A stretch of DNA of 64,000 nucleotides, from the NCBI GenBank assembly GCA_041659065.1, contig JBAZYY010000002.1, positions 24,091-88,090 of the forward strand. The letters are read 5' to 3'. Within the stretch, counting starts at the first letter, position 1; the number at the start of each line of letters is the position of its first letter. The translations under genes and the position numbers were made by a program. Origin of the DNA: Parcubacteria group bacterium. Lineage in GTDB: Bacteria > Patescibacteriota > Minisyncoccia > Moranbacterales > UBA11712. A model generated the notes under the pieces. That model made no database searches, was not told where the DNA came from, and saw nothing but the letters and a program-made list of their open reading frames with translations. This document shows, in pieces, positions 1 to 64,000 of this stretch.

Positions 1-1
1 A

Positions 2-121
2 TTGAATTCTTTCAAATGTATCTTTCAGCTATTTATGGAAATTACTGAAATTGGCCTTGCGGATGCAGGAACAGTCAAGGTCAATCCCAAAATACTAAAG
101 CTTTTCAAGGATAGCAAATGA
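2..121 (+). CDS. 3' end of an unidentified gene running in from upstream (partial)
   Basis: Open frame from the window edge (…EITEIGLADAGTVKVNPKILKLFKDSK*) ending at TGA 119-121; no recognisable family. Confidence 0.2.
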   Translation: MNSFKCIFQLFMEITEIGLADAGTVKVNPKILKLFKDSK

Positions 122-302
122 GACATAAGACTGTCTTATTCGCCAAAATGAGACATATGCTGTCTCGTGTCTCATTTGTCTCATTTTGTTTCAAGATTGC
201 GACCGAAGAGCCTCAAAACCGTCATTTTTCAAAACCATCGAAAACTCCTTGAAAAGTTCCGAAACACAAGGTTCTAGACCGATGACGCCCGCAATATTTT
301 AG

Positions 303-332
303 AGGCTTCCACAGAAGCCTCTTTTTTGCGCG
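303..332 (+). terminator. Rho-independent terminator
   Basis: Perfect hairpin AGAGGCTTC-CACA-GAAGCCTCT followed by T6. Confidence 0.5.
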
Positions 333-420
333 AAAAAAATTAAATTTCTCTGTTTGACTCAGGTGTGGATATTTGCTAATTTGGAAAGTCCCCAAAATAA
401 AGATGGGAGGTAAATGAGAT

Positions 421-699
421 ATGCCAGAGGTGATTGAGGATGGAATCCTCACGCATGCGTTGTTCCCCGATCTGCCCCCGGCAGGGCTAGTCGAAAAATG
501 CCCCAATTGCCTTGCTAAGCTCAAAACTCAGCTTAACGAAAAGGGTGTGAAAAAAGCAGTTTTTTTCGACAAAAGTCAAAACATCAAACTTCCGGCATGG
601 AAAATCGCCTGCCCGCAATGCGGGAGATTGGTAACTTTTGTCTGGGAGAAACCGCCCACGGAACTCTATGCCTTCTTCAATAATCACAAAGATAAGTGA
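421..699 (+). CDS. Hypothetical small zinc-ribbon protein
   Basis: 92-aa ORF with CPNC…(33 aa)…CPQC cysteine pairs; no family recognised. Confidence 0.4.
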   Translation: MPEVIEDGILTHALFPDLPPAGLVEKCPNCLAKLKTQLNEKGVKKAVFFDKSQNIKLPAWKIACPQCGRLVTFVWEKPPTELYAFFNNHKDK

Positions 700-979
700 G
701 TGCCGGGGGCCGCTCACTTTTTTCATATCAATATGCTCTATATTTATGCTATGAAGATCGGTATTAAATTCGGTCCCAACGAAGACATTGAGAGGCTGAT
801 TTGGAAGATTTTTCTCGGAATGTTTTTCCCAGCCGGCAGCAATATGCTAAAATATTAAGAGTATTCAAAGAGTATCCGGATATTTGGTATATCCCGGAGC
901 CGCAGATTGACAAGATGCTTGAAAACCATTTCGAGCTTAAAAAGTTATCGGAAAATTTATAAACATTAGCTTTATTATT

Positions 980-1426
980 ATGCGAGGACTTGAATTAAAA
1001 GTATTCAAAAATGAAAAGCCCCTAACGCCCGACCAAATCAGTCAGAATGAAAGAGTCCTTCAGATTGCCCTTCAAAAGATAATAGATATTCCCACGGAAG
1101 TAAGCGATTGGAAAATTGAAAATCGGGAAAATGATAATACGCTGAGAATGGTATTTTTTGGAGAAATATTAGCAAGCCTCGAGGTTATTTTTGAGCTATG
1201 GAATGATTTGTCACCGAAGCAGAAGAAAGATGTGCTATCCAGAAGAAACGTCATTTCGTTTGAAGCTGAGTGTATGTTCGATCGGCAAACTATTCAAAAA
1301 AACAAAAGAAGAAATTTTAAAGCTGAAATTGATAAGGCATTTAATGGCGCGCTCGAGCAGGATCAGATAAAAGAGAAATCAAAGTTAAGCTTAGTTCGAG
1401 TTAAAAACGTTAAACCACGCTCTTAA
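980..1426 (+). CDS. Hypothetical protein
   Basis: 148-aa ORF, no recognisable motifs. Confidence 0.4.
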   Translation: MRGLELKVFKNEKPLTPDQISQNERVLQIALQKIIDIPTEVSDWKIENRENDNTLRMVFFGEILASLEVIFELWNDLSPKQKKDVLSRRNVISFEAECMFDRQTIQKNKRRNFKAEIDKAFNGALEQDQIKEKSKLSLVRVKNVKPRS

Positions 1427-1542
1427 ATAATAAAAATAAAAACCATGCCCGCGAAAAAGAAAAAGGTTGTAAAAAAGAAAGCTGTCAAAAAAACTGCGAA
1501 GAAAAAAGGCTGTTGCTGCCGCTGCAGCAAATAAGCTCATCG

Positions 1543-1584
1543 AAAAAAACATCCTGAATTCCAGGATGTTTTCGTTATTTTTTC
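1543..1584. terminator. Bidirectional intrinsic terminator between convergent genes
   Basis: A-run, hairpin CATCCTG-AATTC-CAGGATG (1550-1568), then T-run; sits between the + strand 980..1426 gene/micro-ORF and the 3' end of the minus-strand hydrogenase operon. Confidence 0.5.
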
Positions 1585-3338
1585 CTATTCGTGTATTTGG
1601 TGTGAAGCAATTTTTCCGCCTTCTCGCTCCCCGGTTTTTCCAAAAATTCTTTATAAAGTTTCTTAATCACCGGATTATCATGGGATTTTCGAAGAGACAT
1701 CCCTTTATCCCGGGAAAGCACGCCCTTAATTCTTGCATTTCGGATTTCCTGATCTGCCGGCAATGGCTGGCCACCTCCGCCAATGCAGCCATTGGGACAT
1801 GCCATTACTTCCACGAAATGATATTCGCTCTTGCCCTGCTTGATTTCTTCCAAAATTTTCTTGGCATTTCTGATTTCATGCACGACAGCGACTTTGAGAT
1901 TCAGGCCGTCGATATCAATACCGGCGCATCGGATACCCGCTTCTCCGCGCACTATTTCGAAATCCAGCTTGGCCAGCTCCTGTCCTGTTATTCTCTCAAC
2001 CGCGGTCCGAAGCGCTGCTTCCATCACTCCTCCGCTTGCCGCGAACAAAACACCCGCTCCGGTTGAAATTCCAAGCGCCGGATCATATTTTTTTTCTTTG
2101 AGATAACTTGGTAAAATTTTTCTTTCGCGAACCAGACGCGCAAGTTCTCTGACCGTCAGCACAATATCCGTATCCTTCTGCCCGCTGGCATCCATTTCTT
2201 TCCTCTGCGCCTCATATTTTTTTGACGTACAAGGCATAATAGATAAATTTACGATATTTTCGGGATCGAATTTTTCTTTTTCCGCGTAATACGTCTTTAT
2301 GAGAGATGAGAGCATCTGTTGGGGAGACTTGCAGGTCGAAAGATTGGGAATAAATTCAGGATAATATTTTTCAATGTAGAGCACCCAGGAAGGGCAGCAA
2401 CTTGTGAACATTGGAAAAGGCCCGCCTTTTTTAATTCTTTCAATCAATTCGTTAGCCTCTTCCATTATCGTCAAATCCGCGCCCAACACCGTGTCAAATA
2501 CTTTGTCGCAACCCAGTTCCTTCAAGGTCGCAACCAGCTGTTTTTCCCAAAAGGTTCCCGGGTTTTGTCCGAATTCTTCGGAAAAAGTAAAGCGAGTCGA
2601 AGGGGCGGTTTGCGCGATAACCATTTTTTTCGGATCAGCCAGCGCCTGCTCAAGTTTTTCCGTGTCGTCTTTTTCTGTTATGGCCGCTGTCGGGCAAACC
2701 ATGGAACATTGACCGCAAAAAATGCAATCCAAAGGCTTCTCGTACGGCGTGCCGACATTAGATTTCGAACTCCGATGATTAAACCCATACGCTTCCACGG
2801 TCTGAATATCCCGGCAAACTTTTACGCACCGACGACACTCAATGCAATATTCGCTGTCTCGAGAGATACTTGGATTTTCTTCGTCTACGACGACGTGCGA
2901 CCAGTTATCCTTAATAAGATCAATTTCGTCGGGCAATGCAGGCTCCCCTCGCCTTGGGACAAACCGGAACTCGTCAATATTAAACTCCTTAGCCAAGCGC
3001 TGGAGCTCGCAATTCCCGTTTCTTTTGCACTTGGCGCATTTTCCCGCGTGGTCCGCCCAAAGAAGTTCGAGATTGATAGTTCTCGCTTTGTTTGTTTTTT
3101 CGCTTTCGGTTATAACCTCCAAACCCTCGCAAACTTTCGTAGTGCAAGACGAAACCAAACATTTTGCCTGATTGGTTTCCACCAGGCACATCCGGCATGC
3201 CCCTTCGGATGGCAGAAGATCCGGATGCGTGCAAAGAGTCGGCACGCGAATGCCATTTTTTTTGCAGACGGAAAGAATAGTTTCGTCCGGATTGCAATCG
3301 TATGATTTGTTATTTATCTTGATTTGCATAACGCTCAA
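1575..3338 (-). CDS. hydA: [FeFe]-hydrogenase catalytic subunit (HydA/HndD-like) with N-terminal 2Fe-2S and 4Fe-4S ferredoxin domains
   Basis: H-cluster signatures TSCCPSW, MPCTSKKYE, EVMACPNGCIGGGGQP; N-terminal Cys clusters resembling NuoG. Confidence 0.85.
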   Translation of the reverse strand: MSVMQIKINNKSYDCNPDETILSVCKKNGIRVPTLCTHPDLLPSEGACRMCLVETNQAKCLVSSCTTKVCEGLEVITESEKTNKARTINLELLWADHAGKCAKCKRNGNCELQRLAKEFNIDEFRFVPRRGEPALPDEIDLIKDNWSHVVVDEENPSISRDSEYCIECRRCVKVCRDIQTVEAYGFNHRSSKSNVGTPYEKPLDCIFCGQCSMVCPTAAITEKDDTEKLEQALADPKKMVIAQTAPSTRFTFSEEFGQNPGTFWEKQLVATLKELGCDKVFDTVLGADLTIMEEANELIERIKKGGPFPMFTSCCPSWVLYIEKYYPEFIPNLSTCKSPQQMLSSLIKTYYAEKEKFDPENIVNLSIMPCTSKKYEAQRKEMDASGQKDTDIVLTVRELARLVRERKILPSYLKEKKYDPALGISTGAGVLFAASGGVMEAALRTAVERITGQELAKLDFEIVRGEAGIRCAGIDIDGLNLKVAVVHEIRNAKKILEEIKQGKSEYHFVEVMACPNGCIGGGGQPLPADQEIRNARIKGVLSRDKGMSLRKSHDNPVIKKLYKEFLEKPGSEKAEKLLHTKYTNRKK

Positions 3339-4600
3339 GCAGCCTTAAATATTTTATCCCCAAATATTCGGATCGCGTCTTTCCACGCCGTTGCGGCGAA
3401 GTTTCCCAGCGGGCAGAAAGTCGTGTTTCCAAGTGTCCAGAGAATATCCTCGAGCCTTTCTTGATCATCTGGGAGCAAGTCGTTATTTCTTATCCTCTTC
3501 GCGATTTCATGCAAACGGAATGTCCCCTCCCGGCATGGAACGCATTTTCCGCAAGACTCCCGGTGAAAAAAACCACTCCAGGATACAAGAAAATCTTTGA
3601 GATCCATGCTTTTGTCCACAACTAAAATCGAACCGCATCCCAAAGGGTATTCAGCAGGGCCATAAACCAATAGTTGGTCCAAATTTCCGGCTGTCATAAG
3701 CCTTCCGGAAGCTCCGCCGATCTGCGCGAACCAAAATTCTTTCCCCTCCTCTAAGCCGCCGCCATAAATCGAATTATAAATCAATTCTTGAACTGATGTG
3801 CCTAGCGGAGCTTCAAATATACCTTTGCTTTTTACCGCTCCTTCCAGCAGGAACAATTTTGTTCCGGGCGAATTTTTCATTCCAATCCCGGAAAATATTT
3901 TCGCGCCTCTCGATATTATAAAAGGTATGTTTACCAATGTTTCGGTATTATTCACAACCGTAGGCTTCCCAAACAAGCCCGAATTTACAGGATAGGGCGG
4001 TTTTAATCTCGGCTCGCCTCTTTTTCCTTCAATTGTATTGATAAGCGCCGTTTCTTCACCGCAAATATACGCCCCTGACCCTCTAAATATCTCGATTTCA
4101 AAATCAAAAGAGCTTCCCATTATCCCTTTTCCCAAAAATTCTTTTTCAAGTGCCTGTTTAATCGCAACCGTGAGTATCTCGGCTGATTTTTCATAGTGCC
4201 CGTTGATATAGATGAAGCCCTTTTTAGCGCCAATTGCATATGCCCCGATAATCATGCCTTCAATGATCTGATGAGGGCTCTTCTCGGCAATTGTCCGGTC
4301 TTTATAAACCCCCGGCTCCGATTCATCCAAGTTGCAAATGAAATATTTATCTTGAGCTTTCGTTTTCGCCGCGGATTCCCATTTCAAGGCGGTCGGACAG
4401 CCCGCCCCTCCTCTTCCCTGAAGCCCGGATATTTTTATTTCCTTAACAACAGACTCCGGCGTCATTTCACGAATCACTTTTCGCAAAGCTTCGTACCCGC
4501 CCGACCTGGCATAGGTGTCTATGTGAAACGGATCAATCTTGTCCCAATTTTTTGTTAAAATCTGCATGAATCGTTTAGAGATAATCTTTAATAATATCAT
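3335..4600 (-). CDS. hydB: NADH-binding flavoprotein subunit of bifurcating hydrogenase (NuoF/HndC-like)
   Basis: GGAGCPT, FICNLDESEPG (NADH/FMN motifs), ESCGKCVPCREG 4Fe-4S; 4-nt ATGA overlap with hydA. Confidence 0.85.
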   Translation of the reverse strand: MILLKIISKRFMQILTKNWDKIDPFHIDTYARSGGYEALRKVIREMTPESVVKEIKISGLQGRGGAGCPTALKWESAAKTKAQDKYFICNLDESEPGVYKDRTIAEKSPHQIIEGMIIGAYAIGAKKGFIYINGHYEKSAEILTVAIKQALEKEFLGKGIMGSSFDFEIEIFRGSGAYICGEETALINTIEGKRGEPRLKPPYPVNSGLFGKPTVVNNTETLVNIPFIISRGAKIFSGIGMKNSPGTKLFLLEGAVKSKGIFEAPLGTSVQELIYNSIYGGGLEEGKEFWFAQIGGASGRLMTAGNLDQLLVYGPAEYPLGCGSILVVDKSMDLKDFLVSWSGFFHRESCGKCVPCREGTFRLHEIAKRIRNNDLLPDDQERLEDILWTLGNTTFCPLGNFAATAWKDAIRIFGDKIFKAA

Positions 4601-5015
4601 CTATATTCTCCGGATTTACTTTTTCAAAAATTTGATCGCCTATCATAACAATCGGACCGCGGTCGCAAAGACCCTTACAGCTCATCAGTTCAAGCTTATA
4701 CTTTGGGCTGCCGTCATTTTCCGCTTCCAGCTTAAGGAGCATTTCAATCTGCCTTGTGACTGCCTGTGACTTTTCCATCAAACACGGCCCGCCGGAACAT
4801 ACCTTGATAATGATTTTTCTATCTTTTTTAATTCTTATTTCATCAAAAAAACTGGCGAGACTGTAAATTCTCGCGAGCGGCCAGGAAAAATATTTGGCAA
4901 TTTCTTCGCAATCGTTTTCGCTTAGATAACCATTGTGCCTGTTGACATCTTTTACGGCACGCAAAACATTTTCCGGCACTGGTTCATACTGGATAAGAAT
5001 TTTTTGAATAGACAT
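4575..5015 (-). CDS. hydC: NuoE-like thioredoxin-fold 2Fe-2S subunit (HndA/HydC)
   Basis: CSGGPC…C…C motif (VCSGGPCLMEK…MSCKGLCDRGP) typical of NuoE/HoxE. Confidence 0.8.
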   Translation of the reverse strand: MSIQKILIQYEPVPENVLRAVKDVNRHNGYLSENDCEEIAKYFSWPLARIYSLASFFDEIRIKKDRKIIIKVCSGGPCLMEKSQAVTRQIEMLLKLEAENDGSPKYKLELMSCKGLCDRGPIVMIGDQIFEKVNPENIDDIIKDYL

Positions 5016-5039
5016 AGTGGTATTTTACCACAATTGCAA

Positions 5040-5180
5040 AAAATGATAAACTATCTATAGAGAATTAATTATCAATTTCTAATTTTCAATCAATTTTCAA
5101 TGACTCAATTTTCAATTTCATAATATTTCTGGATTGAAAATTGAAAATTCATTGTAAATTGATCATTGAAGATTGAAAAT
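5040..5180. repeat. AT-rich palindromic intergenic element (CAATTTTCAAT / ATTGAAAATTG heptamer arms), family D
   Basis: Arms of degenerate tandem repeats that are reverse complements of each other; related copy at 40500-40590. Confidence 0.6.
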
Positions 5181-5734
5181 TGCCAGAAAACATGCAAAAT
5201 TATCAAGAAAGACTAGTAGCGATAACTTTTCCAGTAGCGACATATAAGACCAAGGATATCGCCTGGACCATCAGCCTCATCATCGCTTCTGTAATTTTTC
5301 CCGCACTCCTGGCTCACAGTCCCCAGAATCAGTGGATTACCGGAACTATCGTGAACGCCATTATATTTATCGCAGTTTGGCGCGTCGGAATTGTGAATGC
5401 CATGCTTGTTGCCGCACTCCCGTCTTCAATCGCGCTTACGCGCGGACTTCTGCCAGCTCCAATGGCGATCATGATCCCTTATATTATTGCATCAAATATA
5501 GTTCTGATTCTGGCTTTTTATGCTATAAAAAAATACCCACTCATGGGAATTATCTCGGCATCGATATTGAAATTTTTATTTCTCTTCGCAATTACTTCCC
5601 TCTTGGTCAAACTAGCCTCGCCCCTCTTAGTGATGATGCAATGGCCGCAGCTCGTGACCGCTCTGGCCGGCGGCCTCATCGCAGTTGGAATTATAAAAAA
5701 CACCCACGTCCTCATTCCTAAAGTCGGACTTTAG
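5180..5734 (+). CDS. Hypothetical polytopic membrane protein
   Basis: About 5 hydrophobic helices; the last codons and the stop lie inside a REP palindrome. Confidence 0.4.
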   Translation: MPENMQNYQERLVAITFPVATYKTKDIAWTISLIIASVIFPALLAHSPQNQWITGTIVNAIIFIAVWRVGIVNAMLVAALPSSIALTRGLLPAPMAIMIPYIIASNIVLILAFYAIKKYPLMGIISASILKFLFLFAITSLLVKLASPLLVMMQWPQLVTALAGGLIAVGIIKNTHVLIPKVGL

Positions 5735-5736
5735 GA
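5716..5736. repeat. REP-like palindrome TCCTAAAGTCGGACTTTAGGA
   Basis: 8-bp inverted repeat CCTAAAGT/ACTTTAGG; one of at least 6 copies in the window. Confidence 0.65.
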
Positions 5737-5742
5737 AAAACT

Positions 5743-6408
5743 TTATTCGAAAACTATTTCTTCGTCTTGTTTTTTCATTTGAAAATCGGTAATATTTTCT
5801 GCAGCATATTCTTCTAATTCTTTGTAATTTCTAAAGTCTCCTCTGAATTCTTCATCTCTTACTAAATCATCTCTGCTTTTTCCAATGTGATGCAGAAAAC
5901 TGCACCAAGGATAGCTTTCCGCTGCACAAACTTTATGCACTTCGCTGTTGCAGCTCACGTACACTGAAAATCTCGAAAGGGACCCCTCGGATTTTATCTG
6001 CGAAGATTTGAACTTGCCCTGAAATAAGGCGCCATTTCGCTTATTCCTCTCATTGAAATATTTCGTATAACTTGTGCCTAGTTTTTGCAAAAATTTTTCA
6101 ATTCCTTTCTCAACTCTTTGTTTCAAGATCATATGGTAGTGATTTGACATGAGGCAATAACTGACAATATCCACGAGATATTCTCTTTTCCTAAAGTTCG
6201 ACTTTAGGAAGTCATCGAAATTGGCATTCTTGACACACTTCTTATAGTCGCGCCATTTTATCATTGCCCCATCCTCCTTATCATTCAAGAGATTCATCGA
6301 GATAAGAAACCGAGAAAAGTCTCCGTTATCCAAAAACACATCGCGCTTGTCCACGCCGCGATTATAAATATGATAATATTCATTTTCCACAAGAGGCGTT
6401 TTTCTCAT
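5743..6408 (-). CDS. IS200/IS605-family Y1 (HUH) transposase, REP-associated tyrosine transposase (RAYT)-like
   Basis: YHIYNRG N-terminus, HUH motif CLMSNHYHMIL, LFQGKF and C-terminal Tyr (VYVSCNS); flanked by REP palindromes. Confidence 0.8.
   Translation of the reverse strand: MRKTPLVENEYYHIYNRGVDKRDVFLDNGDFSRFLISMNLLNDKEDGAMIKWRDYKKCVKNANFDDFLKSNFRKREYLVDIVSYCLMSNHYHMILKQRVEKGIEKFLQKLGTSYTKYFNERNKRNGALFQGKFKSSQIKSEGSLSRFSVYVSCNSEVHKVCAAESYPWCSFLHHIGKSRDDLVRDEEFRGDFRNYKELEEYAAENITDFQMKKQDEEIVFE
6189..6209. repeat. REP-like palindrome inside the RAYT coding sequence
   Basis: TCCTAAAGTTCGACTTTAGGA; translates in frame as …FLKSNFRK… in the RAYT. Confidence 0.6.
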
Positions 6409-6423
6409 CGTATTTCATCTTTT

Positions 6424-6444
6424 TCCTAAAGTTCGACTTTAGGA
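6424..6444. repeat. REP-like palindrome
   Basis: TCCTAAAGTTCGACTTTAGGA immediately upstream of the RAYT start. Confidence 0.65.
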
Positions 6445-6500
6445 TAACAGATCTTACAAAAAGCCACAAAAAAACAAGCTTAACGCCTGTTTTTCGCAAT

Positions 6501-6547
6501 TCCTAAAGTCGAACTTTAGGAAGGGTTAAACTTTAGGAAGGGTTAAG
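6501..6547. repeat. REP-like palindrome plus an extra half-site
   Basis: TCCTAAAGTCGAACTTTAGGA followed by AAACTTTAGGAAGGGTTAAG. Confidence 0.6.
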
Positions 6548-6563
6548 AATGGTTATTTTTTTC

Positions 6564-6610
6564 CTACCAACATTGAATGTTGGTAGGGGTTATTGAATGT
6601 TGGTGAGGGT
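6564..6610. repeat. Second palindrome type (CTACCAACATTGAATGTTGGTAG plus a half copy)
   Basis: Inverted repeat CAACATT/AATGTTG; half repeat TATTGAATGTTGGTGAGGG follows. Confidence 0.5.
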
Positions 6611-6628
6611 TTATGGAAGAGATAACGG

Positions 6629-7339
6629 CTACTGGGAACAGACATACGCCTCGCCAACAGTCAATTCGCCTGTCAATGAAGAATAGCAACCACCACCCGG
6701 TGGACGGAAAGTGGAGACGGCGTCGGAGCGATAGCAAAGACCCCATGAACCAAGGTCATATATTTGTTTAAAACCGGAAGGACAATATCCCTGCGGCAAC
6801 CCGGCATTATTGCATATATTAGTAGTGCCTGGTGAGGTCTTGTCGCTAAAATTACAATAATAAGTAAAACTTGCGCCTCCTGTTGCCGTCGCCGCCACCG
6901 CCGCTTCGATCGCTCTTTGGGTTTCATTCCCTTCCCGGCCCACGGAGCGAACGGCTTGAATGTCAGCAAAGGTAGGGGCATCAGTAGTGGCATTGATTTC
7001 AGCTTGAGTCATGACCGTACCGTCTTCTTTGAGGAAGTAGACTTTGCAGTTTACTCCAATTCCAGAGGGACAGTTTATGCTGCCGTCTGCGTTGGGAGAC
7101 AGGCTGTTTTTGATATCGCCGTTGGTATTGGCGATTTTATTAAGAGCCCATTCCACTCCGGATTCGGCGTCATAGAAAGACGCTACCGAGCTTTTGCCTT
7201 TTTGGCTCATTTTCATCTCCATCACCGTGACGGAAGAAAGCGAGATGATAATGGTGAGAATGGCAAAAAGTAAGATGGTGGCCAGAAGAAGGGCGGAAGC
7301 TTTGTTTTTTTTGAACTTTTTGTTTTTGTTCATAATCAT
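6629..7339 (-). CDS. Membrane-anchored secreted protein with Cys-rich C-terminal domain (pilin-like topology, no canonical prepilin motif)
   Basis: N-terminal Lys-rich stretch plus one hydrophobic helix; 9 Cys in the last ~90 aa (YYCNF…YCPSG…GLCY…GGCY…YVCS), resembling the C-termini of the ORFs at 36934 and 38352. Confidence 0.5.
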   Translation of the reverse strand: MIMNKNKKFKKNKASALLLATILLFAILTIIISLSSVTVMEMKMSQKGKSSVASFYDAESGVEWALNKIANTNGDIKNSLSPNADGSINCPSGIGVNCKVYFLKEDGTVMTQAEINATTDAPTFADIQAVRSVGREGNETQRAIEAAVAATATGGASFTYYCNFSDKTSPGTTNICNNAGLPQGYCPSGFKQIYDLGSWGLCYRSDAVSTFRPPGGGCYSSLTGELTVGEAYVCSQ

Positions 7340-7510
7340 AAAGATTAATTTTTATTTATATTTATTCGCGATACAATTTAAAGTGTAAAGTGCAAAGTTG
7401 AAAATTACAATGAAAAACTGAAAATGAAATAATATCAAACATCTCTTTACTTTTTAATAATTTTTGTATTTTAGATTGTTATTTTGATTTTTGATATTTT
7501 AATTTTACAT

Positions 7511-7939
7511 TTAGCTTATCTCCAACTCTTCTTTGATTTTTTTAACAAGATCTTCCAGCTTCCACTTGGATTTAATAAAATAATAGGCTGGACCACTGGC
7601 GATAATTTCGTTCAGCGTCTTATCATCCGGATTTAGATTCGTGAGAATTATGATTGGAACATCTTTGCCCCACGGATCCTGCCGCAATTTTTCCATCATG
7701 GATTTCCCATCCATGACCGGCATGAACAAATCGAGAATGATAAGATCCGGCTTGGTCTTCAGCGCGATTTCAAGGCCTTCTTCTCCGTTCCTGGCTTCAA
7801 GAATAGAAAATCCCTCAAGCGTGAATTTGTCAGAGAGAACCCTTAACATTGGGAGTTCGTCCTCAATGATCAGTAATTTTTTGCCTGTTACTTGCTCCAT
7901 ACGTTTTTTATGCACTAAATGGAAGTTTTCAGACTTCAA
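7511..7939 (-). CDS. Response regulator, stand-alone receiver domain (CheY-like)
   Basis: LLIIEDE…D…LIILDLFMPVMDG…K receiver-domain Asp/Lys pattern. Confidence 0.8.
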   Translation of the reverse strand: MKSENFHLVHKKRMEQVTGKKLLIIEDELPMLRVLSDKFTLEGFSILEARNGEEGLEIALKTKPDLIILDLFMPVMDGKSMMEKLRQDPWGKDVPIIILTNLNPDDKTLNEIIASGPAYYFIKSKWKLEDLVKKIKEELEIS

Positions 7940-7940
7940 A

Positions 7941-9521
7941 TTAGTGGGATTTTATAGGTAAACTTACGAAAAAAGTTGAGCCTTTGTTTTCAATGGAATC
8001 AAACCAAATCTTGCCCCCGGATTGTTTTATTATGGCCCGAGCGATATAGAGACCCAGCCCCGTTCCGTCAGTATCCTTATTCCTAACATTATCAGCTCTG
8101 AATAGTTTTGTAAATATCTTGGCTTGCTGATGTTTCGGAATGCCATAGCCAGTGTCGGAGATTCCAATGACAATTTCCAGCCCTTTTTTTTGACTCTCAA
8201 CTGTCACGCTGCCTTTTTCCGGGGTATACTTTATGGCATTTGAAAGCAGATTTTGAAAAACAATCCGAATGTGCTCCACATCGGCAAAAATTGGAGGAAT
8301 ATCCGCGTCGTATTTTTTTACGATTTCGATCTGCTTGCTGCTGATGAGAGGGGCGAATTCATTTATCAAACTATCCAAAAGACCGCGCAAATCCAGCCTC
8401 GCCGGCTCGGCGACTAGTGTCCCCATGTCGATTCTCGAAGCATTCAGGAGATCGTCCACCAAATCTATCATTCTCCTGTTGCCGATATAAATTTCATCCA
8501 AATATTGTTTCTGTTTTGGATTTAGAAACCCCGCGTCGCCGCTGATAAGCATTTCAGCGTACCAGGAAACCGAGGTTAACGGAGTTCTTAGCTGATGAGA
8601 AGCTAGTGAAACAAATTCCGTTTTTGCCTTATCGATTTCTTTTATCCGAATAATGTCCCTTTCGGCTCTGGCTAAAATATCCAGCGAACTGAAGGTGGCA
8701 TAAATCAAATAGAGAAAAACGCCAGCAACGATAAAAAGGTGGACAATTGATTCGTAAATATAATCATACAGGCCACTTTTCCCGCCGAGCATGACCAGAA
8801 CTTCGATTACGATTAGCACCAGGAGCGCAAAGATCAAGCGCCTAGCCACCAAGGAACTTATCCCGTGGCTTACAAAAATCCTCATGTAGCCATAATCCGG
8901 CCGCAAAGACAATGTACTCATAAATATCAGCACAAAAGCTACTGCCGTATGAGCAGCCATTCCTTTATAGTGGGAAATGGTGTAAAGATTAGGAAGATTA
9001 TAGATGAATCCAAACAGAGACAACAGCGCCAGAAAGCCCGCTACCATTATAACTGCCTGCCCAAGCATCATGCTGCGCCTTGTGCGAAGATTGCATAAAA
9101 ATAATGAGATTCCAACCGCCAGAAAATTTATTGCGCTTTGAGGTGACATTCTGACAACCGCAGTTCCCATTTTTTGCGAGAAAAGGATACTGTCGATTCC
9201 GAAGTTGATTCCAGCTATATATTCTATTATTGTAGAAAAACTTACCGCGATCAAAAACAAAGAAAAAAACCAGACAACGTAATTCAACCTTGAGCCAACA
9301 TTTTTTTTGGAGAGAATAAAGATGGAAAAACCGGCGGCAACAAAAGAAACCGCTGAATTTGGCGCAATTACAGGAAGACTCGGAAAAACCCGCTTGAAAA
9401 TTTCGATATCCGTCCACCAACCGATTATCGCGAGTAAGCCAATGCAGAATATCAACAGGCTCAAATAAGCTGCTGACTGTCGAAGAACCCGTACGAGGCG
9501 TAAATTGATTTGACTCTTCAT
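7941..9521 (-). CDS. Sensor histidine kinase with multi-pass membrane N-terminus
   Basis: H-box SHQLRTPLTSV, N/G boxes (LLSNAIKYT, DTGYGIP, GTGLGLYIARAI); about 8 TM helices. Confidence 0.8.
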   Translation of the reverse strand: MKSQINLRLVRVLRQSAAYLSLLIFCIGLLAIIGWWTDIEIFKRVFPSLPVIAPNSAVSFVAAGFSIFILSKKNVGSRLNYVVWFFSLFLIAVSFSTIIEYIAGINFGIDSILFSQKMGTAVVRMSPQSAINFLAVGISLFLCNLRTRRSMMLGQAVIMVAGFLALLSLFGFIYNLPNLYTISHYKGMAAHTAVAFVLIFMSTLSLRPDYGYMRIFVSHGISSLVARRLIFALLVLIVIEVLVMLGGKSGLYDYIYESIVHLFIVAGVFLYLIYATFSSLDILARAERDIIRIKEIDKAKTEFVSLASHQLRTPLTSVSWYAEMLISGDAGFLNPKQKQYLDEIYIGNRRMIDLVDDLLNASRIDMGTLVAEPARLDLRGLLDSLINEFAPLISSKQIEIVKKYDADIPPIFADVEHIRIVFQNLLSNAIKYTPEKGSVTVESQKKGLEIVIGISDTGYGIPKHQQAKIFTKLFRADNVRNKDTDGTGLGLYIARAIIKQSGGKIWFDSIENKGSTFFVSLPIKSH

Positions 9522-9526
9522 TTTTT

Positions 9527-10387
9527 CTATTTGTTTTGCAGATTCCTAAATAGCTCTATCTTCTTTTCGACTACTTTTTGGACCGAATCACGAGCTTGAG
9601 CCAAAACTTTTCTAGGATCTATCACATCACATCTGTCTTTCGTAAACTGGCAAAGTACGGTATTAAAGGCAATTCTCAGATCGGTGTCAATATTGAAGCA
9701 AGCTATACCACGTTTGACTGCCTCCTCGACTTTGTGATTCACCCAATCACTGGCGCCATGGAGAACCAAGGGTGTTTCCGGGATTATTTTTCGAATAGTT
9801 TCGAGCCGTTTCCAGTCTGGCTCTGATCTCTCCCGAAAAAATCCGTGCGCATTCCCAATTGCGATTGCCAGGGTATCAACCCCCGTTTCCTCGACCAGCC
9901 ATTTGGCCTCCAGCGGATCCGTCATGAGCTTGTCCCAATCCGGATTTTGATCATATTCCCCCATGGATGGCACAACTCCAATTTCCGCCTGCACTGACAC
10001 TCCCTTCGGGTGTGCGTATTCAACCACGCGTTTGGTTGTTGCGATATTATCTTGAAGTGATTCCCTTGCCGCATCAATCATAACCGATTTTATGCCCAGC
10101 TCAATGGCTCTCACTATAGTATCAAGACTCCGACCATGATCTAAGTGTAACCCAATTGGGAGGGATCCTGATTCTTTATCGATAACCGCTTTTATAACTT
10201 CCACAATAACGGAATCGCCGGCGTAATCCAAAGTTTTTTCGGTGAATTGGACAACTACCGGCGTCTTGAGTTTTACCGCGGCCCGCACAATAGCTTGGGT
10301 CACTTCCATATCCGGCGTGTTAAAAGCACCCACGGCATATCCGTTTTCTTGGGCCTCAACTAAAATATCTTTGGTACTGGCAAGCAT
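9527..10387 (-). CDS. fba: Fructose-bisphosphate aldolase, class II
   Basis: GLHLDHG, MIDAS-like, GNAHG motifs of class II FBA. Confidence 0.85.
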   Translation of the reverse strand: MLASTKDILVEAQENGYAVGAFNTPDMEVTQAIVRAAVKLKTPVVVQFTEKTLDYAGDSVIVEVIKAVIDKESGSLPIGLHLDHGRSLDTIVRAIELGIKSVMIDAARESLQDNIATTKRVVEYAHPKGVSVQAEIGVVPSMGEYDQNPDWDKLMTDPLEAKWLVEETGVDTLAIAIGNAHGFFRERSEPDWKRLETIRKIIPETPLVLHGASDWVNHKVEEAVKRGIACFNIDTDLRIAFNTVLCQFTKDRCDVIDPRKVLAQARDSVQKVVEKKIELFRNLQNK

Positions 10388-10397
10388 AGACTACTAG

Positions 10398-10523
10398 AAT
10401 TTTGAATTTAGAATTGTGAATTAAGAATAGGGATATTACCTGCTAACCGAAAGAAATACAGGATGTAGATCATTTTGTGATTAATATTCTATATTCCATA
10501 TTCCCATTCTCAATTCTTTATTT
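10398..10523. repeat. AT-rich palindromic intergenic element, family A (GAATTGTGAATT … ATTCTATATTCCATATTCCCATTCTCAATTC)
   Basis: Imperfect ~125-bp palindrome; the 31-mer ATTCTATATTCCATATTCCCATTCTCAATTC is identical to the copy at 11860-11890. Confidence 0.6.
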
Positions 10524-10524
10524 A

Positions 10525-11307
10525 TTAGCTTTTTTCAATTATCTCCACTATTTTCACGAGCTCATGCGGCACCAGACTTTCTCGACCGACTAAACCCCCG
10601 TCCATTGCAGGATCAATGCAAACCTGATCCACAGACCGCATACTGATGCTTCCGCCGTATAAAATCCTCGCCTTCTCGGCAATTTTCATTGAATAGAGCT
10701 CAGCCAGAGTTTTTTTAATAATCAACTTGGCTTCCAATATCTCATCCGAAGACGGCACGCTATCCGAACCCACTGCCCAGATAGGCTCATAAACAATATC
10801 TACATATTCGATTTTCCCGGGACCTACCCCCGCCAATGACTCTTTTAATTGTTTTTTCACAACAACAGCGGTCTGATTTTTTTTCCTGTCTTCCAAGCTC
10901 TCTCCGATACAGAGAACGGCTCGCAGGCCGCATTTCAGAATCGCCTTCAGCTTGAGATTTATAATTTCCTCTGTTTCGCCGAAATATCTTCTGCGTTCGC
11001 TATGCCCGACCATTGAATATTTAGCTCCCATATTTTTCACCATACTGGCTGAAATTTCCCCCGTATACGCGCCTTGATATTCCCAAAATATATTCTGGGC
11101 ACCAAGTTCGATATTCTTTATTTTAAGGGCTAGAATTTTTTCAAAATAAATAACCGGAGGACAAATAACCAACTCTGTTTTCTCAAATTCCTTGCCCTTT
11201 AGCTCCTTTTTGAGTGTTTCTAAGTATCGGTCCATTTCAGCGGAACTGACCGGGTTCATTTTCATATTTCCAATCACGATTCTTTTATTCATACTTTTAT
11301 AATCCAA
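10525..11307 (-). CDS. tpiA: Triosephosphate isomerase
   Basis: GNMKMN, VGHSERR, CIGESLEDR, YEPIWAVGS, ILYGGS; true start probably the internal MNKRIVIGN. Confidence 0.9.
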   Translation of the reverse strand: MDYKSMNKRIVIGNMKMNPVSSAEMDRYLETLKKELKGKEFEKTELVICPPVIYFEKILALKIKNIELGAQNIFWEYQGAYTGEISASMVKNMGAKYSMVGHSERRRYFGETEEIINLKLKAILKCGLRAVLCIGESLEDRKKNQTAVVVKKQLKESLAGVGPGKIEYVDIVYEPIWAVGSDSVPSSDEILEAKLIIKKTLAELYSMKIAEKARILYGGSISMRSVDQVCIDPAMDGGLVGRESLVPHELVKIVEIIEKS

Positions 11308-11779
11308 CAGTTAAAACGGTTACAATTAGTCCTGCGATCACGCACCCTAGAATAATCAACGGAATTGATTTCTTAAGTTTTACATTGAACACAAACGCGG
11401 CAAGGGGCCCTGTCCACCCGCCCAGGAGCGGAATAGGAGTCGCCGTCAGGATAAAAACCGCGAAGGCGCCCCATTTTTCAAATTTTTTTTGCCCTCGTTT
11501 TCGAGTGTGCTCAAACAGCCAGTCGAAAAATTTTTTAAATGCACTGACGTTATCAGAGAGAAATTTTGCAATCGGATTAAGAATTAGAACTATCAAGATC
11601 ATCGGGACCAAATTTCCCAAAACCGACCAGAGATAAGCTGACCAAATCGGCAGATGATAGATTTTAATGGCTATCGGAATTGAAGCCCTCAATTCCGAAA
11701 TCGGGACCATGGCGATCAGAAATGTCGCAAGCTCGGGAGGGAAATTCTGAAACCAGGTGGAATAGTCAAAGTGAAACAT
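11297..11779 (-). CDS. COG2426-family small membrane protein (the so-called small multidrug export protein family)
   Basis: SELRASIP … PLLGGWTGP motifs, 4 TM helices. Confidence 0.5.
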   Translation of the reverse strand: MFHFDYSTWFQNFPPELATFLIAMVPISELRASIPIAIKIYHLPIWSAYLWSVLGNLVPMILIVLILNPIAKFLSDNVSAFKKFFDWLFEHTRKRGQKKFEKWGAFAVFILTATPIPLLGGWTGPLAAFVFNVKLKKSIPLIILGCVIAGLIVTVLTVGL

Positions 11780-11793
11780 CCTTAATAGAATCG

Positions 11794-11913
11794 GGAATTG
11801 TGAATTTGGAATTTGGAATGGGGATTAAGGACAAAGAATAAAGGTTTTTAGCATTCCCAGATTCTATATTCCATATTCCCATTCTCAATTCACAATTCTA
11901 AATTCAAAATTCT
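11794..11913. repeat. AT-rich palindromic intergenic element, family A
   Basis: GAATTGTGAATTTGGAATTTGGAATGGGG … CCCAGATTCTATATTCCATATTCCCATTCTCAATTCACAATTC. Confidence 0.6.
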
Positions 11914-11914
11914 T

Positions 11915-12970
11915 CTAAATATTTAATCTCAATGCTTCCGCGGCTCTTTCCGGCTCGATAGTCGATATTTCAATGCCAGTCGATAGCTCGAATCCGGCCC
12001 AAGTCGCGGTATGGGGCAAAATTTCAATATGCCAATGATAATGGGGGTAATCTTTCCCGTCACAGGGAGAAGTATGAATGTAAAAGTTATAAGGCGGATC
12101 AGTGAGTTCCTGAAAGATAGCCCTGATTGATTTTTGGAGCGCTTCCGCCAGATCTATTTTTTCTTCATTATTGATCCGTTCAAAATAGGGTTTGTGTTTT
12201 TTGGGCATTACCCAAACCTCGAAAGCAACCCGGGAAGAAAACGGGCAGAAGGCCAAAAAATTATCATTTTCAAAAATCAACCTTTTTTTATGCTGGAGTT
12301 CCCACTCCACCATTGTACAAAAAACACATTTGCGGTTCGCCTGCCAGTATTCCTCAGCGCCATCGAGTTCCACCTTGATGCCCGGGGAAACAACCGGAAT
12401 CGCCATAAGTTGGGAATGGGGATGCTCAATCGATGCCCCTGCTTCCCGGCCATGATTGTGAAATATCTCAACATAGTTAACGTTTCTTTTGTTCATAAGG
12501 CTGATGAATCGGTCCTGATACGCGTCAATCACTTCCGCCACTTCGAGCGGATCAAGCTGGGCAATCTGCCTCATGTGGTCCCGTGTGACGATAACCTCGT
12601 GATGGCCTACGCCATCCATCATGAAATACGGGCCTTCTTCGACATGCTTCGGCAACCGATGCCTTGAGAAAGCCGGAAATTTATTCGGAAATACGCGCAA
12701 ACTCCAATCCCCGTCTTTTTGGCGGTAGATCAAAACGTCGTCTTCCTGACCGGTTTCTTCCGGAAAACAGAAAGGACACTTATCAGAAAGTGCGGGATAG
12801 GGCTGGCGTTTAACCGCGAATTCCCCCGGCCTTTTCCCCCGACCCAGGGCAATGACGACCCAATCTCCCGTCACCAGGTCCTGGCGCAATTCCGATGTTT
12901 GGGTTTTATTTTTTCCGCCTGCATTGCCATGCAAAGCATTGCGGGCGGGTTCTTTCTTTTTTTCCACCAT
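11915..12970 (-). CDS. galT: Galactose-1-phosphate uridylyltransferase family protein (HIT-like)
   Basis: HPHSQLMAIP (HxHxQ active site), CPFC zinc motif, two half-domains. Confidence 0.7.
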   Translation of the reverse strand: MVEKKKEPARNALHGNAGGKNKTQTSELRQDLVTGDWVVIALGRGKRPGEFAVKRQPYPALSDKCPFCFPEETGQEDDVLIYRQKDGDWSLRVFPNKFPAFSRHRLPKHVEEGPYFMMDGVGHHEVIVTRDHMRQIAQLDPLEVAEVIDAYQDRFISLMNKRNVNYVEIFHNHGREAGASIEHPHSQLMAIPVVSPGIKVELDGAEEYWQANRKCVFCTMVEWELQHKKRLIFENDNFLAFCPFSSRVAFEVWVMPKKHKPYFERINNEEKIDLAEALQKSIRAIFQELTDPPYNFYIHTSPCDGKDYPHYHWHIEILPHTATWAGFELSTGIEISTIEPERAAEALRLNI

Positions 12971-12998
12971 TTCGTATGTCGTATAAAGTACCTCGTAT

Positions 12999-13388
12999 TT
13001 AGGGCATATTTTTGATTCTCTTTAGTCCGCTGATAATTTTTGCAGTCGTTACTGTTTGACTCGCAATTTTACCAAATTCATTTTTACTAATATAACCGAC
13101 ATCTTTAGAAATCAATAATTGATTTTGCAATTCAATAAGCGAGCTACTTGCTATGTAATAAAATTGACATTTTTCTTTGTTCCCATTGCGACCGAAGCCC
13201 TCGGCTATGTTTGAAGATACCGAAACAGATGCTCTCCTCATCTGATTCATTAATCCAAACATTTCTGTTTTCGGAAATTTATCCGTTACTTTATAAACCA
13301 TCAAAACCAACTTATGCGCTTCGCGCCATGCCCGCAGATCGGTAAATGACTTTATTTTATCGCCCTCCATACGAAATACGATATACAA
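12999..13388 (-). CDS. Four-helix-bundle protein (23S rRNA intervening-sequence protein family)
   Basis: FPKTEMFGLMNQMRRASVSVSSNIAEGFGR signature of the TIGR02436 family. Confidence 0.75.
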   Translation of the reverse strand: MYIVFRMEGDKIKSFTDLRAWREAHKLVLMVYKVTDKFPKTEMFGLMNQMRRASVSVSSNIAEGFGRNGNKEKCQFYYIASSSLIELQNQLLISKDVGYISKNEFGKIASQTVTTAKIISGLKRIKNMP

Positions 13389-13393
13389 AATAC

Positions 13394-14143
13394 TTAGTAC
13401 TTATACTGCCTTGTTATCATTCGCCACTTCACCTGAAACAGTTCCATTAGAGTTTTGATATATCCTTTGACGCCCACCAGGCTTTGCCCGGCATCAATCC
13501 AGATTACCGGCACTTGATCGATTTCGTAGCCCTTTTTCCTCGCCAGCATAAGCATCTCAAAATCCCCTCCCCAGCGGTCAACTTTCATTTGAGGCACGAT
13601 GTCCTTCACCGCCTTTTCCGAAACAACCTTAAATCCGCATTGGGTATCCTCAATTCCTCGAAGTCCCATCAGGCACTGGATCAGAATATTTCCCAGATCC
13701 CCGAGCATCTCTTTCCATTTCGGCTGATGTTTTTTTATTTGCGCTTCTTTAAGATCGCGAGATCCGATGATGATGTCCCGGCCTTTCTCCATGAACGGCC
13801 AAAAGCCTTCCATGTTTGTGATGGAGGTCGCGCCATCCGCGTCAGTAAGCAACCTGTACTCGCCGTGCGCCTTCATGAATCCCTCACGTACGGAATACCA
13901 TTTTCCACGATTTTTTTTGCGATCAATAACAATGCACTTTTTGACCAGATGCCCGAGCTCGCGTCCGACATCCGCCGTGTTATCTTTCGATCCATCGCTA
14001 ACGATAATAACCTCGTAGGATATATTTTTCTTCCCGAGATATCGGCCAATTTCTGACATATTATGCCGCATCTCTTTTCCTTTTCGCCCGCCTTCATTAT
14101 AGGCCGGGATAATGATTGACAGATAGGGTTTTGTATTTTGCAT
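13394..14143 (-). CDS. Family 2 glycosyltransferase (dolichyl-phosphate mannosyltransferase-like)
   Basis: LSIIIPAYNE, VSDGSKD, DADG motifs; start moved to the internal MQNTKPY (14143) because the longer ORF start at 14242 would run through the upstream palindromic element. Confidence 0.75.
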   Translation of the reverse strand: MQNTKPYLSIIIPAYNEGGRKGKEMRHNMSEIGRYLGKKNISYEVIIVSDGSKDNTADVGRELGHLVKKCIVIDRKKNRGKWYSVREGFMKAHGEYRLLTDADGATSITNMEGFWPFMEKGRDIIIGSRDLKEAQIKKHQPKWKEMLGDLGNILIQCLMGLRGIEDTQCGFKVVSEKAVKDIVPQMKVDRWGGDFEMLMLARKKGYEIDQVPVIWIDAGQSLVGVKGYIKTLMELFQVKWRMITRQYKY

Positions 14144-14268
14144 AGGATTCTGAATTGTGGATTTTGAATTGTAAATGGGAATGAGAAATAATGAATCTTG
14201 AATAAATTTTCTATATTCTTGATTCCAAGTTCCTATTCTCAATTCTGAATTCTAAATTCACAATTCTT
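14144..14268. repeat. AT-rich palindromic intergenic element, family A (diverged copy)
   Basis: GATTCTGAATTGTGGATTTTGAATTG … TTCTATATTCTTGATTCC…TTCTCAATTCTGAATTC. Confidence 0.5.
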
Positions 14269-14382
14269 TTAACATTTCTGTATTTAACTGCTTGTATTTT
14301 ACCATATATTAAAAAAATGCACCAAATCTTATGAGGGCATCAAACGCATGCTGCTTCGCCATATATTGTTCCATGTTTTATG

Positions 14383-14811
14383 TTATATGTTGCGTGATTT
14401 TCTATCCAACCAGCTCTGCAGTATTATCCTGGCCGCTTCCTGATCGTCATATCTCTTGATTCCTTTCATTCCTTTCTCGATGAGATTCTGATAAGCCTGC
14501 TTGGTGGTGAACATTTCATCCTCATAATCGACATTGATTTTCAATTTATCCGCCAGAAGATTCCCTAGTTTTTCGCCGGGGTAGATAACTTGTTTTTTAT
14601 TGATATGCGAAGCTACCCCGATTATCACTTTTGAAATATTTTCTCGCTCGATAATTTCAGTGATATTTTGAAGCATATTTTTATCATTAGCGAGGGTTTT
14701 TAACGCAAAAGCCATTCGGGTCTCAGAATCAGCTATAGCCAGGCCAACCTTAGACTCGCCATAATCTATCCCCAGAAATTTGCTTATTTTAGCCTCATTT
14801 AGTTCTGCCAT
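14383..14811 (-). CDS. ruvX: Holliday junction resolvase-like protein YqgF/RuvX
   Basis: FLGIDYGESKVGLAIAD N-terminus typical of YqgF. Confidence 0.8.
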   Translation of the reverse strand: MAELNEAKISKFLGIDYGESKVGLAIADSETRMAFALKTLANDKNMLQNITEIIERENISKVIIGVASHINKKQVIYPGEKLGNLLADKLKINVDYEDEMFTTKQAYQNLIEKGMKGIKRYDDQEAARIILQSWLDRKSRNI

Positions 14812-14966
14812 TGACTTTATGTTTTATTTATGCTATTATTCACAATCAGTACCTTAAAAAGGTATTCGTAGCGCATTTGTCGCTCCACGTAAGTATAACA
14901 TTTTACTTTTAGAGTGGTAAATTTAATTGGAGTGACAAAAAAACCATAGCAAGGAGACCAATAGTT

Positions 14967-15515
14967 ATGTTAAAGAATATCTTAAAAAGGGCAGGGCAGA
15001 ATATCCAACTGTTTACTTATCAGCTCTTCACCGAGCATGCGTTTAAGTGGGGATTTGGATTCATCCTCTATTCAGCTATTCTGGCCTTCACGGAAGTCTC
15101 AAGCTCAAGCTCAACCGCAAACCCCGAAATTACCATCGTCCTCATAGTTTTTTTCCTGTTCATCTTCGGCATCTTTTCTATGGTTATAGGTGCCGTGAGA
15201 GATGTCTCCGGGATGACCTACTGGTCATTTCTGAAAGAAATACGCCCAGAGATTGAATTGAAGGTAGAGCCACCGACGATTACGCCGGCAGATAGGGAAG
15301 CCGCTTTTTTAACTCTATCTCCTTTTCTTTTCCTATGGATTCTATGTGGGATGTTTGTTGGAGTCATACTGCATTTCATCTTCATCCCGACTCAGGCGTC
15401 TTGGACTCGAGCCTTGATAATCTATGTCGCCCTGGTTGATTTGTCCATACTAGCCATTTGGGCTGGTACGCAGCAACTTATGCGGTGGGTCAAAAACCTG
15501 CCGGAGGATGGCTGA
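14967..15515 (+). CDS. Hypothetical membrane protein
   Basis: AAGGAG RBS; 4 hydrophobic helices. Confidence 0.45.
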   Translation: MLKNILKRAGQNIQLFTYQLFTEHAFKWGFGFILYSAILAFTEVSSSSSTANPEITIVLIVFFLFIFGIFSMVIGAVRDVSGMTYWSFLKEIRPEIELKVEPPTITPADREAAFLTLSPFLFLWILCGMFVGVILHFIFIPTQASWTRALIIYVALVDLSILAIWAGTQQLMRWVKNLPEDG

Positions 15516-15765
15516 TATGAAATCTTTCTTTTTGCCGGCTTTCTTGGTCGGCACAACTCTGGCGCTGCTGAAATTAGCAGTTTATCGGGGAGACAGTCGA
15601 TTCCTCGACTGGGGACCGCGGATTCCTGAGATGTCTCCCATGTGGCCGCTTCTGGCGGCCGCAACTCTGGCCATCATCAGCTTCCTCGCCGTGTGGAAAT
15701 TCTCCCGACGGGAAGCCAAACTAAAAAACGCTGCAGCTGAACCCACAGCGGCAACATTGAGATAA
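15508..15765 (+). CDS. Hypothetical small membrane protein
   Basis: 8-nt overlap with the upstream ORF, 2 TM helices. Confidence 0.3.
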   Translation: MADMKSFFLPAFLVGTTLALLKLAVYRGDSRFLDWGPRIPEMSPMWPLLAAATLAIISFLAVWKFSRREAKLKNAAAEPTAATLR

Positions 15766-15840
15766 TACGCTGCCAAGCTGCAGACATTGGATAACTATGA
15801 TAAAACCGCCACCAAAGGGTGGTGAGGGGAGAAAATAATT

Positions 15841-16107
15841 ATGTTCTCGTGGATAATCGCTTTGTGGAATTGGAGCCCAATTGCGACAATAGCAATATAT
15901 TTTGTTGGCGGGTTGATCTTCGCAGCGATCTCTGCTCGGGATCAAAATAAAACTGCGCAGAATGACCCGTCTATTAAAGAATGCGACTTAGGGGAATTTG
16001 CCTTCAACATGGGGCTTTGGCTCCCCATAGTCTTTCTCCTAATTGGAATTCCATTGATGGAGAAAGCTAAAAAGATCGCAAGGCGCATTTTCCGTTGCAC
16101 CTCATAA
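15841..16107 (+). CDS. Hypothetical small membrane protein
   Basis: GGGGAG RBS, 2 TM helices. Confidence 0.35.
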   Translation: MFSWIIALWNWSPIATIAIYFVGGLIFAAISARDQNKTAQNDPSIKECDLGEFAFNMGLWLPIVFLLIGIPLMEKAKKIARRIFRCTS

Positions 16108-16189
16108 TCCCTGACAAGAGCCCGGCTCTCGTCAACGCACCCTCGGCCCTCGCCATTAACTTTGGTGGGGGCTGCTTTTTTATTAAAGC

Positions 16190-16300
16190 CCAAATTTCAA
16201 AGCTCAAATATCAAATAAAATCCAAAATCCCAATGTCAAATTTGGATTTTGATCTTTGGGCTTGGTTTGTCATTTGGATTTTGAAATTTGAATTTATAAT
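16190..16300. repeat. AT-rich palindromic intergenic element, family C (AAATCCAAAATCC / GGATTTTGGATTT arms)
   Basis: Shares segments (TTGGGCTTGGTTTGTCAT) in reverse orientation with the element at 18290-18440. Confidence 0.55.
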
Positions 16301-17064
16301 TTCGTGAGTATTTCGCATCCATCGCTCGTCACCACGACCGTATGTTCCCAGTGTCCGTTCAGTTTCCCATCGGCGGTTTTGTAAGTCCATCCATCGTCAG
16401 CAAGAACAATATCATATCCCCCTTCATTCACCATCGGCTCAAGCGCGAGCGTCATTCCCTCTTCAAGAATGATCTTCTTCATCCGCTTGTCGGCATAGTT
16501 AAAAACTTGCGGATCCTCATGAATGGAATGTCCGACTCCGTGCCCGACGAGATCTCTCACTACCGAAAAACCATTTTTCTCGGCGTGTTTTTGGACTGCT
16601 TTTCCATATTTAAAGAGCGTTTTTCCCGGCTTTATTTCAGCTATTCCGGCTCCAAGGCTCTCTTTCGTCACTCGCATCAATTTCTCGGCTGCTGGCGAAA
16701 TTTTTCCGACTCCCGCCATTACTGTCGCGTCGGTATGCATTTTTTTGTATTCAACCCCCAAGTCCAATTTCACGATATCCCCTTCGAAAAAAACTTTGTT
16801 TTCGACAGGCAGCCCATGCACAACTTCATTATTAATAGAAACGCAAACCGCCGCCGGATAGCCCTCGCCGTATCCACCCGGCTGATAATTCAGAAACGAA
16901 GGCTTGGAATCCATAGAAAAAACAAGCTCTCTTGCAAGCTTGTCAATCTCAATTGCTCTAACTCCGGGCAAAACACGCTCGGACAGTTTTTGAAGCACTT
17001 CAGCTAAAATCCGCCCGCTCCGGCGCATTATTTCAATTTCATCTTTTGACTTTATGGTAATCAT
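16294..17064 (-). CDS. map: Methionine aminopeptidase type I
   Basis: Metal-ligand pattern D…D…H…E…E in the pita-bread fold (VCVSINNEVVHG, DIVKLDLG, HGVGHSIHE, LALEPM). Confidence 0.9.
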   Translation of the reverse strand: MITIKSKDEIEIMRRSGRILAEVLQKLSERVLPGVRAIEIDKLARELVFSMDSKPSFLNYQPGGYGEGYPAAVCVSINNEVVHGLPVENKVFFEGDIVKLDLGVEYKKMHTDATVMAGVGKISPAAEKLMRVTKESLGAGIAEIKPGKTLFKYGKAVQKHAEKNGFSVVRDLVGHGVGHSIHEDPQVFNYADKRMKKIILEEGMTLALEPMVNEGGYDIVLADDGWTYKTADGKLNGHWEHTVVVTSDGCEILTKL

Positions 17065-17109
17065 ATTCTAGGATCTCTAAGGAGTGTTTATCTAGGTTAT
17101 AAGGAGGAA

Positions 17110-17565
17110 ATGCTGATGTCTCTCACATTGTTCATTTTTTGCACCTTTCTAGCGCTTACAGCTGATGGCATAGCCTCCTTTTTCAAAAAATGGGAGACAG
17201 GTACCACCGCTTTGCGCATCAAGGATCTGAACCGGGAAGCTAAATTTACTCTCTGGACCGTCACATTAACCTGCGATCCAATTCTGTCATTCTGTTTTAC
17301 AAACTTTCTGGGAAAATTCATGACCAGACAAGGGGCGATTGCATGGTTAGGCCTGGTGCTACCGACTTACATTCTCTATAGGCTGATCATGCTTTTGTCT
17401 GACAAATGCTGGCGCCAGCGCATCCCCCGAAGTGAGAAGAAAATACGAGATGCGAGAATGATTAGAAGGCACTACTCTATTGCGATCTTCTTCCTTTCGG
17501 CCGCAACGGCATGGCATTTGCAACCACTGGTATGTTTCTATCTTCCAGCTATCTTTAGCTACTAG
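17110..17565 (+). CDS. Hypothetical membrane protein
   Basis: AAGGAGG RBS 7 nt upstream; followed by a terminator hairpin. Confidence 0.45.
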   Translation: MLMSLTLFIFCTFLALTADGIASFFKKWETGTTALRIKDLNREAKFTLWTVTLTCDPILSFCFTNFLGKFMTRQGAIAWLGLVLPTYILYRLIMLLSDKCWRQRIPRSEKKIRDARMIRRHYSIAIFFLSAATAWHLQPLVCFYLPAIFSY

Positions 17566-17566
17566 T

Positions 17567-17606
17567 AGGGCTCTGGCGAACGACTTCGCTTGGGCCCTGC
17601 TTTTTA
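17567..17606 (+). terminator. Intrinsic terminator (two-tier hairpin plus T5)
   Basis: AGGGC…GCGAA-CGAC-TTCGC…GCCCT then GCTTTTT. Confidence 0.45.
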
Positions 17607-17608
17607 AT

Positions 17609-18265
17609 CTAGTCTCTTATGCGATTTTCTAGTAAATCCACTACTTCAGCAAAAACCTCTTCAACGCTCTGCTGTCCGTCAATTTCAATCAGTAAATTTT
17701 TGTTTTTATAATAACCAATTACTGGCGTAGTCTCCTCATGATAAACTTTCAGCCTTTTCTTCACGCCTTCCGGCGTATCGTCCGCGCGCTGAAAAATATC
17801 ACTTCCATCAATAGGGCATTTGTCTTTTTCGCTCTGAACATCGACTCCCATAATCAGCGGGTGACCGTTTTTGCATGTCCAGCGGCGGCAAATCCGTCTG
17901 ACTGATTCTTCTTCAGAAATATTTATCAAAATGACCGCGTCAATTTTTCGGCCCGTTTCCTGAAGAGCTGACTCCAGATAATCCATCTGTTCCTGATTTC
18001 GCGGCACACCATCGAAAACTATCCCTTGCTCTCTAGGAAGTTCATTTAGCTTCAGGTGCAGGACTTCTCGCATAATTCTGCTTGGAACCAGGGTCTTGGT
18101 GACATTCTGAATTTGCCATATCTCTTTTCCCAGGGGAGTATCGAGTTTCGCTACCACGCGCAGATATTTCCCCATATCAATGTGCTCCAGATTGTATTTT
18201 TTCGCAAGAAGTTCCGCTTGAGTGCCTTTGCCTGATCCCTGGGGACCTAAAACTATTATATTCAT
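17609..18265 (-). CDS. adk: Adenylate kinase
   Basis: P-loop GPQGSGKGTQA; Cys4 LID (CRRWTC…C). Confidence 0.9.
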   Translation of the reverse strand: MNIIVLGPQGSGKGTQAELLAKKYNLEHIDMGKYLRVVAKLDTPLGKEIWQIQNVTKTLVPSRIMREVLHLKLNELPREQGIVFDGVPRNQEQMDYLESALQETGRKIDAVILINISEEESVRRICRRWTCKNGHPLIMGVDVQSEKDKCPIDGSDIFQRADDTPEGVKKRLKVYHEETTPVIGYYKNKNLLIEIDGQQSVEEVFAEVVDLLENRIRD

Positions 18266-18289
18266 AAAACTTATCTGAGGCTATGCTTT

Positions 18290-18440
18290 TTATAATTATA
18301 CAGTTTTTATTTATAACTATATCTTTAAATCCAAATATCAAATCTCAAATGACAAACCAAGCTCAAAACTCAAAATGAAAAAATGAAATTGGGATTTTGG
18401 ATTTAATTTGAAATTTGGGCTTTGGATTTTGGATTTTCCG
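18290..18440. repeat. AT-rich palindromic intergenic element, family C
   Basis: CAAATATCAAATCTCAAATGACAAACCAAGCTCAAAA … TTTGGGCTTTGGATTTTGGATTTT. Confidence 0.55.
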
Positions 18441-19712
18441 CTAAAATCCTTCGTAATCTCGCATTATAAGCTGGGATTCAATTTGTTTCATTATTTCAAT
18501 CACCACGCTAACCACAATGAGAAGTCCCGTGCCCCCGATTGTGAGAGATTGGATGTGCGTCATTCCCTGAACAGCAAATGGCAAAACGGCTATGGCTCCC
18601 AGAAACAGCGCGCCGGAAAGAGTAATTCGATTAAGCGTGTGACTGAGATATTCCGCAGTAGCCTGTCCCGGCCGAATGCCCGGCACGAATCCACCCTGCT
18701 TTTGCAAATTTTCGGAAATATTTTTGGGGTCAAACGTGACCGCGGTGTAGAAATACGTGAAAAGGACAACCAATAAAAAATAGGCTGAACCGTAGAACCA
18801 TTGGTTCTTAAATATACTGTCCACAACGGTTGCGAAATGTGCCAGTGAGGGATTTGCCGCATTGCTTAGAAAATTCGCTATCATGCCGGGAAAAAGCATA
18901 ATAGACATGGCAAAAATTATCGGAATCACTCCGGCCTGGTTGACTCTCAGGGGCAAATGCGTCGACGTTCCGCCGTAAACCCGATTTCCCCGCACTCTCT
19001 TGGCATACGAGACTGGAATATTGCGCTGGCCCTCCGTCACAAAAACAACTGCGGCGATTACCAGAATCGCGAAAACAAGAAAACCGATGTATGTGAAAAG
19101 TTTAGTTGAATCCCAAACAACGAAAAGCTGAGATATGGAGGTCGGGAGACTGGCTACGATTCCGGCAAAGATTATTATTGATACGCCATTCCCGATATTT
19201 TTTTCCGTAATTAGTTCCCCCAGCCACATAAGAAAAACCGTCCCAGCTGTGGCTGTCACTATTATCGTCGCCATTTGAAGGCTAGTAAGATCCCCTAATA
19301 TATGCTGGGAGCGAAACAGGTTAATCATCGCGAAAGTTTGAAGGGCCGCGAGCGGTACAGTTATCCAACGTGTCCACATATTGAATTTCTGACGGCCGGC
19401 TTCGCCTTCTTCCTTATAGATCTGCTCCAAGCGAGGAACAATCATCGTAAGAAGTTGCATAATGATGGAGGCCGTAATATATGGACCGACTCCAAGCATC
19501 ACGACGGAAATGTTGCGAAGTCCGCCGCCGGAAAACATATTCAGCAGGCCAAAAAACTGATTATTTTCAAAAAAACTTCTCAGTTGATCTATGTTTACAC
19601 CGGGTACCGGAATGTTAGCCGCCACCCTAAATACAACTAAAATCCCCAGTACGAAGAGGATTTTATTTCGCAGTTCCTTTATCTTAAATATTTGGACTAA
19701 CTTTTCCCACAT
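18441..19712 (-). CDS. secY: Preprotein translocase subunit SecY
   Basis: 10-TM topology; conserved position after rplO. Confidence 0.9.
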   Translation of the reverse strand: MWEKLVQIFKIKELRNKILFVLGILVVFRVAANIPVPGVNIDQLRSFFENNQFFGLLNMFSGGGLRNISVVMLGVGPYITASIIMQLLTMIVPRLEQIYKEEGEAGRQKFNMWTRWITVPLAALQTFAMINLFRSQHILGDLTSLQMATIIVTATAGTVFLMWLGELITEKNIGNGVSIIIFAGIVASLPTSISQLFVVWDSTKLFTYIGFLVFAILVIAAVVFVTEGQRNIPVSYAKRVRGNRVYGGTSTHLPLRVNQAGVIPIIFAMSIMLFPGMIANFLSNAANPSLAHFATVVDSIFKNQWFYGSAYFLLVVLFTYFYTAVTFDPKNISENLQKQGGFVPGIRPGQATAEYLSHTLNRITLSGALFLGAIAVLPFAVQGMTHIQSLTIGGTGLLIVVSVVIEIMKQIESQLIMRDYEGF

Positions 19713-19801
19713 AGTTTTAGACTTTTGAATTTTGAATTACGAATTTGGAGAAAGAATATGAAATCTTGAATTTCGAATTCATCATTCTAAATTCCAAATT
19801 C
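19713..19801. repeat. AT-rich palindromic intergenic element (GAATTTTGAATT type)
   Basis: TTTTGAATTTTGAATTACGAATTTGG … GAATTTCGAATTCATCATTCTAAATTCCAAATTC. Confidence 0.5.
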
Positions 19802-20230
19802 TTAATTCTGCACCGCCCCCCCCGCTTTCTCTATTTTCTCTTTGGCGCTTTTCGATACCAAACATTTCTCAATAGTGAGATTCTTTTTGATCTCACCAGT
19901 TGCAAGAATTTTTACGCCTATCCTTATTTTACTAATTAATTTCTTGTCGCACAAAGTCTGAGGATTAACCACATCCGAAGCGCTAAAATATTTATCAAGT
20001 TTTTCCAGGGTGACAACTTGATTTTTAGGATAGTGAGATTTGAAACCCCTCAATTTTGGCAAGTGCTCAATCAAGGTTGAGCGACCACCTTCAAAGATCG
20101 GGTTGATGCTCACTCCGGATCGCGACTTCTGGCCTTTTACGCCCCTTCCGGAGTAAGTTCCTTTTTTTCCGCCACGGCCGATTCTTTTCCTTGATTTGGT
20201 CTTTTTAATTTTAAGTTCGTGAATTTGCAT
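19802..20230 (-). CDS. rplO: 50S ribosomal protein L15
   Basis: KRIGRGG…GRG N-terminus; spc operon position. Confidence 0.9.
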   Translation of the reverse strand: MQIHELKIKKTKSRKRIGRGGKKGTYSGRGVKGQKSRSGVSINPIFEGGRSTLIEHLPKLRGFKSHYPKNQVVTLEKLDKYFSASDVVNPQTLCDKKLISKIRIGVKILATGEIKKNLTIEKCLVSKSAKEKIEKAGGAVQN

Positions 20231-20242
20231 ATGAAAGGAAAA

Positions 20243-20740
20243 TTATATCTTAGCTATTTTTTCTTCAGCGCCTCGACTGCTCAAGGATTTTACTTCCCCG
20301 AGAGCTTTAAGGGTCGCTCTGGCGACACTTAGTTTGTTTGCCGATCCCATGGATTTCGAAACGATGTCGCGTATTCCGGCGAGTTCCACGACAGCCCGCA
20401 CCGCTCCACCAGCCACAATTCCTCGCCCTGGCTTCGCAGGTTTCAGCATGACCACCGCGCTGCCTTCCTTGGCCTTCACTTCGCAGGAAATTGTATTGTT
20501 ATGCCTCTTTATCTGAATCAAACTTTTCGTAGCGCCGTTATAGGACTTTCGGATAGCTTCGCTAACATCATTCCCTTTTGCCACCCCAACTCCGACTTTT
20601 CCATTGCGGTTTCCGATAATTAGAACCGCCCTAAAGCGAAAACGCCGGCCGCCTTTAACGACCCTGGTTACTCTCGCCAGATCCAATAATTTCTGATCAA
20701 ATTCCGGCTTTTCTCTTTTCCCAAATTTTTTCTTCGCCAT
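20243..20740 (-). CDS. rpsE: 30S ribosomal protein S5
   Basis: S5 signature (RVTRVVKGGRRFRFRA); directly upstream of rplO with no L30 gene between them. Confidence 0.9.
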   Translation of the reverse strand: MAKKKFGKREKPEFDQKLLDLARVTRVVKGGRRFRFRAVLIIGNRNGKVGVGVAKGNDVSEAIRKSYNGATKSLIQIKRHNNTISCEVKAKEGSAVVMLKPAKPGRGIVAGGAVRAVVELAGIRDIVSKSMGSANKLSVARATLKALGEVKSLSSRGAEEKIAKI

Positions 20741-20868
20741 AGTAATAAATCAAAATTCAAAAATCAAAATGCAAAATTGAGATACTCGCTTCGCTTGTTC
20801 ATTATTTAGATATTTTATCTTTCGCGAAGCGACACAATAATTTTTAACTTTTCACTTTGAACTTTTAA
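20741..20868. repeat. Intercistronic palindromic element of the r-protein operon (family B, core CGCTTCGC…GCGAAGCG)
   Basis: A-rich left arm (AAAATCAAAATGCAAAATTG), core inverted repeat, T-rich right arm (TTTTCACTTTGAACTTTT). Confidence 0.6.
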
Positions 20869-21210
20869 TTAAAGGATAAGTCCGCCTTTCCGGGCGCCAT
20901 CTGCGAGCGCCTTGACCGCTCCATGATATTTTCTTCCGCGCCTATCGAAAACTACCTCTTTTATTCCTTTAGCCAAAGCTATTTTAGCGATTTCCTCTCC
21001 TAAAACCCCGGCTATGACTTGAGCACCCTCAGCTTTCTTAATCTTTCGGCTATCCAAGGAAAGTAAGGTTTTATTGCTCGCATCATCAATTATTTGGGCA
21101 TAAATAATCCTGAGGCTTTTTGTCACAGCCAATCTTGGGCGAACATCGGTTCCTGCGACCTTAGCCCTTACCCTTTTTATTCTTCTTTTCCTTAAAATAT
21201 TCTTATTCAT
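20869..21210 (-). CDS. rplR: 50S ribosomal protein L18
   Basis: L18 family features; operon position. Confidence 0.85.
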   Translation of the reverse strand: MNKNILRKRRIKRVRAKVAGTDVRPRLAVTKSLRIIYAQIIDDASNKTLLSLDSRKIKKAEGAQVIAGVLGEEIAKIALAKGIKEVVFDRRGRKYHGAVKALADGARKGGLIL

Positions 21211-21232
21211 AAAATCTCCCTTTTATTTACGC

Positions 21233-21781
21233 TTATTTATCTGCGCCAACTGCTTTCTTTCCCGCTTTTTTTCTAACTATTTCTCCTACATAGCGAAAGC
21301 CTTTGCCTTTATACGGTTCTACTTTTTTAAGGGCGCGCACAACCGCTGCGAATTGCCCGACCTTTTGCTTGTCTATTCCGGAGACAGTTAAAATATTTTT
21401 TTCTATAGCCGCTTCCAGACCTTCCGGGATATCCATTTTGACCGGGTGTGAAAATCCGAGCGCCAGATCTATCGTTTTTCCCTGAATTGCCATTCGATAT
21501 CCTACCCCCTGGAGTTCCAGTTTCTTCTCAAACCCTTGAGTGACGCCGGTAATCATATTTGCAATCAGCATTCTGGTAAGTCCCCACAAAGCTCTTGATT
21601 GCTTATCAGTCCTTTTGCCTATGTTGACTTTAATCTCCTTATCCTCCTGGCCTACTGATACTTCACGGCGTGCTTCAAAATCCAGCGATCCTTTCGGCCC
21701 TTTAACGGTTATTTTTTGTCCGGCGATGGAGATTTCCACACCATCCGGAACTGCGATTGGTTTTTTCCCGATTCTACTCAT
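21233..21781 (-). CDS. rplF: 50S ribosomal protein L6
   Basis: SRIGKKPI…VEI…KGPKG L6 start. Confidence 0.9.
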   Translation of the reverse strand: MSRIGKKPIAVPDGVEISIAGQKITVKGPKGSLDFEARREVSVGQEDKEIKVNIGKRTDKQSRALWGLTRMLIANMITGVTQGFEKKLELQGVGYRMAIQGKTIDLALGFSHPVKMDIPEGLEAAIEKNILTVSGIDKQKVGQFAAVVRALKKVEPYKGKGFRYVGEIVRKKAGKKAVGADK

Positions 21782-21785
21782 ACTA

Positions 21786-22190
21786 TTACCAAATTTGACA
21801 AATTAATTCACCGCCGAGTCCTGATTTTCTGGCTTCATCGTCCGTCATGAGCCCTTTCGAAGTCGAGATTATTGAAAATCCATACCCGCTTTTTACCCGA
21901 GGGATCTTGTTTTTTTTGACATAAATCCGCTGTCCTTCGCGGCTTACTCGCTGCAGATCGTTAATAAACGGATTAGCAGTTCCGTTCGCTGAACTTGAAA
22001 ATTTCAAGACAATCTTGATGTTCCTGCGCTCACTGGATTCGTCAGTAGAAATATTTTGGATAAAACCCCTATTTCTCAAGATTTCGCCGATTTGCATCTT
22101 TAATTTGGAATGCGGAATAAGCACCTCCGGGTGGCCTGCCCTTGAAGCGTTTCTAACTCTTGTCAACATGTCGCTAATTGGATCCAACAT
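21786..22190 (-). CDS. rpsH: 30S ribosomal protein S8
   Basis: DPISDMLTRVRNA S8 start. Confidence 0.9.
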   Translation of the reverse strand: MLDPISDMLTRVRNASRAGHPEVLIPHSKLKMQIGEILRNRGFIQNISTDESSERRNIKIVLKFSSSANGTANPFINDLQRVSREGQRIYVKKNKIPRVKSGYGFSIISTSKGLMTDDEARKSGLGGELICQIW

Positions 22191-22326
22191 ATCTATTGTA
22201 ATTGAAAAATGTAAAATGAAAATTGAAAAGTTTTGGTGTCACTTCGCGACTTTTTTAAAAAATAGTTACGAGCGAAGCGAGTTCCTTAATTTTTACTTTT
22301 TCATTTTTAACTTTTAATTTTTATGA
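22191..22326. repeat. Intercistronic palindromic element (family B)
   Basis: AAAATGTAAAATGAAAATTG…CACTTCGCGAC…GAGCGAAGCGAG…TTTTTCATTTTTAACTTTT. Confidence 0.6.
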
Positions 22327-22512
22327 TCACCAGCTTGATTTTCTAACCCCCGGGATCTCACCCTGGCTGGCAAGTTCCCTGAAGCAAATTCGGCAAAGCT
22401 TGAAATCTCTCATATACGACCTTTTTCTTCCGCAACGCCAACAACGCCGAACTATTCGGCTTGAAAACTTTGGTTTTTTTCTGGCTCTTGCCTCAACTGA
22501 AGTCTTTGCCAT
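22327..22512 (-). CDS. rpsN: 30S ribosomal protein S14, type Z (zinc-binding)
   Basis: 61 aa; CWRCGR…CRIC Cys4. Confidence 0.9.
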
Positions 22513-22593
22513 TTCTAAATATTATTATGACTTATGAGTTGCGGATTGATCGAACTTCTAAATTCCATTAATCCGCAGCCCCTACTCCATATC

Positions 22594-23148
22594 TTACTTT
22601 TCCGAAAGTGCGAGAGGAAATCCCAACAGTCTATAGAGTTCCGTTCCTTCTTCTTTGGTCTTTCCGCTGTTTACGATATTGATTTGCAGACTGAAAATAT
22701 TTTTTACGTTTTCCGGCACAATCTCGGGAAAAACCGTATGTTCCTTAACGACTACGCAGATATTACCTTGATTATCAAAGCACTTTTCATCAATTCCTCG
22801 GAAGTCTCTCACCCTAGGAAGGGCGGAAAAAACCAGTCTTTCCATAAATTGCCACATTCTGATTCCTCTCAAAGTTACTGCCACTCCGACCTCTTGTCCC
22901 TGCCTGATCTTAAAACCGGCAATTGATTTTTTGGCTTTTGTTTGAACCGGCTTCTGCCCGGAAATTGTTCTCAGGTTTTCAACTATTTCATCAACCGCTT
23001 CTTTTTCCTTTAGAAATTTCCCAACTCCAATATTTATCGAGATTTTCGATATCCTGGGAATTGCCATAACATTCTTATAGCCGAACTTTTCTTTCAGCTT
23101 TGGCAAGACCTCTTTATCGTATTTTTCCATTAATATGCTTTTTTTCAT
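22594..23148 (-). CDS. rplE: 50S ribosomal protein L5
   Basis: L5 family N-terminus and length. Confidence 0.9.
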   Translation of the reverse strand: MKKSILMEKYDKEVLPKLKEKFGYKNVMAIPRISKISINIGVGKFLKEKEAVDEIVENLRTISGQKPVQTKAKKSIAGFKIRQGQEVGVAVTLRGIRMWQFMERLVFSALPRVRDFRGIDEKCFDNQGNICVVVKEHTVFPEIVPENVKNIFSLQINIVNSGKTKEEGTELYRLLGFPLALSEK

Positions 23149-23498
23149 AATTCTTTATTGCATTTTTTGCAAACTCTATGCTTCTTTTCTCCAATTAATT
23201 TATATCTGGTCCTTGACGGCTTGGAACATTTGGGGCACACCAGCATCACGTTTGAAGCATCAACCGGCGCTGGAACTGAAACACGTTGCCCCTTTTCCCC
23301 TTGCCTTCTCGGCTTCACATGCTTTTTGACAAGGTTCAGCCCTTCGATAAGGACTTTCCCTTCTTTTGGAATAACGCGCAGGACTTTTCCAGTCTTTCCT
23401 CGATCCTTTCCGCTCAATATTTTTACATTGTCTCCCTTTATTATTTTCACAACTTTAAAATATTTTTTAATAACCTGATCCGCGAAGCGGAACGCCAA
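23145..23498 (-). CDS. rplX: 50S ribosomal protein L24 with C-terminal Cys4 zinc-ribbon tail
   Basis: KOW motif KILSGKDRGKTGKV; C-terminal CPKC…CKKC. Confidence 0.85.
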   Translation of the reverse strand: MAFRFADQVIKKYFKVVKIIKGDNVKILSGKDRGKTGKVLRVIPKEGKVLIEGLNLVKKHVKPRRQGEKGQRVSVPAPVDASNVMLVCPKCSKPSRTRYKLIGEKKHRVCKKCNKEL

Positions 23499-23536
23499 AA
23501 CTTTTCATTTTTCACTTTAAACTCTTAACTTCTTTT

Positions 23537-23902
23537 CTACCAGACCTCCGGTGCCAACGATACTATTTTCATATAACCCTTCTCACGAATTTCTCGCGCA
23601 ATCGGTCCGAATATACGCGTTCCTTTGGGGTCTTTCCCTTCCAGAATCACCGCTGCGTTTTCATCAAATTTAATATATGAACCATCTTTGCGCCTCAAGG
23701 CTTTCTTTTGCCTCACAATGACAGCTTTTACCACCGCTTTCTTCTTTACCATTCCTCTGGGCTCTGCTTCCTTAACAGAAGCTACCACTACATCGCCAAT
23801 CTTTGCGTATCTCCTGCGCGTGCCGCCCAGCACCTTGAAACATTCTATGATTTTGGCACCAGAGTTATCGGCTACTTTTAATTTAGTTTCAGCTTGGATC
23901 AT
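23537..23902 (-). CDS. rplN: 50S ribosomal protein L14
   Basis: [18 protein letters not shown]14 start. Confidence 0.9.
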
Positions 23903-24027
23903 GAAATCAACTCAAAACTCAAATGTAAAATGTCAAATCTTTGGTGTTCGCTTCGCTCATTTATTTTTTTAAAATTAATCGCGAAGCGATACCCTACTTT
24001 TGAGCTTTGACTTTTGAATTTTAATAT
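23903..24027. repeat. Intercistronic palindromic element (family B), near-identical to 24913-25038
   Basis: AAAACTCAAATGTAAAATGTCAAATC…TTCGCTTCGCTCAT…ATCGCGAAGCGATACC…TTTTGAGCTTTGACTTTTGAATTTT. Confidence 0.65.
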
Positions 24028-24285
24028 TTACTCGTATATTACTTTCCACTTCTTATCCTTACTAATCGGTTTCGTTTCGGTAATCGCCACTTTGTCTCCA
24101 ACTTTAAAGGTATTCTCCGGATCGTGCGCCTTATACCGTTTCGTTGAAATATATCTTTTCAGGTATTTTGGATGCACCTTCATCTCACTGACGTCAACCA
24201 CTACGGTCTTATCCATCTTGTCGCTCGACACGATACCCTCGATAAGCCTTTTCTTCTTTGAATTGTTTTCTTTAATCTGTTTCAT
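24028..24285 (-). CDS. rpsQ: 30S ribosomal protein S17
   Basis: S17 OB-fold signature; operon position. Confidence 0.9.
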   Translation of the reverse strand: MKQIKENNSKKKRLIEGIVSSDKMDKTVVVDVSEMKVHPKYLKRYISTKRYKAHDPENTFKVGDKVAITETKPISKDKKWKVIYE

Positions 24286-24293
24286 AATAAATA

Positions 24294-24494
24294 TTATTTA
24301 TCCGGATTTCTTTGCTTCTCTCCGAGTATCGTTAAAATTTGCGCTACTTCCTTTTTCATCTTTCTGATATCGCGATGATTTTTTACTTGTTTAGCGGAAA
24401 TATCAAACCTCATCTTGGTCAACTTATTTCGAAGATCCAATAAATCTTTTTTGAGCTCATTATCACCCTTTGTCTTCAGTTCTTTCGTCTTCAT
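24294..24494 (-). CDS. rpmC: 50S ribosomal protein L29
   Basis: 66-aa helical protein; operon position. Confidence 0.85.
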   Translation of the reverse strand: MKTKELKTKGDNELKKDLLDLRNKLTKMRFDISAKQVKNHRDIRKMKKEVAQILTILGEKQRNPDK

Positions 24495-24504
24495 AATGTT
24501 ATCC

Positions 24505-24912
24505 TTATCTTTCTTCTACTTTAGTCTTGACACTTAATTTAGCCGCGGCCAGTTTTAAGGCCTGGCGCGCAATAGTCGGCGTTACTCCATCCATTTCAAA
24601 CATAATCCTTCCCGGCTTCACAACTGCCACAAAATGATCGACCGATCCCTTGCCTTTACCCATAGGAGTTTCATCTCCCTTTTTCGTCATAGGTTTATCG
24701 GGAAAAATTCTTATCCATATCTTTCCGCCCCGCTGGACATACCGAGTAATCGCGCGGCGCGCAGCTTCAATTTGCCTTGCGGAAATGAGACCGCATTCCA
24801 TAGCCTTCAATCCAAAGCTTCCAAAACTCAACTCGCCTCCTCTTTTGGAATTGCCGGTCAGCTTTCCGCCCCGCTGGTGCTTTCTGAATTTTACCTTTTT
24901 TGGCATCAACAT
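24505..24912 (-). CDS. rplP: 50S ribosomal protein L16
   Basis: [11 protein letters not shown]…GG L16 start. Confidence 0.9.
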
Positions 24913-25038
24913 AAAATCAACTTAAAACTCAAATGTAAAATGTAAAATCTTTTGAGTTCGCTTCGCTCATAAAAAATTTATTAAATAAATCGCGAAGCGA
25001 TACCTTACTTTTGAGCTTTGACTTTTGAATTTTTACAT
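24913..25038. repeat. Intercistronic palindromic element (family B), ~90% identical to 23903-24027
   Basis: AAAACTCAAATGTAAAATGTAAAATC…TTCGCTTCGCTCAT…ATCGCGAAGCGATACC…TTTTGAGCTTTGACTTTTGAATTTTT. Confidence 0.65.
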
Positions 25039-25680
25039 TTATTCGAATCTGTCTCCCCGATATATCCAAACCTTAACTCCAATTACTCCATGAGTAGTTT
25101 TGGCAATAACTTTTGAAAAATCTATATCCGCCCTGAGAGTGTGGAGAGGCAGGGTTCCTTTCGAAACCCACTCTGTCCTCGACATATCCGCCCCGCCCAA
25201 TCGTCCGGAAATTTCTATCTTAATACCTTTTATTCTCTTGCCCTCCATTGCTTGGTCTGTTACGCCCTTGAGTATCCGCCTGAACGGAACTCTTTTTTCA
25301 AGCTGTTCCGCTACGCTTCGCCCGACAACTTCAGCATTTTCTTCCATATTTTTTATCTCTTCAACCTCTACTTTGAGATCTATTTTTCTGCTAGGAAGAA
25401 ATTTTTGCCTGATTTCCCTCTTTATATCTTCCGCGCCGGATCCGCCTCGGCCGATAATTACACCCGGTCGGGCTGATTTTATTATCACGCGTATTTTCCC
25501 GGCAGACCTTTCGATTTCAACCTCGCCGATAGCCGCATTCTTAAGCTTTTCTTTGATATATTTTCTTAAATTGACATCCTCTCTCAGCTGATTAGCATAT
25601 TCTTTCTTGCTAAACCAGCGGGATTTCCATCCCTTAATAACTGCTATTCTGAAAGCTTGTGGATTAACTTTTTGTCCCAT
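25039..25680 (-). CDS. rpsC: 30S ribosomal protein S3
   Basis: MGQKVNP start, KH domain. Confidence 0.9.
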   Translation of the reverse strand: MGQKVNPQAFRIAVIKGWKSRWFSKKEYANQLREDVNLRKYIKEKLKNAAIGEVEIERSAGKIRVIIKSARPGVIIGRGGSGAEDIKREIRQKFLPSRKIDLKVEVEEIKNMEENAEVVGRSVAEQLEKRVPFRRILKGVTDQAMEGKRIKGIKIEISGRLGGADMSRTEWVSKGTLPLHTLRADIDFSKVIAKTTHGVIGVKVWIYRGDRFE

Positions 25681-25752
25681 TTATTTCTCTGAGAATTATG
25701 AATCAATTAATAATATACCAATATCATACGGAATCCTTAGCTCACAAAGACT

Positions 25753-26349
25753 TTACATACTCTTCCTTCTGAATACCTTTTTCAGAAATCCCTTCTGTTC
25801 TCCGGCTTTTTTCTTTTCGTCTAAAAATTCTTTTTCTTCTCGCTCTTTAACAATCTCCCCGCCAGCAACGCTTCGCGTAGCGATGCGGGCAGGTTTTCTC
25901 TCTTCCTTTGCCGCTTCTTTTTCGCTTTCTTTCTTTGTCGATTCTATCTTAACTTTATCTTCCGCTTTAATTTCCTTAATCTCTTGCTTCTTTACTTGTT
26001 TTCTATCTTTTCCCTCAACTCTTTCCGCCAAAATCATTTCTACACGACTCGTCCTTTTGAGAAGAAGACTCGCTCTGCCGTAGGCTCGGGGGAGCCATCT
26101 TTTGAGTCGCGCTCCCTCGTTTACGATAACCTCTTTGACATACAGGTTATCCTTATTCAATCCGAAATTATTTTCCGCGTTGGCTACCGCGCTTTTTAGG
26201 AGTTTTTCAAAACTCGATGCGGACCCCTTGATCAAATATTTCAATTGATCTTCGGCTTTTTTCACATCCAATCCCTTTAACATATCGGCTACTAACCGAA
26301 CTTTACGCGGAGACTTCCTATAATTATTTAACTTTGCTGATACTTGCAT
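25753..26349 (-). CDS. rplV: 50S ribosomal protein L22 with ~85-aa Lys/Glu-rich C-terminal extension
   Basis: L22 core aa 1-110; tail KEERKPARIATRSVAGGEIVKEREEKE…. Confidence 0.85.
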   Translation of the reverse strand: MQVSAKLNNYRKSPRKVRLVADMLKGLDVKKAEDQLKYLIKGSASSFEKLLKSAVANAENNFGLNKDNLYVKEVIVNEGARLKRWLPRAYGRASLLLKRTSRVEMILAERVEGKDRKQVKKQEIKEIKAEDKVKIESTKKESEKEAAKEERKPARIATRSVAGGEIVKEREEKEFLDEKKKAGEQKGFLKKVFRRKSM

Positions 26350-26376
26350 AATAGTTGACCGTGAGTTTCGTGGATT

Positions 26377-26700
26377 TTACTTTTTTCCTTCCTTATTGAC
26401 AGCTGAATCTTTCTGTTTTGCCGAACTCTCAAGCTCTTTCTGCATCTTTCCGCCGTGTCGCGTAAACTTTCGAGTTGGAGAAAATTCGCCCAGTTTGTGT
26501 CCAATCATCTCTTCCGTAATAAACACCGGCGTGAATTCTCTGCCGTTGTGGACTCCAAAGGTAAAACCGACCATTTCCGGAACAATCGTAGACGGGCGTG
26601 ACCAAGTCTTAATGATAGCTTTATCACCAGGCTTCTTATCGCCAATCTTTTTTAATAATTTTTCATCCACGAATGGACCTTTCTTTAAACTTCTTGCCAT
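26377..26700 (-). CDS. rpsS: 30S ribosomal protein S19
   Basis: [12 protein letters not shown] start. Confidence 0.9.
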
Positions 26701-27536
26701 TATTTTTTTCGTTTGATAATAAACTTGCTGCTGTATTTATGCTTCTTTCTCGTTTTCTTTCCAAGAGCCGGCTTGCCCCACGGTGTTTTCGGATGTTTCA
26801 ATCCAATCCCTTGCTTTCCTTCCCCTCCGCCATGCGGGTGATCAACCGGATTCATTACGGTCCCTCTGACTGTAGGTCTAATACCCATCCAGCGCGAACG
26901 ACCAGCTTTACCAATAATGACTGTGTTATGCTGGGCATTCCCCACCTGACCAATCGTAGCAAAACAACTGCCACTTATCAACCGAATTTCGCCAGAGGCC
27001 AATTTTACCTGTGCTTTTCCTGCATCCACGGCCATAAGCGTAACTGACGAACCTGCGCTTCTTGCCAATTGCGCCCCTTTACTCGGGAACATTTCCACAA
27101 GGCAAATTTGGGTTCCCACCGGAATATTCTGAACTTCCATTCGGTTGCCTATTTTTATGGCTGCTTTGTGATCATTTAAAAACAGTGAGCCCGCCTTCAT
27201 GCCCTCAGACGCGATTATATACCTCTTTTCTCCATCCTTAAAATTGAGAAGGGCGATGTTGGCACTGCGATTCGGATCCCGCTCGACTCTTTCTATCGTC
27301 GCCGGAATTCCAAACTTATCCATCTTAAAATCGATTATTCGATATTTTTTCTTGTGGCCGCCGCCCTTGTGACGAACGGAAATTTTACCTTTCGACCGGC
27401 CCCCACGGCTTTTGAGGCTGCTAGTCAGGCTCCTTTCTGGTCCAGAAAAACTTTCTTCCAGTTTGTTCACTGACATTTGCCTTCTCCCAGGTGTAGTTTT
27501 TCTGTATACTTTTATCGGCATCTGAATTTCATTCAA
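26700..27536 (-). CDS. rplB: 50S ribosomal protein L2
   Basis: L2 C-terminal signature (…[29 protein letters not shown]…). Confidence 0.9.
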
Positions 27537-27575
27537 AAATCAAATTATTGACGCGCAAAATGTTTGCAATTTATG

Positions 27576-28040
27576 TTATACCCCTTCGGCTAAAGCAATT
27601 GTTTCTCCCTGAGCCAGCTTTACAACCGCTTTTTTATAACCCTTTTTCCATCCGACCGTCTTTCCCTGAACTCTTTTTTTCCGGTGAATCTTGATCGTGT
27701 TCACCTCCAAAACGTTTACTCCGTAGTATCCTTCAATTGCCTGCTTTATCTGATGCTTATTGGCGTCAGGCTTCACTTTAAACACATACATATTTAGCTG
27801 GCCAAGTCCCGTGGACTTTTCGGATATAATCGGCTCCAGCAGAAATTTATAGCCCAAGTTTCCTTCTTTCTTGGCAACCTTTTTTTTAGGCGCGGCTTTC
27901 TTTTCCGGACTTTTAGCAGTTTCCTTGGGCGCGACTTCCTTCTTCATCTTTGGAGCTATCTCCTTCTTCTTGACCTCCTTGGATTCAGGCGCCGCCGGCT
28001 GCTGTTCCTTTTTTCCTAAAAATTTATTTATTATACTCAT
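27576..28040 (-). CDS. rplW: 50S ribosomal protein L23 with ~60-aa Lys/Pro-rich N-terminal extension
   Basis: L23 core from YKFLLEPIISEKS; N-terminal KKEIAPKMKKEVAPKETAKSPEKKAAPKKK. Confidence 0.85.
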   Translation of the reverse strand: MSIINKFLGKKEQQPAAPESKEVKKKEIAPKMKKEVAPKETAKSPEKKAAPKKKVAKKEGNLGYKFLLEPIISEKSTGLGQLNMYVFKVKPDANKHQIKQAIEGYYGVNVLEVNTIKIHRKKRVQGKTVGWKKGYKKAVVKLAQGETIALAEGV

Positions 28041-28074
28041 CTTTTCAAAATTTCCTAACTATATTATTTCAAAA

Positions 28075-28743
28075 TTACTTTTCTCCAGCCTCTTCTGCGG
28101 GTTTTCCAAGCTTTTCACTCAATTTTTTTTCGATGACCTTTATGCCTTCTTCACTTGCGACCAAATATTTATGGTTCAATATTTCAAAAACATTCAAATT
28201 TTCAACATCCTGGGAGCTTACGTGGGGAATATTCCTACTTGCCCTGCGTGATTCCCTCTCATTCTTTGAAAAACCAAACAGGATTGTTCCCTTCAATTTG
28301 AGCATTTCAATAGCCTGCTGAATAGCTTTGGTTTTAACATCGCTTAGTTTGAGAGTATCGATTATAACCAATTCTTTGTCAGAAACCTTCCCACTAAGCG
28401 CCACAGCCAGAGCCTTCCTGCCCATCTTTTTTGGAACATCTTTTTTAAAATTTCTTTCTTTGGTTGGCCCGAAAACGATACCGCCCTTTCTCCAAATCGG
28501 AGTCCTGACGGATCCTACTCGCGCCCGGCCAGTTCCCTTTTGCCGCCATGGTTTTTTGCCAGAACCCGCCCGTTCCGCCCGATCCTTTGTGTGCGCCAAT
28601 ACCTGGCGCTGATTCGAGAATTGAGATACGTAAACCTGGTGCAAAAGAATATCGTTTCTCTCCAGACCAAAAACCGTTTCGGACAGATCCACATCCTTAA
28701 TTTTTTCTCCTTTTAAATTTTTTACTGGTAATTTCAACATCAC
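28075..28743 (-). CDS. rplD: 50S ribosomal protein L4
   Basis: L4 family; operon position. Confidence 0.9.
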   Translation of the reverse strand: MMLKLPVKNLKGEKIKDVDLSETVFGLERNDILLHQVYVSQFSNQRQVLAHTKDRAERAGSGKKPWRQKGTGRARVGSVRTPIWRKGGIVFGPTKERNFKKDVPKKMGRKALAVALSGKVSDKELVIIDTLKLSDVKTKAIQQAIEMLKLKGTILFGFSKNERESRRASRNIPHVSSQDVENLNVFEILNHKYLVASEEGIKVIEKKLSEKLGKPAEEAGEK

Positions 28744-28765
28744 TTATATTTCTAATTTTGTCCTT

Positions 28766-29356
28766 TTAGCGGCTGATCTCCACGATTCTTCCTCTTACTC
28801 CCGGCACCGCTCCCCTTAAAAATAAAATATTATTTTCTTTGTCTATTTCAACAATTACGAGATTTTTTACTGATGACCTTGTTCCGCCCATCCGACCCGC
28901 CATTCTCTTTCCTTTTATTACGTGCTCCGGATATGTCGCTCCGATAGAACCTGGCGCCCGAAGATCATGCTTGTGCCCATGAGTTTTTGGCGAACCCTTG
29001 AATCCGTGCCTTTTTACGACTCCCTGAAAACCTTTCGCCTTGGAAATTCCCGAAATTTTAATTTTTTCTCCAATCTCAAACTGGTTGATATCAACAATAT
29101 CTCCAACTTTCAAATCTTTCGTCTCTACTTTAAATTCCTTGATTCGCAAAAAATTTTTTCCTGGCTTTTCGCTTTTCGCTTTTCGCTTTGCGCTTTTTAG
29201 CCCGATTTGAATTGCCGCATACCCGTCCTGGTTGGTATTTCTGATTTGAGTAACCACGTTTGGCAAACATTCAACGAGAGTCACGTTTAAAGCGCCCTTT
29301 TCTTCGTCATATATAGTGCTCATTCCAAGCTTTTTTCCGAGAATAAACTTTGCCAT
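28766..29356 (-). CDS. rplC: 50S ribosomal protein L3
   Basis: MAKFILGKKLGMS start. Confidence 0.9.
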   Translation of the reverse strand: MAKFILGKKLGMSTIYDEEKGALNVTLVECLPNVVTQIRNTNQDGYAAIQIGLKSAKRKAKSEKPGKNFLRIKEFKVETKDLKVGDIVDINQFEIGEKIKISGISKAKGFQGVVKRHGFKGSPKTHGHKHDLRAPGSIGATYPEHVIKGKRMAGRMGGTRSSVKNLVIVEIDKENNILFLRGAVPGVRGRIVEISR

Positions 29357-29504
29357 ATCTATCTTTCAAATAAAAAACTGGACTAAATCCAGTCAAAACT
29401 ATCGCGATTTTAGTTTATGACTAGTTCAGTATCCGCCTAAATTTTCGGAGAAGACTTGGGCGGACTTAAATTAGTTATCAGTTATAATTTTTATTGGCTC
29501 CGAA

Positions 29505-29843
29505 TTACATTTTTATCTCCACATCCACGCCAGCCGGAAGGTCAAGATTCGTCAGATTATCTATCGTTTTTGGAGTGGGGCTAAAAATATCGATCAGGCG
29601 CTTATGAATCCTCATTTCGTATTGGTCACGGCTGTCTTTATGAACAAATGTTGATTTGTTTACCGTGTATTTACGGATTTGAGTCGGTAAAGGAACCGGC
29701 CCTGCGATTTCCGCACCCGTCCTCTCGGCTGTTTCAACTATCTGCCTGGCTGAGCGATCAATTACCTTGTGATCGTAAGCTTTGATTTTTATCCTGATTC
29801 TTTGCTTGGCCTCTGCTTCTGCCGGTTTCTTAGCTGATGACAT
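29505..29843 (-). CDS. rpsJ: 30S ribosomal protein S10
   Basis: [16 protein letters not shown]10 motif. Confidence 0.9.
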
Positions 29844-29972
29844 TTAGCTTTAAACTCCCCACGCCGATCCTAACCACTGATTCCTACCAAGCTTGAAAGT
29901 TCGGAACATCTTCTTCTCATCTTGGAAAGAATTGGCCAAGATTGGTGTGGGGAGTGAATATTAAATAACTAG

Positions 29973-31166
29973 TTATTTGATAATTTTTGTTACTACGCCT
30001 GCTCCAACGGTTTTCCCACCCTCTCGAATGGCAAATCTCATTCCCTCTTCCATAGCGACTGGAGCCACTAGTTTGACACCGAGATTGACGGTATCGCCTG
30101 GCATGACCATCTCAGTTCCCTCTGGAAGGGTGACCTCGCCCGTCACATCAGTAGTCCTGATATAAAATTGCGGCTTGTAACCCTTAAAGAATGGAGTGTG
30201 TCTTCCGCCCTCGTCTTTATTCAAGATATATACTTCACAGTCAAATTCGGTGTGAGGAGTAATAGAACCTGGTTTTGCCAAAACCTGTCCCCTTTCCACT
30301 TCTTCTTTTTTGGTTCCGCGCAGCAAGACTCCCGCGTTATCGCCAGCCTGTCCCTTATCAAGAGTTTTATTGAACATTTCGATCCCGGTAACGGTTGTTT
30401 TTGCAGTAGGCTTAATTCCCACTATTTCCACTTCTTCATTAACATTGATAATTCCCCTTTCAATTCTTCCGGTAACCACTGTACCGCGTCCTTCGATTGA
30501 GAAAATGTCTTCAATCGGCATCAAATACGGTTTATCGATATCCCGCACCGGATCAGGAATTTTTTCATCAAGAGCCGCAATAAGATCAAGAATCGGCTTG
30601 GCTGCCTCATCGTCTTTACTTTTTGATTCAAGCGCTTTAAGGGCTGAACCGCGAATAATAGAAGCATTGTCGCCATCGAACTCATATTTGGTTAATAGCT
30701 CTCTTACCTCAGCTTCAACCAGATCGATCAGTTCTGGATCATCAACCATGTCAACCTTATTGAGGAATACAACTACGGCCGGCACTCCCACCTGGCGAGC
30801 AAGCAAAATGTGCTCTCTGGTTTGAGGCATAGGACCGTCAGTGGCACTGACAACCAAAATTGCGCCATCCATTTGCGCGGCACCCGTAATCATGTTTTTG
30901 ATGTAGTCGGCATGCCCTGGGCAGTCGACGTGAGCGTAGTGCCGCTTTTCTGATTCATATTCACAATGAGCAGTAGCAATGGTAATTCCACGTTCTCTTT
31001 CCTCAGGAGCTTTATCGATTTCGTCAACGCCTTTTTCTTTGGCTTGACCAAGAAAGCTCAAGACATGCAAAATAGCGGCCGTAAGGGTTGTCTTGCCATG
31101 ATCAACATGTCCTATTGTACCAACATTTACGTGTGGTTTGGTTCTTTCAAATACTGCTGCTGCCAT
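29973..31166 (-). CDS. tuf: Elongation factor Tu
   Basis: [23 protein letters not shown]-motifs. Confidence 0.95.
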
Positions 31167-31234
31167 ATTTTTTTATCGCGAATTGACATAAATCCAATTC
31201 GAATCCATGCCGATTCGTTATTATTAACTATTTA

Positions 31235-31444
31235 TTAAGTTTTAGCATTAAAATGTCTGCCTGCCCGAAATGCTTTATCATTTAAGCAAATAACACATTT
31301 ACCATAATGCATAAAGCCTATATTTGCAATGCTTTTTGCTGCATCGCATTTAAAGCAGGCGGGTGAAATTATTCTAAACAATTTTTTAAAACTTGGCAAG
31401 TCCCTCCTACACATACTCCACATCTTCCAGCTTCTCAATTTCAT
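31235..31444 (-). CDS. Possible small zinc-ribbon protein (69 aa)
   Basis: CFKC…(17 aa)…CVIC; overlaps the 3' end of the upstream small ORF; coding status uncertain in an AT-rich region. Confidence 0.3.
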   Translation of the reverse strand: MKLRSWKMWSMCRRDLPSFKKLFRIISPACFKCDAAKSIANIGFMHYGKCVICLNDKAFRAGRHFNAKT

Positions 31445-31676
31445 CCGTCAGCAATTCTTTGGAATTATCAGTCTGATTTTCACGCCAAGCGGCAATATCA
31501 GAATTTATTCTATCAACTAATTCTTCCTCTGTCAAAGATTTGACATTTGGATAATTTTCAAGGCTTTTCTTGTATTCTTCCCAGCCCATAACAATGTAGC
31601 GAGGTTTATCCTTTTCAATAAAAATATATTTGCCACCCGCTTTTTCCATTAGCTCTTTCAGCTCCTGGGAGATCAT
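31407..31676 (-). CDS. Small protein with Phd/YefM-antitoxin-like N-terminal pattern
   Basis: ISQELKELMEKAGGKYIFIEKDKPRYIVMGWEEYKKSLEN mirrors the helix-strand-strand-EEY pattern of YefM; acidic C-terminus; sits between fusA and tuf. Confidence 0.4.
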   Translation of the reverse strand: MISQELKELMEKAGGKYIFIEKDKPRYIVMGWEEYKKSLENYPNVKSLTEEELVDRINSDIAAWRENQTDNSKELLTDEIEKLEDVEYV

Positions 31677-31717
31677 AAGATTAAAATTCGATTTATAATT
31701 TAGGCCCGAATCGCTAA

Positions 31718-33805
31718 TTATTTCCTTTCTCCTGATTTTATTTCTTCAGCAACATTTCTCGGAACTTCTTCGTAGTGATCAAATTCCATACTATAGCTGG
31801 CTCTGCCTTGCGACATCGAACGCAGTTGCGTCGCATACCCAAACATCGAAGCAAGCGGAACAAGAGTTTTTATTTCCTTGACCCTCGCGTTTCCTTCTCC
31901 ACGATCCTCAATTTCCTGAATTTGACCGCGTTTTGAATTGATATCGCCTACTACATCTCCCATAAATTGTTCCGGAGTTGTAATGTCAACTTTCATAATT
32001 GGCTCCAAAAGTATCGGATTTGCCCTCTTTACGGCTTCCTGCACCGCCAAAGATCCGGCGATTTTAAATGCCGCTTCCGAGGAATCAACATCATGAAATG
32101 ATCCGTCGTAAACTATCGCTTTTACGTCAACCATCGGGTAACCCGCGATTACTCCGTTATCCAAAGCTTCTTTAACACCTTTTTGAATCGGTGGAATATA
32201 TTCTTGCGGAATAATTCCCCCTTTGATTTCGTTCGCGAATTCGAATCCTTTTCCAGCTTCAAGCGGCTCAACCCTGATCCAACAGTGCCCGTACTGGCCG
32301 CGTCCTCCGGATTGGCGGATATATTTTCCTTCGGCTTCCGCAGTCTTCTTGATTGTTTCCCGGTAAGCAACTTGGGGACGGCCCACATTGGCTTCAACCT
32401 TAAATTCCCTCTTCATTCTGTCAACAATAATATCGAGATGGAGCTCTCCCATTCCTTCAATAATTGTCTGGCCGGAATCCTCGTCCGTGTGAACCCGAAA
32501 AGTCGGATCTTCTTCACTAAGTTTTTTGAGGGCAATTCCCATTTTTTCTTGATCCGCCTTTGTTTTCGGTTCAATCGCAATCGAAATGACCGGTTCCGGA
32601 AAGGTTATCGATTCAAGTAAAACCGGACTGCTAGGATCACAAAGAGTATCGCCGGTTGTTGTGTATTTCATGCCCACTAACGCCCCGATTCCACCTGAGT
32701 ATATTTCCTCTATTTCCTCGCGATGATTCGCGTGCATGCGCAAAATTCGACCGATTCTTTCTTTTTCTTCCTTGGAAGCATTGAGTGCGTAAGAACCGGC
32801 TTTGACCGTTCCCGTGTATACCCTGAAAAATGTCAGCTGGCCGACAAATGGGTCTGTAGCTACCTTGAATGCCAAAGCGGCAAAGGGCGCCGAATCATCC
32901 GGCTTTATTTCCAATTCTTCGTTATTTTTCGGATTGATTGCCTTGACCGGAGGTACATCAGCAGGCGACGGCAGATAATCAACAACTGCGTCAAGAACAG
33001 GCTGAACCCCTTTGTTCCTTAAAGCCGTCCCGCAAAAAACCGGGAATAATCTCACTTCAATGGTCGCTTTTCTTAAGGCGGATTTTAGCTCCTCAACGGA
33101 TATTTCTTCTCCGCCCAAAAATTTTTCCGTAAGCGTATCATCCGTTTCGGCTATTTTTTCAATCATCTTCTCGCGCCATTCCTTCGCCTGATCCGCAAGT
33201 TCGGCCGGCACGTCCTTCTCAACGACTTTTTCCCCTTTATCACCCTCGAAATAAACCGCTTTCATTTTCATTAAGTCGACCACCCCCGAAAAATCTCCTC
33301 TTTGGCCAATTGGAATTTGAACCGCGATTGCATTCGGATTAAGCCGGTTAATGATACTGGAAAGGGAATAAAAAAAATCCGCGCCTTCCTTGTCTACTTT
33401 GTTGATAAAGCACAGTCGCGGGACATTATACTTATCCGCCTGTCTCCAGACCGTTTCAGATTGGGGCTCTACCCCTTCTTTTCCATCAAAGACAACCACG
33501 CCACCGTCAAGAACCCGGAGACTTCTTTCGACTTCGACCGTAAAATCAACATGACCGGGAGTGTCAATTATGTTTATTTGGCAATCCTGCCAATAGCAAG
33601 TCGTGGCAGCACTGGTGATTGTGATACCTCTTTCTTTTTCCTGCTCCATCCAGTCCATGGTTGCCTCACCTTCATGAACCTCTCCGATCTTATGAGAAAT
33701 TCCAGTGTAAAACAAAACACGCTCGGTAGTCGTGGTTTTACCGGCGTCGATGTGGGCAATGATGCCTATGTTTCTGTATTTTTCTATGGGATACTTTCTT
33801 GCCAT
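31718..33805 (-). CDS. fusA: Elongation factor G
   Basis: [21 protein letters not shown]; 695 aa. Confidence 0.95.
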
Positions 33806-33812
33806 ACTTTTT

Positions 33813-34280
33813 CTATGCGAAATGTGCGAACGCCTTATTGGCCTCCGCCATGCGATGGGTGTCTTCCCTTTTCTTCATGGCCGTGCCGCCTTTTTCTGCA
33901 GCTTCGATTAACTCTTGTGCCAGTTTTTCAGCCATTTTACTGCCTTTTTTGGCCCGGATAGCATCTCTTATCCAACGCATCGCCAGAGTCACTCTCCGAT
34001 CTCCTAAAACCTGAACCGGCACTTGATAGTTAGCTCCCCCGATACGCCGAGATTTGAGCTCGACTAGGGGTGAAACATTTTTGATTGCCTGTTCAAATAC
34101 GTTAAGGCCTCCTTTTTTAGTCTTTTCATGAATTATGTCAAAAGAATCGTAGATTACTTTTTGAGCGGTACTACGCTTTCCTCTTTCCATTAGCTGGCCA
34201 ATAAACCTTCCTACAGTCATGCTGTTGAACTTGGGATCTGGCCGCCATGATTTTCGATATACTCTTTTTCTTCGTGGCAC
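33813..34280 (-). CDS. rpsG: 30S ribosomal protein S7
   Basis: MPRRKRV…PDPKF S7 start. Confidence 0.9.
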
Positions 34281-34427
34281 GTTCGTTTCACTCGACTTAA
34301 AAATTAAAAGTGAAAAGTTTAAAATTAAGGTGCTCGCTACGCTCGAATATTATTATTTATAAAGTAACTATCGCGAAGCGACACCAAAATTTTTAATTTT
34401 TCATTTTTGACTTCTAACTTTCGAAAC
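34281..34427. repeat. Intercistronic palindromic element (family B)
   Basis: AAAATTAAAAGTGAAAAGTTTAAAATTAAGG…CGCTACGCTCG…ATCGCGAAGCGACACC…TTTTCATTTTTGACTTCTAACTTTCG. Confidence 0.6.
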
Positions 34428-34844
34428 CTAAGCCTGCTTAGGTTTCTTCGATCCATATTTCGATCGACCTCGTTTGCGATCATTAACGCCGGCGGAATCC
34501 AAAACACCCCTCACTACGTGATAACGGACACCCGGAAGATCCGGAACCCGTCCTCCGCGAATCATAACGATTGAGTGCTCTTGAAGATTATGCCCAATAC
34601 CCGGAATATAAGCCGTCACTTCCATGCCGTTAGTAAGACGAACTCTAGCGATTTTTCGAAGGGCGGAATTAGGCTTCTTTGGAGTGGTGGTGGAAACCTT
34701 CACGCAAACGCCACGTTTAAACGGACTATCGGTATTAATCGGCTTATTTTTGAGTGTATTAAAAATCCTCGTCATTGCTGGCGATTTAGGCTTTCTTTTT
34801 TGGACCTTGCGCGGCCGTTTTTTGAGCTGATTGATAGTTGGCAT
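34428..34844 (-). CDS. rpsL: 30S ribosomal protein S12
   Basis: MPTINQL…[11 protein letters not shown]12 signature. Confidence 0.95.
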
Positions 34845-35069
34845 GAGCGCTTCGCTGAATGCAAAATTTAAAATGCAAAACTTAAAATTTCGGTGTTCGC
34901 TTTGCTCACATATTCTGTTTTAATGCAAATAAAACTGCTAGTGAGCTAGCACCCGTAATATTAGATAAATATTAATAAAATGTCAACCCTCCTTTCGGGA
35001 TAGCTTATATTTTTAATTTCTCGATGTCGCAATGCTTGAAAATTGTGAATTGAAAATCAAAAATTTCCA

Positions 35070-35759
35070 TTATATCCCCAGTACGAGCCTGAAAAATGAA
35101 AGTTCAATAAACCGAATAATCGTAAATATCGGACCGGATAGAATTATAACCAAGGGTATTATGAAAATTAAGCCAAATTGTTCAAGATACAGCTTGCGTT
35201 CTTCGCTGATCGGTAGAATAGCGAATAGAAGTTTCGATCCATCCAGAGGCGGAATGGGCACCAAGTTGAAGAAAGCCAGTAGGATATTGACGTAGATTAT
35301 CATAATAAACAGGATCGCCACGCCGCTCAGGCCAGATCCGAGCAATCCCTGGCCCGTAAACAGATTATTGAGCAACTTGATACTATCCGAGATAGGCACT
35401 AAGCCACTTATGATAAAAATTTTCAAAAAAATACCAAAAACAATTGCTATCACGATATTAGAAATCGGGCCAGCCGCTCCGACTACCGCCGGACCATACT
35501 TCTGATTTTTAAGATTGTATGGGTTATAGGGAACTGGTTTTGCGGAGGCAAAAAAGAACGCTCCGCCGGAAAGCACCCAGAGAAGGACTGGCATCAAAAA
35601 AGACCCCCAGAGATCGAGATGCTTGATGGGGTTAAGCGTTAGTCGGCCCGCGTATTTAGCCGTTGGGTCTCCCAACCAAAAAGCCGCGAGACCGTGAGAC
35701 ACCTCATGGACAACAGCCGACATCACTAAAATTATCAAAAGCAGTACAAAATCAGGCAT
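35070..35759 (-). CDS. Site-2 protease (peptidase M50) family membrane metalloprotease
   Basis: HEVSH zinc motif in a TM helix, downstream NLVPIPPLDG motif. Confidence 0.75.
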   Translation of the reverse strand: MPDFVLLLIILVMSAVVHEVSHGLAAFWLGDPTAKYAGRLTLNPIKHLDLWGSFLMPVLLWVLSGGAFFFASAKPVPYNPYNLKNQKYGPAVVGAAGPISNIVIAIVFGIFLKIFIISGLVPISDSIKLLNNLFTGQGLLGSGLSGVAILFIMIIYVNILLAFFNLVPIPPLDGSKLLFAILPISEERKLYLEQFGLIFIIPLVIILSGPIFTIIRFIELSFFRLVLGI

Positions 35760-35934
35760 ATTATTGAGAAACAGTAAATTGATTTTTCCTTATTTAATAC
35801 GGATCTTGCCAGTATTTCTTTTTTATGTTAACTTGAACCAGTTAATTAAGCAACCTTTTCATGTAACACAAAACATGAAACATGAAACATGAGTTTATTC
35901 GACCTCGTGTTACGTGTTACATGTTACATGCCCT

Positions 35935-36108
35935 ATGTCACGAGTCTGCCAAATTTGCGGCCGCGGACCAAAATCCTCCCAAAGCCGCTCCCACTCCAAT
36001 ATCGCCACCAAAAGAACGATGGCCATCAATCTTCAAACCAAAAAAACCGGCGGAAAGAATCTGAAGATCTGTACCAAGTGCCTCAAGACCGCCGCCAAAG
36101 AAAAATAG
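35935..36108 (+). CDS. rpmB: 50S ribosomal protein L28
   Basis: MSRVCQICGRGPKS…RSHSNIATKRT…NLQ matches the L28 consensus; 57 aa (the track ORF starts 7 codons earlier). Confidence 0.8.
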   Translation: MSRVCQICGRGPKSSQSRSHSNIATKRTMAINLQTKKTGGKNLKICTKCLKTAAKEK

Positions 36109-36135
36109 CTCCGAAAGGAGCTATTTCTTGTTCTC
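36103..36135 (+). terminator. Intrinsic terminator after rpmB
   Basis: Hairpin ATAGCTCC-GAAA-GGAGCTAT (contains the stop codon) then TTCTTGTTCTCC. Confidence 0.5.
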
Positions 36136-36409
36136 CAATTTTTACTCCGACATTCAATATTGTGTCAGTTTAATTAATGAATAATCTGTTTTTTTATTCT
36201 TTGGTTCACAAAAAAAGATTAGTAACTAACTTTCCTCTCTTAAAATTTAGTGCTTAGTTTTAGCGAGGCTTTTTTATAATTCGGCAATTCACGGCAATTC
36301 ATTTTACCCACAGCCACCATATCTACCCAAAAAAATATTTGTCCATGAAAATGCCGCTGTGTTTCAATCTCAAATCAGAGATCAATTACATTTGATTTTC
36401 TGAAAATAT

Positions 36410-36943
36410 TTACTGTTGCTGTACGGCAATCACTGATGCTGTCATTTCGTCATTGCTGATTACTACCTTATCCGAGATAATCCTGGCTACATCATCCTTT
36501 TGAATCTCGGCAAGATTCTTGGTGGGAAATAGCGTCTTACTGTTGAAATTGACCTTGACATCCTTCATCTTTTTTTCAAAAGCGCTAAACGGCATCGCCT
36601 TGCCTGGTTCAAAACCAGCGGATTCTTTCGGCCGCGTAAAATCGGGAATTTCAACTTGCGCGACGATATAGCCGTCTCCGATTTCAGAAATCCTGCCCAT
36701 GAAATCATTGTCCAGTCCCTTATCTTGGTCTTCGGCGCGGATAGTGGCATTGTCCGGCCTCGTATTTGCGCCAGCCATCGGCTGGCTGGCTGCAATCGGC
36801 ACACTCAAAACTCTTGTTCGATTGAAAATGATTACCAAGAAGACGATGATAATTACGAATAAAAAACCATACGCAGCTATCACAATTTTTAATATTTTTT
36901 CGTTCATTTTATTTTTAATTAGCTTATGACTGTTTAGGTGCAA
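36410..36943 (-). CDS. Membrane-anchored exported protein, paralog of the C-terminal half of 37518..38333
   Basis: One N-terminal TM helix; ISEIGDGYIVAQVEIPDF compared with IKEIGNNYFVVEAQWIEPS in the upstream paralog. Confidence 0.5.
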   Translation of the reverse strand: MHLNSHKLIKNKMNEKILKIVIAAYGFLFVIIIVFLVIIFNRTRVLSVPIAASQPMAGANTRPDNATIRAEDQDKGLDNDFMGRISEIGDGYIVAQVEIPDFTRPKESAGFEPGKAMPFSAFEKKMKDVKVNFNSKTLFPTKNLAEIQKDDVARIISDKVVISNDEMTASVIAVQQQ

Positions 36944-37428
36944 AGCCCGGGGTTAATTTCAGGTGTTCTGGTACAATAATAAGATCCTGTTCCACCAGCA
37001 GAGCACACATAGTAGCACGTCGTACAAGAACTTGTATCGGGGTCTGAGGCCTCCTGCCCACAGCTCAATACGCGACCGCTAACATTGCACTGACAAAGAG
37101 GTTCTGCAATTGTCGTTGTCGTAGTCGTAGTCGTACTTCCACTTGGCCACTCTGTCTTGCACACTCCCCGGATACAAACTTGGTCGGCATTGATTGTTCC
37201 CGCTCCCTTGTTGCCGCCGGTTGTCGAACTGCCAATCAGCATCCCGCCGTTGATGTTCAAATTTCCCGCTTTCGTCTGCGCCGTCCCGCTCGTATTGATC
37301 GGCGCGCCGAGATTTCCTCCCGGAGGATCCGAAGCGGGTTCGGTCCAAGCCCGGACGAACTGAAGCGCTAAACCCAGAGCGATGCCAACCGCAGCGATTG
37401 AGAGCCAGTAGCTAATTCTATTTTTCAT
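36934..37428 (-). CDS. Secreted Cys-rich protein (Sec signal peptide with AxA site), paralog of 38352..38975
   Basis: Signal peptide …LQFVRA|WTEP; conserved mature N-terminus WTEPxxxPPGGNLGAPINT; poly-Thr; 10+ Cys. Confidence 0.55.
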   Translation of the reverse strand: MKNRISYWLSIAAVGIALGLALQFVRAWTEPASDPPGGNLGAPINTSGTAQTKAGNLNINGGMLIGSSTTGGNKGAGTINADQVCIRGVCKTEWPSGSTTTTTTTTIAEPLCQCNVSGRVLSCGQEASDPDTSSCTTCYYVCSAGGTGSYYCTRTPEINPGLCT

Positions 37429-37517
37429 TTATTTGTTTTATTAAAATTTTTATAGTTAGTTATATCTAAAAGTCACTATGCAATATTTGTCTGAATCTCT
37501 CCTAACTTTAAATCAAC

Positions 37518-38333
37518 TTAAAGGGGTCCCTCAATTTTTGTCGCCGTAAACTCCGCAAGAGAAAAGACGGGCGCATTGGAATACGCATCGATATTATCAC
37601 CAACCCTAAGGTCGTTTTTTCCACTTTTTGAGAAAACAGTTTTGCTATCGATAAGCACTTTGTATGTTTTTGATATTTTAGGAGCTGTTGCCGGATCAAC
37701 ATTTTGTGGATCGCCAGCTTTGGATGGCTCTATCCATTGTGCCTCAACAACAAAGTAATTGTTGCCAATTTCTTTTATGGCTCCGCCTATATATTTTACA
37801 CTATTCGAAAAGTCGGCGCTCGGAATAAAATTAGCATTTAATCCTGGATTAGGAATAACCCAAACTTTTTTCGCAGTCAGTTTTTCGTCTCTATAAATTA
37901 GGTTATCAGTAAAAACGTGAACATTGTCGCCAATTTTGATATTTTCCCATTTTAATGGAAATTCAGTATCAGCAGTAATCGCTATCGCAAGCTTCTTTTT
38001 TATTTTAGGAAAAGAGTCTGCTTGTTTGAGAGCAGCGTCTGACAAACCAGAAAGTTTGGGAAAATTTACCATATCAGCTTCAACTATCATTGAGCCTCGG
38101 TCTTTTGAGACAACTGATCCCTTCAGCTCTTTCGTGTTTTCCTTGATTGTCTTCTGAACGGCCTCTAATAAATACGGGTCATTAACGGCTGCTTGCTGAT
38201 TTTTACTACCAGCTTTGACCAAATTATCAACCTTGCCATTTAGATTCATTATCGTTTTTTGCTGATACGCGAATACCACTGCGATTAGAATAAGGGTGAC
38301 GACTATTAGACTGTATTTTGTTTTATTTTCCAT
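37518..38333 (-). CDS. Membrane-anchored exported protein
   Basis: N-terminal TM helix; C-terminal domain homologous to 36410..36943. Confidence 0.5.
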   Translation of the reverse strand: MENKTKYSLIVVTLILIAVVFAYQQKTIMNLNGKVDNLVKAGSKNQQAAVNDPYLLEAVQKTIKENTKELKGSVVSKDRGSMIVEADMVNFPKLSGLSDAALKQADSFPKIKKKLAIAITADTEFPLKWENIKIGDNVHVFTDNLIYRDEKLTAKKVWVIPNPGLNANFIPSADFSNSVKYIGGAIKEIGNNYFVVEAQWIEPSKAGDPQNVDPATAPKISKTYKVLIDSKTVFSKSGKNDLRVGDNIDAYSNAPVFSLAEFTATKIEGPL

Positions 38334-38351
38334 AAATAGATATTAAATTTA

Positions 38352-38975
38352 TTAGCTTGGCGTACAACCAATGAATCTTACGGTCGAGCTGCAATACCCC
38401 GTTGTCGTACTGGTGCAACCGACACACTCTGCAGGACCTTCGCACCAACTGCCATGCCACCATCCTGGGGGACAAGACACTGTGGTATAACAACAAGGGT
38501 CATAATAGGAAAGAACGGTATAGGTCACTACCTCTGTTGCTGGATCAATATTGTCAAATAAGTGCGAACCGCTGGTTACGCCTGAGCAGGATTCGGCTGA
38601 AGTTTCGGTATATTTTAAATATGACTTCCAGCCTAAAGGACAAGAAGCTCCTGGAAATTTACACAATGTTATGCCGCCCACCATCGTAGGTACACCACCC
38701 GCAAGGGTGCATGCAGGAAAATTCACAAGATCGCCAAGGCACTTCTTGTCTCCTGTACCCTTTGTATCAACGCAGATATCTGCTTTATTTGAAGCTGTTC
38801 CAACTTTTGTTTGTATACCTGCTCCTGTATTGATCGGAGCGCCAAGGTTGCCGCCCGGAGGAGCTTCAGTTGGTTCGGTCCAGGCTCGCGCAAATTGGAG
38901 CAGAAGACCGAGTGCAATTCCAATAATGGCAACTTTCAGCCAGAAAAACTGCTTCTTTTGTTTTTTTTGTTTCAT
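38352..38975 (-). CDS. Secreted Cys-rich protein, paralog of 36934..37428
   Basis: …LQFARA|WTEPTEAPPGGNLGAPINTG; 16 Cys including the CC pair in YYDPCCYTT. Confidence 0.55.
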   Translation of the reverse strand: MKQKKQKKQFFWLKVAIIGIALGLLLQFARAWTEPTEAPPGGNLGAPINTGAGIQTKVGTASNKADICVDTKGTGDKKCLGDLVNFPACTLAGGVPTMVGGITLCKFPGASCPLGWKSYLKYTETSAESCSGVTSGSHLFDNIDPATEVVTYTVLSYYDPCCYTTVSCPPGWWHGSWCEGPAECVGCTSTTTGYCSSTVRFIGCTPS

Positions 38976-39028
38976 AGGTAGTAATTTAAATTATATATTT
39001 TCTCTGAAATAGCTCTCACAGCCCTTAT

Positions 39029-40339
39029 CTATTGAGTTGGATTAGTTTCCACCCACCCCGGAGCTTTGACATAGACCTTGGTTGAGCAAGAATCGTCTCC
39101 CGCGACAGCATCTGAGGTTGCCGAACCATAGTTTGATGAACTGTCCGCCGTCACTTTGCATTGCGTTCCGTCTTTGGATACGTCGGTAATATTTGTTGAT
39201 CCCCCTACTTTTTTTATGCATGTTTCAAGAGCACAACCAGCCTCTCCGGTCACAGACACGTCGTAGCTCGCAGTGCTCCCAGACCTAACCTCAAAGCTAT
39301 CCGGACAGCTGACCTCACAGTCCAAGGTTTTGATAAGATTTACGTTTGCCGTGGCCGCGCCACAATCACCCGTAACATTCACAGGCACGGTGTCATTAGA
39401 GGAGAAGTCGATCCCCTTCACATAGACTGTGCATTCGCCCCCGCTAATCGCACAAGAAGTACTATCCGCGGCTCCCGAACAGGTTGAGTTAGAAGAGATG
39501 TCTATTTTAGCTGAACCATTGTCGCTGAAATTAACAACCTGTCCATCTGTTGAATCCTCCGTTGTTACAACTAGTGGGCGGCAATTTTGGATATGATCCA
39601 ATGTCGGCCCAGAAGCGCTATGAATCGCACAGACATTTTCAATCTTTGCCTGACCAAAATCAATCCAACCTAGCTCACCAGCTATAGCACTGTTGGTTCC
39701 TGACCAACCATATCCAGACAGAGTGTTATCATTATTAATGGTGATTCCATAAGGAGTTCCGTTCGCATTTCCTTCAAGACTTATCCATCCTTGCCACCCC
39801 CCTGAATTTGGCGTAGCTTTCTCAAATTCTTTTTTTATTTCTAAAAATCTCGCCCAGCCTTTTATCCGATTGCCAGTTCGCCATGCTTTGCAAGGGTTAC
39901 TCGGGCACCCACCTAGTTCTGAAGAATTAAAACTTATATACCCCAAACCTGGACTCCAAGCGTAACCAGACAACTCACCTCCGCTCGTTGGACTAGGAAT
40001 GTTAACCCTATAGAGTTTTACTGCCCCCGAAGTTGGACATCCTGCAGGCGCTCCTTCTGAAGATCCTTCATATGTTCCATTTTCGTTAACATCACAATTT
40101 TTGCTATTCATGCTCACCCAGTATACACCAGTTTCGTTGCCATTTATACTGCCGTCACTCGATTCCTCAGTTCCTCCCCACAGCCAGCCAGTTATAATGC
40201 CCGCTGCTTGGACTTTAACAATACTGGCCACAGCAGCAATGGAAAAAACCAGAATCAGTGAAAGCATAATCCTGCGGCTGCGCGATATGATGGCTTTTTT
40301 CATTTTTCTTTTTTTATATTTTATGCGAGAGAAGACCAA
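39029..40339 (-). CDS. Large secreted protein with aromatic GW/GWIS repeats and Cys-rich C-terminal region
   Basis: Signal peptide; repeats GWLWGG, GYAWSPGLGYISFNS, GWQGWISLEG, GYGWSG…LGWIDFG; Ser/Thr/Cys-rich tail. Confidence 0.5.
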   Translation of the reverse strand: MVFSRIKYKKRKMKKAIISRSRRIMLSLILVFSIAAVASIVKVQAAGIITGWLWGGTEESSDGSINGNETGVYWVSMNSKNCDVNENGTYEGSSEGAPAGCPTSGAVKLYRVNIPSPTSGGELSGYAWSPGLGYISFNSSELGGCPSNPCKAWRTGNRIKGWARFLEIKKEFEKATPNSGGWQGWISLEGNANGTPYGITINNDNTLSGYGWSGTNSAIAGELGWIDFGQAKIENVCAIHSASGPTLDHIQNCRPLVVTTEDSTDGQVVNFSDNGSAKIDISSNSTCSGAADSTSCAISGGECTVYVKGIDFSSNDTVPVNVTGDCGAATANVNLIKTLDCEVSCPDSFEVRSGSTASYDVSVTGEAGCALETCIKKVGGSTNITDVSKDGTQCKVTADSSSNYGSATSDAVAGDDSCSTKVYVKAPGWVETNPTQ

Positions 40340-40499
40340 TAATTTATTTGATTATAGCATAATTTTGATATTGCGACAAAATACCTTCTTATCCACAGGC
40401 AGTATTCATGCCGCATATAAAACGGTTTGAATAAAATGCACAGCTATTTCAAAAAGTAGAAAAATAAGATACAATGTTAATGATAATTTTCGATGTCCA

Positions 40500-40590
40500 A
40501 TTCACAATTTTCAATCAATGATCAATTTTTAAAATTTTTAAACATTGAAAATTTATTGTAAATTGAAAATTAGTAATTGAAAATTTGAGA
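40500..40590. repeat. AT-rich palindromic intergenic element (family D, CAATTTTCAAT / ATTGAAAATTG)
   Basis: Same heptamer arms as 5040-5180. Confidence 0.55.
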
Positions 40591-41099
40591 TGAAAATTGC
40601 CATGAAAAAAATACTTCTATCAATCATTTTAAGCTTGTTTGCGGCTGTACCGATGGCTCATGCCATCTGTCCCGTCTGCACCGTAGCTGTGGGAGCGGGG
40701 CTGGGACTGGCTGAATATCTTGGAATTGATGATTCCATCTCGGGACTATGGATCGGAGCGCTGATCGTCTCAATGTCGCTTTGGACCATAAATTGGTTAA
40801 GCCAGAGAGAAATAAAATTTAAAGGCAGAAAAATCCTTATTTTTATTGCCTATTATCTGATTGTGGTCGGACCGCTTTTTTGGAGAGGTATCATCGGCCA
40901 TCCCTTTAATAAGCTCTGCGGGATTGATAAATTATTATTTGGAATTATACTCGGCAGCGTCCTTTTCGCAGCCGGAGCCATCTTCCATGTTTACGTGAGA
41001 GAACGAAACGGAAGCAAATCATATTTTAAGGGGCAGAAAATAGTTTTCGCCATCACGCCACTCATAGTCGCAAGCGTAATTTTATATTTTACTTGCTAA
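40590..41099 (+). CDS. Hypothetical membrane protein
   Basis: 4-5 TM helices; N-terminal CPVC. Confidence 0.45.
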   Translation: MKIAMKKILLSIILSLFAAVPMAHAICPVCTVAVGAGLGLAEYLGIDDSISGLWIGALIVSMSLWTINWLSQREIKFKGRKILIFIAYYLIVVGPLFWRGIIGHPFNKLCGIDKLLFGIILGSVLFAAGAIFHVYVRERNGSKSYFKGQKIVFAITPLIVASVILYFTC

Positions 41100-41100
41100 T

Positions 41101-41144
41101 TCCTAAAGTCCGGCTTTAGGAGCGCCTAAAGCCGGACTTTAGGA
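41101..41144. repeat. Pair of REP-like palindromes (BIME-like)
   Basis: TCCTAAAGTCCGGCTTTAGGA then GCGCCTAAAGCCGGACTTTAGGA; same CCTAAAG…CTTTAGG arms as the REPs around the RAYT. Confidence 0.6.
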
Positions 41145-41153
41145 AAAAATTTC

Positions 41154-41756
41154 ATGCCTGATCAAAACAAGCTCCAAAAAATCAACGAACTCATTGAGAA
41201 AGTGGATGAGATGAAAAAGCAAGACAAGATGGATCTCTCATCCGACCAGGATCTCTCGATCGCTATCATGAACCTCGTTTCGATCGAAGAACATTTCTTT
41301 TTCACGGGCGCCAAAACCGGAAAGCCGGAATACTATGGCCTCTTGCAGGAAGTTCGCAAGATGCGCGGTGACCTGCTCCGCAAAATTATCAAGGAATACG
41401 AAGGAGAAGTATGGTGCATCTCAAAACATCTTCTTGCTGCTTCAATGCGTCTGATGGAAGTTGGAACCAAGCAGCAAGGCATGGGAAACAAAAAAGAAGC
41501 GCAGGAACTGTTTGAAAAATCATACGACCTTTATTCCCTTTTCTGGGGACTTAATATGAAATTGATCAATACGAACGACATTAAAAAGATTGACGAAACA
41601 TCCATCAATGTCCACGATCAGGGAAAAGTGTCTTCCCAAAATATTTCGAGTTCTGCCGAAAAAACTGATAATAGCAGTTCAAAAAATGTGAGCAAAAGCT
41701 TCATGGGAAAACTCGGCGAACTCGTCCGAAAAGCCGTGGACTGCTGCCTCGAGTAA
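41154..41756 (+). CDS. Hypothetical protein
   Basis: 200-aa ORF; no motif recognised. Confidence 0.4.
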   Translation: MPDQNKLQKINELIEKVDEMKKQDKMDLSSDQDLSIAIMNLVSIEEHFFFTGAKTGKPEYYGLLQEVRKMRGDLLRKIIKEYEGEVWCISKHLLAASMRLMEVGTKQQGMGNKKEAQELFEKSYDLYSLFWGLNMKLINTNDIKKIDETSINVHDQGKVSSQNISSSAEKTDNSSSKNVSKSFMGKLGELVRKAVDCCLE

Positions 41757-41834
41757 AAGGATGAATTTGAGGAAAAGAAAAAAGACTTAGCGTAAACCTC
41801 TTGGAATACGTTATCCTGAGAAGCGAACCCTAAT

Positions 41835-41866
41835 AAAACGCCTTTTGAAGGCGTTTTATCTTATTA
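41835..41866 (+). terminator. Intrinsic terminator
   Basis: AAAACGCC-TTTTGAA-GGCGTTTT then ATCTTATT. Confidence 0.55.
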
Positions 41867-41894
41867 ATTATTATTTATAAAAATATTTTACGAA

Positions 41895-42314
41895 TTACAT
41901 ATTTTTTCGGACATAATTGCAATTCCCGTCTTTGTTTATATTCCTCCAGACTCTATTTCCCTGTTGCGCTCCCCCGCCTGTCTGATTGGAATTTACTTGT
42001 CTTAAACCCAGATCTTCTCGGATCTTATTTGCTTCGTCATATTTTCCTTCCAGCATCAGCCTATGCATTTCAGAAAATCGGCCAAAATTATTTTCGTTTA
42101 TTAACTGAGCTGCCCTTCCCTGCCCGCTCATCAATTTCTTCCAAGCATTATAATCATTATTCTCGAAGGCCTTCTGCGTTGCTTCATATCTTTGGGCTGA
42201 AAAGTTCGGTGTACGCTGTTTCAGATCGCCCTGATACGCATAAGCGGCGTACGCGACGCCTGAGGCGGTAATTAGAGCTATCACGCCCACAGGAAACACT
42301 ATCTTTTTTTTCAT
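41895..42314 (-). CDS. Hypothetical secreted protein
   Basis: Signal peptide MKKKIVFPVGVIALITASGVAYA. Confidence 0.45.
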   Translation of the reverse strand: MKKKIVFPVGVIALITASGVAYAAYAYQGDLKQRTPNFSAQRYEATQKAFENNDYNAWKKLMSGQGRAAQLINENNFGRFSEMHRLMLEGKYDEANKIREDLGLRQVNSNQTGGGAQQGNRVWRNINKDGNCNYVRKNM

Positions 42315-42606
42315 AGAATTATCCTAAAAATAATTTTAATGAGATATTCAGTTTTAAGTTTAAGCAAAGCGGCCAGCTCCACTTTTTTATTACGGAGTTC
42401 CAAATTCCAAACTTTCATCTCTCAAAACGTAAGGTCATGCAGGTAAGTTTTCGCTTAAAAGTTAAAAAATTCTAAAAATTTACACACCAAGCTGCCGCAA
42501 CTTAAAAAGGCCTTAACGCAGGATTCGCAAAAGCTTATTAGAAAGAAAACCGCTATTTAACAATAAAATAGCGGCGCTGCCAGGCTTAAACTGCGATTTG
42601 ACCCAA

Positions 42607-43353
42607 TTAATCATCACTGTCCCATCTCATTTTTGCTTTTTGCATCAAACCTTTATTTTGCCAAGGCCGGATTTCCCTCGCCCAGAAAACATTCTCTTGT
42701 TCTTTTTCACCGATTACTTTTATCTCTTCTCCGGGCACTATTCTGATCGGTTCGTATTCAAGCGTGTCATCGTCTTCCCGCACCTGCCACAGGACTCCGT
42801 GGAAATCTTTTAATTCGAACACTTTGGGGTCAACAATTTTAATTATTTTTCCCCCCAGTAAACCATTTCCCGGCTGGTCCCAGATATCCGTGCGGTTATG
42901 GCAGCAGGTGAGGCTTTCATAAATTGGAATACTCGAAGCCACAACATCCTCCACTTCCTGGCCCGCGCCCAAAGTATTCAGAAAAGTCCCTAAAATTATA
43001 CTCCCAATAACGCTTAGGCCGAGAATCACATACGCTTCATGGCGATATCCCTCTTTAGTGTGCTTAAAGTTGTAATACGCCACGCTGATGAACAGAATCA
43101 GTAAAATTATCCAGATATACGGAATAGAGATTAAAATGTGTCCGGCCAGACTTCGATGCAGATATTGGTACAAGTCCCAATCATTTTCGAATAAAATATG
43201 GAGCGAGACGCAAAAAGCAACCGCGCCAATTATGAGCGAAATCAGGAACAGCAGCCAGACAAAATAGTCCTTGAGTAGAAATCTCCAGCGCGGCTTTGGA
43301 GCTATTTTTTCTTCCTTGATTTTTTCAAGCACTTTTTTCCCAAGTTCACTCAT
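42607..43353 (-). CDS. Membrane protein, putative anti-sigma factor (by position)
   Basis: Cytoplasmic N-terminus, 4 TM helices; directly downstream of the ECF sigma gene. Confidence 0.35.
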   Translation of the reverse strand: MSELGKKVLEKIKEEKIAPKPRWRFLLKDYFVWLLFLISLIIGAVAFCVSLHILFENDWDLYQYLHRSLAGHILISIPYIWIILLILFISVAYYNFKHTKEGYRHEAYVILGLSVIGSIILGTFLNTLGAGQEVEDVVASSIPIYESLTCCHNRTDIWDQPGNGLLGGKIIKIVDPKVFELKDFHGVLWQVREDDDTLEYEPIRIVPGEEIKVIGEKEQENVFWAREIRPWQNKGLMQKAKMRWDSDD

Positions 43354-43361
43354 ATATTTAG

Positions 43362-43946
43362 TTAGTAAGTTAAGTCTTTGCCAGCGCCAATTTTCTTAAA
43401 TTGCTTTTTCGCGCGATTAATCAAAGTGGCCACGGTGCCCAGAGGCTTGTGCAATATATCCGAGATTTCCTTATAATCCTTCCCTTCGAGAAACTTAAGC
43501 ACCAGGACTTCCCTGTATTTATCGTCCAGTTTATCCAATATTTCTCTCACCTCTTCTCCGGTAAACTTTCTTTCGGTGTCGCTGGCCAAATCTTCATCAG
43601 TCGAAATGAACTTTAGAAAGTCTTCATCGGCCTCGAATTTTAGTACTTTAGGCCGAGCTGATGTCTTTCGCCAGTGGCTGATAACCTGGTTATGGGCAAT
43701 GCGATAAACCCAGGAAGAGAACTTTAGGCTTTGGTCGAAATCGTTAAGATTGCGATAGACTTTAACAAAAATATCCTGCAGAAGATCTTCCGCGTCTTCG
43801 CGAGTCACGGCCGAAATGCGCATGATATAGCGCATTAGTTTTTCTTCATAACGGTCGACAAGGCACGCAAAAAAATCCTGATTCTTGAGAGCTAGGGCGA
43901 CCAATTCTTCATCAGTTTTATCGGGACAACTGTTTTTGTCGAGCAT
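43362..43946 (-). CDS. ECF-type RNA polymerase sigma factor (sigma-70 family)
   Basis: Region 2 (DIFVKVYRNL…WVYRIAHNQVISHWRK) and region 4 HTH (YKEISDILHKPLGTVATLINRAKKQ). Confidence 0.8.
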   Translation of the reverse strand: MLDKNSCPDKTDEELVALALKNQDFFACLVDRYEEKLMRYIMRISAVTREDAEDLLQDIFVKVYRNLNDFDQSLKFSSWVYRIAHNQVISHWRKTSARPKVLKFEADEDFLKFISTDEDLASDTERKFTGEEVREILDKLDDKYREVLVLKFLEGKDYKEISDILHKPLGTVATLINRAKKQFKKIGAGKDLTY

Positions 43947-43958
43947 TAATTAGTAGTT

Positions 43959-44537
43959 TTATTGATGAGCAGGCGGCCTTACACTGCCGTAGCTTGCTAC
44001 TGCCTGCTCCTTTTGAGCTATTTTGCTGTAAGCATCGCGAAACACTTTACCAAACCATGCGGATAATTTTGCCGGATCGAGCTTTTCTAATCCTTGAGTG
44101 TCCTTACTTCTCCTTGTAAACGCGGCAACCGCAACTTCCCTTAGATCCTCGAGTTTTCCTGCCTTTCCTACCTGATTAAACTTATCAAATCCTTCTTTTA
44201 GTGATCCTCTGAGATGCTCCAGACTTTTAGGATCCTCCCGTACCTGCGAAGATATTGCCTTAAAATCAAGAATTTGAAGCGCAGCGTCAAAAGAAATCGT
44301 CAATGAAGCTGATTCAGCTGCCTTTATCCTCTCTGGTGTTATAGCCTCGCCTTCTTTGACAGGTTTAAGTTCAGCGATAGCATCACTGGGGAATTTCCCC
44401 GGGTCGATAAACTCCGCCAGATTCCGCTCTTTCCTATAGCTAGCATTCCGAACAATTCCACGGCCTAATCCCGCTTCTTTTTCATATTGAGCCTTAAGCA
44501 ATTCAGCTGAATTTTCTGGTTCTTGCGTATACTCCAT
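43959..44537 (-). CDS. Hypothetical protein
   Basis: 192 aa; no motif recognised. Confidence 0.4.
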   Translation of the reverse strand: MEYTQEPENSAELLKAQYEKEAGLGRGIVRNASYRKERNLAEFIDPGKFPSDAIAELKPVKEGEAITPERIKAAESASLTISFDAALQILDFKAISSQVREDPKSLEHLRGSLKEGFDKFNQVGKAGKLEDLREVAVAAFTRRSKDTQGLEKLDPAKLSAWFGKVFRDAYSKIAQKEQAVASYGSVRPPAHQ

Positions 44538-44612
44538 AAAGACGAAGATTAAATTATTCTTTACTCACGGATTCGTATGCTAGCATAAAATTCTTAATTT
44601 GCAAAGCCTCCA

Positions 44613-46679
44613 TTACAATCCCAGTTCCCCTTCTCTCTCCCAATTGTTTTCGTTCAATACGATCATTTGATTGTCCCCAATGGCATAAAGAAAATCATCC
44701 ATATAGATAGCCCTTTTAGCTTGAATTTCCGCTACTGTTTTTTCCAGCTTCAGATTATCACCCGCATAGGAGAATATATACCCGCCTTTTGACCCCGGCA
44801 GGAAAAAGATTTGATGCTTGGAATCCAGTAGAAATGCGTGATGGGTTTGCGCCACTTCCGAATAATATTCATCCAAATTATATTTTGAAATTTCCCGCGG
44901 ATTTTGCGGCGAGCTCACGTCAAAAAGGCTGATTTTGACTTGATTATTCTCTTCGCCGATTCCCAGAACTTTGTCTTTCGTTATCGGATGCAAATATGAC
45001 GAATAGCCCGGTATTTTCAGCTCTCCTGCTTTTTTCGGCTCCAGGGGATTTGAAAGATCCAGCACATAAAATGGATCCGTTTGTTTGAATGTTACCAGAT
45101 ACCCTTTGTCTTCGACGAATCTTGCGGCGTAAATTTTCTCCTGCTCTCCAAGATCCGTGATTGAGCTCACGGTCCGGAGTTCCTTATCGAGGATATAGAC
45201 ATCATTCGCGCTGTCACGCGCGCCACCGAAGCCAAACCCCCACCAGCCCGAACCAACCGTAGTGGCAATTCGCAAATAATTTTGATACTCATCCAGAGAA
45301 AATTGATTAAGCGGTTTTCCAGGAACGGCGCCGCTTGCAGTGACGCTGAGGTCTGAAACTGAAATTTTTACAATCCCTGTCCGTTCCAGATCCCTTTTAT
45401 GCTCTTTGAAATAATTTTCCATGCGGTTTCGCATTTCATTTTCCAGTTTCATGCGGTCGTCGGAACTCAGGAAATTCTGGTACTTTTGCAGTATATCCCC
45501 GTACTCCGTCATTTTCGCGTTAGCGCCTATATCATAACCTTCGAGTTTTCTTATCTTTTCCGTCACCGAGTCGGGAACGAGATCGCTATTTTTTCCAAAA
45601 AAACCAATTGTGAATTTGATAAAGTCCCCCGGATAATAATAAGTGGCATAGATAGAATCCGGCGACATGTAGATGACCGAGTCGCTGGACGAACCGACAA
45701 AGGTTGCTGTTTCCTTAGTGTCTCCAGTTGAAATATCCATTTTTGTCACTGTGTAGGTTGTATCTGACGATATGGGCGCCACTGGATGGTTGATTTCCTG
45801 ACAGCTGATGGAAAAGTTTTTCCCATTCACTAAATATGGTTCGAATGGGCAGGGATGGTCGGAATTAATGGTACTTTTTGTCACCAGGAAGATCCTGTCC
45901 CCATAGAGGCGCGCTGCCTCTACTTGGGTATTGTTTTTTAGTTCAATGCTCCACTTTTCTTTTGGGTCCTTTGGGTCGGAGACATCATAGCCCGTTATCT
46001 TACCTTGGCTGCCGCCGAAGTAATTGCCATCTGGCAGCACAACCAAAATATTATTTTTCAAGAGCATGTTTCCGCTTTGACGGATTTTGCTATCGATTGC
46101 CAGATCGGTTGGCGGATATGCTTTAATAGCTTTTATACCCCCGGTCTGGCCAAGCGGCCATAGTTCCTTCGACTCATCGGATCTTCCCGCAGTATCATCA
46201 AGGGGCATGACAGTTGGCTGGGCAACTGAAAAATAGATATCCTTCCCGTCTGTCTTAACAACATCCGGCTCATCAATTCCCGCAACTTGCACATTTGTTT
46301 CCGAAACCCTCTCGGGTCCGCTGCCGAGGCCTGCCGTAGTTGGGGGTATCGCAGCTTTTGAGCTGTCGGCACTTTGTTCCATCACGTTTGCCATTCCACT
46401 TCTCATTCCTCCTCCAAGCATCTGAGCGCCTCCGGAAAAACTCGATATTTCTTTACTTTTTTCCAGATATTTCTTGAAATCCGCCTCTGAACTGAAATGC
46501 TTTATGGTATTCAAATCCGTTGGGGCTTGATATATCTCTCCGGATTCCGTCTGGCTGGATTGGCTATTCGAGTTATCGAGATACCGAGAATTATTAAATC
46601 CAATGATAACAAGTGCGGCAATCAAGCTGACCGCCAAAATCACCGCCAGAGCGTAGCTAAGTTTTATTTCTTTTGACAT
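44613..46679 (-). CDS. Large membrane-anchored extracytoplasmic protein (beta-propeller-like repeats likely)
   Basis: N-terminal TM anchor; 688 aa rich in Gly/Tyr/Asp repeat segments; no enzymatic motif identified. Confidence 0.4.
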   Translation of the reverse strand: MSKEIKLSYALAVILAVSLIAALVIIGFNNSRYLDNSNSQSSQTESGEIYQAPTDLNTIKHFSSEADFKKYLEKSKEISSFSGGAQMLGGGMRSGMANVMEQSADSSKAAIPPTTAGLGSGPERVSETNVQVAGIDEPDVVKTDGKDIYFSVAQPTVMPLDDTAGRSDESKELWPLGQTGGIKAIKAYPPTDLAIDSKIRQSGNMLLKNNILVVLPDGNYFGGSQGKITGYDVSDPKDPKEKWSIELKNNTQVEAARLYGDRIFLVTKSTINSDHPCPFEPYLVNGKNFSISCQEINHPVAPISSDTTYTVTKMDISTGDTKETATFVGSSSDSVIYMSPDSIYATYYYPGDFIKFTIGFFGKNSDLVPDSVTEKIRKLEGYDIGANAKMTEYGDILQKYQNFLSSDDRMKLENEMRNRMENYFKEHKRDLERTGIVKISVSDLSVTASGAVPGKPLNQFSLDEYQNYLRIATTVGSGWWGFGFGGARDSANDVYILDKELRTVSSITDLGEQEKIYAARFVEDKGYLVTFKQTDPFYVLDLSNPLEPKKAGELKIPGYSSYLHPITKDKVLGIGEENNQVKISLFDVSSPQNPREISKYNLDEYYSEVAQTHHAFLLDSKHQIFFLPGSKGGYIFSYAGDNLKLEKTVAEIQAKRAIYMDDFLYAIGDNQMIVLNENNWEREGELGL

Positions 46680-46720
46680 ATTTGCATTTTAATTTATAAG
46701 AAAGATTAATTTACGGAAAA

Positions 46721-46993
46721 CTATCTTCCTTCCCAAAATTTTTCCGCTTCCTTTTCCATTGCGGAAAGTCGGGTATAATAATCAGGGAATTCATTGAGAT
46801 GGGCAAGGGCTATCTTCCCGGTCATGAGAGGATCATCACTCGTAACATTAGTTTCCACGTTTCGGCTGCCGTGTTCGAGTTCTATATTCAGTCCCGCCTT
46901 AAATTGTTCCGCATCAAATCGGGACCAGTCAACTCCCAATTGCTCTCCGATTTCTTTGGCTTGTTCCGCGGTAAAAATTTTTTTATCCGACAT
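46721..46993 (-). CDS. Hypothetical small protein
   Basis: 90 aa, acidic, ELEHG motif. Confidence 0.4.
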   Translation of the reverse strand: MSDKKIFTAEQAKEIGEQLGVDWSRFDAEQFKAGLNIELEHGSRNVETNVTSDDPLMTGKIALAHLNEFPDYYTRLSAMEKEAEKFWEGR

Positions 46994-47090
46994 ATAATCC
47001 TATCAGTCTTTTGAATGAATAAAAATAAACCCGATTCCTTGGGTTTATTATAGCATAAATATGATTAATTTTTGAAATAAAAACAAAACA

Positions 47091-47783
47091 CTAATCGCAA
47101 ACATAAAGGCAGGGATTGATCCAGCCAGAAAGTTCCGATTGTTTCTGGACATAACCTCGGATATCGACTGCAGAACCTTTGTGAATACTCAGGTGCAAGT
47201 GTTTGCGCTCACCATTGGTCTCCGTAGAAAAAGCTTTCCCTAAAAACCCGACTTGCTCTCCTTTCGAAAGCGAGTCTCCAGTCTTTCCCGAAATGCTGGC
47301 TAGCTTTAGATGCCCATAAACAACTGTAATCGGCTGGTTATCAAGCTCGCAGCTCTCAACCAACACTCCTCCATAACCACTCGCGTACTTCTTGAGTGCG
47401 ATTTTGCCGTCACAAATAGCTTGAACCGGAACGTCGGCGGTCAGCTCCTCAGGGAATATCTCAAAATCGGAACCGGTGTGGTATCCAGTGAATTTTTCGG
47501 GCTGAACTGGTGAAGTTTTGGGAGTAATGTATAATCCAAAAGTTTTTTTAGTCACTCTTTCGCCAGGCCTGTCGAGCGGGGGCTCGAATATTTTTACCGG
47601 TTCTGGCGCTGCTTGGCTTGTTTCTTGCACGGCAGACTGGTTTTGAACCTTTTCGATAATCTGCGGAAGATTGGTTTGCACTACCATAGTCTTCTTAGCG
47701 GTATTTATGGAATAGATATTATAAATAACAACTCCGGCAAATATGGCTATGGTTGCGGCTAAAATGATTATTGGTTTTTTCAT
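47091..47783 (-). CDS. M23 family peptidase (LytM-like)
   Basis: HTGSDF…D and HLHLSIH zinc motifs; N-terminal TM anchor. Confidence 0.8.
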   Translation of the reverse strand: MKKPIIILAATIAIFAGVVIYNIYSINTAKKTMVVQTNLPQIIEKVQNQSAVQETSQAAPEPVKIFEPPLDRPGERVTKKTFGLYITPKTSPVQPEKFTGYHTGSDFEIFPEELTADVPVQAICDGKIALKKYASGYGGVLVESCELDNQPITVVYGHLKLASISGKTGDSLSKGEQVGFLGKAFSTETNGERKHLHLSIHKGSAVDIRGYVQKQSELSGWINPCLYVCD

Positions 47784-47837
47784 ATTTCCTAAAAAAGTTT
47801 ATACTCAAAAAAATATTGTGCTGAAATTATACATCAC

Positions 47838-47875
47838 AAAAGGAAAAGCTCATAAGCTCCAAGGAGCTTATGAGC
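47838..47875 (-). terminator. Intrinsic terminator (minus strand)
   Basis: Perfect 11-bp stem GCTCATAAGCT-CCAAGG-AGCTTATGAGC followed, on the minus strand, by TTTTCCTTTT. Confidence 0.5.
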
Positions 47876-47922
47876 AAAAAGAATAGAGCAAGAACCGCGG
47901 CCTGGCTGCATCCGGACTTTGC

Positions 47923-48126
47923 TTAACAGCTACCCTTCGGCGCAAGACATGAGGTAATTGAGAGATGGAGCGGGTTTGGATCGACCTGGAATACCATAAA
48001 ATTCTCATCATCTCTTACGACTATTATCTTTTTCTCTTCTTGTAATCTTCTCGCTGTTTTATCGAAGTTCGCGATATCTTCAGGTTTTGCGCCTTTAGTG
48101 GTTTCAATTCTAATCATCTCACTCAT
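47923..48126 (-). CDS. Hypothetical small protein
   Basis: 67-aa ORF. Confidence 0.3.
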   Translation of the reverse strand: MSEMIRIETTKGAKPEDIANFDKTARRLQEEKKIIVVRDDENFMVFQVDPNPLHLSITSCLAPKGSC

Positions 48127-48380
48127 CCTTTTTTCGATTTATTTATTTGTGGTTAATGTTTTAACCAAACTAAGATTATTTCCCCCTATAATCTTTCTTA
48201 TTATTACGAGAGGCAGCTTTGAATATTTTCAGAAATATATTTATTTTTATTAATGTTTTATATAAACCAACAGCATTTGCCGTCTTTTTCCATATAACGG
48301 ATATACATGCAAAAGTTTCATCGTGAAGATGAAACTTTATCATAAATATCCGATTTAATTGTCTTTCCAAAACTTTGAGC

Positions 48381-48794
48381 TTAAAACGGCTCCGGGTATA
48401 ATTTCCCCAGAGTTGTTTTTTGGAAATTTTCTTCTCCGGTCGGCCAAACATACATCGGCAGCTTCAAGTTTTTTCCGCCTAGCTGATACAGTGCGTTCAG
48501 GCACACTCCGCATGTGCCTCCGATTTTTTTGAGATCCCGAAAAGTTCCCTGATATGAAACGAGAATGGCTTCAATTTTTTTCTCCCCTTCCGAAAGAGCC
48601 TTGAGAAGCGCTACTCTTTCTGCGCAATAATCCATCGGACACCCATCGAAACTGCATCCACCGTATACTTTGCCGGATCCGCCCAGGATCGCCGCTCCAA
48701 AGGCTGATTTAGCGGGCTTAACATTAGAAAACTTCATTGCCTTTTCCGCCGTCTCGAACATTTCCCAAATTTTTTCCTTGGTAATATTTTTCAT
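48381..48794 (-). CDS. cdd: Cytidine deaminase
   Basis: CAERVAL and TCGVC zinc-binding motifs align with homotetrameric CDD (CAERTA…PCGAC). Confidence 0.75.
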   Translation of the reverse strand: MKNITKEKIWEMFETAEKAMKFSNVKPAKSAFGAAILGGSGKVYGGCSFDGCPMDYCAERVALLKALSEGEKKIEAILVSYQGTFRDLKKIGGTCGVCLNALYQLGGKNLKLPMYVWPTGEENFQKTTLGKLYPEPF

Positions 48795-48803
48795 AAAATC
48801 ACT

Positions 48804-49283
48804 CTAAAACTGCGGCCTATTTCTAAAAAGCGACCCTGAGCCCTGCGGGCTTTTTTTTGATCCACCGCCCCCTGGCGAGCTTGCGCTAATACCTCTCGCA
48901 CCGTTTCTGTTGAGATCAGCTCTCCTGTCTTTTAGTCGATAAGCCGCTCTTGGACGAATTGCGCTTGGTTGCCCAGCGTTCGGTTCGTCCGAGGAAAATG
49001 ATCGACTGCTGACAAAATAGCCGGATTTCTTAGCCTCATCCATAATCTGCCTGACATCGCTGTTAGCAAAATATTTGTTTTCCCTCAACCCTCTTTGCAC
49101 CCGAGACATGGCCTCGCCCTCGTCTCCGCCTGATTTTTCAATAGCGCTTTGAAATATCTTCAAAAGCTCATTCTTCTTATTGCCCCTATCTACAATTTCC
49201 CCAACTTTTTCGTCACCAATAAACTTGCGGAAACCCGCACTTTTTTTGTGGCTAAAATCCCTTAAATAAATTTTTCGAGCCAT
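48804..49283 (-). CDS. Hypothetical protein with Gly/Ser/Arg-rich C-terminus
   Basis: 159-aa ORF. Confidence 0.4.
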   Translation of the reverse strand: MARKIYLRDFSHKKSAGFRKFIGDEKVGEIVDRGNKKNELLKIFQSAIEKSGGDEGEAMSRVQRGLRENKYFANSDVRQIMDEAKKSGYFVSSRSFSSDEPNAGQPSAIRPRAAYRLKDRRADLNRNGARGISASSPGGGGSKKSPQGSGSLFRNRPQF

Positions 49284-49313
49284 ATTTTATTCGGTTAATT
49301 TTTTCCATTATTT

Positions 49314-49383
49314 CGGAGTGGGGAGAATCGAACTCCCGATACAAGACCCCCAGCCTTGCGTACTACCACTATACTACACTCCG
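49314..49383 (-). tRNA. tRNA-Pro (anticodon GGG)
   Basis: 70-nt cloverleaf folded by hand: acceptor CGGAGTG/CACTCCG, D-arm GTAT…GTAC, anticodon loop CTGGGGG (U33, G37), T-arm GGGAG-TTCGATT-CTCCC; no encoded CCA. Confidence 0.85.
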
Positions 49384-49511
49384 ATCTTTTTCTTTAAATA
49401 ATTTTCTAGCTTGCCTTTCAAAGCCTCTCTTCTATAGCCACTTTTAAGAAATGTTTCCGCCACTAAAACATCTTTTTTCTCCCCACATGCTTCGAAAAAC
49501 ACCAGTTTGAA

Positions 49512-49796
49512 TTATTTTTGCGCGCTTTTCAGCGAATCTTCCAGTCTAACATTTTCTTTGGCAAGATCGTCATTCGCCCGCATTAAATCGTCCTGCGCAT
49601 CTTTCATTTTCTCCATTTCAGATTCCATGCTCTTTACCGCATCGGCAAGCCCGCCTAATTTTCTTCTTAAACCATCTAAATTGCCGCTTACGTTTTCTAT
49701 CTCCCTGCTCTTAAGCTCGTAGTTTATCGTATCCAGCTGTTTTTTAATACTTTCTGAATCTCTTGCCGCATCGTTAATTTGGTCGTAAAGCGCCAT
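49512..49796 (-). CDS. Hypothetical coiled-coil protein
   Basis: 94 aa, heptad-like charged pattern. Confidence 0.4.
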   Translation of the reverse strand: MALYDQINDAARDSESIKKQLDTINYELKSREIENVSGNLDGLRRKLGGLADAVKSMESEMEKMKDAQDDLMRANDDLAKENVRLEDSLKSAQK

Positions 49797-50024
49797 GTTT
49801 TTGTCTAAATTATTAATTTAAAACTAACAAAAATTTAGCACAAAAAATAAAAAAGGGGAAGTATCTTTTAAGATGTTGCCCCGATGATATTTTATCGACG
49901 AAATTTTTAAAAACAAACTAATGGCTTATCTCTAAAAATGGAATTGGGGAGCTCCTCGTAATTAAGTAAGCTCCCCTTTCGAATTTCGAGAACGCATCGA
50001 AAATAATCAACTATTTATCCCATT

Positions 50025-50198
50025 TCAGTTGTCTGCGAACAGCCCTCCATAAAACACGAAATCATGTATTCGCAGTTTTTTAATAGCCGCGGCTGACCCC
50101 TTTCTTTCTATCAGCTTTTTAACCCGCTTAATTCTCGCATAACCTGCTGGCCGCTTATTGCCTTTGCCATCCTCCCCAGAAACTTTTCCCTCGACCAT
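50025..50198 (-). CDS. Small basic protein (57 aa), unannotated by the ORF track
   Basis: ATG at 50198 preceded by AAGGAGGT RBS (7-nt spacer); MVEGKVSGEDGKGNKRPAGYARIKRVKKLIERKGSAAAIKKLRIHDFVFYGGLFADN. Confidence 0.45.
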   Translation of the reverse strand: MVEGKVSGEDGKGNKRPAGYARIKRVKKLIERKGSAAAIKKLRIHDFVFYGGLFADN

Positions 50199-50305
50199 AA
50201 GCCCTACCTCCTTGAGGTTAATACCATCCGCTGATGGTAAAAAATATCCACCGGGGGTTTCCCGCTGGGTTTAGTATTTTATCTTCTGATTTGGGTTGAT
50301 TTTTT

Positions 50306-50398
50306 CTAAAACACTTTACTCAGCGAAAAACCGAAGTTTTGAATAAACTTCTTCTTGAGAATTACCGTATAAATATTTTTCGCTGAATTTCGATTCAT
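50306..50398 (-). CDS. Candidate 30-aa peptide, paralog of 50512..50622
   Basis: MNRNSAKNIYTVILKKKFIQNFGFSLSKVF; shares the GFSLS(K/R)VF C-terminus with the upstream peptide. Confidence 0.2.
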   Translation of the reverse strand: MNRNSAKNIYTVILKKKFIQNFGFSLSKVF

Positions 50399-50454
50399 GT
50401 TAATTTAACTTTATCTCATCTTCGAAAATACGTCAAATAAATTTCGCTCTTTCT

Positions 50455-50485
50455 TTGAAAAAAAGAGCCGGGTTTTTCGCCCGGC
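50455..50485 (-). terminator. Intrinsic terminator (minus strand) between the two candidate peptide genes
   Basis: GCCGGG-TTTTTCG-CCCGGC stem with the U-run on the minus strand (plus-strand A-run 50457-50464). Confidence 0.45.
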
Positions 50486-50511
50486 GGAGTGTTTTACGTG
50501 CTATAAGAAAT

Positions 50512-50622
50512 TTAGTTTGTAATCTTATGAAATACTCTGCTCAGTGAAAAACCAGTACTCACTAGCAGTAGCATGAGAACCAACATTGTCTGGGTCATAA
50601 TATTCGCCAAGTAGATTTTCAT
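50512..50622 (-). CDS. Candidate 36-aa hydrophobic peptide
   Basis: MKIYLANIMTQTMLVLMLLLVSTGFSLSRVFHKITN; followed by a terminator hairpin. Confidence 0.25.
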   Translation of the reverse strand: MKIYLANIMTQTMLVLMLLLVSTGFSLSRVFHKITN

Positions 50623-50738
50623 AACAACCTTTATTTTATTAAAATGGCTTACTGCAGTCAAGCCGCTTATCCACAATTATCTATTGCTTTTTTGTCTTTT
50701 CTATTACCTCGTTATAATCAATATTTATCAGAAATTTA

Positions 50739-51728
50739 CTACCATACTTTGTAGGATGGAAGTATTCGCATTTCTTCACTCGTAAAACGATCTTCATTAT
50801 AAAATACTGAGGCAGCAGCCCCTAGAAGCGGAGCGTCCTCTCCCAATATAGAAACTTTAATCTTGGGCTGACGCAAAAATTTGTCAACATTTTTTAGCGC
50901 TGGCTTCAATATTAATTGTTTATTATTCAAAACGACTGATCCACCTAAAACAATTAATTCCGGGTCATAAGCTGCGATAACGTTTGAAATTCCCCTGCCG
51001 TTGATTTTACCCAGATCTTCAATAAACCAAAGGCAGATTTTATCGCCTGATTTTGCCTCTTCAAAAATATCTTTTGCCGAATTTAGCTTTCGGAAATCCA
51101 AATTTTTTCCTTTTGTCCAAGCTTTAAAAAATTTTGGAATATTTCTTCCAGAAGCATATGCTTCCCAATGACCTCGTCCCTTTTTGCATGTGCAGGTTAG
51201 GTTATATTGAGTATCGACAGTTATATGCCCAACTTCTGCTGCATTACCATCTTTCCCTAAAAGCAATCTGCCATCCATAAAAACTCCTCCACCGACACCT
51301 GTAGACATAGTGATGTAAACTACATTGGAAATTTTTTTCCCCTCTCCAAAAAATTTTTCCGCCAGCACTCCCACGTTGCAATCATTATATAAAACCACCG
51401 GGAAAGAAAAAACTTTCTTGAGCGGATCGACAATCGGGATACAATTAAAATATAGATTCGGCGGGTTAATACTACCGCCTCTTTTAAAATCAATTGGTCC
51501 CGCTATACTTACCCCTAATCCCAGTATATTGGCTTTTGATTGATCCTTAAGTAGAAGATTAGTCTCTCTGGTAATCTGCTTGGAAATTGCAAAATTATTT
51601 CCTTGGCGGACAGTTTTAGTTAATATTTTTTTTATAATCCTACCTTTATCATCCACGATAGCAGTTCGAAAATTTGTCGCGCCAATATCCACCGCGATTG
51701 CAAGATTTTTTTGGTTTCTTTTTTTCAT
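50739..51728 (-). CDS. ROK-family sugar kinase (glucokinase-like)
   Basis: AIAVDIGATNFR, GVGGGV, zinc motif H…CTCKKGRGHWEAYASG. Confidence 0.8.
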   Translation of the reverse strand: MKKRNQKNLAIAVDIGATNFRTAIVDDKGRIIKKILTKTVRQGNNFAISKQITRETNLLLKDQSKANILGLGVSIAGPIDFKRGGSINPPNLYFNCIPIVDPLKKVFSFPVVLYNDCNVGVLAEKFFGEGKKISNVVYITMSTGVGGGVFMDGRLLLGKDGNAAEVGHITVDTQYNLTCTCKKGRGHWEAYASGRNIPKFFKAWTKGKNLDFRKLNSAKDIFEEAKSGDKICLWFIEDLGKINGRGISNVIAAYDPELIVLGGSVVLNNKQLILKPALKNVDKFLRQPKIKVSILGEDAPLLGAAASVFYNEDRFTSEEMRILPSYKVW

Positions 51729-51854
51729 AAATAATTCAGGCTCTTATAACTAATATTTTAGCACAAAAAAGAAAAACTTTGGTTTGATGATTATGCGTTT
51801 TACTTCGCCATTTTAACAGCTTGAAATTTTACGTCAAACAGCTATCATAAATGC

Positions 51855-52961
51855 ATGCTCAGACTAATTTACGCAAACACATTGGACAGCGATGCTCATT
51901 ACGCGGTCAAAACCGCTAATATTTCTTCTTTTTTTTATCTCGAGAAAAATAAACAAAAGTTGGCATTTCTGGACAGAAGAGAATTCGGCTTGATTCCAAA
52001 GGGAACCGGCGTGAAATCCATATTGGTGGAAAAATTTCTGGCATCAGCAAAAAAATTAAAGTTTCAAACGAGCGGCCGCAATAAACTCGCTTATGTGATT
52101 TTCAAAGAATACAGGCTCTTTGGAAAAAAAGTAGAGGTACCAGCTCACTTTCCGCTGGATATGGCGGATTTTTTGAGAAAAAACGGCGCGAAGTTAGTGC
52201 CAACCTATCCATTTTTCCCCGAAAGAGCCATTAAGTCCAAGCCAGAAATTGGATTCATCAAGGAAAGCCTGAAGCACACTCGAGGCGCTTTCGGAATTAT
52301 CGAAAAGATTCTCGCAAATTCCAAAATTAAGGGAAGTAGAATTTATTATGAGAATAAAATGCTCACTAGCGAATATCTAAAACAGGAAGCGGAAAAGGCG
52401 CTTATTGAAAAAGGAATGTTTGATCTTCTTGGCATGATTATTTCAACCGGAGAGCAGACTACCACTCCCCACCATGACGGCACTGGCCCGATTTTACCCC
52501 ATCGCCCGATCGTCTGTGATATTTTCCCGCGCCACCGAAAATCCGGGTACTATGCCGACATGACCCGAACCTATGTCAAAGGCAAACCCGACTCAAAACT
52601 TGAAAAAATGCACGTCGCGGTTTTTAAAGCCCAACGAGCGGCCACTAGTAAAATCCGCGCAGGAATTTCAGCCGCTGAAGTTTATCAAGCTGCGGCTGAT
52701 TCAATATTAAGATCTGGCTTCGATGTTGGCGAAACAGGCTTTTTACATGGGCTGGGGCACGGAGTCGGCCTTGATATCCACGAAGCGCCCAGTCTAAAAG
52801 CAACTTCCAAAGATATTTTAGAAGCTGGAAATATTATTACGGTTGAGCCAGGGTTATATTATCCCGAAATTGGGGGTATACGTATCGAAGATATGGTTTT
52901 AGTGACAAAAAAGAGCTGCCAAAACCTTACAAATTATCCAAAAAAGCTAGTCATCCCTTAA
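51855..52961 (+). CDS. M24 family Xaa-Pro aminopeptidase-like metallopeptidase
   Basis: Pita-bread C-terminal domain with H…D…D…HGLGHGVGLDIHE…E…E ligands. Confidence 0.8.
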   Translation: MLRLIYANTLDSDAHYAVKTANISSFFYLEKNKQKLAFLDRREFGLIPKGTGVKSILVEKFLASAKKLKFQTSGRNKLAYVIFKEYRLFGKKVEVPAHFPLDMADFLRKNGAKLVPTYPFFPERAIKSKPEIGFIKESLKHTRGAFGIIEKILANSKIKGSRIYYENKMLTSEYLKQEAEKALIEKGMFDLLGMIISTGEQTTTPHHDGTGPILPHRPIVCDIFPRHRKSGYYADMTRTYVKGKPDSKLEKMHVAVFKAQRAATSKIRAGISAAEVYQAAADSILRSGFDVGETGFLHGLGHGVGLDIHEAPSLKATSKDILEAGNIITVEPGLYYPEIGGIRIEDMVLVTKKSCQNLTNYPKKLVIP

Positions 52962-52992
52962 ACTTGGAACCCTGGGTTCCAAGTCAATAACT

Positions 52993-53667
52993 TTATGTCT
53001 TCTGGTCTTTTCTTGCAACCAGCATAATCATTTCATAATTTTCGTCTTCCTTATCGTCATATTTTAAAGGAAATTCTTTTTGCTCTATTGTAAATTCATT
53101 TGCTTCTAAAAGCTTGCAAAGCTTTTTGTTATTTTCAACTCCCTTTTTAGAAAGTAAACTTCTAGTAGATTCAAATGTTCTTCCTGGCTCATTTAAAATT
53201 ATGAATCTTCCGCCTGGTTTTAAGAACCTCGCAAATGCGCCCAACACTTCCTTGCAATCAACGTAATTTAATATTTCCGAAAATATCATAGTATCCACCC
53301 GTTCTCTATCCTTCTCGACACGCGGATCTATATTTAAGAAACTGCATATTTTCATAACTGCTTTTTTGAATCTAAAAGAAGATTCTTCTTTAGCTTTTTC
53401 AATATCAGCTCTTATATGTTGACGCCACTCGTTTCTCGTTTCATTACCAAATAAATCAATAGTTATAATTTTTTTATCTTTTTGTAAATATTCCGCCATT
53501 GGAAAGCTGCCGCTTCCAACATCTATGACGATTTCTCCTATTTTTCCCTCCTGTTCAAGCCCACGCAGAAAAGGAATAAAATGCTGCTTTCGTAATTTTT
53601 CCTGATATCCAACTCCCCAAGCTTTTTGCCAAAATTTTATTTTTTCACCTTTTTCCATAAAAGACAT
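52993..53667 (-). CDS. Class I SAM-dependent methyltransferase
   Basis: Motif I IDVGSGSG-like (VIDVGSGSFP), motif post-II LKPGGRFIIL. Confidence 0.7.
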   Translation of the reverse strand: MSFMEKGEKIKFWQKAWGVGYQEKLRKQHFIPFLRGLEQEGKIGEIVIDVGSGSFPMAEYLQKDKKIITIDLFGNETRNEWRQHIRADIEKAKEESSFRFKKAVMKICSFLNIDPRVEKDRERVDTMIFSEILNYVDCKEVLGAFARFLKPGGRFIILNEPGRTFESTRSLLSKKGVENNKKLCKLLEANEFTIEQKEFPLKYDDKEDENYEMIMLVARKDQKT

Positions 53668-53712
53668 AATTTTGTGAATACCCTACTCTCAGTTAATTAT
53701 AAAATATTTATA

Positions 53713-54246
53713 CTATATTTGGGCGGTTTTTTGTTGGCTGAATTTTTGCACTAAAAATGGAAAGGACTCATAGATGCCAAAGAAAATTCCAGTATAAGCC
53801 AGATCTCCGATAAAACTGTTTCGAAAAAAAGGAAGAGCCAAAGTAAAACAGGATAGCAATCCTGGTAAGGTATGCGGGTACCAATTAAAAAAAGTCCAGA
53901 CCGCAAAATTCGTAATAACAAAAAAAATTACGGAAGACAGGATTGAAGCCAGCGCTATATTAAGCCACCGCTTTCGTTTCTTTAGCCGCCAACCGATGCC
54001 AAACGCAAGTGCGATGCTCAAATAGACCGAGACCATGACTTGCCAGTTGTAAAAGCCGATAAAATAATCACTCACAAGCATCGCCCCTAGCGGTAAAACT
54101 AGTCCCCAGCGTTTCCTGAGATAGCATCCCGAAAAAATACTCATTGCAACAACTGGGGTGAAATTGAAAGGATGCTTAACGAGCCTTGAAGCAGCGGCAA
54201 GCAAAATTATCGCCCCCGCGAAAATGATTTTACCTTTTTTTGACAT
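53713..54246 (-). CDS. Small polytopic membrane protein (possible ECF-type S-component-like transporter; function unknown)
   Basis: 177 aa, 5-6 TM helices, Trp/Phe-rich; lies immediately downstream of the MtrA/ThyA-like gene. Confidence 0.35.
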   Translation of the reverse strand: MSKKGKIIFAGAIILLAAASRLVKHPFNFTPVVAMSIFSGCYLRKRWGLVLPLGAMLVSDYFIGFYNWQVMVSVYLSIALAFGIGWRLKKRKRWLNIALASILSSVIFFVITNFAVWTFFNWYPHTLPGLLSCFTLALPFFRNSFIGDLAYTGIFFGIYESFPFLVQKFSQQKTAQI

Positions 54247-54256
54247 ATGCTTATTT

Positions 54257-55681
54257 TTATTTCGGGAGTTTTAAGGGTTCGTCCTGGATATAATCCAAAT
54301 CCAGTTTTATCGCCGTTTCCGCTTTCTGCAGCTCTGCGCCCAGATCGAGCGCGTGAGCAATAAGTGAAATTCCCAAATTCTGATCGATTTTTTTGGCGAT
54401 CTCAATAGACGCTTTTCTCGCCAGACCATCTTGCTTTATCGTTTCAAGAAGCGACCCCTCCGGACTGAAATGGGAAACGATAATCTCCTTATTTTTTCTA
54501 TTGATTTCGATTTTAAAATATCCTCGCGGATCTTCTTCGAATTGGTATCCCTTATCTTGAGCCGCGGTAATTTTCTGTGCTTCATCCCAATTGAAGTCGT
54601 AAACATGCGCGCTCGCCGAAATTATCGTAAGCGGCCCCATCAACAGTTTCGTTTCGTCGCAGATATTTTTTTGCAGCCTTCTGAGGCCGAAAGCGTTAAG
54701 CGGCCAACCACCAAAAAGGTCATGGGATCTCACATACGCGTTCAAGTGAAGCTTTTCCTGATTATAAAGCGCTTGGATTAGCACAATACAGGGCCGATGC
54801 TCCGCGTCATGATCAATCGTGGGATCAAACAACGTTCCCACGGCTTCGCGGGTATTCCTGTCTTTTTTGAGTTTGGCAATGATTTTTTTGAGTTGGTTCA
54901 CCTTAAAATGAGCCTGAAGCCGGTTGCCATACGTATAGTGCAGTCCTGGATTTTTTTCTTTACCGACTATTTGCGGCAGATATTCTTCAATTTTTTCCCG
55001 ACTAAACCCCAGCCAGTCCGGCACAAAAAAATTTTCGGGATCCTCATCAGTGACTACCGCCGCGAGGTTCGCAATTTCCTTTATCTTCATCGCGTCAGTT
55101 TCTTTGACATCGCCGAACCGCAAAACAGTTTTTAGCAGTTTAAGCCAAGTATCCGCAATGGTTTTTCCCCGCACCTTGAAAACCGAGCTATCGGTGGGGA
55201 AATGGCATTCAAGCCCCCCGGAACCCATTGCTTCCGGCTCCGGAAAATTTTCCGCCTCTCCATATGATCCCAGGCTCAAATCAAGCTTCCCGATTTCCAC
55301 TTCTATTTTTTTGCCATCTTCTTCGCCAACCAGATTGATTAGCTTTACGTTTTCAATCAAGTTTCCGACAGATTCAGTCTTAATTTCTTTTTGAAGACTT
55401 GCGCTTTTTCCCGTTTTCCACAATTTCATGAGTTCCGCTCCGGACCCCGAACGGTCCTGTCCACAAACGACAATGTAACGAATATTCTTATTCGCCAGAA
55501 GGTTTCGCACGAGATAGTTTATCCCATTTTTCGTATAGAGCTGGCCCGCTACCGAATATCCTTTCTTATCAATATTTTTCGTGATCTGGTCGCAAATCGT
55601 CCATAGCGTAACGATCCCCACCGGCGCTTTGGGATCTCCAAGTTTTAGCAAGTCTTTATAATAAGTGAGATTTTTAGACAT
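54257..55681 (-). CDS. Three-part protein: MtrA-like N-domain + thymidylate-synthase-like fold + DUF4346-like C-domain
   Basis: N-terminus PVGIVTLWT…NKNIRYIVVCGQD parallels MtrA (CVAVLTLGS…NPNIRFLILCGSE); centre aligns along ThyA (…REAVGTLFDP, RPCIVLIQALY with Cys, YVRSHDLFGGWPLN, SAHVYDFNW). Confidence 0.6.
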   Translation of the reverse strand: MSKNLTYYKDLLKLGDPKAPVGIVTLWTICDQITKNIDKKGYSVAGQLYTKNGINYLVRNLLANKNIRYIVVCGQDRSGSGAELMKLWKTGKSASLQKEIKTESVGNLIENVKLINLVGEEDGKKIEVEIGKLDLSLGSYGEAENFPEPEAMGSGGLECHFPTDSSVFKVRGKTIADTWLKLLKTVLRFGDVKETDAMKIKEIANLAAVVTDEDPENFFVPDWLGFSREKIEEYLPQIVGKEKNPGLHYTYGNRLQAHFKVNQLKKIIAKLKKDRNTREAVGTLFDPTIDHDAEHRPCIVLIQALYNQEKLHLNAYVRSHDLFGGWPLNAFGLRRLQKNICDETKLLMGPLTIISASAHVYDFNWDEAQKITAAQDKGYQFEEDPRGYFKIEINRKNKEIIVSHFSPEGSLLETIKQDGLARKASIEIAKKIDQNLGISLIAHALDLGAELQKAETAIKLDLDYIQDEPLKLPK

Positions 55682-55685
55682 CGCT

Positions 55686-56186
55686 TTAGTATAACACTTT
55701 ATACTTTAGCATTACCGAGTCATCGTTAATTTTTTCGACATTCAAAAGTTTTAGATTTACGTCAAAATCTCCGCCGAGGATTCCCAGCCCATCCCCGAAA
55801 ATTTTCGGTTCGATCGTAAGATAGATTTCATCCACTAGTTTATTTTTCAAAAATTGGGTGTTGAGAAATGATCCCCCGCCTAAAATCGCCGACTTATAGC
55901 CCATTCCTTCCAGTTCTTCCAAGACTTTTTGCGGTTCACCCGAAACCCATTTCACGTTTTCAATTTCAGGCGGATTTTTTTCAAGCGTAAAAACAACATT
56001 GAGCCGGTCAGGTAATGGCTTTGGGAATGTGAAAAAGGTCTTGTCGCCCATTATCACAACCCCATGCTCTTTTGAGATTTTCGCGAACATTTTTTTGTCT
56101 TCTTTTGACGTCCAATCCGGAAAATGATCGCTGGATTTCGCGATCTTGCCATCAGCCGTCACCGCCATCATGAGAATTATTTTCAT
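55686..56186 (-). CDS. folA: Dihydrofolate reductase family protein (DHFR/RibD_C-like)
   Basis: MKIILMMAVTADGKIA…VIMGDKTF…LPDR…GGGSF pattern of the DHFR-like fold. Confidence 0.7.
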   Translation of the reverse strand: MKIILMMAVTADGKIAKSSDHFPDWTSKEDKKMFAKISKEHGVVIMGDKTFFTFPKPLPDRLNVVFTLEKNPPEIENVKWVSGEPQKVLEELEGMGYKSAILGGGSFLNTQFLKNKLVDEIYLTIEPKIFGDGLGILGGDFDVNLKLLNVEKINDDSVMLKYKVLY

Positions 56187-56257
56187 AATCTTTCAAAAAA
56201 AATAAATTCGCGAAGCGACACCCCCACTTTTCACTTTAAACTTTACACTTTTAACTT
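56187..56257. repeat. Half-copy of the family B palindromic element between folA and thyA
   Basis: AAATTCGCGAAGCGACACCCCCACTTTTCACTTTAAACTTTACACTTTTAACTTTTACG. Confidence 0.5.
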
Positions 56258-57262
56258 TTACGAGCCTCCCACATTCACGATTTCCGCTTTGATTGCCGGG
56301 TGTGGATCATAGCCTTCCAGAGAAAAATCTTCATAAACGAAGTCATCGATATCCTTTTTATCTGGATTTAATTTCAATGTCGGAAATGGTTTTGGCTCTC
56401 GCGATAGCTGTTCCTTTACTTGTTCAAAATGATTCGAGTAAACATGCACGTCTCCGAAAAAGTGAACAAATTCGCCGGCGGGGATCCCCACAACTTGCGA
56501 GACCATTTGAAGAAGCAGCGCGTAGCTCGCGATATTAAACGGCACGCCAAGAAACAAATCGGCGCTCCTCTGGTACATGCCAAGATTCAGCTTATCGTTA
56601 ACAACCGCGAATTGAAAAGTCGTATGGCAAAACGGCGGCACTTCGTTTCGGTTTTCGGGTGATGCCATGGCGTAAATGAAATCCGGATTCCAAGCTGAAA
56701 CAACATATGATTTTCGATAAGGCTTGTCTTTGAGTCCGTTTATGCAATACCCCAGCTGATCAATGAGATGCCCGTCGCTTCCCGGCCATTTACGCCACAT
56801 CCGGCCGTAAATCGTCACGAGATCCCCCCATTTTTTCACAAATTCACTATCCGCCGATTCGGATTTTAGTTTGGCGATAAAATCTTTTTGTTCCAGATCT
56901 TTCTCCGGATAATTCTCAAGACAATATTTGTGATATTTTTTCCAAGCCCACTCATCCCAAATATGGACATCCCGGTCAACTAAATATTTAATGTTTGAGT
57001 CCCCAGTCAAAAACCAAAGAAGTTCTTCGAATATTCCCCGATAAAAAACTTTCTTCGTCGTAAGCAGCGGAAAGCCCTGCGCAAGATCAAAACGAATAAC
57101 CCGTCCAAAAACGGATCGGATAAAAGGCAGCTCCTCACCTTTTTTCCTGTATTGCGCCTGAACCTCCGGCGTCAGAAAAAGCGGCTTGTCCGCGCCGTTA
57201 TCAAGAATATCTTGGATTAAATTTAGATATTGATATTCGGGATGTTTTTGATTTTTTTCCAT
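56258..57262 (-). CDS. thyA: Thymidylate synthase (ThyA, long form)
   Basis: RFDLAQGFPLLTTKK, ELLWFLTG, PPFCHTTFQF (catalytic Cys), YQRSADLFLGVPFNIASYALL, GDVHVYSNH. Confidence 0.9.
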   Translation of the reverse strand: MEKNQKHPEYQYLNLIQDILDNGADKPLFLTPEVQAQYRKKGEELPFIRSVFGRVIRFDLAQGFPLLTTKKVFYRGIFEELLWFLTGDSNIKYLVDRDVHIWDEWAWKKYHKYCLENYPEKDLEQKDFIAKLKSESADSEFVKKWGDLVTIYGRMWRKWPGSDGHLIDQLGYCINGLKDKPYRKSYVVSAWNPDFIYAMASPENRNEVPPFCHTTFQFAVVNDKLNLGMYQRSADLFLGVPFNIASYALLLQMVSQVVGIPAGEFVHFFGDVHVYSNHFEQVKEQLSREPKPFPTLKLNPDKKDIDDFVYEDFSLEGYDPHPAIKAEIVNVGGS

Positions 57263-57301
57263 TATTCTTTTGACTAAAGCTTAGCTTTAGTCAGGATTTT
57301 A

Positions 57302-57910
57302 TTATTCTAAAATTCCGTCCAGATTTACGTCGTAAAGGATGCTTTCCTGAATCAAGCGATAGTTTAGAATCTCATCTTCCGAAAACCAATGCTTGATTTC
57401 CATCTCGGCTTCTTCAACGGATCCGGAAGCATGCAAAAGATTTCGCACCGCCCGGTCATCCACATCCGCCATACTGTAGGAATCAACCGTAAGATCCCCC
57501 CGAATAGTTCCAACATCGGATGTTAACGGCTCCGTTCCTCCCATCACTTTTCGAACGATTCCAACCGCCTGGTTTCCCTGCCAAATCATTCCAATTACCG
57601 GTCCGGCCGTTAGATATTTTTCTAAGCGGTCTAGAACTTGGTTTCCAATCGCCATCGGGTCCCTAGTCGGCGGCTCAAGCCCTTTTTTATCGTAAGCTTC
57701 GATAGATTTCACTCCCACGTTCTCAAGCCATTTTGGATCCAGGGTATAATGCTCCCTGACTTTTCCCGCGCTGGGAATAAACATTTTTAGTCCCACTAGC
57801 TTCAGTCCAGTCCGCTCAAATCTTTTAATAATTTCCCCGATCAAAGACCTTTGCACGCCATCCGGCTTGATGATTACGAATGTTCGCTCCTTGCTTGCGT
57901 CACTTTTCAT
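57302..57910 (-). CDS. ndk: Nucleoside diphosphate kinase (long form with insertions)
   Basis: ERTFVIIKPDGVQR, active-site His in NLLHASGS; 202 aa where ~140-150 is typical. Confidence 0.8.
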   Translation of the reverse strand: MKSDASKERTFVIIKPDGVQRSLIGEIIKRFERTGLKLVGLKMFIPSAGKVREHYTLDPKWLENVGVKSIEAYDKKGLEPPTRDPMAIGNQVLDRLEKYLTAGPVIGMIWQGNQAVGIVRKVMGGTEPLTSDVGTIRGDLTVDSYSMADVDDRAVRNLLHASGSVEEAEMEIKHWFSEDEILNYRLIQESILYDVNLDGILE

Positions 57911-58005
57911 GCTTTTGAATATTAATTTTAAGTTATTTTAAGATAAAATAAGCCATTTAGCTTATCTTGAGCAAGTAAATTTTAGCAAATAAGAAACTTT
58001 TGGGC

Positions 58006-58034
58006 AAGAAAAAACCCGAATCCGTAGATTCGGG
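58006..58034 (-). terminator. Intrinsic terminator (minus strand)
   Basis: CCCGAATC-CGTA-GATTCGGG stem, with TTTTTT on the minus strand. Confidence 0.5.
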
Positions 58035-58123
58035 CCCGGGCTGTGAGAAACCCGCTTGGGAAATAGTTCTTTTCGTCCTTCATAGGCATCCTCCTTTCCG
58101 GGCTTGGCCCGGATGTGGAACGG

Positions 58124-58594
58124 CTATCTTTTCTGCTTCTCCACTTCGGAAAGCCTCCAGGTTTGACCATCGCCGTAAAAGGCTAGAGCCTCGAGCCAGA
58201 GCCCACTCGCATCATGGTGCAATACAGCCAATACTTCACAGCCTTTTTCGGTATAGATTGATTGCTGGGCATAGACTTTAATAAATGGATCGCCCGAAAC
58301 ATGAAGGCGGGAGTCATAGAAATCATACGGGAGAAGTTGTCCATGTTTATTCATGTCAAGGATGAGACCGGTGGGTTCTGCGAAGCCTTTTACCATGACT
58401 ATTAAACCGTCACTAAAGCCTTCACTATGCAATGCGAGCTGCTTAACTGTAACGTGGTGGGCAGAAAGTTCCGTCCAATTTATGCGTTTCTGAATCGAAG
58501 ATGCAACCCAGATAGCAACGATGAGGCCGAAGACAATACCTGCTCTCCCCACCCAAAGAAGTCTCTCGCTCTGCTGTAGCTGTAATTCCTTCAT
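58124..58594 (-). CDS. Hypothetical membrane-anchored protein
   Basis: One TM helix after an N-terminal cytoplasmic segment. Confidence 0.4.
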   Translation of the reverse strand: MKELQLQQSERLLWVGRAGIVFGLIVAIWVASSIQKRINWTELSAHHVTVKQLALHSEGFSDGLIVMVKGFAEPTGLILDMNKHGQLLPYDFYDSRLHVSGDPFIKVYAQQSIYTEKGCEVLAVLHHDASGLWLEALAFYGDGQTWRLSEVEKQKR

Positions 58595-58843
58595 TCTCGC
58601 TTCCCCCTTGATGTGATTGAGCTAATTTTCAAAAAATTGTAAAATCTGCCGCAGTTGCGACATTGTGTTATTTTATCATAAAATAAGCTTTATGTCAATC
58701 ATGATCCAGTCATTTAATACACTTCCATTTTTTATCTTTATTTAAAGCAAAAATAACCCCCGAAAAAAGGAGGAAAATATGCGAAAACCGGAGCGGTACA
58801 AGCGCTTCCCTTTTTGTTCCTACGCTAGTAGTTTACTGATGTT

Positions 58844-59398
58844 TTACTTACCAACAAGGTACGCGGTGACATAAGCTTCAATAAAAGCTGCTAAAAGCAG
58901 GAGCGGAAGAATAATTTTGAAGTATTTTTTGACCGAATATCTAAATGCTTCCTTGAATGGCTCCCCGTAACGAATCTTCCGGTAGAACTTCACGCCGAGC
59001 CACAGACCGTAACCCGAAGCCATGAGCACCGCCGGAATTTCAAAGATCCCATGCGGGAGAAGGCTTAAGACCACTCTCAAAAATCCCTCACGCGGACCGA
59101 AGACCGCGAGCACCAGCCCGATCAGATTGGCATTCGTGAAAACAAAAAAAATCGGAATGATCCCGAAAAAAAATCCTGTAAGCAATACGAATAGCGCCTT
59201 AAGCGAATTATTAAGAAAAATGAAAGCAAAAAGCTGGAAAGTATTCAAATTTTTGGCAAAGCTAAAGCTGGAAAACAGCTGATTCACTGAGTCCCGGCTG
59301 GCCACCGGATCTTGCATTGCCATCAAATACCCACTCACTGCCGAAAGGATGAAAATGACCCAGATAATGAAAATATAATTCCCTGCTCTCTTCTTCAT
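58844..59398 (-). CDS. SpoIIM/DUF95-family membrane protein
   Basis: LLPHGIFEIPAVLMASG signature of the stage II sporulation protein M family. Confidence 0.55.
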   Translation of the reverse strand: MKKRAGNYIFIIWVIFILSAVSGYLMAMQDPVASRDSVNQLFSSFSFAKNLNTFQLFAFIFLNNSLKALFVLLTGFFFGIIPIFFVFTNANLIGLVLAVFGPREGFLRVVLSLLPHGIFEIPAVLMASGYGLWLGVKFYRKIRYGEPFKEAFRYSVKKYFKIILPLLLLAAFIEAYVTAYLVGK

Positions 59399-59544
59399 AT
59401 GGGCATTTAGATAAATTCTAGTTTGCTAAAAAATAACAACATAGTAATTAAATTACAATCTTCATTTTGTAATTACTACCACGCTACCAAGGATGGTAGC
59501 AATTACATTTTTTTTGTTTTAAGCTTACTGGGAGGTTTGATATG

Positions 59545-60549
59545 CTATTTAACTTTCGTCTGGCCGTTGGTTTGAAGCGCAATAGGAATGTCGCGAAAGT
59601 CCAGGGAGTGATCTTTTGGATTCACCGTTACCTCCACAGTCAGCCCTTCTTTCGTTTCTTTCTGAAAATACTGGTCAAATATGAAGTTGCCCAGCGAATA
59701 ATATATCTTTTTGCCTTTATAAATTTCCGAATCCTGCACCACGTGCGGATGGGTTCCGATGATAAAATCCGCGCCGGCATCTATAAATTGATACGCCAGA
59801 TTTCGAATGTTATTACCCGGATCCCCCACCTTATATTCTGTTCCCCAGTGGGGACAAATAATGACGATGTTGGATTGAGTCTTAGCCGCCTTGATATTTT
59901 CTAGCGCCGTTTCAATAGAATCCGGAATGGAATAATTATAGCTGACAAAAGAGATCTTTATTCCATTTATGTTTTTGGAGACTAAAGCCCCAATTGGGGC
60001 TTTAGTCTCCAAATCGCCGAAATATTGCACTCCAGCTTCGTCCAGATATTTTTTTGTCTGTTGTACCCCTGCTTCTCCTTGATTAAGAATATGGTTATTG
60101 CCGAGATTTACGAGCTTGATATTATTTTTCGTCAGGACACCTGCCACGCTGGGAGCAAAAGTAAAGTTAAAGTTTTTACTCTCCCCCAGTTTAGTATTAA
60201 TGCTTACCGAATTTTTATCCGTTATCGGCCCTTCCAGATTTCCAATCACTAAATCTTCGCTCGCGAGCAAATCTTTTACTTGGCCGAACATATAATCATA
60301 GTCCCCTCCGCGCTTATCCGCAGTCTCTCGAATATACCGGTCAAACATCATGTCTCCGACAAAGAGCAGTTTCATGGACTTTCTATCTTCGACGGATGTT
60401 TCTGGATATTTCGATATTTCTTTTCCCAAATTATTAGCATTATCATTAATAACGCCTATTTTTCCGCAACCGGAAAAAAATATAATGATGGCAACCAAAA
60501 AAATTATTTTTACATTTTTCATTGTCATTTTGAGCTTTGAACTTTGCAC
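59545..60549 (-). CDS. CapA/PgsA-family metallophosphoesterase (poly-gamma-glutamate capsule synthesis protein-like)
   Basis: LLFVGDMMFDR, GNLEGPIT, NLGNNHILN, CPHWGTEY, GTHPHVVQ. Confidence 0.8.
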   Translation of the reverse strand: MQSSKLKMTMKNVKIIFLVAIIIFFSGCGKIGVINDNANNLGKEISKYPETSVEDRKSMKLLFVGDMMFDRYIRETADKRGGDYDYMFGQVKDLLASEDLVIGNLEGPITDKNSVSINTKLGESKNFNFTFAPSVAGVLTKNNIKLVNLGNNHILNQGEAGVQQTKKYLDEAGVQYFGDLETKAPIGALVSKNINGIKISFVSYNYSIPDSIETALENIKAAKTQSNIVIICPHWGTEYKVGDPGNNIRNLAYQFIDAGADFIIGTHPHVVQDSEIYKGKKIYYSLGNFIFDQYFQKETKEGLTVEVTVNPKDHSLDFRDIPIALQTNGQTKVK

Positions 60550-61427
60550 TTTTCAGCCAGAGGCTGATCCGCCTTTGGCGGAGAATTTTCGGCTTCGCAA
60601 ATGAATTCTATGTCCCCGCTCTCGTCCGTCCTGAGAATCCGAATATTTTTCTCCCTGAGAGCCTCCAAAACTGCTTCTGTCGGGTGCCCGTAGGAATTAT
60701 TCGCACCGACCGAGATGATTGCTTCTTTGGGACTGGCCGCGTTAAGGAATTCCTCAGACGAGGAATATTTCGATCCGTGATGGGCAATCTTCAAGAAATC
60801 GATATCGACATTTTCTCCCCTCTCGAGAATTTCTCTTTCGGCGGGAGATTCGATATCACCTGTAAAAAGAAAACTGCTCCCTCCATAATCCAGCCGGCTG
60901 ACTATGGATTTATTATTTGCGTCCCCGGACGAGGAATCGACTTTGCTCTGAGGATATATTATTTTTAGACTTGCATCGGAAAATTTTATTTCATCGCCGC
61001 TTGTCGCATCCAATTTTCCAACTTTGTTAAAATCTAGCACTTCTTGCCATTCTTTGAAAATCGCCGTATCTTTTTCCGCTGCTGTTTCCAAGACTTTTCC
61101 GATCTTATAATTCCTCGCCACGTCAATAAGACCTCCAATATGATCCCTATCTGGATGTGTGACAATTACGATTTCTATTTCACGGTCAAAATAGGGCAGA
61201 TATTCTCCAAGTTCCGCGAGCTCCACTTTTCCACTGGACCCACCGTCAATGAGAATTTGCTTGACTCCCTTTTGGATGAGAATTGAATCGCCCTGTCCGA
61301 CATTCAGGAAGATTACCTGAAGCGGACGGGATAAACTATAGATTTGGTATACGTAAAACAAGCATACTACGGCTAAAGCCGCTACTGCCATATACTTTAT
61401 TTTATATCTCGTATTTGACCACGGCAT
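60525..61427 (-). CDS. ComEC/Rec2-type metallo-beta-lactamase domain protein (C-terminal part of ComEC)
   Basis: TM anchor; THPDRDHIGG and KIAHHGSKYSS MBL motifs. Confidence 0.7.
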   Translation of the reverse strand: MPWSNTRYKIKYMAVAALAVVCLFYVYQIYSLSRPLQVIFLNVGQGDSILIQKGVKQILIDGGSSGKVELAELGEYLPYFDREIEIVIVTHPDRDHIGGLIDVARNYKIGKVLETAAEKDTAIFKEWQEVLDFNKVGKLDATSGDEIKFSDASLKIIYPQSKVDSSSGDANNKSIVSRLDYGGSSFLFTGDIESPAEREILERGENVDIDFLKIAHHGSKYSSSEEFLNAASPKEAIISVGANNSYGHPTEAVLEALREKNIRILRTDESGDIEFICEAENSPPKADQPLAEKCKVQSSK

Positions 61428-61469
61428 TGGAATTGTTTATTTTGTCTATAAGTTTAATTTCTAACCGAC

Positions 61470-62939
61470 TTAGGCTCCCGCCGGCATCAGACGATCCCGG
61501 CTTTTTTTATTATGGATAAAAACTACTATCAGCAGAACAGCATAATAAACAAACATTAATTTCCAGCCAAAATTTTTGACTTCGACCGATGCCCAAGGCA
61601 AATTCGCCATCCACCCAACCGCGAATAATTCCGCTTTGAGTAAAATATAGGGTACGAATCCGACGAGCCTCCCAAGTGGCAATAATATAAAACCCGCTAT
61701 CCCCGCCGCGAACCCTATTCCCATTATAGCTGGAATCGCCGGCAAAATAACAAAATTGGCGAATGGCGAGACCAAAGAAAGTTTTTCAAAGGAGTTTAAA
61801 ATTATAGGCAAGACGAAAATTGTCGCGGCCATAGTAAGTATAACGGTTTCTCGAATAAGTTTCGGAGCTCTCCCTCCTCGCCAAAAAAAATTTTCTAAAA
61901 TAGGAGAGAGCTGCACAATTCCAATTGTTGCGAGGAAAGAAAGTTGGAATCCAGCGTCGTAACGAAGAAGGAGTGGATTAATTGCGAGCATCGCGCCAGC
62001 CGCAAGCATTATCGCGTTCGTGGAATTGGCCAGTCTCCCCTCTTTCATCGCCCAGATGACGAGACTTCCCATGATCCCCGCCCGCACCGCCGACGCTGGC
62101 GCGCCAGTCATTAAAACAAACAAAACTATCCCGATCAGCGCAAAAGAAAAAACCTGTTGGCGCCAAAGCCCCAAAAATATGCCAAGCCACATTAAAAACG
62201 CAGCAACAATCGTAACATTATATCCCGAAACCGCAACTGTGTGCGTAGTCCCCGTCCGTTGAAAAGCATCGCTTAAATTTTGGGTCATTCTTTTGCTTCC
62301 GCCAAGAAGCAAGCCTTTGAGATACGCCCCCTCGGGATCAGGAAAAATTTGAGAGAGTTTTTTTTCGAATTTATTTTTTATCGTCAGGACGGCTGCATAA
62401 AACATGCTTCCTTTATTCCTGGCAACTACGGATATTTGCGTTTTATTGCAAACTCGATAAATCCCATCCTTCGCCAGATACATTTGGTAATCGAAGGCAG
62501 AATCTTCGAAATTTTTGGGTTCTTGCAAGATGCAACTCACTTTAAGCTCATCGCCGTAATTATATGCCGGGTATATATCTGCATTTATGAGTATCCTGTT
62601 CTTATCAATATCTTTGACAATAATTTTTTGATATTTTTCGTCTATTTCCGGCTCTTTGGCAACCTTAACTAATAGCTCGGTTGGACCAAGTTTGCTGCCG
62701 GCTAAATTGCTTCTTGCGCCATCAAGGGAAATATTCGCCCGCCAGGCTCCTAAGGCAAAAATTAAAACAGCCGCGCTCGCGACTGCCATTTTTCTGTCTT
62801 TACAATTAATGACAAGGATCGCAATTCCCGAAGCAATAATAATCAAAATTAAATATTCTTCTATTCGCAAAAATGATGCTATAAAAACACCGAACAAGAA
62901 CGCCAGAGATAGGATAAAAAAAACCTTAGCCTTAGTCAT
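61470..62939 (-). CDS. comEC: ComEC/Rec2 competence channel, N-terminal membrane portion (DUF4131 + competence domain)
   Basis: About 10 TM helices; order and orientation match the MBL part immediately downstream. Confidence 0.65.
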   Translation of the reverse strand: MTKAKVFFILSLAFLFGVFIASFLRIEEYLILIIIASGIAILVINCKDRKMAVASAAVLIFALGAWRANISLDGARSNLAGSKLGPTELLVKVAKEPEIDEKYQKIIVKDIDKNRILINADIYPAYNYGDELKVSCILQEPKNFEDSAFDYQMYLAKDGIYRVCNKTQISVVARNKGSMFYAAVLTIKNKFEKKLSQIFPDPEGAYLKGLLLGGSKRMTQNLSDAFQRTGTTHTVAVSGYNVTIVAAFLMWLGIFLGLWRQQVFSFALIGIVLFVLMTGAPASAVRAGIMGSLVIWAMKEGRLANSTNAIMLAAGAMLAINPLLLRYDAGFQLSFLATIGIVQLSPILENFFWRGGRAPKLIRETVILTMAATIFVLPIILNSFEKLSLVSPFANFVILPAIPAIMGIGFAAGIAGFILLPLGRLVGFVPYILLKAELFAVGWMANLPWASVEVKNFGWKLMFVYYAVLLIVVFIHNKKSRDRLMPAGA

Positions 62940-63051
62940 GCAATCATTATATCAGAAAAAACGGGCTGAAACCCGCTTTTTTATTCCCATCCATGTTCCT
63001 ATTTCGGACTTTAGAAAAGCATAATCCTGAAAGATAAGACTTCGGGCTTAG

Positions 63052-63270
63052 CTAACTTATTTCAATTAGCTTTGTCCGAGCAGATTTTCCGCCGATAATA
63101 TTCACGGAGCTTTTTGAAACGCTAAAATAATCCGCCAATAAATTTACGACGGCACCATTTGCTTTTCCTTTTTCCGGCGCGGCCGTGACTTTGATTTTAT
63201 ATTCGGCGTCGGAAATCTTCACGACTTCGTTTTTGCCCGCCCGCGGCGTCACCTTCGCGTATATTCGCAT
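63052..63270 (-). CDS. YggU/DUF167 family protein
   Basis: KVTPRAGKN…GKANGAVVNLLADYFSVSKSSVNIIGGKSARTK consensus of COG1872. Confidence 0.7.
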   Translation of the reverse strand: MRIYAKVTPRAGKNEVVKISDAEYKIKVTAAPEKGKANGAVVNLLADYFSVSKSSVNIIGGKSARTKLIEIS

Positions 63271-63847
63271 CGCATTGGGGAATATTAATTACTTGCCTCG
63301 CTGTTCTCCCTTTTATCCGAAAGTAGACATTCAGCGCCAAAATTAGAATCAATAGAACATTAAAATAAATGAAAATATTCCTGACCAAATCATTTTTCAT
63401 GTCTGTTCCCAGCGACAGGGCATGAACGATAGAAAAGCCATACAAAACCAGATTGAGGGTATGCGCAATTCTCCAGGACTTTCGAGATATATATTTTCGA
63501 GCATAGGATGTCAGGACAAGAATCAGGATGAGATAGAAGGATATGGTCCCCAGCGCGACGAGAGTTGTTTCATAGCTTGAATGAAAAGGAACAAAGACAT
63601 CCAGCCAGCTGAAAGTCAACAAATTATCGAAAATAAGCGCGACGCCGTGAATGAGGGCAAATATGAGCGCCTGTACAGAGAGCCAGCAATGAATATTCAG
63701 GGCGCAAATTTTAGCCGAAAACCTCCGGAAAATTGGAATACGCCCGATTGATCCAAAAAGAATCGAAATATACAGAAGAAAGAAACCAACCAGGGCGCTT
63801 GCGCGCGTAATGTACCACGCCCAGGAAACAACGTCTGCGTTATCCAT
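63197..63847 (-). CDS. Polytopic membrane protein with conserved His residues (ferric-reductase-like/MsrQ-like?)
   Basis: 6 TM helices; His in TM helices (IHCW, IHGV, HTLNLVLYGFSIVHAL); 74-nt overlap with the downstream gene. Confidence 0.35.
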   Translation of the reverse strand: MDNADVVSWAWYITRASALVGFFLLYISILFGSIGRIPIFRRFSAKICALNIHCWLSVQALIFALIHGVALIFDNLLTFSWLDVFVPFHSSYETTLVALGTISFYLILILVLTSYARKYISRKSWRIAHTLNLVLYGFSIVHALSLGTDMKNDLVRNIFIYFNVLLILILALNVYFRIKGRTARQVINIPQCDANIREGDAAGGQKRSREDFRRRI

Positions 63848-64000
63848 AAGAAAATATTTTCAATTATTTTCATTCACCATTCTAACACAACGGATGATTT
63901 TTTGCTTACTTTTAGCCGGTTGGCCCATGAGTAGGGATATATTTCTTCGCTTCAGAAGTCACAAAAACATTTCCCAGATAATCCAGGAAAACTGCGGCAA

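Follow-up and report, generated by a model that had tools for sequence, protein, structure and literature searches.

What occupies the junction between fusA and tuf in this Parcubacteria group genome, and does it form a toxin-antitoxin system? Few gene orders in bacteria are as well conserved as that of the str-S10 region, and it is unusual to find an additional gene separating fusA from tuf. The stretch of DNA that we analyzed (64,000 nucleotides, referred to here as the window) carries two overlapping open reading frames at this junction. A preliminary description had read them as a two-gene insert, in which a small Phd/YefM-like protein is followed by a zinc-ribbon micro-ORF and both are cotranscribed with the neighboring translation factors. 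Its description of the two frames and the coordinates that it gave were correct; both frames are on the minus strand. The gene order on the minus strand is rpsL-rpsG-fusA-ORF89-ORF69-tuf-rpsJ, with rplC after rpsJ:

34844-34428, minus strand: rpsL
34280-33813, minus strand: rpsG
31718..33805, minus strand: fusA, encoding EF-G (695 aa), from the ORF list and from tblastn, by which the EF-G genes in related loci are 60-100% identical
31407..31676, minus strand: ORF89, here called gene X (89 aa)
31235..31444, minus strand: ORF69 (69 aa), judged spurious, sharing 38 nt with the end of ORF89
29973..31166, minus strand: tuf, encoding EF-Tu (397 aa), the constant 3' neighbor of X (ORF list and 69/69 loci)

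We consider, with a probability of roughly 0.75, that the region consists of one real extra gene (X), regulatory DNA and RNA belonging to tuf, and a small hairpin insertion. One half of the proposed two-gene insert is thereby retained, namely ORF89, whereas ORF69 is no gene. Cotranscription of X with fusA is plausible, with a gap of 41 nt from the fusA stop to the ORF89 start and no predicted terminator inside it. Open frames are abundant in this neighborhood: 60 ORFs of at least 40 aa lie within 8 kb, about a dozen of which are genes.

Judged by its sequence and that of its relatives, ORF89 is a real gene. Its preservation goes beyond chance because homologues are kept in the same position and are under strong purifying selection. 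Compared with a relative of 83% identity, the dN/dS ratio is about 0.04 (range, 0.04-0.23), and the comparison with locus L010 gives a pN of 0.08 and a pS of 0.70, with purifying selection along the whole length. All four close homologues lie between fusA and tuf. A profile search at E<=1e-3 gathered 700 family representatives (50% clustering), and a further profile search gathered 1161 clusters. The sources are named as Patescibacteria, Parcubacteria or Buchananbacteria, and the proteins are annotated as hypothetical in most records and as antitoxin in a few. The literature that we searched contains no account of gene X or of a promoter within it.

The fusA-tuf junctions of relatives, a comparison that the preliminary description had proposed, carry X with tuf directly downstream. 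On the same strand, tuf follows X in 69 of the 69 fetched loci that have enough downstream DNA; these loci come from the best 80 of 292 matches in a motif-based scan, were retrieved from a 13-sequence alignment and are not phylogenetically independent. The spacer between X and tuf has a median of 161 nt and ranges from 35 to 348 nt in 67 loci, and the two loci outside this range have genes for PEP-utilizing enzymes inserted between X and tuf. In most loci fusA lies 5' of X (median gap, 68 nt), and the pairing of X with tuf is kept without an upstream fusA in L065 and L088. The same gene order was found in three further genomes. A narrow-pattern scan of genome contigs returned 2 loci, a figure that is no measure of the species carrying X. 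The position is shared across EF-G identities of 60-100% and across several named candidate phyla, and across a large branch of the candidate phyla radiation the fusA-tuf slot is filled by one protein family.

The protein can be divided into three parts:

X residues 1-45: truncated Phd/YefM-like domain
X residues 48-68: conserved helix (LTEEELVDRINSDIAAWRENQ)
X remainder: acidic tail with the conserved terminal motif EKLEDVEYV

The N-terminal domain of Phd/YefM proteins is the dimerizing, DNA-binding part of the antitoxins. The likeness of the 89-aa protein to this domain, first noticed in its N-terminus, is supported through its relatives, whereas the window protein itself matches nothing at E<=10 in Pfam or NCBIfam and stays below every model threshold. 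PF02604 was matched at E<=0.1 by 58 of 74 family members. Its cut-off of 29.8 bits was exceeded by P0031 (31.6 bits) and P0231 (30.7 bits), and P0004, a protein with 58% identity to that of the window, reached 23.8 bits against a TIGR01552 (phd_fam) cut-off of 20.8. Alignment with hhalign placed the GxPxYVLMSxxEYexL core on E. coli YefM. When the PDB was searched with a profile of 4 sequences, only noise came back; a 74-sequence profile gave YefM at E=0.19, too weak a match to carry weight by itself. The AF2 monomer of X (pLDDT 60) is predicted as alpha-beta-beta-alpha-alpha, with a helix at 4-12, strands at 16-21 and 24-30, and helices at 32-40 and 50-71; Foldseek found no significant match for this model. 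The dimerization and DNA-binding fold of the antitoxins is beta-alpha-alpha-beta-beta-alpha. No first strand was predicted for X, and the Phd/YefM matches begin at profile position 11-15, so that the first beta-strand of the fold appears to be absent. This absence could impair the dimerization or DNA binding of X.

X shares with the Phd/YefM antitoxins (PF02604, TIGR01552; E. coli YefM, phage P1 Phd) a small size, a helix-strand-strand-helix core with G-x-P-x-Y-V-L-M-S-x-x-E-Y-x-x-L, and an acidic C-terminal half, probably disordered in X, that closes on a short, binding-type end motif. The window protein has a net charge of -9. Across the family, the acidic linker is 5 to 180 aa long (median net charge, -9), and the short acid-aromatic terminal motif [DE]xYYFEP[VI][ED] is present in 162/187 members. 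X differs from these antitoxins in that it has no adjacent toxin and appears to lack the first beta-strand, and in that its helix (LTEEELLDKINRDIAxW in the family) and its C-terminal YYFEP-type motif fall outside the Pfam model. It is also fixed and vertically inherited in a ribosomal-protein operon, whereas antitoxins are patchy and mobile. The family looks like a Phd/YefM-type antitoxin that has been domesticated and has no toxin, and for annotation the lesson is that a Phd/YefM-like gene need not mark a toxin-antitoxin system.

The coding sequence of ORF89 also seems to carry a promoter for tuf. A scan for promoters pointing at tuf gave two sites:

31507..31535, minus strand: internal sigma-70-type promoter consensus, TTGACA-17-TAGAAT with an upstream TG (11/12 matches)
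31371..31399, minus strand: second promoter-like site, TTGCCA-17-TAGAAT, right after the ORF89 stop (10/12 matches)

The internal site is encoded by L48-T49 and D55-R56-I57 of X, with a predicted transcription start near 31500, directed toward tuf. At the level of the family, the conserved peptide LTEEELxD(K/R)I corresponds in the DNA to TTGACA-17 nt-TA(A/G)(A/G)AT. Synonymous codons in X favor the promoter sequence. TTGACA encodes the LT/LS motif in 42/63 distinct family genes, compared to 12/264 control Leu-Thr pairs, and the -35/-10 spacing is 17 nt in all 42 of the TTGACA-bearing genes. With L53, D60 and I61 as internal controls for the codon bias at L48, T49, D55 and I57, the codon at L48 is TTG in 49/67 genes compared to 5/65 at L53; T49 is ACA in 46/61 compared to a background of 19%, D55 is GAT in 47/49 compared to 62%, and I57 is ATA in 36/67 compared to 11%. 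The internal site thus combines near-consensus hexamers and a 17-nt spacer with conservation beyond the needs of the protein, and the result is a putative case of dual coding, in which the codons of a conserved peptide are the predicted -35 and -10 boxes of the tuf promoter. One subclade has no internal TTGACA (L018, L027-L029, L032 and L033). The second site, with a predicted transcription start near 31364, is kept as TTGCCA and TAnAAT in the clade of the window (L001, L003, L007, L012, L014-L017, L021, L022 and L026).

A comparable arrangement exists in the E. coli str operon, where work from the 1980s and 1990s placed secondary tufA promoters within the fusA coding region. In both cases a tuf promoter would lie within the preceding coding sequence. 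Here, the predicted promoter is in a separate small gene rather than in fusA, coincides with the most conserved peptide of X, and is recognized from its consensus and codon bias. The overlap in cis of the predicted promoter with the gene can by itself account for the fact that X and tuf are never separated. Such freezing of gene order by control signals that overlap neighboring genes has been described under the term operon concatenation (PMC6735719).

X closes the str transcription unit at its 3' end, and tuf is always the gene that comes next. The gene body of X would double as regulatory DNA: the codons of its best-conserved peptide spell a TTGACA-17-TAnnAT promoter consensus pointing at tuf, followed in the spacer by the second promoter-like site and by a covarying leader. 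We hypothesized that the protein behaves like an antitoxin turned to a housekeeping target, with a dimer binding the tuf promoters that would lie within its own gene and directly behind it. The motif on its acidic tail would bind a partner, most plausibly part of the elongation machinery such as EF-Tu, and this would modulate DNA binding, so that transcription of tuf and of the S10 operon would be tied to the output of the str operon. We infer the promoter activity, the DNA binding of X, the identity of its partner and any regulatory role from these patterns. The protein mechanism, a dimer on the tuf promoters modulated by a tail-bound partner, is a tentative proposal that may well prove wrong. 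A regulator riding on the str operon, which had been offered earlier as the alternative to an addiction module, is possible. EF-Tu is the most abundant protein of the cell, and if X does act on tuf expression or on EF-Tu, it would represent a new control of the translation apparatus in organisms that so far cannot be grown on their own.

A more specific form of the same idea, which we think unlikely, is a feedback regulator peculiar to Patescibacteria: X would follow the design of a toxin-antitoxin system, but EF-Tu or some other elongation component would take the part of the toxin. The X dimer would sit on the tuf promoters and its acid-aromatic C-terminal motif would bind free EF-Tu as a co-regulator, giving autogenous control of tuf and the S10 operon. 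If so, one stretch of DNA would encode both the key helix of X and the promoter that X controls, and autogenous control would operate in organisms that do not have the classical leader systems.

It is similarly improbable, in our estimation, that X is an elongation accessory protein working by protein contact alone, in which a dimeric N-domain and an acidic tether would carry a C-terminal motif that binds EF-Tu, EF-G or the ribosome, with no binding to DNA. The architecture resembles that of the stalk proteins (bL12 and archaeal P1) or of the SSB tail, with a linker of variable length and an end motif kept in most members, and X is always beside tuf and usually after fusA. The missing first strand and the overall acidity of the protein also favor this view. 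However, we found no likeness to any known GTPase-binding protein, the only recognizable domain comes from a family of DNA-binding regulators, and the embedded promoter explains the synteny in cis without any link at the protein level.

X could instead serve as antitoxin or immunity protein against a toxin acting in trans, whether this toxin is encoded at another place in the genome or comes from a competitor or phage. A Doc-type kinase is one candidate, as the kinase of the Phd-Doc system inactivates EF-Tu. The relationship of X to Phd/YefM, its linkage to tuf and a disordered C-terminal region like the toxin-binding part of antitoxins agree with this. We nevertheless consider it very unlikely, since toxin-antitoxin genes do not show the fixed vertical inheritance seen here down to 60% EF-G identity, and a toxin family was matched by 0/10 of the uncharacterized ORFs scanned in the 64-kb window, the inspection for a partner having covered this window and short contigs. 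Very unlikely, too, is that the frame of X persists chiefly because it carries the tuf promoter and leader, with a protein of little importance. Synonymous-site selection for TTGACA-17-TAAAAT does fall inside the best-conserved peptide, but the protein is under purifying selection over its full length, as the low pN shows; its N-terminal domain and C-terminal motif, both far from the promoter, are conserved in hundreds of members, and it is retained in the subclade that lost TTGACA.

Two further elements lie between the stop of X and tuf:

31179..31217, minus strand: conserved structured leader of tuf (covariation)
31258..31363, minus strand: lineage-specific insertion of about 104-106 nt (5'-CCCGCCTGCTTTAAATGC ... 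GCATTTCGGGCAGGCA-3'), absent from the closest relatives; the hairpin element can be recognized by the pattern CCCGCCTGCTTT...CGGGCAGGC

The 5' arm of the leader, CGAAUCGGCAU, can pair alternatively with a proximal GGAUUCG, giving a small hairpin (31217-31200), or with a distal arm, AUGUCAAUUCG, whose end is 12 nt upstream of the tuf AUG. In the proximal hairpin, 100% of cells are paired; one UA<->CG swap occurs, as do G.U wobbles, which are possible on the sense RNA only. The distal helix is 92% paired compared to 15-50% in slid controls, with compensatory changes in 5/10 pairs. Like the autogenous leader RNAs in operons for ribosomal proteins and translation factors, the tuf leader has a covarying helix just before the AUG of a translation gene with high expression, but it matches no Rfam family: Rfam gave no hit at E<=1 in the region, none in 20 related loci, and only a tRNA elsewhere in the window. 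We rejected the idea that the leader hairpin is an operator in the DNA to which X binds, because four lineages keep the pairing by G.U wobble, which works in sense RNA only. A terminator at 31217-31200, where the scan had flagged a terminator-like hairpin, was likewise rejected, as a U-run is missing and the sequence forms the conserved stem of the leader. No conserved operator palindrome, of the kind through which type II antitoxins repress their own promoters, was seen by eye in the spacers, and CTTGCCAAG was discarded as a candidate for one on account of its unconserved last base. The tuf leaders of the clade of the window differ in look from those of other clades.

The insertion, placed at the 5' end of the leader of tuf, folds into a closed and long hairpin (fold z = -3.5). 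It has terminal inverted repeats, its presence is polymorphic among relatives, and most of ORF69 comes from it, both CxxC motifs included. These knuckles, C30-x2-C33 and C50-x2-C53, are encoded by the TGC-rich hairpin DNA. ORF69 codons 1-13 correspond to the acidic C-terminal part of ORF89 read in the +1 frame, and the remainder runs through the spacer promoter and the inserted hairpin. About 104 nt of the coding DNA of ORF69 are missing from L001/L010, L003/L011, L007 and L008; its frame is interrupted in L010 and, in a relative with 95%-identical EF-G, meets a stop after 20 codons. ORF69 had no homologue among 5.8 billion proteins and no Pfam or NCBIfam family match. The sequence comparisons indicate that ORF69 is not a gene and is a by-product of the lineage-specific hairpin insertion. 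The zinc-ribbon micro-ORF of the preliminary description does contain two CxxC motifs, but its frame is unconserved and has no homologues, and small CxxC ORFs within palindromic DNA can be artefacts of this kind.

We see little chance that ORF69 acts as an upstream ORF of recent, lineage-specific origin, through whose translation in the leader the expression of tuf would be modulated. The ORF69 start codon, at 31444, is indeed the first ATG past the predicted internal transcription start, and relatives have a shorter out-of-frame ORF from the same ATG, but this common start and the residues RSWK are the +1 frame of the conserved EKLED codons of X. Neither the length nor the sequence of ORF69 is conserved, and the three contigs that carry the insert are 100% identical over the family gene, which leaves no test of selection.

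The proposed toxin-antitoxin pair, or addiction module, does not survive the finding that the 69-aa frame is unconserved. Addiction modules have a patchy, mobile distribution, whereas the position of X is constant in 69/69 loci. The toxin-antitoxin reading fails because no toxin partner is conserved, either adjacent to X or as any other conserved ORF in the X-tuf interval of the 69 loci. The overlap of ORF69 with the end of ORF89, its two CxxC motifs and the Phd/YefM likeness of the ORF89 family can be cited for a genuine type II pair, in which a small zinc-binding toxin would be cotranscribed with its antitoxin and with fusA and tuf, but the sequence evidence has already refuted it, in that the supposed toxin has neither homologue nor family, its DNA is an insertion absent in the closest relatives, its frame is broken in L010, the 69 loci have no second conserved ORF, and a sibling element preserves only the hairpin ends without the coding interior.

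This sibling, with identical ends and another interior, lies in the rpsL-rpsG spacer (L014:940-1043, also in L013). The element resembles REP/BIME- or MITE-like palindromic elements in its length of about 104 nt, its conserved inverted ends around a variable interior, its long hairpin and its occurrence at different intergenic sites in related genomes. It had no match in Rfam. It differs from such palindromic elements in occurring as a single copy in 64 kb (a weak match at 607-617 was rejected as a further copy and is unrelated), in that no target-site duplication was seen, and in that both known copies are sense-oriented and within the str operon. Its closing stem uses U-G pairs that form only in the sense RNA, which suggests a role at the RNA level. 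The window also contains an IS200-like Y1 transposase gene at 5743-6408.

ORF89, the 89-codon gene between fusA and tuf (hereafter X), is a real and widely conserved gene that is fixed upstream of tuf and has no toxin partner. The preliminary description of the frames at this locus was accurate, given that ORF89, ORF69 (a 69-codon frame between X and tuf), the 38-nt overlap of ORF69 with the end of ORF89, and the two CxxC motifs of ORF69 were all located in the window. The features of the region are as follows.

34844-34428, minus strand: rpsL
34280-33813, minus strand: rpsG
33805-31718, minus strand: fusA (EF-G)
31676-31407, minus strand: ORF89 (X), 89 aa
31535-31507, minus strand: sigma-70-type promoter consensus TTGACA-17-TAGAAT with upstream TG, inside X (promoter scan, 11/12 matches)
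31444-31235, minus strand: ORF69, 69 aa
31399-31371, minus strand: second promoter-like site TTGCCA-17-TAGAAT, directly after the X stop codon, conserved in the clade
31363-31258, minus strand: hairpin insertion, ~104 nt, 5'-CCCGCCTGCTTTAAATGC...GCATTTCGGGCAGGCA-3', missing in relatives, folds
31179-31217, minus strand: tuf leader, two alternative helices with a common 5' arm (covariation, 17 related sequences)
31166-29973, minus strand: tuf (EF-Tu)
In order after tuf, minus strand: rpsJ, rplC, rplD, rplW, rplB

At 87% identity, the EF-G matches that of a Candidatus Moraniibacteriota genome bin, which assigns the window to the candidate phyla radiation, in a lineage of Parcubacteria type. Ribosomal protein L23, encoded by rplW (27576-28040, minus strand), carries an N-terminal extension of ~60 residues, rich in Lys, Pro, Glu, and Ala, before its conserved domain. 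Elsewhere in the window, a 129-aa ORF (12999-13388, minus strand) is a "23S rRNA-intervening sequence protein" (PF05635, E=2e-36); ordinary genes surround it, and Rfam detected no rRNA in the window.

Four close homologues of X (58-100% identity) came from a word-indexed search, every one lying between fusA and tuf on its own contig. A profile built from the close homologues was run with HMMER in full against 1.84 billion cluster representatives and retrieved 700 proteins of 60-285 aa at E<=1e-3, 61 of them at E<=1e-10. A 74-member profile retrieved 1161 clusters at 90% identity, whose sources were named Patescibacteria, Parcubacteria, or Buchananbacteria and whose annotations were mostly hypothetical, with a few "Phd/YefM family antitoxin" or "prevent-host-death family protein" entries. 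Between the window gene and an 83%-identical relative, pN was 0.08 and pS 0.70 (dN/dS ~0.04); other pairs gave a dN/dS of 0.08-0.23 or had saturated synonymous sites. The N-terminal domain is of a known kind. What is new is a toxin-less family in a fixed position, with its own helix, its own tail motif, and a predicted promoter written into a conserved peptide; no published account of it turned up in the literature searches.

Metagenome contigs were scanned with a motif-based search, which confirmed 292 relatives; the best 80 of these 292 loci were fetched, and EF-G, EF-Tu, S7, S10, and S12 were placed in them by tblastn. In every one of the 69 loci among these best 80 whose downstream DNA was long enough, the next same-strand gene after X was tuf, with a spacer of 35-348 nt (median, 161) in 67 of the 69. 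The only loci of the 69 in which X and tuf are separated, L027 (4273-5887) and L028 (1095-3301), have PEP-utilising enzyme genes of 1.6-2.2 kb inserted between them. The end of fusA lies a median of 68 nt upstream of X in 63 loci of the same best 80. In L065, L088, and several other loci, unrelated genes are upstream of X and tuf is nonetheless downstream; the invariant linkage is therefore that of X to tuf. Among the X loci of the best 80, the EF-G is as little as 60% identical to that of the window, and thus the arrangement is old. The order rpsL-rpsG-fusA-X-tuf-rpsJ was also found in three more bins (Buchananbacteria GCA_013359225, a Patescibacteria bin, and a marine Parcubacteria bin). One related locus, L008 (CAZIWW010000003.1), is labelled "uncultured Bdellovibrionales"; its EF-G and EF-Tu are 83% and 87% identical to those of the window, its X gene is of the Moraniibacteriota-like clade type, and a masked run of N spans its rpsG-fusA junction. 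Its label or its binning is probably wrong.

ORF69 is an insertion artefact rather than a gene. Neither a homologue nor a family match was found for it, and its first 13 codons are the +1 frame of the conserved EKLEDVEYV codons of X. In a junction alignment, ~104 nt in the middle of the frame were absent from the related loci L001 and L003, as they are from L007, L008, and other clade members, and in L010 (EF-G, 95% identical) the equivalent frame ends after 20 codons. The preliminary description had proposed that ORF89 and ORF69 form a toxin-antitoxin pair, and had itself made this depend on conservation of the smaller frame. The fusA-tuf junctions of relatives bear out the position of X before tuf but not the second ORF, which is conserved in none of the 69 loci, and the toxin-antitoxin reading therefore fails. 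With no homologues of ORF69 and no conserved partner ORF beside X in these loci, such a module is rejected.

The inserted DNA (31363-31258), in the X-tuf spacer, folds as a long closed hairpin (z = -3.5) and starts within one or two bases of the transcription start predicted for the second promoter. It is present as a single copy in the window and has no Rfam match. Sibling elements in the rpsL-rpsG spacer of L014 (940-1043) and L013 (1037-1140) also fold, and across the three the ends (CCCGCCTGCTTT...CGGGCAGGCA) are conserved while the interior is variable; a coding element would conserve its interior, and here only the ends are kept. The copies in the window and the related organism are both in the sense orientation, and the U-G pairs of the closing stem mean that this stem can form only in the sense RNA. 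Separately, a 221-aa ORF of the window (5743-6408, minus strand) matches IS200-like Y1 transposases (PF01797, E=7.5e-8, above the cut-off). Y1-type transposases mobilise hairpin elements, and this one might be tied to the 104-nt insertion.

The N-terminal 45 residues of X appear, on good sequence evidence from its relatives, to be a divergent, truncated Phd/YefM-type domain. The Phd/YefM pattern first noticed in the 89-aa protein is upheld in the family, where 58 of 74 members match PF02604 at E<=0.1 (best, 7e-9), whereas the window protein itself matches no Pfam or NCBIfam model. Two member proteins, P0031 and P0231, exceed the Pfam gathering score for PF02604, and a third from the window's own clade (P0004, 58% identical) exceeds the TIGR01552 phd_fam cut-off. 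The matches span positions 11-57 of the 74 in the Phd/YefM profile, and thus the first beta-strand is absent from the family. Alignment of the family with E. coli YefM by hhalign, with the YefM sequence entered by hand, gave a 51% probability (E 1.6e-4) over the core IVLDxxGxPxYVIMSxxDYEkLI. AF2 with 124 sequences predicted helix-strand-strand-helix-long helix at a pLDDT of 60, a model for which Foldseek returned no significant match.

The best-conserved segment of the family, LTEEELLDKINRDIAxW(K/R)xxQ, follows the N-domain; N58 is invariant in the 74-member alignment, as are L48, I57, and W64 in the 124-member alignment. Beyond it lies an acidic region of 5-180 aa (median net charge, -9), and the last 14 residues contain an acid-aromatic motif in 162 of 187 distinct members (consensus, [DE]xYYFEP[VI][ED]; window clade version, LED[IVM]EY[VI]). 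In outline, X joins a putative dimerisation domain to a short terminal motif through a flexible acidic tether. Antitoxins are built in the same way, as are ribosomal stalk proteins and SSB, whose tails recruit partners.

Synonymous codons in X preserve a promoter consensus pointing at tuf. The site at 31535-31507, the top promoter-scan match in 6 kb, is spelled by L48-T49 (TTG ACA) and D55-R56-I57 (GAT AGA ATA). L48-T49 is written TTGACA in 42 of 63 family genes versus 12 of 264 LT pairs (4.5%) in the flanking EF-G, EF-Tu, S7, S12, and S10 genes of the same loci, with 5.5% expected from codon usage. By position, L48 is TTG in 49/67 genes versus 5/65 at the equally conserved L53, T49 is ACA in 46/61 (background, 19%), D55 is GAT in 47/49 (background, 62%; 48/65 at D60), and I57 is ATA in 36/67 (background, 11%; 5/67 at I61). 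The sequence 17 nt after TTGACA is always TA[AG][AG]AT. Because synonymous sites nearby are saturated, the bias is not explained by common descent. The synonymous sites of the motif are therefore under selection to keep the tuf-directed consensus. The site is predicted to be an active promoter. It was lost in one subclade (L018, L027-L029, L032, and L033). In E. coli, secondary tufA promoters lie inside fusA.

X may descend from an antitoxin whose toxin was lost, and the embedded promoter would lock the gene to tuf in cis. Overlapping control signals are known to freeze operon order (PMC6735719). As a dimer, the protein would bind the DNA of the tuf promoters, or a partner via the tail motif, or both. 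For control of tuf and S10-operon transcription by X, we put the probability at about 35%. A role confined to protein-protein contacts with the elongation machinery is a rather unlikely reading, and immunity to a toxin acting in trans seems very improbable. The rest of the probability goes to some other function that we do not name.

Downstream of X, the spacers of other clades contain TGnTAnAAT motifs. The tuf leader RNA of the window's clade covaries. For its proximal hairpin, CGAAUC-loop-GAUUCG (31217-31200), an alignment of 17 sequences shows pairing in 100% of cells, and both G.U wobbles and a swap between UA and CG occur. The alternative, distal partner of the 5' arm, AUGUCAAUUCG, ends 12 nt before the AUG, and this helix is 92% paired versus 15-50% in slid controls, with a compensatory change in 5 of 10 pairs. 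A different leader lies ~15-90 nt upstream of tuf in other Patescibacteria clades (L035, L038-L040, L043, L050, L052-L055, L064, L071-L073, and others) and may represent a new cis-regulatory RNA. Its parts are a P1 helix in which 5 of 6 pairs covary through compensatory changes, an inner GC-rich hairpin, an AAAAC box, and a UGG that follows the 5' strand; the last two are invariant. Neither leader type matched Rfam, the second having no hit at the gathering score. The tuf leaders of L012, L022, and L091, which belong to different lineages, contain a long inserted GC-rich hairpin (CCCCGCACCA...TGGTGCGGGG) that may be another recurrent palindromic element.

What the first reader, a model, noticed from the sequence alone, without database searches (positions are those of the whole stretch)
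36410..40339. Five-gene operon of exported proteins containing a tandemly duplicated two-gene module
- The minus-strand genes 39029..40339, 38352..38975, 37518..38333, 36934..37428 and 36410..36943 are separated by 18-90 nt and all begin with signal or anchor sequences.
- The two Cys-rich proteins are paralogs with an identical signal-peptidase site and conserved mature N-terminus (…LQF(A/V)RA|WTEPxxxPPGGNLGAPINT).
- Each is followed by a membrane-anchored protein, and those two are also paralogous (EIGDGYIVAQVEIPDF versus EIGNNYFVVEAQWIEPS).
- The conserved mature N-terminus looks like a sorting, processing or partner-recognition motif.
- The module could be a surface-attachment or host-interaction system.
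Basis: seen in the sequence. Interest (0 to 1): 0.6.

Follow-up and report, generated by a model that had tools for sequence, protein, structure and literature searches.

The report
Modular surface-protein operon of a Parcubacterium
The five genes are real and belong to an undescribed but very widespread gene cluster of ultrasmall (CPR/Patescibacteria) bacteria, which most likely displays interchangeable cysteine-rich binding heads on the cell surface through a shared N-terminal docking peptide.

Summary
Five co-directional genes of a Parcubacteria MAG encode one large exported protein (A) and two pairs, each made of a Cys-rich exported protein (B) followed by a membrane-anchored protein (C).

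- **B paralogy:** the two B proteins share only about 78 N-terminal residues: the signal peptide plus WTEP..PPGGNLGAPINT..QTK.G.
- **C paralogy:** the two C proteins share a DUF5666-like beta-barrel, present twice in the larger one.
- **Not a recent duplication:** each pair has its own orthologous pair in a different relative.
- **B N-terminal module:** it heads at least 7,025 protein clusters, always at the N-terminus. It sits on unrelated heads, some of phage-tail-fibre type. It has no Pfam, NCBIfam, PDB, phage or literature match.
- **A architecture:** a Trp-rich domain without a detected match, two invasin/intimin-like Ig domains, and a family-specific C-terminal tail W-x-E-[TV]-x-P.
- **Linkage:** in 74 species-level loci seeded on B, an A gene lies beside B in 29 and a C-like gene in 13.

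Best reading, which is inferred and not shown: a surface display or adhesion system in which B heads dock through their conserved mature N-terminus. Function is untested.

The parts
40351..40379 (-). Promoter-like site upstream of gene A (TTGTCG, 17-nt spacer, TATAAT with an upstream TG).
   Evidence: Consensus scan, 10 of 12 matches. This is a pattern match only, not evidence of function.
39029..40303 (-). Gene A, 424 aa from the ATG at 40303 (the ORF extends to a TTG at 40339). It is an exported scaffold-like protein with a signal peptide, a Trp/Gly-rich 'GW' domain, two Ig-like domains and a C-terminal tail.
   Evidence: ORF. Sixty homologs. AlphaFold2 model with mean pLDDT 86.6.
39638..40201 (-). 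Domain of gene A: the conserved beta-rich GW domain, residues about 35-222. Motifs: GWLWGG, GYAWS..G(W/Y)ISFN, GWAR, GGWQGWI, GYGWS..LGWIDF.
39059..39628 (-). Domains of gene A: two tandem bacterial Ig-like domains, residues about 226-415. They are Cys-containing and variable between homologs.
39038..39055 (-). Extreme C-terminal tail of gene A, W-V-E-T-N-P, followed by TQ and the stop codon. Family consensus: W-x-E-[TV]-x-P at the C-terminus.
   Evidence: Present at the C-terminus of most A homologs. Of 885 complete ORFs of 150 aa or more in the fetched loci, 29 carry it. Twenty-three of those were hit by the A profile and five more are the A-like 355/357-aa proteins. The tail is unstructured in the model, with pLDDT falling to 55.
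38352..38975 (-). Gene B (207 aa): signal peptide, conserved N-terminal module, then a Cys-rich beta domain with 14 Cys and a hypervariable C-terminal third.
   Evidence: Ninety-one homologs, about 20 of them full length. Alignment A1. AF2 gives a confident beta core at residues about 85-160 and 187-207. No PDB or BFVD fold match.
38799..38882 (-). Conserved mature N-terminal module of B207, residues 32-59: WTEPTEAPPGGNLGAPINTGAGIQTKVG.
   Evidence: pLDDT is below 50, so it is predicted unstructured on its own.
37518..38333 (-). Gene C (271 aa): bitopic membrane protein with an N-terminal anchor and two DUF5666-like beta-barrel repeats, at about 37854-38129 and 37530-37796. No Cys.
   Evidence: DUF5666 at E 0.0092 for this protein. 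Five of 9 family members hit it, best E 9.9e-7. Internal repeat E 2e-6. Ten homologs.
36934..37428 (-). Gene B' (164 aa): the same signal peptide and module (module at 37264-37347), then a short stalk, a C-x-G-x-C..WP hairpin, a poly-Thr linker and a small 8-Cys knob.
   Evidence: It is 77% identical over its full length to the B gene of L009.
36410..36907 (-). Gene C' (165 aa from the ATG at 36907; the ORF extends to a TTG at 36943): bitopic membrane protein with one DUF5666-like domain.
   Evidence: It is 75% identical to the C gene that follows B in L009. It is recovered by the C-family profile.

Best explanation
The operon encodes a Sec-exported, cell-envelope protein set that works together as a modular surface display or adhesion system found mainly in Patescibacteria.

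Proposed mechanism:
1. Signal peptidase I cuts B after (A/V)RA. This exposes an invariant Trp-led, Pro/Gly-rich peptide of about 30 residues (WTEP..PPGGN.GAPINT..Q.K.G).
2. That peptide is a docking or anchoring element, and it holds a variable, disulfide-rich head at the cell surface.
3. The constant partners receive it. These are the membrane-tethered DUF5666-like barrels of C, which is translated right after each B, and/or the aromatic-rich GW domain of A.
4. A provides an invasin/intimin-like Ig stalk, and its own conserved C-terminal tail (W-x-E-T-x-P) is a second docking peptide.
5. Different heads (here a 176-residue beta domain and a small knob on a Thr-rich linker) would give different binding specificities, presumably for host cells or particles.

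What is shown: gene order, paralogy, domain architecture, distribution and linkage. What is inferred: cleavage, docking, partner identity and adhesion.
For: - **Export signals and cysteines.** All five products carry export or anchor signals. A and both B proteins have even Cys counts (16, 14, 10) and both C proteins have none, as expected for extracytoplasmic disulfide-bonded heads.
- **The B module is a conserved N-terminal element on unrelated heads.** It is found in 7,025 clusters and is always N-terminal in the listed hits. Heads on relatives include Peptidase_S74, Phage Tail Collar, Gly_rich_2, Shufflon_N, Resistin and TSP1 and DUF1566. These are typical receptor-binding or fibre modules.
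- **The module looks like a linear motif.** It is predicted unstructured alone, as is the tail of A.
- **Linkage.** An A gene lies within 600 nt on the same strand in 29 of 74 species-level B-seeded loci. A C-like gene lies within 300 nt in 13, and either one in 32. These are lower bounds because many loci are cut by contig ends.
- **C stays constant while the head changes.** C is the same family next to B proteins with quite different heads, for example in L016, L034, L035, L048 and L051. If C binds B, it most simply binds the constant module.
- **Tight coupling of B and C.** In the window and in the long pairs of L001 and L003 (called genes), the B-to-C gap is 13-26 nt. C-to-next-gene gaps are 31-89 nt.
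- **Pairs are inherited as units.** B164 and C165 are 77% and 75% identical to one pair in L009. B207 and C271 find their best matches (56% and 47%) in one pair in L001.
- **A, B and C evolve faster than their neighbours.** A, B and C are 29-60% identical across relatives, apart from the 77%/75% pair in L009. The flanking genes are 57-93% identical.
Against: - No experiment or complex prediction supports any contact between A, B and C.
- C-like genes were detected next to B in only 13 of 74 loci. Some of those detections rest on an iterated profile that could drift on the transmembrane segment.
- In many other loci a different, about 100-117-aa bitopic protein sits between A and B.
- About half of the B-seeded loci show neither A nor C.
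- A few B-module proteins occur in MAGs labelled as non-CPR, without A.
- The folds of the B207 head and of the GW domain match nothing known. No binding function can therefore be read from structure.
- Linkage within the Moranbacteria-like clade cannot be separated from plain synteny.
- The resemblance between W-T-E-P in B and W-x-E-T-x-P in A may be chance.
Confidence: 0.45

Rival explanations
1. The conserved B N-terminus is only an export or maturation signal, for example a recognition site for a dedicated peptidase or modifying enzyme. A, B and C are independent secreted or envelope proteins that are merely syntenic. There is no A-B-C complex.
For: The module is short, Pro/Gly-rich and unstructured. 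About half of the B-seeded loci lack A and C. B-module proteins exist without A in MAGs labelled Hyphomicrobiales or Gammaproteobacteria. In the Moranbacteria-like subfamily even the signal-peptide core is conserved (WL.V..IGI.LG..LQF.RA), which could point to a dedicated export factor.
Against: A lies directly beside B on the same strand in 29 of 74 loci across many CPR lineages with otherwise different contexts, for example L006 against the window. B-C pairs are inherited as units with 13-26-nt spacing. No candidate modifying enzyme is consistently linked. The M50 peptidase is syntenic only within one clade.
Confidence: 0.2
2. Each B-C pair is a secreted Cys-rich toxin or antimicrobial peptide followed by its membrane-anchored immunity protein. 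The layout is that of a polymorphic toxin cassette: a constant N-terminus, a variable C-terminus and a small downstream gene.
For: The gene grammar fits, with a conserved leader, a hypervariable Cys-rich C-terminus, a tightly coupled small membrane protein downstream and several divergent cassettes in tandem. B and C diverge at similar rates.
Against: C is one family (DUF5666-like) whatever the B head, whereas immunity proteins normally change fold with the toxin. No toxin domain was found by Pfam, NCBIfam or PHROGs. Heads on relatives are fibre or adhesin modules rather than toxins. The leader is a Sec type with an AxA site, not a double-glycine leader, and no C39 ABC exporter is nearby. Most B proteins elsewhere have no C.
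Confidence: 0.1
3. B proteins, possibly with A as tip or base, polymerise into a Sec-dependent pilus-like fibre. The exposed N-terminal peptide of one subunit inserts into the next by donor-strand exchange, and C acts as a membrane assembly platform or chaperone.
Against: The B heads are unrelated to one another, so no common acceptor groove is evident. No usher, sortase or pilin motif is present. The matches to fimbrial chaperones cover about one Ig domain and rank among generic Ig-fold hits. Many B relatives carry trimeric tail-fibre chaperone domains, which suggests self-contained fibres.
Confidence: 0.08
4. The cluster is a prophage or phage-derived tail-fibre region rather than a cellular surface system.
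For: Relatives of B carry Peptidase_S74, Phage Tail Collar, Shufflon_N and tail-fibre PHROG matches.
Against: The window proteins have no PHROG hit. The module has no tblastn match in 50,697 phage records and no confirmed hit in 2.9 million IMG/VR contigs. All five products have Sec signals or anchors. The locus lies among housekeeping genes (L28, M50, rpsL, rpsG, fusA) in conserved synteny. GC content is unremarkable.
Confidence: 0.03

Closest known systems
Invasin/intimin-family adhesins (bacterial Ig-like Big_1 stalks)
   Different: A has no outer-membrane beta-barrel anchor, no LysM domain and no C-type-lectin-like tip. It starts instead with a GW-rich domain that has no detected match and ends in a W-x-E-T-x-P tail. 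The window protein itself has no Pfam hit.
Phage tail fibres and R64 PilV shufflon adhesins (constant N-terminus, exchangeable receptor-binding C-terminus)
   Same: The design logic is the same: a conserved N-terminal attachment element with highly variable C-terminal heads. Some proteins with the B module carry Peptidase_S74, Collar, Gly_rich_2 or Shufflon_N domains.
   Different: The B proteins are cellular and Sec-exported. The module is absent from phage collections. The two window B proteins have no tail-fibre domain, and no shufflon or invertase is present.
Cohesin-dockerin display (cellulosome), and SLH- or choline-binding-repeat anchoring of Gram-positive surface proteins
   Same: This is a functional analogy only. 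Many different proteins share one short conserved docking or anchoring module, and a scaffold protein is encoded beside them.
   Different: No dockerin, cohesin, SLH or CW_binding repeats were detected. The module here is an unstructured N-terminal peptide of about 30 residues, not a folded domain. Docking itself is unproven.
DUF5666 (PF18914) proteins
   Same: The C proteins match this small beta-barrel domain. Five of 9 family members hit it, best E 9.9e-7. Weak side hits to OB-fold families (RuvA_N, tRNA_anti-like) agree with a barrel.
   Different: The window proteins score below Pfam's gathering cut-off (16.7 against 27 bits). DUF5666 has no known function, so the assignment adds architecture and not mechanism.
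Cysteine-rich extracellular proteins reported in CPR genomes (Peribacteria, PMC4736985)
   Same: These are exported, Cys-rich, strain-variable proteins proposed to act in attachment.
   Different: Those proteins are large (about 1,650 aa on average), and no shared N-terminal module or A-B-C gene cluster was described there.

Membership tests
Type IV pilins / pseudopilins | Class III signal peptide: a short basic leader ending in Gly, cleaved before F/M-x-x-x-E, followed by a hydrophobic alpha-1 helix that is retained in the mature protein. | tested here: not met
   In the B N-termini the conserved motif comes after the hydrophobic segment, at an AxA-type site (LQF(A/V)RA|WTEP). There is no G|F...E5 motif. 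No pilin model hit in Pfam or NCBIfam.
Sortase-anchored surface proteins / Gram-positive pili | C-terminal LPXTG-like motif followed by a hydrophobic segment and a basic tail. | tested here: not met
   A ends ...GWVETNPTQ and then the stop codon, with no hydrophobic segment. B and C have no such signal.
Invasin/intimin adhesins | Tandem Big_1-type Ig-like domains. | tested here: met
Invasin/intimin adhesins | N-terminal outer-membrane beta-barrel (with or without LysM) and a C-terminal lectin-like receptor-binding domain. | tested here: not met
   The N-terminal half of A is the GW domain, with no Pfam or PDB match. The protein ends after the second Ig domain with a short tail.
Phage tail fibre proteins | Recognisable tail-fibre domains or PHROG membership, and a phage structural gene context. 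| tested here: not met
   None of the five window proteins has a PHROG hit. No phage or IMG/VR match to the module. The flanks are housekeeping genes.
DUF5666 (PF18914) | Match to the Pfam model at or above its gathering score. | tested here: inconclusive
   C271 scores 16.7 bits against a cut-off of 27. Five of 9 homologs match at E<=0.1, best 9.9e-7. C177 is linked only through C271 and the family profile.
Bacteriocin or polymorphic-toxin plus immunity pairs | An identifiable toxin domain or double-glycine leader with a dedicated exporter, and an immunity protein specific to the toxin type. | tested here: not met
   No toxin domain. The leader is a Sec AxA type. C is one family next to unrelated B heads. 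Toxicity itself cannot be tested with these tools.
Cohesin-dockerin systems | Dockerin (duplicated Ca-binding loop-helix) on the cargo and cohesin modules on the scaffold. | tested here: not met
   No Pfam hits to either at E<=1. Only the display logic is analogous.

The most novel reading that the evidence does not exclude
A, B and C are the parts of a plug-in surface display apparatus found mainly in Patescibacteria. A Trp-led docking peptide of about 30 residues, present on more than 7,000 protein clusters, and the related C-terminal tail of A (W-x-E-[TV]-x-P) are both captured by conserved receptors: the DUF5666 barrels of C and/or the aromatic GW domain of A. A cell could then mount many interchangeable binding heads on one scaffold. 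This would be the main host-recognition device of Parcubacteria-type episymbionts. In function it would parallel cohesin-dockerin display or tail-fibre-to-baseplate attachment, but it would be built from unrelated parts.
Probability: 0.22. Interest if true: 0.8.

Novelty: new variant of a known kind. Interest (0 to 1): 0.55.

Why it matters
- **Open question addressed.** How Parcubacteria and most other CPR bacteria recognise and hold on to hosts is unknown. Experimental work so far centres on type IV pili and a few adhesins of Saccharibacteria (PMC11665869).
- **A large uncatalogued family.** The B N-terminal module marks thousands of exported proteins. No Pfam, NCBIfam, PDB entry or paper in the searched library describes it.
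- **A concrete partner.** Its genomic partner A has a conserved Trp-rich domain, an Ig stalk and a conserved terminal peptide.
- **Payoff if docking is real.** It would give a simple sequence rule for listing the surface 'heads' of any CPR genome. It would also give defined peptides and domains for binding assays, nanobody targeting and cryo-ET labelling.
- **Payoff if docking is not real.** The module is still a useful new family definition for annotating CPR secretomes.

Tried and rejected
Searches that found nothing useful:
- PDB sequence searches with profiles of B, C, A and the B module gave nothing meaningful.
- PHROGs on the five window proteins gave no hit.
- NCBIfam on the window proteins and on 44 diverse B proteins gave no relevant model.
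- tblastn of a consensus module against phage genomes, and an IMG/VR scan, gave nothing.
- Literature searches for the motifs, for CPR surface or Cys-rich proteins, for DUF5666 and for a conserved N-terminal signal gave only general statements on Cys-rich CPR exoproteins.

Readings considered and dropped:
- Type IV pilin, because the motif order is wrong.
- Sortase substrate, because there is no LPXTG or C-terminal anchor.
- N-glycosylation sequon in APINT(G/S), because it is not conserved as N-x-S/T.
- Recent gene conversion between the two B 5' ends, because DNA identity is only 73%.
- A functional link to the neighbouring M50 peptidase, the CPVC membrane protein or the ECF sigma/anti-sigma pair. 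These are syntenic only within the Moranbacteria-like clade and are absent from L006.

Full report
**1. The observation**

The window comes from a Parcubacteria-group MAG. NCBI locus tags WC858_02040 to 02055 match the ORFs exactly. Five minus-strand ORFs lie at the stated coordinates.
- Spacing is 53, 18 and 89 nt. The listed TTG start of the last gene overlaps its neighbour by 10 nt.
- The ATG at 36907 (MNEKILK) gives a 26-nt gap instead. It is the start used by a 75%-identical ortholog.
- Gene A more likely starts at the ATG at 40303, giving 424 aa as annotated by NCBI. A promoter-like TTGTCG-17-TATAAT lies at 40379-40351.
- A and both B proteins start with a basic N-region, a hydrophobic core and an AxA-type site: VQA|A, ARA|W and VRA|W.
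- Both C proteins start with an uncleaved-looking membrane anchor.
- The predicted mature chains hold 16, 14 and 10 cysteines in A, B207 and B164, and none in the C proteins.

**2. Paralogy**

- B207 and B164 align at 49% identity over 78 residues (E 5e-24). That stretch is the signal peptide plus WTEP..PPGGNLGAPINT..QTK.G. Nothing aligns after it.
- The matching DNA is only 73% identical over 97 nt. The similarity is therefore held at protein level and is not recent gene conversion.
- C271 and C177 align at 28% over 90 residues (E 5e-5).
- C271 contains the domain twice (E 2e-6). The family matches Pfam DUF5666: 5 of 9 members hit it, best E 9.9e-7, but the window protein scores below the gathering cut-off.
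- The 'two-gene module present twice' is real. The two copies are nevertheless different subtypes.

**3. Relatives and gene order**

I name the three families A (large exported protein), B (Cys-rich, with the N-terminal module) and C (anchored, DUF5666-like).
- Window: A424-B207-C271-B164-C165 | L28 | M50 peptidase | S12 S7 EF-G.
- GCA_041659685.1 (L001): A430-B161-C156-B180-C167 | L28 | M50 | B224-C276-A357-B243-C278-B218-C273 | S12.
- A third relative (L003): A405 ... M50 | B214-C284-A355-B238-C274 | S12.
- In the window and in the long pairs of L001 and L003, B-to-C gaps are 13-26 nt. Gaps from C to the next gene are 31-89 nt.
- The pairs are inherited as units. B164 and C165 are 77% and 75% identical to one pair in a Moraniibacteriota MAG (L009), while the A gene beside them there is only 38% identical. 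B207 and C271 have their best matches (56% and 47%) in one pair of L001.
- Flanking genes are far better conserved, at 57-93% identity. A, B and C form a fast-evolving, cassette-like island within conserved synteny.

**4. The B N-terminal module**

- A 63-position profile of the module was scored against 1.84 billion cluster representatives. It finds 7,025 proteins at E<=0.001 and 1,374 at E<=1e-10. In every listed hit the module is at the N-terminus, and the proteins range from 73 to 820 aa.
- A scan of one genome per GTDB species gave 74 loci. Nearly all are Patescibacteria: Moran-, Paceibacterota, Kaiser-, Falkow-, Yonath-, Wolfe-, Nomura-, Taylor- and Portnoybacteria. A few lie in MAGs labelled Hyphomicrobiales, Gammaproteobacteria or Ignavibacteriaceae.
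- The general consensus is a signal peptide followed by (A)WT(E/G/A)PT..PP.GNV(G/A)APIN(T/V)...Q.K.G.L.
- What follows the module is highly diverse: small Cys-rich knobs, Gly-rich domains, and long fibres with repeated C-x-G-x-C..W(P) hairpins.
- Where Pfam recognises anything, it finds Peptidase_S74 (tail-fibre chaperone), Phage Tail Collar, Gly_rich_2, Shufflon_N, Peptidase_G2, Resistin and TSP1, and DUF1566.
- The module itself has no Pfam, NCBIfam, PDB, PHROG, phage-genome or IMG/VR match. The literature library holds no description of it.
- In the AlphaFold2 model of B207 the module (residues 32-58) has pLDDT below 50. A beta core (residues about 85-160 and 187-207) is confident. That core matches nothing in PDB or BFVD.

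**5. Protein A**

- Sixty homologs share the N-terminal half. It carries repeated Trp/Gly motifs: GWLWGG, GYAWS..GWISFN, GWAR, GGW.GWI and GYAWSDELGWIDF.
- None of the listed Pfam hits of A homologs is a candidate for this domain, and there is no PDB sequence match.
- The AlphaFold2 model is good, with mean pLDDT 86.6. It shows a signal helix, a beta-rich domain (about 35-222), two Ig-like domains (about 226-415) and an unstructured tail.
- Nearly all A homologs end in W-x-E-[TV]-x-P: GWIETNP in the Moranbacteria-like clade and WKEVAP or WREVAP elsewhere.
- Among 885 complete ORFs of 150 aa or more in all fetched loci, 29 carry this tail. Twenty-three were hit by the A profile, five are the A-like 355/357-aa proteins, and one is a 1,117-aa protein.

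**6. Linkage beyond the clade**

Profiles of A, B and C were run on all ORFs of the 74 B-seeded loci.
- An A gene lies within 600 nt on the same strand as B in 29 loci. It is upstream of B in 20 of these.
- An iterated C profile finds a C-like gene within 300 nt in 13 loci.
- One or the other is present in 32 loci.
- Many loci are truncated by contig ends, so these counts are lower bounds.
- Where A and B are 300-450 nt apart, the gap usually holds a bitopic membrane protein of about 100-117 aa with a charged, repetitive tail.
- The recurring unit across Patescibacteria is therefore A, plus a small anchored protein (C-like or the short type), plus one or more B genes.
- Context otherwise differs between lineages, for example L006. 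The A-B link is therefore not just clade synteny.

**7. Mechanism (inferred)**

The constant elements are the B module, the GW domain of A, the tail of A and the C barrels. The variable elements are the B heads and the Ig region of A.
- C is the same family next to B proteins with unrelated heads. If C touches B, it most simply recognises the constant module. This argues against a toxin-immunity reading.
- The module and the tail of A both look like exposed linear motifs. They are unstructured in the models, Trp-led and Pro-containing.
- The GW domain is unusually rich in invariant aromatic residues. Such surfaces commonly bind Pro-rich peptides or glycans. This last point rests on general knowledge and was not tested here.
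- I therefore favour a display or adhesion system. In it B heads are docked near the membrane or wall through their mature N-terminus, with C as tether and A as Ig-stalk scaffold.
- My confidence is about 0.45 in the general statement and much lower for any specific contact.

Rivals, in order of weight:
- The module is only an export or maturation signal and the proteins act independently (0.2).
- B and C are toxin-immunity cassettes (0.1).
- The proteins form a donor-strand pilus (0.08).
- The region is phage-derived (0.03).

**8. Comparison and novelty**

- The Ig stalk of A resembles invasin and intimin but lacks their defining anchor and tip.
- The B family follows the design logic of tail fibres and PilV shufflon adhesins. 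It is nevertheless cellular, Sec-exported and absent from phage collections.
- The docking idea is analogous to cohesin-dockerin, but no such domains are present.
- C is DUF5666-like.
- General reports of Cys-rich, variable exoproteins in CPR genomes exist (PMC4736985). They do not describe this module or cluster.
- I rate the finding a new variant of a known kind: bacterial modular surface or adhesin systems. It is built on two families that current databases do not hold.
- Interest is 0.55. It is a concrete and widely distributed candidate for CPR host recognition, but the case is entirely computational.

Noticed in passing
window 40590-41099 (+) and 41154-41756 (+): A gene pair is transcribed divergently from A. 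The first is a 169-aa multi-pass membrane protein with a signal peptide followed directly by a CPVC motif and with a C-terminal Cys. The second is a 200-aa protein ending in CCLE. Both are 61-87% identical in eight related loci, and neither has a Pfam hit. A thiol-disulfide role for the Cys-rich neighbours is conceivable but untested, and the link may be plain synteny.
   Followed up: partly
window 35070-35759 (-): A short (229 aa) M50-family peptidase without a PDZ domain lies between the operon (plus L28) and rpsL. In L001 and L003 the 'long' B-C pairs lie on the other side of this gene. It is syntenic only in the Moranbacteria-like clade.
   Followed up: partly
window 42607-46679 (-): A 688-aa Beta_propel (PF09826) protein, an ECF-type sigma factor (43362-43946) and a 248-aa membrane protein that could be its anti-sigma factor lie upstream of the locus. 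The same order is seen in L005 and in a JGI contig. They are a possible regulator of the surface operon. This was not tested.
   Followed up: no
L006 8328-8678; L014 5645-5971; L017 5628-5981; L022 5681-5986; L045 5676-5972 and others: In many CPR loci a bitopic membrane protein of about 100-117 aa, with a charged and internally repetitive tail, sits between the A and B genes. It seems to take the place that C has in the window.
   Followed up: partly
protein P0185 (119 aa): A small protein carries both the B-type N-terminal module and the A-type C-terminal tail (...GRAGWIETNP). The two motifs can therefore occur on one chain.
   Followed up: no
L058, L063, L073, L076, L077, L059, L060: Proteins with the mature part of the module (AWTGPT..AP.GNVAAPINVG..DQVK) occur in MAGs labelled Hyphomicrobiales, Roseiarcus, Ignavibacteriaceae or Gammaproteobacteria. 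No A or C gene is nearby. Several end in Gly_rich_2-type domains. They may reflect horizontal transfer, binning contamination or a wider distribution.
   Followed up: no
window 37100-37130 region of B164; L041, L029, L061 B proteins: A short motif C-x-G-x-C-x-(T/S)-x-W-P (for example VCIRGVCKTEWPSG) recurs in many B-family proteins, sometimes several times along long fibre-like members. It looks like a disulfide-clamped hairpin unit of the stalk.
   Followed up: no
window 36103-36126 (+): A 10-bp stem terminator-like hairpin follows the plus-strand L28 gene (35914-36108). It lies between L28 and the end of the minus-strand operon and could act in both directions.
   Followed up: no
L003 2700-4208 and 13493-14176: In one relative an HTH protein and a 202-aa protein are inserted between A405 and M50. 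A Y1 (IS200/IS605-type) transposase lies downstream of EF-G. Both hint at local rearrangement around this island.
   Followed up: no

What the first reader, a model, noticed from the sequence alone, without database searches (positions are those of the whole stretch)
49314..50740. tRNA-Pro-adjacent 0.9-kb gene-poor island with three unannotated small ORFs and internal terminator
- Downstream of a coiled-coil ORF and tRNA-Pro(GGG) lies 940 bp without any ORF of 60 codons or more.
- A 57-aa basic ORF (50025..50198) has a perfect AAGGAGGT RBS.
- Two candidate hydrophobic peptides (36 and 30 aa) share a GFSLS(R/K)VF C-terminus. At the nucleotide level this is the repeated motif CTCAG(C/T)GAAAAACC.
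- They are separated by a GC-hairpin terminator (50455-50485).
- Small hydrophobic peptides with their own terminators next to a tRNA are reminiscent of type I toxin or membrane micropeptide loci.
- Alternatively the repeats are RNA-level elements.
Basis: seen in the sequence. Interest (0 to 1): 0.55.

Follow-up and report, generated by a model that had tools for sequence, protein, structure and literature searches.

The report
Two leader-peptide attenuators in a CPR bacterium
The "gene-poor island" holds two related, unannotated control modules in which a tiny translated gene sits in an RNA that can fold into either a stop signal or a read-through signal. They are conserved across a clade of Parcubacteria, where this kind of gene control has not been described.

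Summary
Its features read on the minus strand, so the island lies upstream of the coiled-coil gene and tRNA-Pro.

The 36-aa ORF ("B", 50622..50512) and the 30-aa ORF ("A", 50398..50306) are paralogous and conserved.
- B follows the ROK kinase gene in more than 30 loci from related Parcubacteria/Moranbacteria. A occurs in five lineages.
- Each unit has a TTGAC-17-TAnnnT promoter ending 9-10 nt before the ATG, so the mRNA is nearly leaderless.
- Each has four RNA segments that form three mutually exclusive helices. Seg0 and seg1 lie in the ORF. Seg1:seg2 is an antiterminator. Seg2:seg3 is an intrinsic terminator.
- The terminator T-run usually abuts the strong Shine-Dalgarno site of a small downstream gene.
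- Codon analysis shows that B is translated. It also shows RNA-level constraint exactly at seg0 and seg1.
- The repeated motif CTCAGYGAAAAACC is seg1, so it is both coding and structural.

My best reading is ribosome-mediated transcription attenuation. Relatives carry a third paralogue, an Ile-run leader upstream of a LeuA-like gene. B may also be a functional membrane micro-protein. A conserved DnaA-box-like site flanks its promoter.

No Rfam, Pfam, NCBIfam or literature match was found. A type I toxin or an integration scar is not supported.

The parts
50667..50675 (.). DnaA-box-like 9-mer (TTATCCACA on +, TGTGGATAA on -), 5 nt upstream of the -35 of unit B
   Evidence: One of only two perfect boxes in 64 kb. 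A perfect or one-mismatch box sits at this position, in either orientation, in 15 of 17 distinct B promoters. It is absent from A promoters.
50633..50661 (-). Promoter of unit B: TTGACT, 17-nt spacer, TAAAAT. The -10 hexamer ends 10 nt before the ATG, so the mRNA is nearly leaderless
   Evidence: Promoter scan scores 10/12. A promoter-like site occupies the same place in 18 of 20 distinct B regions. The spacing is read.
50512..50622 (-). Short ORF B, 36 aa: MKIYLANIMTQTMLVLMLLLVSTGFSLSRVFHKITN
   Evidence: Conserved ORF of 36-38 aa in more than 30 related loci. Codon analysis: the tail has pN/pS 0.14 with pS 0.75, and the middle has pN/pS 0.52.
50600..50611 (-). B seg0 (CTTGGCGAATAT), pairs with the 5' part of seg1 (anti-antiterminator). 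This copy is degenerate
   Evidence: Helix 0:1 is 88.8% paired across the family, against 44-54% for slid controls. The window copy pairs at 9 of 12 positions.
50528..50552 (-). B seg1 (GTTTTTCACTGAGCAGAGTATTTCA), which encodes GFSLSRVF.
   Evidence: Synonymous divergence is depressed here (pS 0.26, against 0.67-0.75 in the flanking regions).
50472..50496 (-). B seg2 (TAAAACACTCCGCCGGGCGAAAAAC). It is complementary to seg1 and contains the 5' half and loop of the terminator
   Evidence: Inverted repeats I1/I2. Helix 1:2 is 85.6% paired against 39-54% for slid controls, with 6 pairs showing compensatory change. RNAalifold predicts the same helix independently.
50457..50485 (-). B intrinsic terminator: GCCGGGCGAAAAACCCGGC plus TCTTTTTTTC
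   Evidence: Terminator scan. Hairpin energy -12.2 kcal/mol.
50408..50436 (-). Promoter of unit A: TTGACG, 17-nt spacer, TAAAGT. The -10 hexamer ends 9 nt before the ATG
   Evidence: Promoter scan scores 9/12. TTGAC lies at the same place in A units of L011, L014 and L019.
50306..50398 (-). Short ORF A, 30 aa: MNRNSAKNIYTVILKKKFIQNFGFSLSKVF
   Evidence: Homologous 30-31 aa ORFs in L011, L014, L019/L023 and L038. nhmmer E = 4.7e-20.
50376..50387 (-). A seg0 (TTCAGCGAAAAA)
   Evidence: Perfect 11-nt inverted repeat I6 with seg1. 12 of 12 positions pair.
50307..50331 (-). A seg1 (GTTTTTCGCTGAGTAAAGTGTTTTA), which includes the stop codon
50257..50281 (-). A seg2 (TAAAATACTAAACCCAGCGGGAAAC), the antiterminator partner of seg1. 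It overlaps the 5' half of the terminator
   Evidence: 22 of 25 positions pair. This helix dominates the MFE fold of the unit (-42.9 kcal/mol, z = -4.65).
50239..50268 (-). A intrinsic terminator: CCAGCGGGAAACCCCCGGTGG plus ATATTTTTT
   Evidence: Hairpin energy -13.1 kcal/mol. Coordinates.
50222..50239 (-). Small perfect hairpin TACCATC-AGCG-GATGGTA between the A terminator and the Shine-Dalgarno site
   Evidence: Read from the sequence. Function unknown.
50025..50213 (-). Shine-Dalgarno site AAGGAGGT (50206-50213) plus the 57-aa basic ORF (50198..50025), the gene gated by unit A
   Evidence: No room for a promoter of its own between the A T-run and the Shine-Dalgarno site. Annotated as hypothetical protein WC858_02130, with no other homologue and no Pfam or NCBIfam hit. 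Weak similarity to the A-gated 70-aa ORF of L014 (E = 2e-6 pairwise). The AlphaFold model has low confidence and shows two helices.
49842..49882 (-). Terminator-like hairpin GGGGCAAC...CTTCCCC plus T-run, closing the variable region
   Evidence: The same ...CTTCCCC-T-run element is conserved upstream of the coiled-coil gene in most of the 12 distinct loci examined.
49833..49842 (-). Extended -10-like TGTGCTAAAT, the likely promoter of the coiled-coil gene / tRNA-Pro unit
   Evidence: TGTGATAAAT/TATGATAAGT is conserved at this position in relatives. Its function is inferred.
49512..49796 (-). 94-aa coiled-coil ORF, the conserved right-hand neighbour
   Evidence: Only sub-threshold coiled-coil Pfam hits. 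Small coiled-coil ORFs lie upstream of tRNA-Pro in relatives.
49312..49384 (-). tRNA-Pro(GGG), the conserved right-hand boundary of the locus
   Evidence: ARAGORN. Rfam tRNA 60.3 bits. Same tRNA in the same position in relatives.

Best explanation
The island contains two paralogous ribosome-mediated transcription attenuators in tandem.

**Anatomy of each unit**
- A sigma-70-type promoter whose -10 hexamer ends 9-10 nt before an ATG, so the transcript starts 2-4 nt before the start codon.
- A short ORF: B has 36 codons and A has 30.
- Four RNA segments. Seg0 (codons about 5-8) pairs with seg1 (the FSLS(R/K)VF codons).
- Seg1 can instead pair over about 25 bp with seg2. Seg2 contains the 5' half and loop of an intrinsic terminator, whose 3' half is seg3 plus a T-run.

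**Inferred logic, as in classical trp/leu attenuation**
- With no ribosome on the ORF, helices 0:1 and 2:3 form and transcription stops.
- A ribosome that reaches seg1 or the stop codon keeps seg1 from seg2. The terminator forms and transcription stops.
- A ribosome that stalls between seg0 and seg1 separates those two segments. Seg1 is then free to capture seg2, the terminator cannot form, and RNA polymerase reads on.

**What lies in the stalling interval**
- In B it is a Leu/Val run rich in the rare codon CUA.
- In A it is an Ile/Lys(/Trp)-rich stretch.

**What is gated**
- In the window, read-through of A expresses the 57-aa ORF. B reads into A.
- In relatives, B gates hypervariable Cys-rich (zinc-ribbon-like) mini-proteins.

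**Additional features of B**
- B is under peptide-level selection at its C-terminal tail.
- B persists where it has no gene to gate, so it probably also makes a functional single-pass membrane micro-protein.
- Its promoter carries a conserved DnaA-box-like site.

**Shown:** the ORFs, promoter-like sites, terminators, conservation of the helices, and the coding and RNA constraints.
**Inferred:** the switching itself and the signal it senses.
For: **Conservation and synteny**
- Nucleotide-level conservation just downstream of ROK appears in genomes whose ROK protein is only 58-62% identical.
- A strict pattern scan of metagenomes, with about 0 chance hits expected, found 26 further loci.
- All informative loci share the order M24 peptidase - ROK - B - variable region - tRNA-Pro(GGG), with a coiled-coil ORF just before the tRNA where this was examined.

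**RNA structure**
- All three helices are predicted in every member. Terminator energies run from -6 to -15 kcal/mol, the 1:2 helix from -12.6 to -29, and folds containing 0:1 from -19 to -32.
- Helix 1:2 has 85.6% of cells paired against 39-54% for slid controls. Six pairs show compensatory change, and 0 of 500 shuffles reach the observed pairing or covariation score.
- RNAalifold independently predicts the same helix.
- Helix 0:1 has 88.8% of cells paired against 44-54% for slid controls.

**Translation**
- The ATG and stop positions are conserved.
- The tail has pN/pS 0.14 with pS 0.75. The middle has pN/pS 0.52, with the third codon position the most variable.
- Synonymous divergence drops to 0.26-0.37 exactly at seg1 and seg0.

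**Leader layout**
- The terminator T-run abuts AGGAGG plus ATG of a downstream ORF in 13 of 17 distinct B contexts and in 5 of 5 A contexts. This leaves no room for a separate promoter.

**Stalling interval of B**
- Leu makes up 37.5% of residues, Val 21% and Ile 3%. Genome-wide, Leu is 8.6% and Ile 8.4%.
- CUA accounts for 33% of the Leu codons in this interval, against 7.2% in the window's long ORFs.

**Independent precedent in the same clade**
- A third paralogue with the same architecture encodes runs of Ile codons: IIIISIII, NIIISIII and NIIGII.
- It sits directly upstream of a LeuA-like gene in L014, L041 and L011.
Against: - No transcript, ribosome or termination data exist for these uncultured organisms, so the switch itself is inferred.
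- The genes gated by A and B are not amino-acid genes. They are a 57-aa basic ORF and Cys-rich mini-proteins with no family match. The sensed signal is therefore uncertain.
- A Leu/Val-rich stretch is also what any transmembrane helix looks like.
- B is retained, with its helices, in lineages where no Shine-Dalgarno-ORF follows it (L012, L020, L032 and the window).
- B's C-terminal pentapeptide is conserved at the amino-acid level. Simple attenuation does not explain either this or the previous point.
- The window's own B copy has the weakest helices (1:2 at 19/25 positions and -12.6 kcal/mol; 0:1 at 9/12).
- Most compensatory changes separate type A from type B, so they represent few independent events.
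Confidence: 0.6

Rival explanations
1. B, and perhaps A, are simply stand-alone micro-protein genes with their own promoter and terminator. B would be a single-pass membrane peptide. The conserved helices would serve mRNA stability or control of the ORF's own translation, not conditional termination.
For: - Peptide-level purifying selection on the B tail (pN/pS 0.14) and on its hydrophobic core.
- B is retained where no downstream gene follows.
- The window's B keeps its peptide while its helices are weakened.
- A conserved DnaA-box-like site suggests a regulated gene in its own right.
Against: - The 25-bp seg1:seg2 helix specifically sequesters the 5' half of the terminator, and it is conserved with compensatory changes.
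- T-runs abut the Shine-Dalgarno sites of downstream ORFs that have no room for a promoter of their own.
- A-type peptides are poorly conserved outside the RNA segments.
- The Ile-run paralogue upstream of a LeuA-like gene is a textbook leader.
- This reading is compatible with a dual function, so it is only partly a rival.
Confidence: 0.2
2. This is a type I toxin-antitoxin locus. The small hydrophobic peptide would be a membrane toxin, kept in check by an antisense RNA and by fold-back structure in its mRNA.
For: - B is a 36-aa peptide with one hydrophobic helix and a basic C-terminus.
- There are tandem paralogues with their own terminators, and the mRNA is highly structured.
Against: - The locus is single-copy and strictly syntenic across deep divergence.
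- No conserved antisense promoter was found. Three sporadic hits appeared in 20 regions, against 18 of 20 for the sense promoter.
- A is not hydrophobic.
- No hit to any toxin model in Pfam or NCBIfam.
- The terminator-then-Shine-Dalgarno layout indicates a leader.
Confidence: 0.04
3. These are untranslated structured RNAs, either sRNAs or protein- or ligand-dependent riboregulators. The ORFs would be incidental.
For: - Strong nucleotide conservation of seg1 and of the non-coding seg2.
- The A unit folds far better than shuffled sequence (z = -4.65).
Against: - Invariant ATG, conserved frame and conserved stop position.
- High synonymous and low non-synonymous divergence in the tail and the middle.
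- No Rfam match, even at E up to 10.
Confidence: 0.05
4. The region is debris of a mobile element integrated at tRNA-Pro, or a cassette array whose hairpins are recombination sites.
For: - The middle of the locus is hypervariable between lineages.
- Near-identical B units are joined to different downstream cassettes, with crossovers inside seg2.
- A serine recombinase lies next to the same tRNA in L068.
Against: - The island is on the 5' side of the tRNA.
- Both flanks are conserved.
- No integrase is present in the window locus.
- The arms read 5'-GTTTTTC...GAAAAAC-3', which is the reverse of the order I recall for integron attC sites (RYYYAAC...GTTRRRY).
- The mosaicism is explained by ordinary homologous recombination in conserved segments.
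Confidence: 0.03

Closest known systems
Classical leader-peptide transcription attenuators of amino-acid operons (trpL, leuL, ilvL/ivbL, hisL, pheL, thrL; Rfam Leu/Trp/His/Thr/Phe leader families)
   Same: - A short translated ORF overlapping the first of four RNA segments.
- Mutually exclusive anti-antiterminator, antiterminator and intrinsic terminator.
- A run of particular codons in the stalling interval. The Leu run with the rare codon CUA recalls E. coli leuL (from my own knowledge). The Ile-run paralogue precedes a LeuA-like gene.
   Different: - No sequence or structure match to any Rfam leader family.
- The mRNA is nearly leaderless and has no Shine-Dalgarno site for the leader ORF.
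- The genes gated by A and B are tiny, fast-evolving proteins of unknown function, not biosynthetic operons.
- The B peptide itself is conserved.
- The host is a CPR bacterium.
Leaderless polycysteine short ORFs acting as cysteine-responsive attenuators in mycobacteria (Canestrari et al., bioRxiv 10.1101/834739)
   Same: Unannotated leaderless short ORFs are the first cistron. The position of the ribosome on a codon run decides an RNA structure that controls the downstream genes (abstract).
   Different: [quoted passage not shown] Here the competing structure is an intrinsic terminator, so control acts on transcription. The codon runs, host phylum and gated genes also differ.
Type I toxins (Fst, Ldr, TisB, Hok and similar)
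   Same: A peptide of about 30-40 aa with a single hydrophobic helix, its own promoter and terminator, tandem paralogues and a structured mRNA.
   Different: No conserved antisense promoter. Stable single-copy synteny. The second paralogue is not hydrophobic. Terminators lead straight into downstream genes.
Regulatory nascent or arrest peptides (TnaC, SecM, MifM, ErmCL)
   Same: A short upstream ORF whose amino-acid sequence, not only its codons, is conserved near the C-terminus (B tail YKIxN, pN/pS 0.14). This could indicate action of the peptide inside the ribosome.
   Different: No sequence similarity and no evidence of arrest. At 36 aa, B is too short for its hydrophobic segment to leave the ribosome before termination. 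A SecM/MifM-type monitoring of membrane insertion is therefore unlikely (inference).

Membership tests
Ribosome-mediated (leader-peptide) transcription attenuator | Short translated ORF at the 5' end of the transcript | tested here: met
   The ATG, frame and stop are conserved in more than 30 loci. The codon-level signature of translation is present. Translation has not been observed directly.
Ribosome-mediated (leader-peptide) transcription attenuator | Intrinsic terminator between the leader ORF and the gated gene | tested here: met
   A hairpin plus T-run is present in every member. The T-run abuts the Shine-Dalgarno site of the next ORF in 13/17 B contexts and 5/5 A contexts.
Ribosome-mediated (leader-peptide) transcription attenuator | Antiterminator helix mutually exclusive with the terminator, one arm lying in the ORF | tested here: met
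   Seg1:seg2, about 25 bp, 85.6% paired, with 6 compensatory pairs. RNAalifold predicts it independently.
Ribosome-mediated (leader-peptide) transcription attenuator | Anti-antiterminator helix within the ORF, so that an untranslated RNA terminates | tested here: met
   Seg0:seg1, 12 bp, 88.8% paired against 44-54% for slid controls. Covariation is weak, with 2 pairs.
Ribosome-mediated (leader-peptide) transcription attenuator | Regulatory codons matching the pathway of the gated genes | tested here: inconclusive
   B has a Leu/Val run with 4.6-fold enrichment of CUA. The gated genes have no known function. The feature is met only for the Ile-run paralogue upstream of the LeuA-like gene in relatives.
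Ribosome-mediated (leader-peptide) transcription attenuator | Read-through depends on translation or on charged tRNA | not testable with these tools
   This needs reporter assays, Term-seq or in vitro coupled transcription-translation.
Rfam leader or other RNA families | Score at or above the gathering threshold of a curated covariance model | tested here: not met
   Only tRNA reaches threshold in the window and in 10 related loci. Nothing credible appears in the island even at E up to 10.
Type I toxin-antitoxin | Small hydrophobic membrane peptide | tested here: inconclusive
   B fits. A does not.
Type I toxin-antitoxin | Antisense RNA antitoxin with its own promoter | tested here: not met
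   No conserved promoter-like site on the opposite strand, only 3 sporadic hits in 20 regions.
Type I toxin-antitoxin | Match to a known toxin family model | tested here: not met
   No Pfam or NCBIfam hit. Zero hits with E up to 0.001 in 1.84 billion representative proteins.
tRNA-targeted integrated element | Insertion at the 3' end of the tRNA, with an integrase and flanking direct repeats | tested here: not met
   The island is 5' of the tRNA. No integrase lies in the locus. No direct repeat of the tRNA 3' end was found.

The most novel reading that the evidence does not exclude
B may be a dual-function gene.
- Its product would be a conserved, DnaA-controlled, single-pass membrane micro-protein with a cellular role of its own, for example linking replication or the cell cycle to nutrient state.
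- Its mRNA would double as a leucine-sensing, nearly leaderless attenuator.
- That attenuator would gate a hypervariable, recombining set of zinc-ribbon mini-proteins.
- A, B and the Ile-type leader would together form a small ribosome-directed regulon in an amino-acid-auxotrophic CPR symbiont.
Probability: 0.2. Interest if true: 0.8.

Novelty: new variant of a known kind. Interest (0 to 1): 0.62.

Why it matters
- Regulation in Candidate Phyla Radiation bacteria is almost unknown. They have few transcription factors and cannot be grown alone.
- This locus gives a concrete, conserved and testable regulatory device in them: nearly leaderless leader-peptide attenuators in at least three paralogous types.
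- It adds two small-protein families that are missing from the protein databases and family libraries searched here.
- It also points to a conserved DnaA-box-like site at a non-origin promoter.
- If the stalling signal is amino-acid supply, these elements show how an auxotrophic symbiont senses what its host provides.
- More generally, it shows that "gene-poor" gaps in CPR genomes can hide dense regulatory content.

Tried and rejected
- **Rfam.** I scanned the whole window at gathering thresholds, the island at E up to 10, and 10 related loci. Only tRNA was found.
- **Pfam and NCBIfam.** I scanned the three peptides, the coiled-coil protein and the downstream mini-proteins. Nothing reached threshold. 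The weak DnaJ-CXXC and anti-TRAP (RtpA) hits to a Cys-rich protein (E 0.004-0.03) are leads only.
- **Protein searches.** The 57-aa ORF found only itself. The B ORF found no word-sharing candidate and no hit with E up to 0.001 among 1.84 billion representatives.
- **Genome-contig scan with ROK.** It returned only distant ROK proteins (24-29% identity) and no syntenic relative, so that scan was wasted.
- **Closest relative (ROK 81%).** It has no retrievable DNA.
- **Viral scans.** The B pattern gave 0 hits. The looser A pattern gave 24 hits. Most (18) carry an unrelated recurrent ORF of 39 aa (full length in 16 loci) ending in FSFSKVF, and none matches the family profile.
- **nhmmer with the family profile.** No further copies were found in the window.
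- **Architecture scan of the window.** I searched for further promoter - short ORF - terminator units. It returned only B and one unconvincing candidate at 10473..10408.
- **AlphaFold on the 57-aa ORF.** The model has low confidence (pLDDT 60.6), so I ran no fold search.
- **Second DnaA box.** I checked whether the box at 40389 marks dnaA or oriC. The neighbouring ORFs have no Pfam hit.
- **Integron attC analogy.** I considered it and rejected it on the order of the arm motifs, which I recalled from memory.
- **More distant Parcubacteria.** Wildermuthbacteria and Sungbacteria, with ROK about 50-55% identical, lack both the synteny and the element.

Full report
**Observation.** The window comes from a Parcubacteria-group (CPR) MAG. 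The 57-aa ORF is NCBI hypothetical protein WC858_02130.

Around the finding all genes run on the minus strand:
- ROK kinase, 50739..51728 (Pfam ROK, E = 3e-54)
- the island
- a 94-aa coiled-coil ORF, 49512..49796
- tRNA-Pro(GGG), 49312..49384

The island therefore lies upstream of the coiled-coil gene and the tRNA. No ORF of 60 codons or more lies in 49797-50738. The AAGGAGGT site, the two small ORFs and the GC hairpin are all present.

The shared motif is not chance. There are two matches, against 0.03 expected. It is the core of a 44-nt direct repeat spaced 221 nt apart, with inverted copies at 50471-50496 and 50376-50386.

**Conservation.** Three other assemblies carry an identical region. 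To reach more distant relatives I used ROK homologues and fetched their contigs.

- Sensitive blastn showed that 50458-50675 is conserved at 62-66% nucleotide identity directly downstream of ROK in L011 and L012. The ROK proteins of those loci are only about 61% identical to the window's.
- 50204-50408 matches a second site in L011.
- The alignment revealed a conserved TTGAC box, a -10 box, an invariant ATG, a conserved stop and a terminator.
- A strict back-translated pattern, with a chance expectation of about zero, found 26 more metagenome loci.

This defines two families:
- **Type B** (36-38 aa), consensus M.xxIAKNSxQTLLVLMLLLFVVRFSLGRVFYKIVN.
- **Type A** (30-31 aa), for example MKNNSTKKYIVKIWKKALFIGSCDFSLSKVF.

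Synteny is constant: M24 peptidase (-), ROK, B, a variable stretch, tRNA-Pro(GGG), with a small coiled-coil ORF just before the tRNA where this was examined. More distant Parcubacteria (Wildermuthbacteria, Sungbacteria) lack both the synteny and the element. A family profile finds only the two copies in the window.

**Anatomy.** Coordinates are.

| Feature | Unit B | Unit A |
|---|---|---|
| Promoter | TTGACT-17-TAAAAT, 50633-50661 | TTGACG-17-TAAAGT, 50408-50436 |
| -10 to ATG | 10 nt | 9 nt |
| ORF | 50622..50512 | 50398..50306 |
| seg0 | 50600-50611 | 50376-50387 |
| seg1 | 50528-50552 | 50307-50331 |
| seg2 | 50472-50496 | 50257-50281 |
| Terminator | 50457-50485 | 50239-50268 |

- The 9-13 nt spacing between the -10 and the ATG is conserved across the family, which implies a 2-4 nt leader. 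A promoter-like site occupies this place in 18 of 20 distinct B regions.
- After the A terminator come a small hairpin, the Shine-Dalgarno site at 50206-50213 and the 57-aa ORF.
- Further downstream a conserved terminator (49842-49882) and an extended -10-like TGTGCTAAAT precede the coiled-coil gene. These are conserved in relatives too.

**RNA switch.** In every member, seg1 can pair either with seg0 or, over about 25 bp, with seg2. Seg1 comprises the FSLS(R/K)VF codons, and seg0 lies at codons about 5-8. Seg2 contains the 5' half and loop of the terminator.

- Per-sequence folding gives terminator energies from -6 to -15 kcal/mol. The 1:2 helix runs from -12.6 to -29, and folds containing 0:1 run from -19 to -32.
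- On a 22-sequence alignment, helix 1:2 has 85.6% of cells paired, against 39-54% when the partner is slid. Six pairs show changes on both sides, and 0 of 500 shuffles reach the observed pairing or covariation score.
- RNAalifold predicts the same helix without guidance.
- Helix 0:1 has 88.8% of cells paired against 44-54% for slid controls, with weaker covariation.
- Most compensatory changes separate type A from type B, so the number of independent events is small.
- The window's A unit folds strongly (z = -4.65). Its B unit is the weakest of the family.

**Translation.** For type B, pairwise codon analysis shows the following:
- The C-terminal tail YKIxN has pS 0.75 and pN 0.107, giving pN/pS 0.14.
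- The hydrophobic middle has pN/pS 0.52, with the third codon position the most variable.
- Synonymous divergence falls to 0.26 at seg1 and 0.37 at seg0.

The ORF is therefore read as protein, and the two pairing segments carry an extra RNA-level constraint.

**Leader layout.** The terminator T-run is followed within a few to about 40 nt by AGGAGG and the start of a small ORF. This holds in 13 of 17 distinct B contexts and in all 5 A contexts, and it leaves no space for a separate promoter.

- B usually precedes Cys-rich (CxxC) mini-proteins of 55-107 aa that vary greatly between lineages.
- A precedes small ORFs that differ between lineages. The window's 57-aa ORF resembles the A-gated 70-aa ORF of L014 only weakly (E = 2e-6 pairwise).
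- None of these proteins matches Pfam or NCBIfam.

**Mechanism.** The four-segment layout is that of classical attenuation (established knowledge for trp, leu, ilv and his).
- With no ribosome, helices 0:1 and 2:3 form and transcription stops.
- A ribosome on seg1 or at the stop codon also allows 2:3 to form, and transcription stops.
- A ribosome stalled between seg0 and seg1 separates them and frees seg1 for seg2. The terminator is then pre-empted.

With standard ribosome footprints, the stalling interval that yields read-through is roughly codons 10-19 (inference). In B this interval is the run QTLLVLMLLL.
- Leu makes up 37.5% of these residues, Val 21% and Ile 3%. Genome-wide, Leu and Ile are equally common.
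- The rare codon CUA supplies 33% of the Leu codons in this interval, against 7.2% in the window's long ORFs. This resembles E. coli leuL (my own knowledge).

Independent support comes from relatives. A third paralogue has the same promoter-to-ATG spacing, a terminator, and an ORF 3' end complementary to the terminator's 5' half.
- It encodes MKLKNIFIIIISIIITRLELSSEFSF in L014, MKRNNLFNIIISIIIRQALPSEF in L041 and MKSPSRSKNIIGIIQPAEIVGLVL in L011.
- It lies directly upstream of a LeuA-like (HMGL-like plus LeuA_dimer) gene in all three loci.
- This is the textbook pattern of a codon run in front of a biosynthetic gene. It shows that the clade uses this device.

**What does not fit simple attenuation.**
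- B is retained, with its helices, where no gated ORF follows. This is the case in the window, L012, L020 and L032.
- B's tail is conserved as protein.
- A perfect DnaA-box 9-mer (TGTGGATAA; window 50667-50675) lies 5-7 nt upstream of the -35 in 11 B promoters.
- The box appears with one mismatch in L012, in the opposite orientation in L020 and L031, and in the opposite orientation with one mismatch in L014. It never appears at A promoters.

I therefore think B also encodes a functional single-pass membrane micro-protein under additional control at the promoter. I hold this second layer with less confidence.

**Rivals.**
- *Type I toxin:* not supported. The synteny is stable and single-copy, no antisense promoter is conserved, A is not hydrophobic, and no toxin family matches.
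- *Untranslated RNA:* contradicted by the codon signature.
- *Integration remnant:* contradicted by the position 5' of the tRNA and by the conserved flanks.

Strains with near-identical B units carry different downstream cassettes, with crossovers inside seg2. Ordinary homologous recombination explains this.

**Novelty.** I found no Rfam, Pfam or NCBIfam model. The B peptide has no protein-database relatives. No paper combines CPR or Parcubacteria with attenuation.

The closest described systems are the classical amino-acid leaders and the mycobacterial leaderless polycysteine short ORFs, which act on translation. This is a new variant of a known kind of regulator, in a phylum where none was known.

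Noticed in passing
L014:7400-7600; L041:1490-1670; L011:10600-10740: A third paralogous leader type was found in relatives only. It has TTGACA-17-TATAAT, then 7-8 nt, then an ATG (seen in L014 and L041; the L011 promoter was not identified). The short ORF has runs of Ile codons (IIIISIII, NIIISIII, NIIGII). An intrinsic terminator follows, directly upstream of a LeuA-like (possibly citramalate synthase) gene.
   Followed up: partly
window 50667-50675 (also 40389-40397): There are only two perfect DnaA boxes (TTATCCACA) in the 64 kb. One sits 5 nt upstream of the B promoter and is conserved, in either orientation, in most relatives. The other lies in an intergenic region between divergent ORFs that have no Pfam hit (39029..40339 - and 40590..41099 +).
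   Followed up: partly
window 49833-49882, and the same place in L012, L019, L020, L029, L032, L034, L038, L068: A conserved terminator hairpin (...CTTCCCC plus T-run) is followed at once by TGTGATAAAT-like sequence (extended -10) and an A-rich leader without a Shine-Dalgarno site, upstream of the small coiled-coil ORF. The coiled-coil gene and tRNA-Pro(GGG) look like one conserved transcription unit.
   Followed up: partly
L016, L018, L029, L030, L033, L040 (downstream of the B stop codon): Strains with the same or nearly the same B ORF combine two loop variants with three variants of the terminator 3' half and downstream cassette. This is a recombination mosaic whose crossover lies inside the conserved seg2.
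   Followed up: partly
L038:4071-4306 (minus strand): The A-type ORF of this locus is interrupted near codon 11 by an insertion of about 70 nt that forms a hairpin (CACCCCGTACCACAAATTTATAATTGTGGTTTTGGGG). It may be a miniature mobile element.
   Followed up: no
L043-L065 (IMG/VR viral contigs), e.g. L043:6218-6337: A recurrent ORF, 39 aa at full length (e.g. MGRILLHRNDLGIWPLPPYHLGHLHVCHSVMLFSFSKVF), appears in 18 of the 24 viral contigs hit by the loose A pattern. It is unrelated to the family by profile search. It may be an alternative frame of a conserved phage sequence.
   Followed up: no
L068:5866-7464; L012:5268-5942: Mobile-element genes lie next to the locus in relatives. A large serine recombinase abuts the 3' side of tRNA-Pro in L068. 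An IS1595-family transposase lies just upstream of ROK in L012.
   Followed up: no
L015:6257-6577, L019, L038, L014:6163-6435, L011:7454-7939: A family of Cys-rich mini-proteins (C..CGG...CPRC...C..C.FRC...RF.CS) is gated by B in several lineages. It matches no family. Weak sub-threshold hits go to the DnaJ CXXCXGXG domain and to anti-TRAP (RtpA).
   Followed up: partly
window 10408-10473 (-): The architecture scan flagged one more promoter plus 21-aa ORF (MIYILYFFRLAGNIPILNSQF). The terminator-like hairpin would fall inside the next gene, so the candidate is unconvincing.
   Followed up: no
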